A DNA stretch of 28,446 bases from the IMG/VR virus record IMGVR_UViG_2622736468_000007. The stretch is one strand, 5' to 3'. Below are positions 1 through 28,446 of the stretch, in pieces (positions within the stretch are counted from its first letter, which is position 1; each line of letters opens with the position of its first letter). Made by a program: the position numbers and the translations under genes. This DNA is from a virus. Lineage: Duplodnaviria; Heunggongvirae; Uroviricota; Caudoviricetes. Under the pieces are notes generated by a model, which saw only the letters and a list, made by a program, of their open reading frames with translations, did no database searches and had not been told where the DNA came from.

Positions 1-234
1 ATGAAATCAAAAGACACCCTAAAGTGGTTCCCTGCGCAGCTTCCTGAAGTCAGAATTATCCTGGGAGATGCTGTCGTGGAAGTAGCAAAACAGGGAAGAC
101 CTATCAATACCAGAACATTGCTTGATTACATTGAAGGAAACATAAAGAAAAAGTCATGGCTGGATAACAAAGAATTATTACAAACAGCGATATCAGTTCT
201 TAAAGACAACCAAAATTTAAATGGTAAAGTGTAA
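1..234 (+). CDS. ydfK: small prophage protein, YdfK/YnaE-like (77 aa)
   Basis: ATG at position 1, 77 aa, immediately upstream of a Pin-type invertase as ydfK/ynaE are in Qin/Rac-type prophages; identity recalled from memory, not searched. Confidence 0.5.
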   Translation: MKSKDTLKWFPAQLPEVRIILGDAVVEVAKQGRPINTRTLLDYIEGNIKKKSWLDNKELLQTAISVLKDNQNLNGKV

Positions 235-613
235 TACCCCCCCTGAAAAATAATTTTTCAATGCATTAAAGAAATATCAACAACTACGTTATTCCGCAAC
301 AACCTACTTTTTTTACCATTTTTCCACTTTAACAACATTTTGCTCCACTTTTCCACGACCAAACAACTTAAAATCTGGTTGAAATAACATACAACACTAT
401 TATTCGTCTTCCTCGAGTCCGCCCGGAGTTCGAAAAACAAACCGAGTTAAAGCCATTTTTCAAAAAATCGATTTTTGGTTACACCAAAATTACGGGACTG
501 CATCCGAATTCGTTTATTTTCGAACGTATACATACAAATATGTACAATAATAAGCGAAATAATTTTTGGATATGCATTATGATATGTACACCAATTTCGT
601 ATAGAGTCTCACT

Positions 614-1204
614 ATGTCTCGAATTTTTGCTTACTGTCGGATATCAACGCTGGATCAGACCACCGAAAATCAACGCCGGGAAATCGAAAGTGCAGGTTTT
701 AAAATCAAACCTCAGCAAATAATCGAAGAACACATTAGCGGCTCAGCAGCAACCAGTGAGCGTCCTGGTTTTAACCGGTTGCTTGCTCGCCTGAAATGTG
801 GTGATCAATTGATTGTGACAAAACTGGATCGCCTTGGTTGTAATGCAATGGATATCAGGAAAACAGTGGAACAACTGACCGAAACAGGTATCAGAGTGCA
901 TTGCTTAGCATTGGGGGGCATTGACCTGACCAGTCCAACAGGGAAAATGATGATGCAAGTAATTTCAGCAGTCGCTGAATTTGAACGAGACCTTTTACTT
1001 GAACGCACTCATTCCGGGATAGTAAGAGCCCGGGGCGCAGGGAAACGTTTTGGTCGACCACCTGTGTTAAATGAAGAACAGAAACAGGTGGTATTCGAAC
1101 GAATTAAGTCAGGTGTAAGTATAAGTGCCATTGCCCGGGAATTCAAAACCTCGCGGCAAACCATTTTAAGAGCCAAAGCAAAACTTCAGACACCTGACAT
1201 ATAA
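614..1204 (+). CDS. pin: serine-recombinase DNA invertase (Pin/Gin/Hin family)
   Basis: 196 aa; N-terminal catalytic region (YCRISTLDQ...), C-terminal HTH ([15 protein letters not shown]); typical size and position next to tail-fibre genes. Confidence 0.9.
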
Positions 1205-1301
1205 AAAATAATCTTGGTGTGAGATGCTTTACGTCTTCCAAGCCCCCTTCCTTGCCGTAAATGGAAAGATACATCTAATTATAGAATTTATATGTTTTAC
1301 C

Positions 1302-1877
1302 CTACGGCAGTGCTGGCCATTCAATATCCTGTGAAGTTGACGTATCAACACGGTTCAGCAATACCCGATACTTTTTCCATGCTTCCAGCAACGAGATTTC
1401 TTCCTCCGTTGCAATTTCCAGATCTGCAGCATCCTGAAGCGGCGCAATATGCTCACTGGCTACCTGCATCAGGTTGTTTTTTGTTTCTTCCGCCTCCCGG
1501 ATCCGGAACAGTTTTTCTGCTTCCGTATCCTTCACCCAGGCTGTGCCGTTCCACTTCTGAAACTCCCCTTCCGGCGATAACCAGGTAACATTTTCCGGTA
1601 ACGGACCGAGTTCAGAAATAAATAACGCGTCGCCGGAAGCCACGTCATAAACCGTTTTACCCCGATGATCTTCAACGAGATGCCACGATGACTCATCACT
1701 GTTGAAAACAGCCACGAAGCCTGCCGGAATATCTGGCGGTGCAATATCGGTACTGTTTGCTGGCAGACCTGTATGAGGCGGAATATATGCATCACCTTCA
1801 CCAATAAATTCATTAGTTCCGGCCAGCAGATTATAAATTTTTATGGTCCGTGGTTGTTCACTCATTCTGAATGCCAT
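1302..1877 (-). CDS. tfa: tail fibre assembly protein (Tfa)
   Basis: 191 aa; lambdoid Tfa-like sequence; its ATG overlaps the stop of the upstream stf remnant (TAATG). Confidence 0.85.
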
Positions 1878-1879
1878 TA

Positions 1880-2132
1880 TGCAAGCCTCACAATATAGTT
1901 AAATGCGATGTTTTTGACGGTGTTTTCCGCGTTACCAGCAGCGTTAACGGTGATGGTGTGTCCATGTGAACCAATCGCAACGGAGTGCGTATGTCATCCC
2001 TTTCAGGTGAATGATATTTCCATACGCTGTTGGATATCCGTTGTTATACACCTCGTATAACTCAAGACCTGTTGCCCCCTGCGTATTGTCTGTCAGCGCG
2101 GTTAACCGGGGCAAATGATGAGTATCGTCCTG
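1880..2132 (-). pseudogene. side tail fibre (stf) 3' remnant with internal deletion and stop
   Basis: Minus-strand translation gives tail-fibre C-terminal peptides (...[22 protein letters not shown]... and ...[28 protein letters not shown]) separated by an in-frame stop; no 5' portion present. Confidence 0.55.
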
Positions 2133-2876
2133 TTAACCTGCGGCGCTGACAGCCACCGTAGCCACTGCCACAAAATCGCCGTCAGCGGTCATGCCCACAA
2201 TGCTGACACTGCCCTGCTTCACGCCTTTTACCGTGGCCACAAGTCCGTTCAGGGTAACCGTGGCAGTCTGTGGATCTGACGAATGCACACTGATCGCTTT
2301 GTCACTGGCTCCGTCAGGTTTTACTGTAAAGGTCAGCGTGGTGGTTGCTCCCACTTTTACACTGGCAGATGCCGGTGATACTGTCAGCCCGGTAACGCTC
2401 ACGGTTTCAGTGCCTTCCTCTGCCAGATACGGACGCCCCACACCGCTGATTTTCACAGTGCGGGTCATCACGTCTTTTGAGGCAATGGTTTTACCCAGTG
2501 AGCTCAGCCAGCCACGGAAAACATCAACAGTGCCGTTGGGATATTTGATACGAAACGCGCAGACTTCACCGGAGTCGAACAACTGAACCAGTTTTTTCTG
2601 CCCGCTGTCACCCGGACGCCAGGCCAGCGTCGCCGAAGTATCACCAACGGATTTCTGCCCCTGGGTTGTCGTTTTCCAGTCTGCATCTTCATCATCGAGA
2701 TAAGTGTCATCTTCTGCATCAGCGGTCATTTCGCCAGGTTGCAGATCCTTCACCATCGCAAGACGCAGCCAGTCAGTGTCCGACAAAGGGTTCGCAAACG
2801 CATCGCCGTTGCCGGTATACATCCAGAACGTCGTCCCCGCACCTTTCGTCTTTGCCAGTGGATTTGGTGTAGTCAT
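2133..2876 (-). CDS. major tail protein, lambda gpV-like with C-terminal Ig-like domain
   Basis: ORF 2133..2951; likely start at internal ATG (2876) preceded by TAAGGAGGTGGTA; MTTPNPLAKTKGAGTTFWMYTGNGDAFANPLSD... matches the remembered lambda V N-terminus and C-terminal Ig-like repeat region. Confidence 0.85.
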   Translation of the reverse strand: MTTPNPLAKTKGAGTTFWMYTGNGDAFANPLSDTDWLRLAMVKDLQPGEMTADAEDDTYLDDEDADWKTTTQGQKSVGDTSATLAWRPGDSGQKKLVQLFDSGEVCAFRIKYPNGTVDVFRGWLSSLGKTIASKDVMTRTVKISGVGRPYLAEEGTETVSVTGLTVSPASASVKVGATTTLTFTVKPDGASDKAISVHSSDPQTATVTLNGLVATVKGVKQGSVSIVGMTADGDFVAVATVAVSAAG

Positions 2877-2975
2877 TACCACCTCCTTAATTCGTGTACG
2901 TGATCTGGTACGTGATTTCCGCCATCGCCCAGGTGGCCATCTCATTATCACGTTGATAGTTAAAACCGAGTGGGA

Positions 2976-3200
2976 TCAGGGTGTCGATGAGTCCGGAAAG
3001 TGCCGGTACCCGGGATGCCCCCGTCGTCGTGTAATCAGAGCCGCAAGGCGGCGCTCCCACTCCTGCCGTCCCTGCCGGATCTCAGATAAGTTTTCCATGG
3101 TCATCTGCTGACCATTAAAGGTGACGGATTTTCCGTCCAGCACCGCCATTTCAGCTTCCGTATAACGCTGAATCATGGCTTCGATATCATTCTGGTTCAT
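2976..3200 (-). CDS. gpW-like head-tail joining protein (small, directly after terminase)
   Basis: 74-76 aa ORF whose ATG overlaps the terminase stop (ATGA) with GGAGG just upstream; position and size match lambda W; C-terminal RRRG motif. Confidence 0.45.
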   Translation of the reverse strand: MNQNDIEAMIQRYTEAEMAVLDGKSVTFNGQQMTMENLSEIRQGRQEWERRLAALITRRRGHPGYRHFPDSSTP

Positions 3201-5298
3201 AACCATCCTCCGGAAGTCAGCCAGGGGTTAACATCGTCAGTTACTGTTTTCTTCCGTTTTTGTTTTTTAACAGGCGTGGATACCGGTTCCGGTGTGGGTG
3301 ACGGTTCGGTACTGTCCGGGACACACTCCAGCCAGGTTTCCCGGCTCGCCCACTCCGGTGCATCCGGCCAGCGGATCTTTTCGTATCCATGCAGAATGAC
3401 CAGAGCCTCGGCATACACCATCAGGTCAAAAGCTTCGTTGGCACCGCGACCCGGCTTACTCCATTTCCCGTCACTGCTCCGCTCTTCATACGTCAGTTCG
3501 TCGTAAAACCAGCTCCCCAGCCAGTCAGGGAAATGCACATAGCCGGGACCTGGCGAGTCACGCCATAACGCGTTATTCACCCGGTCTTTCAGGGCATCCG
3601 TCTGAAGAAGCCAGAGCGGTACATCACCTGCGGCCTGCGCCCGTCGGCCCGTTCGTCCGGTGTTATCAGGGAATGTACGGGTGATCAGTTTTGCGCGCCG
3701 GATGCTGTCGCCCTTAAACAGGTAAATACGTTTACCAAGGCCATCACGACGGCAACGACGCCAGAATTTATAGGCATTATCAGTGACTCCGTCTTCACCG
3801 CCGGAGTCCACCGCCATTGCCATCAGTCGCATTTGTTGAGAAGGATCGGAGGCCAGCGGCCAGCTTTTATGAAAAACATCCGTCAGCAGGACATCCCAGT
3901 CTTCCGGATAGCTGGCCGGATCAATTCGCTGGCTCTCCCCGTCGCTGTCACCGCGCAATGACTGCGTGATGTTGTAACGATCAATAATCCAGCGTTCGCC
4001 ACGGCTGCCATAGCCCGTTACCTGAACCACAAAACGGCGATGACGTCCCGCCTGCACATCAACTGTCGCCACCAGGAAATTAACGCCATCCGGCACACTG
4101 CGGGAAGGAACTGGCTCTGCCCGCTGCTCAAGCAGTTCACTTTTTCGTTGCTCCATGCTGGCACGGGGAAGATAAGGTAATCCCCAGTCGGTATTGATAA
4201 CCGTCTTGAGTGTTTCTTCACTTCCGGTTGTCTCGTATTCCTGTTCTGCAGCAAGCAGTTTGTAAACGAGTTGCGAGAGTGTCTGGTAAGCAGCTGCCGG
4301 ACCCTCCATCCAGAATGACGCAATACGTGAGCGTCGGGGATCACCATAACGACTGCCATCCGCATTGATGGATTCACCATCCCGCAACCAGACCCCACGT
4401 CCGTTCAGCTCACGTTTTTGTTCAGGCATAATCCGTCCTGAACAGGAAGGACACTGAATATAAGCCGCCTCACTTGCCAGCACGGGATCGGCAATATCAC
4501 GGAAACCAGCAACCACATCGCCGCAGGGCTGAAAATACTCACCACAGTGTGGACAGGGCCAGTACCAGCGACGGCGATCGCCACGGTTATAGAGCGACAG
4601 TATCCCCGTGGTTGGTGGAGCCTCATGCGGTGAAGTCCGTCGCCATTTCACATCCTTCACATCCCTGCCGGGGAACTCTCCACCAGCGTCATACCACTGG
4701 ACATAAATGTGGTGGTACGTTTTGAGGCAAGAGAGAAGGCATCCTCCTCGCCATCAATATCTTCCGGAAAACGGTCATAATCCGTCAGCGCCACGCATTT
4801 ATAATCTGATGAGGACATGATATTGACTGACGGCCAGCCGATTTTCAGGTAGTTGCCAGCAAGGAATGTTCTGTCATAAACGTTGTTGTCATTTTTGTTC
4901 GGACTCAGGCGACTGACCACTTCCGGGCTGACGCGAAACGTTCTGGCAAGTCGTTTTTTGGAGTGTTCGCGGGCTTTTTCCTCCGTCATCTGAATGATCA
5001 GCATATCAGCAGGATCGCAAATCACGTTGTAAATCACCCAGCCGTCAATCAGGCCGATAGTCTTGCCAGTTCGTGCCGGGCCAACAAATATCACTGCGTC
5101 GTATTCACGCGAGGCCAGGCAGTTCATCGGCTCAATAACATACGGTGCCACCAGCGGATCCCACGGGACTGAGTTCCCGGCCCCCATGGGCACCCGCATA
5201 TACTGAGCAACGGCATCAGCAACCCGCATTCGTCTCGGTGCGCGAAGGATATAACCTGAATCGGTTCGTGCTGCCTTTGCGGTTTCCTGATTCAGCAT
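3197..5298 (-). pseudogene. terminase large subunit (GpA family) split into two frames (4657..5298 N-terminal ATPase part; 3197..4660 C-terminal part)
   Basis: N-terminal ORF carries Walker A (VIFVGPARTGKT); C-terminal ORF carries CPHCGEYF zinc-finger-like motif and nuclease region; frames change near 4657-4662, where the second ORF only has a GTG start overlapping the first ORF's TGA. Confidence 0.75.
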
Positions 5299-5300
5299 TA

Positions 5301-5468
5301 CTCCTCCTGCTGTAATTCCTCCTCATCATCCGCACCTGCTTCGGTCACCCGCAGGGCTATCTGATCGCGCAGATCATCAATAATGGACTGAACACGGCTC
5401 ACAGCGGCAGGCTGCAGGCCGCAGTCACGTTCCAGAATATCCGGTAATGTCTCCAGCACCTGCACGAC
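5301..5468 (-). pseudogene. terminase small subunit (Nu1-like), C-terminal part separated by IS insertion
   Basis: 56 in-frame codons ending ...DDEEELQQEE* with TAA overlapping the large-terminase ATG (TAATG); in frame with the N-terminal part across the IS629 insertion. Confidence 0.6.
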
Positions 5469-5510
5469 TGAACCGCCCCGGGTTTCCTGGAGAGTGTTTT
5501 ATCTGTGAAC

Positions 5511-6401
5511 TCAGGCTGCCGGATCATCGTTTCCGATGGAAGCATAATAAGCTTTTTCTGCTTCTGCCGGAGGAGTATGGCCCAGCCTTTCCAGCAATCG
5601 TCGATTGTTATACCAGTCCACCCACGTGAGTGTGGCCAGCTCCACTTCTGTCCGGTTTTTCCAGCTCTTACGGTGTATTACCTCCGCTTTGTAAAGACCA
5701 TTGATGCTCTCCGCCATCGCGTTGTCATACGAGTCGCCTGTACTTCCTGTTGATGCCAGTAATCCGGCTTCCTTAAGCCGCTGTGTGTAGGCCAGCGATA
5801 CATACTGAGAACCTTTATCACTGTGATGGACCGTGCCGGACGGTCGACGGGCCCATAACGCCTGCTCCAGTGCATCCAGCACGAATGTCGTTTCCATGGA
5901 CGATGAGACCCGCCACCCCACGATGTATCCGGCAAACACATCAATGATGAACGCCACATAGACGAAGCCCTGCCATGTGCTGACGTAAGTAAAATCAGCC
6001 ACCCACAGCTGGTCAGGTCGTTCTGCCACGAACTGACGGTTTACGCGGTCGCCTGCGGCAACGGCTTTCCGGCTGATGGTCGTACGGACCTTTTTACCCC
6101 GGAGAACACCGGCAAGTCCCATAACCGCCATGAGACGTGCCACAGTGCATCTGGCCACTCTGATACCTTCCCGTAACAACTGACGCCAGACTTTACGCAC
6201 ACCGTATACCTTGTGATTTTCATCGTATACGCGCTGTATCTCTTTCTTCAGCCAGTCATCGCGCTGCGCACGGGCACTGCGTTTATCCGGATGATGTCGC
6301 TGTTGCTGACAGTGGTAATACGTTGACGGGGCAATATGCAGTTCGCTGCATAGCGGTCCGACCCCGTACTGCTCACGCAGCTTATCCAGCAGTGGCATCA
6401 T
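5511..6401 (-). CDS. IS3-family transposase OrfB (DDE catalytic domain)
   Basis: 296 aa; typical IS3-family integrase-core sequence. Confidence 0.9.
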
Positions 6402-6724
6402 TTTTTCCAGAGGCGGTCGAACTCCGCCTTCGCAAAATAAGCGGAAGCCTGGCGAAGGATATCGTTACTGCGGCGCAGTTCACGATTTTCACGCTCCAGC
6501 TCTTTCAGACGCTGACGTTCAGCGGTGGTGAGCCCTCCATCACCGCCCCCGGTATCCCGCTCATGCTGGCGAACCCAGACACGCAGAGTCTCCGGCGTAC
6601 AGCCAATCTTTGGAGCAATGGAACAAATTGTCGCCCATTGTGAGTCATATTCGCTCTGACTTTCCAGAACCATACGGACTGCCCGTTGACGGACTTCGGG
6701 GGAAAAACGAGTATTTTTAGTCAT
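6398..6724 (-). CDS. IS3-family transposase OrfA (HTH, leucine zipper)
   Basis: 108 aa [19 protein letters not shown]...; overlaps orfB start as expected for frameshift-fused OrfAB. Confidence 0.9.
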
Positions 6725-6778
6725 CCTGTTTACCTCTTTCTCAGGAAGTTTAGTCTCCAGGATTCCCGGGGCGGTTCA

Positions 6779-7103
6779 CGACCGCTTTTGCCCAGATGGC
6801 AAACTCCCGTCTGACATCACTGGCCGGAATGAGTTGTGCCGTTTCCTGTTCGAACTTAAGACGCTCACGTTCAGACTGATACCAGGCTTTGCGTTCATGT
6901 GGATCCATTTCGCCCTCAGCAACCGGCGGTGGTAACCCCATAAATTCAGTCAGAATATCGGTCAACCGGTATAGCTTGAGTTTGTCATGTCCACCAGCGG
7001 GACGAATGTTTTTCAGTCTTGCCACGACAGTCTGGCGGTGCAGACCAGATAAAGCCGCCAGTTGATTAATATTCAGCACCAGGTTTTTCAACTCATGATC
7101 CAT
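6779..7103 (-). pseudogene. terminase small subunit (Nu1-like), N-terminal part interrupted by IS629-like element
   Basis: ORF 6750..7103 MDHELKNLVLNINQLAALSGLHRQTVVARLKNIRPAGG... (winged-HTH like Nu1); the last 8-9 codons are read-through into the IS end. Confidence 0.7.
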
Positions 7104-7264
7104 ATTTCCTCCGGAGAGCTTTAAACATGCATCGTGCGAACAACTTTAAGAAAACGCGTTCGATGTCGAACAAAAAACACTCAATTCGACATACAAAAAA
7201 CAAACAACCATTAATAATCAATAAGATGCAAAGATGATGGTGGCCGATAAAAATGCAAAAACTA

Positions 7265-7295
7265 GCCTTTTTCCGCGACGCTCCCGCCCCGTGGC
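7265..7295. other. candidate cos (cosN-like) site upstream of small terminase gene
   Basis: Minus-strand GGGGCGGGAGCGTCGCGG resembles remembered lambda cosN GGGCGGCGACCTCGCGG; lies ~170-190 bp upstream of the nu1-like start, as in lambda. Confidence 0.4.
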
Positions 7296-7470
7296 AGGGC
7301 CCCCCACAGGGAGGACCCGACAGCCTGACAACCGTGACGAGCATCTGAAACAGAGCTTTACATAATGGCATGGGGATAATTCAGAAGGACATCACAGCAT
7401 GCCCACACAAATTAGTGTGAGTGTCCTGTTTCTTACTACGCGCAGGACTGACGAGCATGAGGGGAAAATA

Positions 7471-8052
7471 GTAAGCGTACAGCCTGAACCGTCTGGTCAG
7501 AATCTGACGAATTAGACAAAGTGGTGTCCACCAAATAAGCAGTGGGAACCAAAGTATCAGATATGCAGAAAAATGTGACTCCCGGCAGGCGAAAAGGCTG
7601 CCCTAATTATCCTCCCGAATTTAAACAGCAGCTCGTTGCTGCCTCCTGTGAACCCGGGATATCCATCTCAAAACTTGCTCTTGAAAATGGCATTAACGCC
7701 AATCTGTTGTTCAAATGGCGACAACAATGGCGCGAGGGAAAGCTGCTATTACCTTCTTCAGAGAGCCCCCAGCTACTTCCTGTGACTCTCGATGCAGCTG
7801 CCGAACAGCCAGAATCGCTCGCAGAGGACCCGGAAACCCTCAGTATCAGCTGTGAGGTAACGTTCCGGCACGGGACGCTCCGCTTCAATGGCAATGTCAG
7901 CGAAAAGCTCCTGACTCTGCTGATACAGGAACTGAAGCGATGATCCCGTTACCTTCCGGGACCAAAATTTGGCTGGTTGCCGGTATCACCGATATGAGAA
8001 ATGGCTTCAACGGCCTGGCTGCGAAAGTACAAACGGCGCTGAAAGACGATCC
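7471..8052 (+). repeat. 582-bp inverted duplicate of the orfA-proximal end of the IS66-family element (partner 9913..10494)
   Basis: Sequence 7471-8052 is the reverse complement of 9913-10494 (orfA proteins identical except one residue, E/K). Confidence 0.85.
7563..7943 (+). CDS. IS66-family OrfA (TnpA accessory protein), partial-copy duplicate
   Basis: ORF 7542..7943 (GTG) with likely ATG at 7563; MQKNVTPGRRKGCPNYPPEFKQQL... Confidence 0.8.
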   Translation: MQKNVTPGRRKGCPNYPPEFKQQLVAASCEPGISISKLALENGINANLLFKWRQQWREGKLLLPSSESPQLLPVTLDAAAEQPESLAEDPETLSISCEVTFRHGTLRFNGNVSEKLLTLLIQELKR

Positions 8053-8056
8053 GTAA
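7940..8056 (+). pseudogene. IS66-family tnpB truncated after codon 38 at the junction with the inverted complete copy
   Basis: [38 protein letters not shown] ; the stop is supplied by the GTAAGCG terminal repeat of the adjacent copy. Confidence 0.8.
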
Positions 8057-8089
8057 GCGTGCAGCAAGAACCGTATTGACGGGGATGTG

Positions 8090-9628
8090 TTATTCAGTCG
8101 GCAGTGCTACGCGCCAGGGGAGCAGTTCGCCGACCCGGTTTATCGGCCAGTCGGCTATGACGTCAAGGACATAGCGGAGGTAGCTTTCTGGCTCCACTCC
8201 GTTCAGTTTGCACGTCCCGATCAGGCTGTACAGCAGCGCTCCCCGCTCTCCTCCATGATCCGAACCGAAGAACAGGTAGTTTTTGCGGCCCAGACTGACC
8301 ATCCGCAACGCATTTTCAGCGATGTTATTGTCCGCCTCAGCCCAGCCATCATCTGCATAGTACGTCAGCGCCGGCCACTGGTTCAGGGCGTATGCGAACG
8401 CTTTCGCCAGTTCTGAGTGTCGCGACAGGGTTTTCATCTTTTCACGCAGCCAGCTTTCCAGGGATTTCAGCAGCGGTTTCGTTTTCAACTGACGTTCGGC
8501 AAGGCGCTGTTCCGCCGTCATTCCCCTTATCTCTGCCTCGATGGCGTACAGTTCGCCGATCCGTTTCAGCGCTTCCTCCGTCAGGGCTGACGGGGTGCGA
8601 ACGTGCACATCGTGGATTTTACGGCGGGCGTGAGCCCAACAGGCGGCTTCCGTTATCCGGCCATCCCGGTACAGCTCGTTGAACCCGGCGTATGCATCCG
8701 CCTGCAGTACACCACTGAACCCCGCAAGATGGGTCTGCGGATGGATGCCTTTTCTGTCCGGGCTGTAAGCGAACCACACCGCCGGCGCCAGCGTTGACCC
8801 GGCGTTACGGTCGTCACGAACATACGCCCACAACCGCCCGGTCTTCGTTTTCTTATTGCCTGGCAACAGCACCGGGACAGGCGTGTCATCAACATGGAGC
8901 TTACCGTCAGTCAGCACATAGCCATGAAGCGCCTCTTCCAGCGGAGACAGCAGCCGGCAGCATGCATCCACCCAGCCCGACAGCAGTGAACGGCTCAGCT
9001 CCACACCTTGCCGGCCGTATATTTCTGACTGGCGATACAGCGGGGTGTGCTCTGCATACTTCGAGGTCAGCACGCGGGCCAGCAGCCCCGGTCCGGCGAT
9101 ACCCCGCTCGATGGGCCGCGAAGGTGCAGGTGCCTGCACGATGGCATCGCACTGAGTACAGGCATGTTTTTCCCGTACCGTCCGGATAACCCGGAAGGCG
9201 CTACGCATCAACTCCAGCTGTTCGGCGGTATCCTCGCCCAGATAACTCAGTGAACCGCCGCAGTTCGGGCAGCACGGCGCCGCAGGCAACAGTCGCTTTT
9301 CGTCACGGGGTAGTGATTCAGGGAACGGCTTACGGGTGCGGGTCTGACGCAACGGACGCTGTACTGCCGGGTCATACACCCTACCAGTCAGCGTATCGCT
9401 CTCTTTCTGAAGCCGGTTCAGATCGGCTTCCATTTGTGCGATACGGCGGGAGACTTTTTCGGAACGACTGCCGAAGTTCATCCGGCGGAGTTTATCCAGC
9501 TGCGCCTGCAGATGGTCTATTTCGCGCTCCCGGTTGCTCAGCTTTTCCTGCAGGGCGTGGATCAGCGCTTCCTGTTCGGCCAGGCGCTGTTTCAGCAGGA
9601 AGATGTCGTCAGAAGAGATGTCGTTCAT
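8090..9628 (-). CDS. IS66-family transposase (TnpC, DDE)
   Basis: 512 aa; leucine-zipper N-terminus, CxxC zinc motif, DDE core typical of IS66 transposases. Confidence 0.9.
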
Positions 9629-9677
9629 AAGCCCGTATTTTACCGGGCTTATTCTGTGACAACCAGGATAAAGAGAT

Positions 9678-10025
9678 TTACAGCATGGTCAGGGAGGTCA
9701 GCAGCCGCTTAGGCTGTCGCCAGTCGATACCTTCCAGCAGCATCGCCAGCTGCGCCTGTGTAAGGAACACTTTGCCATCACGGGCTGACGGCCAGGCGAA
9801 GCGCCCACGCTCCAGCCGTTTGGTCAGGAGGCACAGTCCGTCACCGGTGGACCACAGCAGTTTAACCTGACTGCCGCTGCGGCCCCGGAAAATGAAAACA
9901 TGGCCGGACATGGGATCGTCTTTCAGCGCCGTCTGTACTTTCGCAGCCAGGCCGTTGAAGCCATTTCTCATATCGGTGATACCGGCAACCAGCCAAATTT
10001 TGGTCCCGGAAGGTAACGGGATCAT
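9678..10025 (-). CDS. IS66-family TnpB
   Basis: 115 aa [31 protein letters not shown]...; ATGA overlap with orfA. Confidence 0.9.
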
Positions 10026-10402
10026 CGCTTCAGTTCCTGTATCAGCAGAGTCAGGAGCTTTTCGCTGACATTGCCATTGAAGCGGAGCGTCCCGTGCCGG
10101 AACGTTACCTCACAGCTGATACTGAGGGTTTTCGGGTCCTCTGCGAGCGATTCTGGCTGTTCGGCAGCTGCATCGAGAGTCACAGGAAGTAGCTGGGGGC
10201 TCTCTGAAGAAGGTAATAGCAGCTTTCCCTCGCGCCATTGTTGTCGCCATTTGAACAACAGATTGGCGTTAATGCCATTTTCAAGAGCAAGTTTTGAGAT
10301 GGATATCCCGGGTTCACAGGAGGCAGCAACGAGCTGCTGTTTAAATTCGGGAGGATAATTAGGGCAGCCTTTTCGCCTGCCGGGAGTCACATTTTTCTGC
10401 AT
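10022..10402 (-). CDS. IS66-family OrfA (TnpA)
   Basis: ORF 10022..10423 (GTG start); likely ATG start 21 nt in. Confidence 0.85.
   Translation of the reverse strand: MQKNVTPGRRKGCPNYPPEFKQQLVAASCEPGISISKLALENGINANLLFKWRQQWREGKLLLPSSESPQLLPVTLDAAAEQPESLAEDPKTLSISCEVTFRHGTLRFNGNVSEKLLTLLIQELKR

Positions 10403-28446: not shown

Follow-up and report, generated by a model that had tools for sequence, protein, structure and literature searches.

The DNA around the pin gene of this tailed-phage sequence, positions 414 to 1247 of the 28,446-nucleotide stretch analysed here (the window), is very probably the fossil of a non-autonomous Tn3-family element of 834 bp that lacks tnpA and is ordered IRL-res-resolvase-IRR, and the AT-rich palindromes found upstream of pin lie in its left end. 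The gene itself appears to be the resolvase-type gene of that element, and not a Gin/Hin/Pin-type invertase lacking its fibre segment. This bears on annotation, as pinQ and pinR of E. coli K-12 are labelled as DNA invertase genes; here they are read as the resolvase of a decayed mini-Tn3, and the upstream palindromes are to be compared with res subsites, not with gix or pix. On this reading it is understandable that no invertible segment accompanies pin.

The window begins with ydfK (1-234), followed by an AT-rich spacer of 379 bp and pin (614-1204, plus strand). The next gene, tfa (1302-1877, minus strand), is convergent and intact, and after it only some 230 bp of stf survive. Lambdoid prophages of the Qin/Rac type have this ydfK-pin-tfa arrangement at one end, and of 5,426 complete E. 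coli genomes about 2,900 contain the locus. It recurs in intact prophages and in functional phages, 2H10, Tritos and Kati among them, where it belongs to the accessory region: a lone full-length stf-tfa pair lies on one side, and ydfK, dinI and int lie on the other. Thousands of genomes and functional phages alike have an uninterrupted pin open reading frame.

An important first step is to place the pin product among its relatives. Pin, of the PinQ/PinR type, is a small serine recombinase of 196 amino acids with a Resolvase domain (PF00239, E=2.5e-36) and an HTH_7 domain (PF02796, E=3.8e-11), a composition that it shares with the resolvases of Tn3 and gamma-delta (Tn1000); no NCBIfam model scores above its cut-off. 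Among solved structures, Gin matches it best (E=3e-29), and the gamma-delta and Tn3 resolvase structures are matched at E values of about 1e-22. The protein sequence alone cannot separate an invertase from a resolvase, and it is the context that decides. The closest non-phage homologues, at 58 to 85% amino acid identity, are TnpR proteins of Tn3-family transposons, plasmid resolvases and the protein of an element on ColV plasmids. Identity reaches 83% for the ColV protein and 73 to 78% for the sampled TnpR proteins and plasmid resolvases, while relatives with annotated plasmid contexts fall between 58 and 78%. For example, a Tn3-family transposon on a Citrobacter plasmid carries a tnpR relative with tnpA divergent across a 159-bp intergenic region, and two further relatives are resolvases adjoining parA on Erwinia and Klebsiella plasmids. 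In about 15 of 80 relative loci, taken from a collection of species-representative genomes, a tnpA of the Tn3 family lies 159 to 160 bp upstream and divergent; these relatives have 58 to 81% amino acid identity to Pin. The full-length relatives thus have the arrangement of Tn3 and gamma-delta, in which tnpA is divergent and res lies between tnpA and tnpR. The ColV/IncF version is a mini-element in which clean 38-bp inverted repeats (IRs) flank res and tnpR. A tblastn search of the window with the Citrobacter TnpA gave no match for tnpA. With TnpR proteins and resolvases of plasmids as its nearest kin, pin is called resolvase-type here.

The region directly upstream of the gene can be compared with the same region in these relatives. 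A res profile HMM was built only from the upstream regions of 65 non-prophage relatives, which range from Enterobacterales to Methylomonas and Nitrosomonas and hardly vary in the layout that precedes the ATG. The consensus consists of site I, TGTCCGAAACCG-AT-CGGTTTCGTACA (26 bp), a gap of 14 bp, site II, TGTCCGAAAGTAAGTGAAATTAATTTCGGACA (32 bp), and then TGCGT, TATAAT, TCGTACATCCATTTCGTACGG, about 10 bp and the ATG. With several dyads, unequal spacing and overlap with the recombinase promoter, this layout has the form of a res site. Tn3 and gamma-delta likewise have three dyad subsites of unequal length directly upstream of the recombinase gene and overlapping its promoter, and the half-site TGTCCGAAA of the pin relatives closely resembles theirs, TGTCYGAWAAT. 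The family differs from Tn3 in having a shorter site I (26 bp, 12-2-12) and a shorter site II (32 bp); those of Tn3 are 28 and 34 bp. The profile matches the window at 500-609 with E=1.2e-12, in an alignment free of gaps, and this is the sole significant match in the window.

Each part of the layout can be located in that alignment, although the subsites of the window are strongly degenerate. Site I falls at 501-526, where CATCCGAATTCG-TT-TATTTTCGAACG aligns to TGTCCGAAACCG-AT-CGGTTTCGTACA; two of the elements that had been singled out as palindromic, CGAATTCG at 505-512 and TTCGAACG at 519-526, are therefore the remains of res site I. Site II is represented by the 32 bp TGTACAATAATAAGCGAAATAATTTTTGGATA at 541-572, which aligns to its consensus. 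Between sites II and III, TATGAT at 578-583 on the plus strand occupies the column of TATAAT, which is near-invariant in the 65 relatives, and it is the probable -10 hexamer of the pin promoter; a simple promoter scan missed it because of a weak -35. A site III-like region, GTACACCAATTTCGTATAG at 586-604, aligns to TCGTACATCCATTTCGTACGG.

The extent of decay can be expressed with a 12-nt half-site weight matrix derived from 260 half-sites of the relatives. The half-sites of the window score 4.2 and 5.9 bits in site I and 3.8 and 2.8 bits in site II, compared with 16 to 21 bits for sites I and II of the ColV and Citrobacter elements (17 to 21 bits for their site I), so that 12 to 15 bits have been lost per half-site. 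The best preserved half-site in the window, and the only one near functional values, is that at 592-603 in site III, at 12.4 bits (14 to 17 bits in the ColV and Citrobacter site III). The sites of the K-12 Qin prophage have decayed further than those of the window. Plasmids give an indication of where the crossover occurs in the family of pin relatives. Some 390 IncF plasmids resemble the ColV element only as far as about the centre of site I, and in pJIE186-2, the one inspected at sequence level, the similarity stops exactly there, between TGTCCGAAATCG and TA. Because similarity breaks at this point, the centre of site I would be the crossover point.

The sequence-only reading had placed pin in the framework of Pin-type invertases, in which the palindromes would be relics of gix/hix/pix-type sites whose invertible fibre segment has been deleted. 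There are grounds for such a view: the gene is annotated as an invertase and adjoins tfa and stf, Gin is the best structural match, Gin, Hin, Cin and the Pin of e14 belong to the same small serine recombinase superfamily (38% identity to PinE; PMC12529663) and have genes adjoining tail-fibre genes, and the e14 P segment has been reported to invert in trans in a PinQ-dependent manner (PMC12529663). The half-site cores are also loosely similar by eye, TCTCCCAAACC in pix and TGTCCGAAACC here. Against this, the nearest relatives are resolvases with res sites, and the sites of the window are of res type (half-site TGTCCGAAACCG) rather than gix, hix or pix sites. A comparison with gix/hix/pix sites had been proposed as a check on the palindromes, and when it was run on the whole window, allowing up to 3 mismatches, it gave no match to either the invertase-site consensus TTNTCNNAAACCNNGGTTTNNGANAA or the pix repeat of e14. 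The polarity of TTTTGG...CCAAAA is the reverse of that in both res and gix sites (AAACC-NN-GGTTT). The paired, inverted 26-bp sites with an AAACC-NN-GGTTT core that flank an invertible segment in the Gin/Hin/Cin/Pin systems are absent from the window, as are the segment itself and an inverted duplicate of stf and tfa. In this respect the earlier remark that no intact invertible segment is present was correct, since tfa is intact, stf is a remnant and the window holds no gix/hix/pix-like site. Phage 2H10 and the UTAK-6 prophage have full-length stf and tfa in a single set with no inverted duplicate, and no junction of an inverted cassette was found in the 5,426 complete E. coli genomes. Pin relatives further differ from the invertases in having accessory subsites, tnpA or parA as neighbours and half-site cores 4 nt apart instead of 2. 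These comparisons leave the invertase-site reading already largely refuted, and we consider it very improbable. A hin-like cassette in which pin itself would be flanked by 12-nt inverted repeats (481-492 and 1209-1220) was also considered and rejected; pairs of inverted repeats of 12 nt and 92% identity occur four times in 1.2 kb, which puts this pair at chance level, and the corresponding inverted junction is absent from the same 5,426 genomes.

The preferred reading, a mini-Tn3 fossil, predicts recognizable ends, and the clearest comparison is with the ColV element, whose IRs are clean, Tn21-like and 38 bp long (IRL GGGGTCAGTTTGGAATTCGGAAAATAAACCATGTTAAG, IRR CTTAGCGTGGGATATTTTCCGTTTTCCAAGCGGACCCC). 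In some copies IS4321 targets the ColV IRR. From IRL to IRR the window and this element are collinear, and the flanks outside both IRs are unrelated. At the left end, CGAGTCCGCCCGGAGTTCGAAAAACAAACCGAGTTAAAG (414-452, plus strand) is a degenerate IRL that is collinear with the ColV IRL and matches it at about 27 of 38 positions when counted by hand. At the right end, CTTGGTGTGAGATGCTTTACGTCTTCCAAGCCCCC (1213-1247, minus strand, with GGGG at its outer end on that strand) aligns to the ColV IRR with a 3-nt deletion and a match at about 28 of 35 positions, again by hand count. A BLAST match to the ColV element at 82% identity ends at 1243, 4 nt short of the outer end of IRR. When a profile of family IRs was run against the window (57 kb of searched sequence), its best match was 1243-1219 on the minus strand and its third-best was 417-440 on the plus strand, the places and strands expected of the two ends. 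On the scale of the full window both matches are weak (E values of 0.6 and 1.3), and it is through their position, strand and collinearity that they argue for relics of the element ends. The full-length relatives have GGGGTCCGCTTGGAAAACGGAAAATATCCYACGCTAAG at the tnpA end. Terminal IRs of 38 bp that start with GGGG are also a feature of Tn3 and gamma-delta, but the IR sequence of the pin-type element is nearer to that of the Tn21 subgroup.

Directly outside the IR relics, the pentamer TTCCT occurs at 409-413 and again, identically, at 1248-1252. Transposition in the Tn3 family typically produces a 5-bp target duplication, as it does for Tn3 and gamma-delta themselves. The same TTCCT duplication is present in K-12 Qin, in phages 2H10, Tritos and Kati and in strain 2015C-3163; one haplotype has TTTCT as its left copy. 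The window therefore has GGGG-type IRs at both ends, in degenerate form, together with the 5-bp duplication of a non-autonomous Tn3 derivative. The duplication and the homology boundaries together point to an insertion event. An empty site, in which the ydfK flank would be joined to the tfa flank, was searched for in the 5,426 E. coli genomes, in viral contigs and in metagenome contigs, and none was found. Because TTCCT is duplicated at both ends, the adjacent tail-fibre genes would be merely the place of insertion.

Between IRL and res lies a spacer of 48 bp (453-500), which holds the remaining two palindromic elements. The sequence-only reading had reported four such elements at 463-527, and all four are present there. 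The first is AAAAATCGATTTTT, a 14-bp palindrome at 463-476 that is indeed perfect. The second, TTTTGGT-tac-ACCAAAA at 473-489, has arms of 7 bp and a spacer of 3 bp and overlaps the first, and the other two are the CGAATTCG and TTCGAACG of site I. Measured from the pin ATG at 614, the four lie 87 to 151 bp upstream, in agreement with the 90 to 150 bp given originally. The suggestion that they may be relic recombination or regulatory sites holds for one part of the interval and not for the other: 501-526 corresponds to site I of 65 relatives, but no function is supported for 463-489.

How unusual the palindromes are can be judged against 2,000 dinucleotide-preserving shuffles of the intergenic region 235-613 (33.5% G+C). 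Of these, 5.5% contain a perfect palindrome whose arms reach 7 bp or more, and 9 to 16% contain arms of that length when spacers of up to 6 bp are allowed. As bare palindromes they are only marginally unusual for DNA of 33% G+C (P ~0.05), barely beyond chance. A stable hairpin was rejected as an explanation, given that the fold of 455-495 as a DNA single strand is ordinary (z = -1.7; matched by 15 of 200 shuffles), and a search of 235-613 against Rfam returned no match to a known RNA element.

The spacer can be traced in part. The ColV mini-element has a homologous spacer of 62 bp, and none of 1,000 shuffles reached the score of the alignment between the two. Its first bases, CCATTTTT, resemble the 3' end of tnpA in full-length relatives, CCTGTTTTTT. 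For the spacer past its first dozen bases, an origin in the 3' end of tnpA was rejected, as the alignment to full-length elements was no better than that of shuffles. The spacer is best seen as the probable scar of a tnpA deletion.

It could also be proposed that the palindromes are parts of the pin promoter or of a ydfK terminator, with no history as a recombination site. The region is intergenic and AT-rich, and resolvase promoters do sit in res, but the conserved -10 is found at 578-583, 50 to 115 bp downstream of the flagged interval, and consensus scans of 463-527 detected neither a sigma-70-like promoter nor an intrinsic terminator. The homology across 500-609 (E=1.2e-12), moreover, shows that 501-526 originated as a recombination site. 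We give this proposal very little credence.

The segment 463-489 could also be a functional, lineage-specific protein-binding site within the fossil, either an operator for PinQ, which would bind DNA although catalytically crippled, or a nucleation or bending site for a host nucleoid protein of the H-NS or IHF type. Several observations would fit. The palindrome AAAAATCGATTTTT is close to the 5% tail of the shuffles. K-12 Qin carries both A463C and T476G, by which the 14-bp palindrome is kept as CAAAATCGATTTTG. Short dyads are also found nearby in the spacers of ColV and pJIE186-2, where AGCC..GGCT in the former is AGTC..GACT in the latter, and the AAAG-GG-CTTT of ColV corresponds to AAAT-CG-ATTT in the window. 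These three paired changes in spacer dyads hint at constraint. In addition, 463-489 lies 11 bp inside the IR, and gamma-delta has IHF sites at a comparable position just inside its ends.

The evidence on the other side carries more weight. On the family half-site matrix the halves of the AT-rich palindromes score 0 bits or less, for which reason they were rejected as extra resolvase subsites. The palindromes are not conserved in position in the ColV relatives, with dyad centres that are offset by about 3 nt between ColV and the window in the alignment. The change T476A (haplotype L095; strain FDAARGOS_1267) breaks both palindromes and is uncompensated. The sampled phage and prophage copies fall into only two main haplotypes, so the apparent covariation amounts to one event, with a chance of about 3% and spotted post hoc. 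The best match to an IHF core in the palindrome, found by eye and on one strand, has one core mismatch and is too weak to count in such AT-rich DNA, and the fold is unremarkable. A protein-binding role is therefore regarded as unlikely; most likely, 463-489 is functionless sequence within the deletion scar.

The recombinase has itself changed at a critical residue. Cys76 of Pin aligns with the catalytic Arg71 of gamma-delta resolvase, and every phage and prophage copy sampled has the motif DRLGC where all 68 non-prophage relatives have DRLGR. A single CGT-to-TGT change accounts for the cysteine codon. Of the Tn3 catalytic set (Y6, R8, S10, D36, R68, R71), Pin keeps the counterparts Y7, R9, S11 and R73, and it has E39 in place of D36, a substitution found throughout the subfamily; the set is thus incomplete. 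In Tn3 resolvase, R71 mutants give no recombination and cleave about 1000-fold more slowly but still bind site I (PMC2794168). Because sites I and II have decayed, no partner res is present in the window and Cys stands at the Arg71 position, the pin module is apparently dead for recombination and probably no longer resolves anything. Autoregulation may survive, by way of the well-preserved site III half-site beside the -10.

These observations can be set beside experiments on K-12. Kirigo et al. reported that inversion of the e14 P segment rose from about 30% to 88% when PinQ was overproduced, with inversions in e14 only and none in Qin or rac, and that a pinE deletion mutant was locked in one orientation (PMC12529663). 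In that study, from 2025, PinQ is presented as an active invertase that acts in trans on e14 (PMC12529663). In view of the R71C change, the resolvase ancestry, the pinE result and the absence of inversions in Qin and rac, the effect of PinQ on e14 may be indirect. The intactness of the open reading frame and the reported effect of overproduction do argue that the protein is not simply dead. It is conceivable, if improbable to about the same degree as a protein-binding site at 463-489, that PinQ and PinR are a domesticated, catalytically crippled R71C resolvase kept by temperate lambdoid phages as a DNA-binding factor, that 463-489, symmetric in both main haplotypes, is a new operator for it or for a partner protein, and that the e14 effect arises through binding to the loosely similar pix half-sites, which would bias PinE without any catalysis by PinQ.

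The history of the pin module as a mini-Tn3 fossil might be reconstructed as follows. An ancestral element would have inserted between ydfK and tfa of a lambdoid phage, with a 5-bp TTCCT duplication, and its descendant would now be a passenger. At some stage tnpA would have been lost, leaving a short scar between IRL and res. By analogy with Tn3 and gamma-delta, dimers of the ancestral resolvase would have bound the dyad-symmetric subsites, with site I (12-2-12, 26 bp) serving as the crossover point for resolution of cointegrates or multimers. Sites II and III would have been accessory and, through their overlap with the -35 and the -10/+1, would have allowed the protein to repress its own gene. 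The copy in the window differs from Tn3 and gamma-delta in being without tnpA, in having decayed sites I and II and in carrying Cys at the position of R71. These biochemical roles of the subsites, the promoter and the loss of activity are inferred; the homology, the architecture, the IRs, the duplication, the decay of the sites and the change from Arg to Cys are directly observed.

Small Tn3-type elements that lack tnpA offer a second point of comparison. IS101 and TIME244, for instance, have Tn3-type IRs without a transposase, sometimes a res site, and 5-bp duplications, and they can be mobilised only in trans. Such elements measure 0.2 to 0.3 kb, whereas the element in the window keeps a resolvase gene, is about 0.83 kb long and is located in a phage genome. 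Its IRs and res also differ from theirs in being too degenerate to be likely substrates now. The window element, a Tn3-family derivative with res and tnpR but no tnpA, is an ordinary relic, and the biology is modest, another transposon fossil in the accessory region of lambdoid phages; what changes is the classification of pinQ and pinR. In the open-access literature, no paper was found that describes pinQ or pinR as Tn3-linked or that contains the IR sequence. A res-only, TIME-like sibling of the window element is found on IncF plasmids (pJIE186-2).

Codon 76 of pin (614-1204, plus strand), the PinQ/PinR-type small serine recombinase gene, is TGT and places a cysteine at the position aligned with the catalytic Arg71 of gamma-delta/Tn3 resolvase. 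The same cysteine is present in every phage or prophage copy of pin sampled, including those of the functional phages 2H10, Tritos and Kati, and arginine is found at this position in non-phage relatives (68/68). Invertase activity was attributed to PinQ in a 2025 report, which also describes the invertible P segment of the E. coli e14 prophage as locked upon deletion of its own invertase gene, pinE (PMC12529663). The replacement of Arg71 by cysteine in phage and prophage copies sits uneasily with the claim of an active PinQ.

Siblings of the fossil Tn3-family element that contains pin can be found on plasmids. On pJIE186-2, an element of about 290 bp (~3962-4251) consists of an IR, a res site and a second IR without a resolvase gene, a TIME-like arrangement that also occurs on approximately 390 IncF plasmids and has colicin immunity genes on either side. 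Sequence similarity between this element and the ColV IR-res-tnpR-IR element is interrupted precisely in the middle of site I, as is characteristic of exchange mediated by a resolvase. Plasmid copies of the element are themselves targets for other mobile DNA. At two plasmid loci, L003 (3863-3900 and 4690-6020) and L004 (1774-2778), TnAs1/Tn1721 has inserted at the inner edge of the left IR, and IS4321, which targets Tn21-type IRs, has inserted either in the right IR of the element or, in the full-length transposon, in the IR at the tnpA end.

Comparison with the Qin prophage of K-12 gives an uneven picture, with pin and tfa sharing 99.3-99.7% identity (614-1877; dS in pin of 0.015) but the non-coding stretch at 298-613 only ~88%. 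This pattern suggests a mosaic produced by recombination, its breakpoint lying close to the pin start codon, and more of the ancestral res bases are retained in the window than in K-12. Directly past the ydfK stop, the window also carries a 63-bp segment (235-297) that is missing from K-12 Qin and includes the palindrome TGAAAAATAATTTTTCA (244-260; 8-bp arms, 1-bp spacer). The interval from ydfK to the left IR relic also includes, at 306-356, a pair of imperfect direct repeats, ACTTTTTTTACCATTTTTCCAC and ACATTTTGCTCCACTTTTCCAC.

Elsewhere, the large terminase gene is broken up into a pair of overlapping ORFs (3197-4660 and 4657-5298), which makes the prophage defective. A remnant of stf of ~230 bp adjoins the 3' end of the Ig-domain tail gene (2133-2951; whole stretch 1878-2951), which implies that the intervening tail genes were deleted. 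RNA family matches, all on the minus strand, include the Rfam candidate small RNA IS009 (1336-1534, 221 bits), located entirely within the tfa coding sequence, and an ALIL pseudoknot (6327-6443), which is the signal for frameshifting in an IS3-family element inserted here. Two more of these minus-strand matches (11977-12407 and 16200-16639) are 5' UTRs of the cspA thermoregulator type and belong to genes resembling cspI and cspB in the lysis/cold-shock module of Qin.

Follow-up and report, generated by a model that had tools for sequence, protein, structure and literature searches.

Resident prophages commonly lose morphogenesis genes, and RecA-independent, short-homology illegitimate deletions between direct repeats occur in E. 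coli. The closest named system to the element described here is Qin of E. coli K-12 (ydfK-pinQ-tfaQ-stfQ-nohA ... cspI-rzpQ-rrrQ-essQ-cspB-cspF-ydfT), a lambdoid prophage that has likewise lost its morphogenesis genes by deletion. Its late/lysis/cold-shock and stf-tfa-pin-ydfK modules are 91–94% identical to those of our window, by which we mean the whole 28,446-nucleotide stretch of DNA that was analyzed. Qin differs in lying at ydfJ rather than prfC and in carrying a lambda Nu1-type small terminase remnant, nohA, where the window has a DUF1441 gene. In Qin a single junction has also taken away everything between the nohA end and stf, setting nohA against stfQ and leaving no TerL, W or V, whereas the element studied here keeps TerL, an altered W (W'), a remnant of U (U') and V. 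The prophages of E. coli strains 2013C-3033 and 4/1-1 share its yjjG/prfC site as well as its integrase, regulatory, lysis and terminase genes, and they are 99.8–99.9% identical to it in the flanks of the deletion. They differ in retaining a 5,045-bp head/connector block and a 13-kb tail block, and they are free of the three insertion sequences that it holds at these positions.

The window is 100% identical over 13.2 kb to CP014197.1, the chromosome of E. coli MRE600 (PMC4825418, PMC12851939). The element that it covers is integrated between yjjG and prfC, has a Qin-type lysis/cold-shock/tail-fibre module and, from the integrase beside yjjG to ydfK-dinI-prfC, is collinear with the prophage of 2013C-3033. 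Because of this collinearity we regard it as the same-site prophage in a decayed state, and we conclude that the window represents the late and early parts of a defective lambdoid prophage in MRE600. At one end stand ydfK (1–234) and a gene for a Pin-type serine recombinase (614–1204), both on the plus strand. According to the ORF listing and translations, the genes from 1302 to about 21900, beginning with tfa (1302–1877), run on the minus strand. Further along are the genes for Rz, lysozyme, an IS1, holin, cspB/cspF, Q and DUF968, and also a KilA-N/Rha-like gene, RusA, a CII-like gene, an S24 repressor and a P4-type integrase. An AT-rich stretch adjoining the integrase, in which 2013C-3033 has different cargo, holds an ORF of 339 aa with an N-terminal DUF4365 domain (25932–26951), possibly a defence-type gene. 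An Rfam match above the gathering score, IS009, lies inside tfa (1336–1534), and Rfam cspA-type thermoregulator leaders lie at 11977–12407 (cspI-like) and 16200–16639 (cspB).

The preliminary description took positions 2877–2975 as a deletion junction at which a W-like gene abuts the major tail gene. The spacing that it gave agrees with the coordinates. On the minus strand, where all the genes around the W-like ORF and V lie, the W-like ORF stops at 2976–2978 and the V homologue starts with an ATG at 2874–2876, leaving a gap of 99 bp with no portal, capsid or head-tail genes in between. The placement of the junction was wrong. When aligned by blastn to the same-site prophage locus of 2013C-3033 (L001), which retains the deleted region, window 2099–3009 is collinear with V and the 3' end of U (L001 12001–12911, 99.78% identity), and window 3002–5468 is collinear with W and the terminase (L001 17949–20416, 99.88%). 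Because these two blocks overlap at 3002–3009, the 99-bp stretch is a remnant of U followed by the native U–V spacer. The true site lies 27–34 nt beyond it, within the W-like ORF, so the earlier placement was off by about 30–130 nt. In relatives, the annotation under window 2099–3009 reads "phage tail protein" and "phage minor tail U family protein," and that under 3002–3700 reads "terminase large subunit" and "hypothetical protein."

A three-way alignment places the junction (3002–3009, no strand) at a microhomology of exactly 8 bp, GCCGGTAC, that is shared by the two blocks, with no filler DNA. This octamer occurs twice in L001 (12904–12911 and 17949–17956) and once in the window. Compared with relatives that retain the region, whose flanks are 99.7–99.9% identical, the missing segment is exactly 5,045 bp, and the coordinates of three independent relatives (2013C-3033, FHI_NMBU_10 and JNEC-KY171) give this same 5,045-bp spacing. 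An 8-bp microhomology is far above chance expectation, as at least 8 bp were found in just 2e-4 of 400,000 random breakpoint pairs from the 2013C-3033 late region. The synteny comparison with relatives bears out the earlier claim that a lambdoid late operon has genuinely lost its portal, capsid and head-tail genes by deletion. At the W–U junction we found no Rfam family and no newly made promoter or terminator above shuffled expectation.

The deletion altered both genes that it touched. The W and U ORFs are complete in relatives, and both are truncated mid-ORF in the window relative to hundreds of complete copies. The W-like ORF (2976–3200, minus strand) now encodes a chimera of 74 aa, in which residues 1–66 are those of the intact 70-aa protein and the final eight (HFPDSSTP) are U read out of frame. 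Its C-terminus has thus changed from LARF* to HFPDSSTP*, with the intact protein ending ...GHPGYRLARF* and the window version ...GHPGYRHFPDSSTP*. In relatives, the W-like gene sits between TerL and the portal gene. The protein matches PHROG 118, head-tail adaptor (3.9e-35), and in Pfam its sole match at E ≤ 0.01, to DUF6148, scores 20.2 bits, below the cutoff of 27; the profile comparison does not place it in the Pfam gpW (head-stabilising) family. Because it matches PHROG 118 but has no Pfam gpW match, "W-like" describes position and annotated role and not demonstrated membership of the gpW family.

On the other side of the junction, the tail-terminator gene U has lost its first 93 codons (the first 70%). 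The relatives' annotation and translation identify a 3' remnant of its last 40 codons and stop (2887–3009, minus strand), of which 2887–2975 (89 nt) represents codons 104–133 and the stop. The remnant is non-functional because no start codon is left. The intact U of the relative is a Pfam Phage_tail_U protein (5e-61). Between this remnant and V lies the native 10-nt intergenic spacer (2877–2886, minus strand), which holds V's Shine-Dalgarno sequence, AAGGAGGTGGTAATG. The V homologue itself, a major tail tube protein of 247 aa (2133–2876, minus strand), is intact. It consists of a full-length Phage_TTP_12 domain (1.2e-66, positions 1–135 of 135) and a C-terminal Ig-like Big_2 domain (1.1e-12), as expected of a gpV-type protein, and it matches PHROG 41, major tail protein (1e-123). 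It has no amino acid differences from the V of 2013C-3033 (100% identical), and its own ribosome-binding site is retained. That so perfectly conserved a V was kept could in principle reflect selection and not accident, a distinction for which 2 nt differences in 911 nt have no power.

We propose that one illegitimate, short-homology deletion joined two copies of GCCGGTAC that lay 5,045 bp apart, one of them 7 nt ahead of the W-like gene's stop and the other inside U. A single copy would have been kept, and W would have been fused in the same event to eight out-of-frame codons. The perfect 8-bp direct repeat, with one copy kept, no filler and no mobile-element end, makes this the signature of short-homology illegitimate recombination. 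Deletions of this kind in E. coli show the same features, with perfect short direct repeats at the two ends, one copy kept, no filler and kilobase-scale spacing. Breakpoints, microhomology and lost genes can be read directly, and the same junction stands in two assemblies; the ancestral undeleted state is that suggested by the relatives. Replication slippage, or RecA-independent recombination at short homologies by breaking and annealing, is the most likely pathway. We are highly confident that a single short-homology deletion between the two octamers explains the W–U junction.

The W–U junction appears to be confined to one strain. An exact look-up of the chimeric 74-aa protein returned two assemblies only, CP014197.1 and GCA_901482365.1. 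A megablast search with window 2000–3400 covered the whole query in none of 5,426 complete E. coli genomes, and thousands of E. coli genomes match this query in two separate places. Because the junction is absent from those 5,426 genomes, from GTDB species representatives (searched with a 36-mer and a 23-mer) and from metagenome contigs, the deletion looks private to MRE600.

Could an insertion sequence or a site-specific recombinase have removed the segment instead? The prophage offers candidates for both, since it holds three insertion sequences and the Pin gene, and the neighboring V–stf junction does appear to be site-anchored. However, 3002–3009 contains no IS, IS end or scar, the perfect 8-bp repeat is typical of short-homology illegitimate recombination, and there is no sign of recurrence, the searches having found the chimeric protein and junction in no other genome. 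The insertion sequences also retain their target duplications. The first, an IS3-family element of 1,310 bp with orfA/orfB and an ALIL frameshift pseudoknot (5469–6778, minus strand), which we take to be IS629/IS1203-like, is flanked by a CGAC duplication. An IS66-family block of 3,024 bp upstream of the small terminase gene (7471–10494) has an 8-bp duplication, GGAAAATA, and an IS1 of 768 bp between the holin and lysozyme genes (14292–15059) has a 9-bp duplication, CTCATCCCC. Because these duplications are intact, the three are simple insertions and not deletion endpoints, which argues against IS-mediated adjacent deletion. Within the IS66-family block, 582 bp of the orfA end also recur in inverted orientation (7471–8052 and 9913–10494, 99.3% identical), and the element therefore has an internal inverted partial duplication. 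Taken together, these points make excision of the W–U segment by an IS or a recombinase highly improbable.

An assembler might also have collapsed an intact morphogenesis module, and the deposited MRE600 assembly does have sequencing errors. Relative to CP014197.1, GCA_901482365.1 shows three single-base homopolymer indels over 20 kb, and from these differences the two assemblies appear to be independent. One of them, C4 versus C5 near 4674 (about 4670–4674), splits the large terminase gene, which encodes a gpA ATPase and nuclease (3197–5298, minus strand), into two ORFs in the window. Because the gene is intact in the second assembly, at 700 aa, the split is probably a sequencing error. Another, C3 versus C4 at about 12068, truncates cspI and is probably an error in CP014197.1 as well, both errors being of a kind expected of PacBio-era sequence. 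Despite these other homopolymer calls, GCA_901482365.1 has the identical W–U junction with the same neighbors. The MRE600 genome was assembled from PacBio reads of a 20-kb library at 184x (PMC4825418), both flanks of the junction are unique sequence, and its repeat is too short, at 8 bp, to cause a collapse. With the junction common to two separately made assemblies and a repeat of just 8 bp, we consider a collapse very unlikely indeed, and on this point the preliminary description, which had named assembly error as the alternative, was sound. Finally, lambdoid prophages are mosaic, and the tail-fibre end is about 93% identical to 2013C-3033 against 99.8% for the late genes, but the idea that nothing was deleted, and that the arrangement is the natural order of another element (a satellite or a tail-only element) or a hybrid joint between two prophages, is scarcely credible given that W and U are cut mid-ORF relative to hundreds of complete copies, that both flanks match a single prophage of strain 2013C-3033 which occupies the same chromosomal site, and that the element is collinear with that prophage from integrase to ydfK.

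The short-homology deletion removed the last four codons of W, the portal gene, a gene for a ClpP-protease/capsid fusion, a decoration gene, an FII-like gene, Z and the first 70% of U. When the genes of the relative were scanned against Pfam and PHROG, the portal protein was identified as Phage_portal_2, the next two products as a fusion of a ClpP-like prohead protease with the major capsid protein and a cement/decoration protein, the connector as Gifsy-2/FII-like, and Z, a Z-like tail completion gene, as Minor_tail_Z. The lost module had been described in lambda order, as portal, protease/scaffold, capsid, FI/FII, Z and U. The late operon is indeed lambdoid, but its head genes are of the ClpP-protease/major-capsid-fusion type, with no separate C/Nu3/D/E or FI.

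In lambda morphogenesis, no heads or joined tails form without the portal, protease/capsid, connector and terminator genes. The element has the gene content of a cryptic lambdoid prophage, in which integrase, S24 repressor, CII-like gene, Q, holin and lysozyme are present and morphogenesis genes are absent. The loss of portal, capsid, connector and tail genes relative to 2013C-3033 upholds the earlier view of a defective prophage, and judging from its gene content it would be incapable of building capsids or particles. The accompanying statement that the prophage keeps its lysis, terminase and regulatory genes is only partly right, because IS insertions interrupt the first two of these modules. 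The IS3-family element splits the small terminase gene (DUF1441) into fragments at 5298–5468 and 6779–7103 (minus strand), and the IS1, lying between the holin (15295–15510) and lysozyme (13107–13640) genes, probably uncouples the lysis cassette. Two deletions and three IS insertions together would make this a dead prophage.

The second of these deletions was absent from the preliminary description. Its junction is a TA at 2103–2104 (no strand), where the loop of a hairpin downstream of V is joined to a point within stf, the side tail fibre gene. The deletion starts 30 nt after the V stop, and in comparison with the 2013C-3033 prophage about 13.2 kb is gone, including G, T, H, M, L, K, I, J, lom and most of stf. 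The stf remnant (1877–2104, minus strand) consists of two pieces, 1994–2104 and 1877–1993, that meet out of frame at 1992–1993, where 728 nt present in K-12 stfQ have been deleted internally at a 2-nt microhomology, TG. Because V is flanked by deletions on its W–U and stf sides, it is an orphan, and its survival, ribosome-binding site included, would be due only to the chance that the two deletions stopped on either side of it.

The stf end of the second deletion recurs in other prophages. At 2104 the remnant ends in ...GCGCGGTTA, exactly as K-12 stfQ does before nohA, and Qin's truncated stfQ begins at exactly the same TA. The stf remnant of GPEC1054 ends at this point too and is followed by a truncated ClpP/MCP gene. 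Copies of the anchor lie at 2103–2104 in the window, 5840–5841 in locus L007, 4110–4111 in L011 and 20110–20111 in L008. Across IMG/VR, metagenomes, K-12 Qin, GPEC1054 and MRE600, the sequence ...TGTCAGCGCGG(T/C)TA has about 15 different partners, drawn from the late genes upstream. We scanned public collections with a 24-mer just inside the stf boundary. In IMG/VR, 13 of 100 sites were junctions immediately after (T/C)TA, and these had at least 11 partners that differed from one another; among 73 sites in metagenome contigs there were 15 junctions, which added two or three partner types. The partners include lambda-type Nu1, A, C and E, portal, ClpP/MCP, the V-downstream hairpin, tape measure and gpK-like genes. 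All those that could be mapped are upstream late genes in direct orientation, which corresponds to deletions of roughly 5–20 kb. TA stands at the crossover in all six partners for which undeleted sequence was recovered, and the partner flanks are enriched for TAACC(G).

As a control, the reciprocal side of the anchor gave one junction in 108 occurrences. A related natural stf allele that lacks the TA gave none in 22, a difference that is not significant (p about 0.08). The V-downstream hairpin is not equally hot, with only one junction in 119 occurrences. In GPEC87-32-644, whose Qin prophage lies at ydfJ, the same TA in the hairpin loop is joined to a different, more 5' position in stf (L003 6770–6775); this junction also crosses at TA, and its undeleted partner reads ...GCGGCAC-TA-CTGGCGC. 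At the anchor itself, a hairpin would have a stem of only 3 bp (CGG-TTAC-CCG, z = -1.0 to -1.9).

Fixed-end deletions have a precedent in lambda, in which Int-promoted deletions of the b region are anchored at attP, with one endpoint fixed to the nucleotide and many partner sites. The stf anchor at 2103–2104, and of our two junctions this one only, resembles them in its fixed end and many partners. Unlike attP, it has no recognizable recombinase site. The anchor, GCGCGGT-TA-CCCGACC, lacks the dyad ...AAACC-NN-GGTTT... of a Gin/Hin/Pin crossover site. Experimentally used PinQ sites are TTCTCCCAAACCAA, with core AA (PMC12529663), and the anchor bears no resemblance to these pix sites. We found no copy of it within three mismatches on either strand in L010, where stf-tfa-pin is uninterrupted, no inverted partner near pin and, at the far end of the retained block, no terminal inverted repeat like that of a transposon. 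Upstream of pin there are a half-match to a Gin/Hin-type crossover site (AAACC-GA-G...) and a palindrome, ATTTTTGGT-TAC-ACCAAAAT (429–455, 470–497), which could be what is left of an invertible-segment site. Searching the literature for earlier accounts of a deletion hot spot in stf turned up nothing relevant. We tentatively suggest, at somewhat less than even confidence, that the orphan V is bounded at 2103–2104 by a nucleotide-precise, previously undescribed deletion hot spot in stf of Qin/Rac-type prophages. Our best guess at its mechanism is a sequence-specific nick or break, or strand exchange with a 2-bp core. The W–U deletion is not part of this class.

MRE600 is a widely used laboratory strain and the standard source of ribosomes and tRNA, and in practical terms this prophage is predicted to be unable to form particles. 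We conclude that the W–U deletion is real, ordinary, strain-private prophage decay, and that the preliminary interpretation was broadly correct apart from the points above. Because its junction is found nowhere else and the MRE600 genome paper is silent on phage (neither "prophage" nor "phage" occurs in its main text; PMC4825418), it is a new instance of a well-known kind, a base-resolution record of one further inactivation route for a lambdoid prophage that by itself has little weight. The stf anchor could carry more. If it reflects a sequence-specific break or a 2-bp-core strand exchange, Qin/Rac-type prophages would have a dedicated way of shedding tail and head modules while keeping the fibre tip, tfa, pin and ydfK, with the nohA–stfQ junction of K-12 as one product. 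A single TA in stf appears to be the fixed end of many independent large deletions, which hints at a specific mechanism in the decay of cryptic prophages.

Follow-up and report, generated by a model that had tools for sequence, protein, structure and literature searches.

How did the small-terminase gene of this prophage come to lie in two pieces, and what does its disruption mean for the phage? In the stretch of viral DNA analysed here (28,446 nucleotides, IMG/VR record IMGVR_UViG_2622736468_000007, Caudoviricetes; hereafter the window), the gene, which we call terS, is read on the minus strand and is interrupted by an insertion sequence whose transposase genes run in the same direction as the terminase genes. 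The answer that we favour, with a probability of about 0.93, is that IS629 transposed once into the terS gene (DUF1441/PHROG 141) of a lambdoid prophage carrying a packaging module of the mEp460/Gifsy-2 type. As such it is an ordinary IS insertion, of an already known kind. The element and its borders are as follows.

5465–5468: left copy of the target-site duplication, CGAC (from the sequence and by script; empty-site alleles have a single CGAC).
5469–6778, minus strand (transposase genes; same direction as the terminase genes): complete 1310-bp copy of IS629, IS3 family (sequence reading and script).
5469–5493: IRR, the terminal inverted repeat on the orfB-distal side; 23 of its 25 positions are complementary to IRL, with TG...CA termini.
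6754–6778: IRL, the terminal inverted repeat on the orfA-proximal side, located by script.
6779–6782: right copy of the target-site duplication, CGAC (from the sequence and by script).

The element begins with TGAACCGCCCCGGG and ends with CCCGGGGCGGTTCA, its imperfect 25-bp inverted repeats matching at 23 of 25 positions. An initial annotation of the window had described a 1310-bp IS629-like element between identical CGAC repeats, and its interval, 5465–6782, corresponds to the IS together with both copies of CGAC. Re-inspection by script places CGAC immediately outside both ends, and the name is also correct: over the full 1310 bp, the copy is 99.4% identical to elements of LC567824.1 which their depositors annotated as 'insertion sequence:IS3 family IS629'. 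Every defining feature of IS629 that could be tested is present, namely the length, an identity of at least 95% to elements of that name, the TG...CA ends, the orfA/orfB arrangement with its frameshift signals and the 4-bp duplication.

IS629, with its isoforms IS1203 and IS3411, occurs in E. coli O157:H7 and O145:H28, in other STEC and in Shigella. A copy on plasmid pMRE600-1 is 99.9% identical to the one described here and differs from it at one position only (5521); across the plasmids of MRE600 the identity is 99.8–99.9%. Copies from O145:H28 are 99.2% identical, and those of O157, listed in RefSeq as 'IS1203 family', are 95.9% identical, in keeping with the description of IS1203 as an IS629 isoform that differs by about 4% (PMC3271280). 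The element has been placed in the IS3 family (PMC9943667), and target duplications of 3–4 bp have been reported for it (PMC3271280). Known IS629 copies share the 1310-bp length, the TG...CA repeats, orfA and orfB with a -1 frameshift, the ALIL pseudoknot, the rve DDE domain and the 3–4-bp duplication, and the present element does not differ from them in structure; the IS1203 subtype of O157 stands about 4% apart. A preference for prophage DNA is likewise common to the known copies and to this one, 62% of the O157 copies lying in prophages (PMC3271280).

Within the element we located two genes and two signals for their joint translation.

6398–6724, minus strand: orfA, 108 aa, HTH_Tnp_1 (ORF list and Pfam).
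5511–6401, minus strand: orfB, 296 aa, HTH_21 and rve (DDE integrase core; Pfam), overlapping orfA.
6401–6406, minus strand: A6 slippery run (TGG AAA AAA TGA), the predicted point of a -1 frameshift joining OrfA and OrfB.
6327–6443, minus strand: ALIL pseudoknot, the IS3-family frameshift stimulator (Rfam RF01497).

Members of the IS3 family produce their DDE transposase, OrfAB, by -1 frameshifting and move by a copy-out/paste-in process. In the present copy, a -1 shift at the A6 run yields a predicted OrfAB of 404 aa. The ALIL match covers the full length of the RF01497 model at 120.2 bits and E=3.6e-32, the gathering score being 50, and orfB matches the NCBIfam model NF033516, IS3 family transposase, with 314.9 bits (cut-off 160). 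Moreover, near-identical copies of the IS carry the RefSeq annotation 'programmed frameshift', and the exact OrfA protein is found on at least 1000 contigs in public collections. Since its open reading frames, its ends and its frameshift signals are all intact, this copy is, as judged from its sequence, probably still mobile.

On either side of the element lie the two parts of terS, followed by the gene for the large terminase (terL).

6750–7103, minus strand: N-terminal fragment of the small terminase (DUF1441), an ORF of 117 aa whose stop lies inside the IS.
5298–5468, minus strand: C-terminal fragment of the small terminase, 171 nt comprising the stop and the 56 codons before it, 100% identical to positions 1–171 of the S88 gene.
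3197–5298, minus strand: gpA-type large-terminase gene, terL (Pfam GpA_ATPase and GpA_nuclease), immediately downstream of terS.

The 117-aa ORF consists of 108 native residues followed by nine encoded by the IS (NRPGNPGD plus a shared V), and its last native codon, codon 108, is made of one base of the target duplication and two bases of the IS. Exactly the same product is found in GCA_901482365.1, in GCA_039853995.1 and in SRR8885722.

When the insertion was excised in silico, the reading frame was kept only by removing the IS plus 4 bp; removal of the IS alone, or of the IS with 3 or 5 bp, broke it. The restored ORF reads ...AIWAKAVVQVLETLPDILERD...DDEEELQQEE* and its stop overlaps the ATG of terL in the sequence TAATG (5296–5300). 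The in-frame rejoining upon removal of the IS and one repeat, and the overlap between the stop and the start of the large terminase, had both been anticipated in the initial annotation and hold; its figure of about 165 aa for the reconstituted protein has to be corrected to 163 aa.

A 4-bp repeat on both flanks would be expected by chance in about 1 case in 256, and the decisive result is the match of the excised sequence. These 801 nt are 100% identical, without a gap, to the uninterrupted loci of E. coli S88, APEC O1, O145:H28 RM12761 and many others. An empty site therefore exists, with a single CGAC, and the duplication is of 4 bp. The region is present in 1361 of 5426 complete E. coli genomes, 542 of which match the excised sequence at 99% or more. 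Among phages, four records are 99.5–99.8% identical to it and the mEp460 group about 91%. The check that had been proposed, alignment of the excised sequence with uninterrupted homologues, thus gave a clear outcome: the restored ORF aligns with them at 100% at the DNA level, and its protein is 86% identical to mEp460 gp01, annotated as a small terminase.

Mapped by BLAST onto the intact prophage of S88, the two flanks lie directly side by side and have only the duplicated bases in common, as expected of the simple insertion that had been proposed, free of flanking rearrangement; beyond the gene, the flanks match S88-type prophages for kilobases on both sides. The insertion had also been called recent. 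As both halves of terS are still 100% identical to intact alleles, it is relatively recent, and the word stands in this relative sense only.

The identical junction recurs in GCA_901482365.1, an independent assembly which is 99.988% identical to the window over 17.1 kb, and again at the ends of two further contigs. An assembly artefact was considered and rejected on these grounds, the duplication being intact and the junction being shared by the independent assembly and by the contigs. None of the 5426 complete E. coli genomes from RefSeq has the exact junction, the matches there lying at other positions in the gene, which indicates that the lineage is thinly sampled; the exact 30-mer junction also has zero matches among the GTDB species representatives. 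The independent assembly has a peculiarity of its own. Its 3.5-Mb contig (CABEEG010000004.1, locus L005) carries a protein record, VTQ30329.1, labelled Streptococcus pneumoniae, and its DNA is plainly that of E. coli, with the prophage and chromosomal genes such as prfC and osmY. The record is probably mislabelled or derived from a mixed-up culture.

From what is known of the IS3 family, we infer that OrfAB would have carried IS629 into terS by copy-out/paste-in transposition. The target would have been cut in a staggered manner, 4 bp apart, and the gaps filled in, so that CGAC would be duplicated. The gene is split after codon 108: the upstream piece can still encode the N-terminal, putative HTH part of the protein, with a short IS-encoded tail, and the C-terminal 55 residues, together with the translational coupling to terL through TAATG, are cut off from the upstream start signals. 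Taken alone, the insertion would abolish cos-specific DNA packaging through a presumed loss of terminase. The 4-bp CGAC repeat would also permit the precise loss of IS629. A consensus scan for promoters and terminators over positions 5200–7500 found nothing above shuffle expectation. The insertions stx2::IS629 in FRIK1275 (PMC7430833) and gne::IS629 (PMC3271280) are likewise simple insertional inactivations with short duplications.

What kind of protein was interrupted? The restored product matches Pfam DUF1441 (PF07278) over residues 10–149 with E=4.6e-44 and 150 bits (cut-off 35.1), and its only other Pfam match is a sub-threshold HTH_30. It also matches PHROG 141, 'terminase small subunit', over residues 1–163 (2.7e-77). 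Like lambda Nu1, it is encoded next to cos, directly upstream of a gpA-type large-terminase gene which it overlaps, and the two are of similar size (163 aa here, 181 aa for Nu1). Indeed, the records of the mEp460/Ayreon phages, as linear sequences, end about 25 nt upstream of where terS starts, a cos-adjacent position. The difference lies in the family, the protein being, like its counterparts in mEp460 and Gifsy-2, a member of DUF1441/PHROG 141. The Pfam search with the restored protein returned no match to Phage_Nu1 (PF07471), BLASTP against lambda Nu1 (from NC_001416) gave no alignment at E<=100, and the PDB sequence search with the restored protein matched no Nu1 structure, only noise at E ~1. 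Profile comparisons gave weak reciprocal matches, of the restored protein to PHROG 57 (8.3e-9), which is the best-matching family of lambda Nu1, and of lambda Nu1 to PHROG 141 (5.6e-8). A single-sequence AlphaFold2 model reached a mean pLDDT of 52, too poor for a comparison of folds. The earlier description of the protein as 'Nu1-like' can thus be kept as a loose analogy, in view of the position of the gene and of PHROG cross-matches near 1e-8, but not as a statement of family membership, given the absence of Pfam and BLASTP matches. By its position, its annotation and its weak profile similarity to Nu1, the DUF1441 protein is a putative small terminase, and any kinship with lambda Nu1 would be remote.

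Three PHROG families of 'unknown function' (5710, 6039 and 21782) match only parts of this small terminase, and the 55 positions of PHROG 6039 correspond exactly to residues 109–163, the fragment downstream of the insertion site. These three families may owe their existence to split genes.

The large-terminase gene is itself interrupted in the window, where a 1-nt deletion in a G5 run (about 4670–4674) splits it into ORFs of 213 aa and 487 aa. The deletion is relative to both the independent assembly and S88, in which terL is intact and encodes 700 aa. Over the 17.1 kb shared with the independent assembly, only two differences were found, both of them losses of a single G in G runs (4670–4674 and about 12068). 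As such losses are typical of homopolymer errors in assembly, the split of terL may be an error of this kind and not a real frameshift.

The prophage has other lesions as well. Relative to S88, about 5 kb of head genes are missing, including the portal, the ClpP protease-capsid fusion and the head-tail connectors; the junction of this deletion lies at about 3002–3008, between the tail-tube gene and the small gene that follows terL. On the far side of the tail-tube gene, the tail module (window 1–2102) has given way to a gene for tail-fibre assembly and one for a Pin-type invertase. Two further insertion sequences or composites are also present.

614–1204: Pin-type invertase.
1302–1877: tail-fibre assembly gene.
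7471–10494: IS66-family composite of 3024 bp, flanked by the 8-bp duplication GGAAAATA.
14292–15059: complete IS1, 768 bp, with the 9-bp target duplication CTCATCCCC, in DNA of the prophage lysis region.

The IS66-family composite is made of a complete 2442-bp element, with tnpA, tnpB and tnpC on the minus strand, and of 582 bp from its own tnpA-proximal end, repeated in inverted orientation and joined to the far end, so that both outer ends of the composite are of the same kind.

Insertions of the IS629 family into terS are not confined to this prophage. We compared the loci L001, L002, L003, L006, L011 and L012 with the window, numbering the sites as plus-strand coordinates of the 492-bp terS gene (equivalent to window 5298–5789).

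Position 159, target duplication CCAG: one IS1203-type insertion, in O157:H7 ECP19-198.
Position 171, target duplication CGAC: the IS629 subtype in this window; an IS end of the IS1203 subtype in a contig of an O157-type prophage (L006).
Position 204: the IS629 subtype in twenty O145:H28 genomes, with the right flank rearranged.
Position 204, target duplication GAC: the IS1203 subtype in five O157 genomes.
Position 295, 3-bp target duplication: IS1203-type, in the opposite orientation, in O157:H7 F8492.
In terL, 225 nt into the gene: a further IS subtype, in strain CEC96047.

The two copies found at position 204 differ from each other at 54 positions, from nucleotide 15 to nucleotide 1297. At position 171, the IS end of L006 reads GGAAAT, as in the IS1203 subtype, versus GGGAAT in the window.

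This recurrence bears on how the allele reached the present prophage. Packaging genes are near-identical among lambdoid prophages, and a terS::IS629 allele already present in another prophage could for this reason have been brought in from there, through homologous recombination or gene conversion. Indeed, terS is 99.3–100% identical across different prophage backgrounds, and the same insertion point recurs in the O157-type prophage L006, whose upstream DNA is only 78–89% identical to the window; a third context (L007) has it as well. It is the IS1203-type element of L006, inserted at exactly this base, that keeps recombination in play as the route of the allele. The IS end in L006 is, however, of the IS1203 subtype and not that of the window, and the 54 differences between the position-204 copies mean that a transfer would also need replacement of nearly the whole IS; furthermore, the flanks of the window are of S88 type on both sides for kilobases. 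We consider such an import unlikely. That hosts which inactivate packaging survive induction, and that the repeated disruption of terS therefore reflects an adaptive immobilisation of prophages, is less probable still: the insertions of the IS629 family seen in different lineages, at least six of them in terS and one in terL and apparently independent, together with the many truncated DUF1441 products in public assemblies, would agree with it, but selection gives no reason for insertions to fall on identical nucleotides or in one orientation, when three of the four sites are in one orientation and two have been struck by two subtypes, the prophage has no portal or capsid genes anyway, so that the loss of terS would add nothing unless it came earlier, and loss of terminase does not stop lysis.

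Among the truncated DUF1441 products, a 121-aa form ending in ...VVQVLVPSGADENY is present on about 100 contigs, and its tail is not derived from IS629.

A single IS629 transposition into terS thus remains the reading that we retain for the window, and the distribution of the other insertions raises a separate question, that of target choice. IS629 has been described as having no known target specificity or preference (PMC3271280). Under random insertion, an exact coincidence of different subtypes at two sites is very unlikely. Positions 159–295 of terS, approximately, could represent a genuine hot spot for insertion of the IS629 family, precise to the nucleotide, a proposal for which we see about even chances; alternatively, the alleles would be identical by descent and the whole element would later have been exchanged between IS subtypes by gene conversion. 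Targeting of the IS911 type, through resemblance to the IS ends, was tried as an explanation and rejected, the best local alignment scoring 9, a value reached by 45% of shuffles. The gne gene offers a parallel, as it too has been struck repeatedly at different sites (PMC3271280). The case of terS differs in that the target is a small terminase and in that, at two positions, different IS subtypes in different lineages occupy exactly the same base, which is unreported for gne. The recurrent insertions in terS are a modest lead, not a result. As the earlier survey found no target preference for IS629 (PMC3271280), the hot spot, if true, would be the first defined preferred target of the element.

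In conclusion, the insertion of IS629 into terS marks a stage in the decay of a cryptic prophage rather than a means of regulation. Since the prophage bears several other lesions, this insertion is not what decides its viability. The occupied and empty states of the terS site provide a clean marker allele for strain typing, as in IS-printing. If the hot spot is confirmed, terS would moreover offer a defined DNA target on which the choice of site by the transposases of the IS3 family can be studied.

Follow-up and report, generated by a model that had tools for sequence, protein, structure and literature searches.

A predicted lambda-type cos site preserved in a decayed lambdoid prophage

Results

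A lambdoid prophage with disrupted terminase and morphogenesis genes

The DNA analysed here, hereafter the window, is a stretch of 28,446 nucleotides from a virus of the Caudoviricetes (IMG/VR record IMGVR_UViG_2622736468_000007). It carries a small terminase gene (TerS) of the DUF1441/phrog_141 type followed by GpA_ATPase and GpA_nuclease regions of a large terminase gene (TerL), in an order transcribed away from a short GC-rich segment, the predicted cosN. The genes and mobile elements around this segment are:

3197..5298, minus strand: gpA-type TerL in two frames, 5298..4657 and 4660..3197, with GpA_ATPase and GpA_nuclease matches
5298..5468, minus strand: C-terminal piece of TerS, covering DUF1441 profile positions 107-146 and aligning to the 3′ end of the PhiR40_1 TerS
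5469..6776, minus strand: IS3-family element (IS629/IS1203-like) with ends TGAACCGCCCC... and IS3-type orfA and orfB, interrupting TerS
6777..7103, minus strand: N-terminal piece of TerS, about 109 codons with a helix-turn-helix (Pfam DUF1441, 6e-30; phrog_141 'terminase small subunit', 3e-77)
7471-10494: IS66-family element of 3 kb, 181 bp from the nick on the cosQ side, with a clean 8-bp target duplication GGAAAATA

The IS3-family element interrupts TerS after about codon 109: when aligned to the intact TerS of PhiR40_1, the match ends at 6777 and is picked up again at 5468, and both junctions carry a copy of GTCG. The equivalent element is called IS1203 in RefSeq and is also inserted in the DUF1441 genes of O157:H7 prophages; the DUF1441 TerS gene may be a recurrent IS target, or these insertions may share ancestry. 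The IS arrangement of the window was found in none of the complete E. coli genomes of RefSeq, and searching species-representative genomes for the exact junction gave no match. TerL is split by a 1-nt indel (4657-4660) relative to the TerL of PhiR40_1 and of an intact related prophage in E. coli NZ_CP099752.1 (the CP099752 prophage), which has its head, tail, lysis, Q and immunity genes in full. Moreover, the genes from portal to tail tube are deleted, with a junction at ~3002-3009 where the 3′ end of TerL is joined to the tail tube gene, and a second deletion joins the tail tube gene to a tail-fibre remnant (1992-2108). Together, the deletions have removed about 20 kb of morphogenesis genes compared with the CP099752 prophage.

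The IS66-family element has an unusual, rearranged structure. Its ends form a 582-bp inverted duplication of 99.3% identity (7471-8052 versus 10494-9913), so that the tnpA-side end is found at both termini, with a partial tnpA-tnpB′ facing a complete tnpA-tnpB-tnpC. A further 768 bp (14292-15059), located towards the Q gene from the lysis genes, are inserted relative to the CP099752 prophage; the ends are IS1-like (GGTGATG...) and the target is duplicated over 9 bp (CTCATCCCC). A gene for a 339-aa DUF4365 protein, which may be of the cargo or defence type, occupies 25932-26951 (plus strand); it lies between the early region of the prophage and the integrase gene (27223-28446, minus strand).

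A candidate cosN beside the terminase genes

The original prediction had placed a GC-rich motif resembling lambda cosN at 7265-7295. This motif is present, with a G+C content of 74% at 7265-7295 compared to 35% at 7104-7264 and 47% in the whole window; on its other side, the motif is bordered by more GC-rich DNA. Since the TerS gene lies on the minus strand, the cos region must be read on the minus strand as well. The motif was therefore correctly located, but both cos and gene are on the minus strand and the full site extends well beyond the 31 bp flagged. Counting bp from the first base of the cohesive end, and with slashes in the sequences marking predicted nicks, the following features can be assigned:

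~7162 to 7318, minus strand: full predicted cos site
7312..7318, minus strand: cosQ-like heptamer GGGTCCT (packaging-termination subsite in lambda), identical to lambda bp 48473-48479
7276..7291, minus strand: predicted cosN, CG/GGGCGGGAGCGT/CG, from the cdtI and Tritos record starts, the lambda comparison and its sole match in the window
7289..7278, minus strand: predicted 12-nt 5′ cohesive end GGGCGGGAGCGT
7290/7289 on the minus strand and 7278/7277 on the plus strand: predicted nicks
7256..7277, minus strand: conserved block CGCGGAAAAAGGCTAGTTTTTG, bp 13-34, at the position of lambda I2 and putatively of like function
7233..7243, minus strand: candidate R3-like TerS-binding site CCACCATCATC, bp 47-57, from position and comparison
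7216..7228, plus strand: candidate IHF-like site AATCAATAAGATG, bp 62-74, between the R3-like and R2-like sites, with one mismatch to WATCAANNNNTTR
7185..7192, minus strand: candidate R2-like site ATGTCGAA, bp 98-105, an inverted copy of R1, from the inverted repeat and comparison
7162..7170, minus strand: candidate R1-like site TTCGACATC, bp 120-128, from comparison

On the minus strand the region around cosN reads ...CCACG/GGGCGGGAGCGT/CGCGGAAAAAGGC, or, in a longer form, ...GGGTCCTCCCTGTGGGGGGCCCTGCCACG/GGGCGGGAGCGT/CGCGGAAAAAGGCTAGTTTTTGC..., and the corresponding junction of lambda is ...GGGTCCTTTCCGGTGATCCGACAGGTTACG/GGGCGGCGACCT/CGCGGGTTTTCGC.... The predicted cohesive end shares 8 of its 12 bases with that of lambda, including all six of the left half, and differs at positions 7, 8, 9 and 11 only. 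The left half GGGCGG (bp 1-6) is the same in the window, lambda, phi80, N15 and LLS, so that all differences among their cohesive ends fall within bp 7-12. Furthermore, 5′-CG-3′ pairs flank both nicks (..CACG/GGG...GCGT/CGCGG), as they do in these four phages. The records of lambda, phi80 and N15 annotate a 12-nt 5′ extension, while the LLS annotation is itself an inferred one (PMC12315714). Lambda-like phages have 12-base 5′ cohesive ends similar to those of lambda, in which natural variation is concentrated at bp 7-12 and the CG pairs at both nicks are highly conserved, as is the 7-bp cosQ (Feiss and colleagues, PMC4669245).

Short GC-rich motifs are common, and an agreement of 8/12 bases with the lambda cohesive end, taken alone, might reflect a chance resemblance of a GC-rich run that has nothing to do with packaging. 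However, the 16-mer CGGGGCGGGAGCGTCG occurs only once in the window, at 7276-7291 (minus strand; 0.09 matches expected by chance at up to 3 mismatches), and the composite pattern GGGTCCT-N20-25-CGGGGCGG-N6-CG, which combines cosQ and cosN, was found once in the window and in none of 100 shuffles; the motif is thus real rather than a chance match. Neither scan detected a second cos in the window. A literature search for the 12-mer GGGCGGGAGCGT returned unrelated eukaryotic papers only.

The predicted nick coincides with the ends of deposited phage records

A blastn search of window positions 7104-7470 against 50,697 phage records yielded 34 matches, all of them to lambdoid coliphages, and in three records the match boundaries lay at the record termini. 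The records of cdtI (AB285204.1) and Tritos (OV696610.1) open with GGGCGGGAGCGTCGCGGAAAAAGGCTAGTTTTT, which corresponds to window 7289..7257 in reverse complement, and GGGCGGGAGCGT forms their first 12 nt. The linear Tritos record ends with ...CTGCCACG (...CCCCTGCCACG), corresponding to the window up to 7290 and adjoining the start base. Tritos, a siphovirus from E. coli LF82, forms plaques (PMC9928086). The termini of both phages are taken as deposited, either measured or set by analogy to lambda, and the main text of the Tritos paper does not mention how the ends were determined. The original prediction had named alignment to known cos sites as its test, and such an alignment was obtained, both at these record starts and, for GGGCGG and the CG pairs, with lambda, phi80, N15 and LLS. 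Matches to the cosN 25-mer in IMG/VR are mostly internal to contigs, which is consistent with integrated prophages and uninformative about genome ends.

One assembly, LR595868.1 (mEp460_4F5), opens 5 bp before the nick and reads GGGCGGGAGCGCGG at positions 1-20, without the TC of GGGCGGGAGCGTCGCGG. The missing TC probably reflects misassembly at the cohesive end and not true variation.

cosQ and the distance to the terminase gene follow lambda geometry

The heptamer GGGTCCT, which we take to be lambda's cosQ as described by Wieczorek and Feiss, lies 22 bp from the nick on its upstream side in the window and 23 bp in lambda. It is kept in nine relatives with diverged surrounding sequence. On the other side of cosN, the ATG of TerS at 7103 is bp 187 from the first cohesive-end base (7289), close to the start of Nu1 in lambda (bp 191) and to the corresponding position in phi80 (bp 190); the distance to the small-terminase gene is hence the one that had been expected. 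Together with the identity of more than 33 nt to the opening bases of two phage records, the correct placement and orientation beside terminase genes and the retention of the same arrangement in dozens of phages and prophages leave a coincidental resemblance with a negligible probability.

Just upstream of cosQ, a palindrome GATAA(T/C)CATTATC is found in lambda (48452-48466), mEp213, CP-1639, VT1-Sakai and Kp4865-4. It is missing in the window, Tritos and PhiR40_1, where GTCAGGCTGTC takes its place. The palindrome resembles the Fur-box consensus.

The small terminase is only distantly related to Nu1

The gene next to cos had been described as Nu1-like. A Pfam search with TerS returned DUF1441 and no Phage_Nu1 match at E<=0.01, BLASTP against lambda Nu1 gave no alignment, and hhalign of the two proteins reached a probability of 6.5%. 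By significant profile match, TerS is thus not a member of the Nu1 family (Phage_Nu1/phrog_57). However, reciprocal cross-matches between PHROGs were found over nearly the full length (TerS to phrog_57, 8e-9; Nu1 to phrog_141, 6e-8), indicating that TerS is a remote Nu1 relative with its N-terminal helix-turn-helix placed as in Nu1. The description therefore stands for a distant relationship but not for family membership, which is DUF1441/phrog_141. Searches of PDB sequences with the TerS protein and with a 9-sequence profile gave nothing meaningful. The DUF1441 family comprises the annotated TerS of mEp460, mEp213, LLS, Gifsy-2, Fels-1, VT1-Sakai, cdtI, Tritos and Cr-LKS3, and in each of these nine phages it is followed by a gpA-type TerL.

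A candidate cosB with an R3/IHF/R2/R1 layout

It had also been proposed that the AT-rich spacer between the motif and the gene could hold cosB and IHF elements, and our comparison brought to light candidates for both whose positions are conserved. In lambda, cosB has the order R3-I1-R2-R1, with R2 inverted relative to R3 and R1; R3 occupies bp 50-65 there and bp 48-60 in N15 (PMC9026076). We compared the window with PhiR40_1, phi458/mEp460, CP-1639, VT1-Sakai, Fels-1, Gifsy-2, mEp213, Kp4865-4 and Chris1, diverged phages with a TerS of the DUF1441 family, whose cos regions were anchored on the conserved CGCGG at bp 13.

Directly after cosN, the I2-like block CGCGGAAAAAGGCTAGTTTTTG shows 100% identity to PhiR40_1, phi458, Tritos and the CP099752 prophage, with both flanks diverging, and its form CGCGGRAA..GGC...TTTTT is kept across all DUF1441-TerS relatives compared. 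The R3-like candidate lies where R3 is found in lambda and N15. A direct block of the TCRNCAYC type is present at bp 43-57 in 7 of 8 diverged relatives, being missing in Gifsy-2; the block of the window itself, CCACCATCATC, resembles R1 and R2 weakly. For the IHF-like candidate, matches to the consensus WATCAANNNNTTR with one mismatch are not enriched in the window (45 versus 34 expected). A TTGATW core, the reverse complement of the IHF core ATCAA, lies at bp 69-71 in the window and in five of the eight diverged DUF1441-TerS relatives scanned, and also in cdtI and Tritos. We thus keep this site as a candidate because of its conserved position and not because of its consensus match.

The R2-like site (7185-7192) and positions 7163-7170 of the R1-like site form a perfect 8-bp inverted repeat. 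A lone repeat of this length in ~230 AT-rich bp could arise by chance. In the relatives, however, an inverted block is present at bp 95-99 in all eight diverged phages, and a direct TCRNCAYY block, preceded by a T-rich run, at bp 119-124 in 9/9; in the layout as a whole, these two blocks are placed at bp 95-105 and bp 119-130. When the reverse complement of R2 was compared with R1 within each of nine phages, the best 12-mer match averaged 9.1, a value reached by 0 of 2000 shuffles; the cross-phage mean was 7.9, and 11 of 2000 label permutations reached the observed within-phage value. As the phages are mutually related, these statistics overstate their independence. The spacing between R2 and R1 is ~22 bp in the window versus ~42 bp in lambda. 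The support for the R sites is thus comparative, and we consider the putative cosB well supported in its layout and unproven in its detail.

No promoter and no Rfam family was found in the cos region, and DNA secondary structure is not in excess there (z = 0.86). A single terminator-like hairpin, which is within chance expectation, coincides with the R1-like palindrome.

Conservation of the cos region is not that of a gene

As a 92-aa ORF (7371..7093, minus strand) spans cos and the PhiR40_1 record carries a 'hypothetical protein' CDS across cosQ, cosN and cosB (PV340560.1, 18169-18474), the segment might be protein-coding and its conservation might reflect a gene rather than a DNA site. However, a comparison of 14 relatives revealed no open frame spanning the nick whose phase or length is kept, and the frame of 95 codons in the window shrinks to 41 in the near-identical CP099752 prophage. 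The product would be Cys/Phe-rich and of low complexity, and its ORF would be cut in two in the virion. Moreover, conservation is block-wise, as for DNA motifs, and lacks third-position periodicity. We therefore regard a coding function as extremely improbable, and the CDS in PhiR40_1 is very probably a spurious gene call. The region, read as a cos site, matches 2122 of 5426 complete E. coli genomes, with 1370 of them covering at least 80% of it, and among the matches listed every RefSeq match has 'none' as its annotation.

Three cosB types and a recombination joint next to cosN

A survey of 106 IMG/VR loci with an identical cosN 25-mer revealed three main cosB types: type A, that of the window, at 15 loci, type B (mEp460) at 56 and type C (cdtI/Tritos) at 34. 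Each is tied, without exception in these 106 loci, to one sequence of the N-terminal DNA-binding domain of TerS; adjacency alone would also produce such a linkage. The window itself is mosaic exactly at cosN, as is seen from its identities to the CP099752 prophage and to PhiR40_1:

cosQ side: 98.9% to the CP099752 prophage, 79.8% to PhiR40_1
34 bp of cosN and I2-like block: 100% to the CP099752 prophage, 100% to PhiR40_1, and also 100% to phi458 and Tritos
cosB: ~76% to the CP099752 prophage, 98.7% to PhiR40_1
N-terminal piece of TerS: ~84% to the CP099752 prophage, 100% to PhiR40_1

The informative point, as judged from these alignments, is the recombination joint between cosN/I2 and cosB and not the linkage itself. 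Such mosaicism is in line with what is established for lambda and phage 21, which have cosQ and cosN in common while cosB and TerS set specificity (PMC4669245).

Discussion

Our analysis identified a GC-rich segment that is identical to the termini of known phage records and has lambda geometry, with subsites at conserved positions and a cosB that is inherited with TerS as a module. We are highly confident that it represents a lambda-type cos site which has been preserved in a decayed lambdoid prophage. It is a standard lambda-like site and as such already known, since its core sequence opens public phage records from cdtI onward. The whole cos/TerS module is likewise known and intact in the deposited phages PhiR40_1, PhiR47_1 and PhiR55_1.

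Of these, PhiR40_1 (PV340560.1) is of type A, and PhiR47_1 and PhiR55_1 belong with it. In PhiR40_1, TerS, TerL and the head genes are intact, and the flank on the cosQ side is only ~80% identical. Its record is in prophage order with cos unannotated and hence provides no information on termini. The identity of cdtI and Tritos to the window extends over cosQ, cosN and the 33-37 bp that follow the nick, and in both phages a DUF1441-family TerS precedes a gpA-type TerL. However, their cosB is unrelated from about bp 35 (70% over a short stretch) and their TerS is only ~42% identical, so that packaging specificity is probably different.

Like lambda, the window has a 12-nt G-rich cohesive end with GGGCGG as its left half, CG at the nicks and GGGTCCT at about the same distance. 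Moreover, as in lambda, the candidate R3 at ~bp 50 is followed by a candidate IHF-like site, the R2-like candidate is inverted relative to those for R3 and R1, TerS starts at ~bp 190 and TerL is gpA-type. In contrast, the R sequences are unrelated, with CTGTCGTTTCC in lambda and the TCRNCAYC type in the window, and TerS is DUF1441 instead of Phage_Nu1. The putative cos GGGCGGCGCGCT of mEp213 and LLS, which was inferred by the same logic by Feiss (PMC12315714), has a DUF1441 TerS (~57% identity) and the same R3/TTGAT/R2/R1 layout. It differs from the window at five positions of the cohesive end and has a shorter cosB with the TerS ATG at bp 130, where R1 consequently abuts the start codon.

From these likenesses we infer how the site would have been used by the ancestral phage. 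On the minus strand, the order would be cosQ (7318..7312), cosN (7291..7276), the I2-like block (7277..7256) and cosB (~7243..7162). A dimer of the DUF1441/phrog_141 TerS would bind cosB across an IHF bend and thereby position the large subunit on cosN, where the gpA-type TerL would make staggered nicks, leaving the 12-nt 5′ overhang GGGCGGGAGCGT. Packaging would then proceed toward lower window coordinates. Nicking, the binding of TerS and IHF and the chemistry of the overhang are deduced here from sequence comparison. According to this model, the ancestral phage genome had its left end exactly at cos, and the prophage is to be classed with phages that package from a lambda-like cos by means of a DUF1441 small terminase.

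The subsites cosQ, cosN and cosB are untouched by the IS insertions, whose boundaries lie at 6776 and 7471, and by the TerL indel and the deletions. With the site intact and its cognate enzyme lost in cis, cleavage is possible only by a type-A terminase acting in trans. This agrees with the original prediction that the site could function only with a helper, given the IS element in TerS, the frameshift in TerL and the loss of the genes from portal to tail. A lone cos would allow lambda-type packaging to begin but not to end normally.

An undamaged cosQ-cosN-cosB that is flanked by IS elements in DNA devoid of a working terminase or head genes could suggest that the site still works as a hitch-hiking signal, redirecting the terminase of a helper as in PICIs, and enterobacterial PICIs do carry lambda-like cos sites (PMC9026076). 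However, the gene beside cos is no Rpp-type redirecting protein but an ordinary TerS, which is followed by TerL and was recently disrupted by an IS, the remainder being 100% identical to an intact phage gene. Neither an rpp-type gene beside cos nor the content of a compact island was found; instead, the lambdoid Q, lysis, tail-remnant and integrase genes point to a decaying full prophage. Moreover, the intact state is common in E. coli. We therefore consider a PICI-like role very unlikely.

The present cos of this decaying prophage is a relic, unless it serves as a substrate for the terminase of another phage, co-resident or superinfecting, that has the cosB specificity of PhiR40_1. It is unlikely, though less so than a PICI-like role, that the relic is used in trans for cos-initiated packaging of flanking DNA or that the truncated TerS interferes with other phages. 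In the first case, a type-A phage would cleave cos and unidirectional packaging would run toward lower coordinates, from the prophage remnant into the flanking chromosome, resulting in cos-initiated lateral-type transduction. Alternatively, the truncated TerS, a ~110-aa DNA-binding domain without the TerL-binding tail, would occupy the cosB of type-A phages and hinder them.

Annotation pipelines leave cos sites unmarked, and the importance of the site itself reaches little beyond annotation. More generally, one cosQ/cosN core is common to at least three TerS/cosB specificity modules, with a conserved R3/IHF/R2/R1 layout for DUF1441 terminases. This layout might be modestly useful, as it offers concrete mutation targets for studies of packaging specificity or of the helper-dependent mobilisation of defective prophages. 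A fourth, rare cosB/TerS type with the same cosN was observed in IMGVR_UViG_2547132488_000009 (cos at 9856-9880, minus strand). Its R2-like and R1-like blocks are TATGTTAA and GTCAACATA versus ATGTCGAA and TTCGACATC in the window, and in the recognition helix of its TerS an otherwise invariant His (LHRQT) is replaced by Cys (ICRQT), a possible case of protein-DNA covariation.
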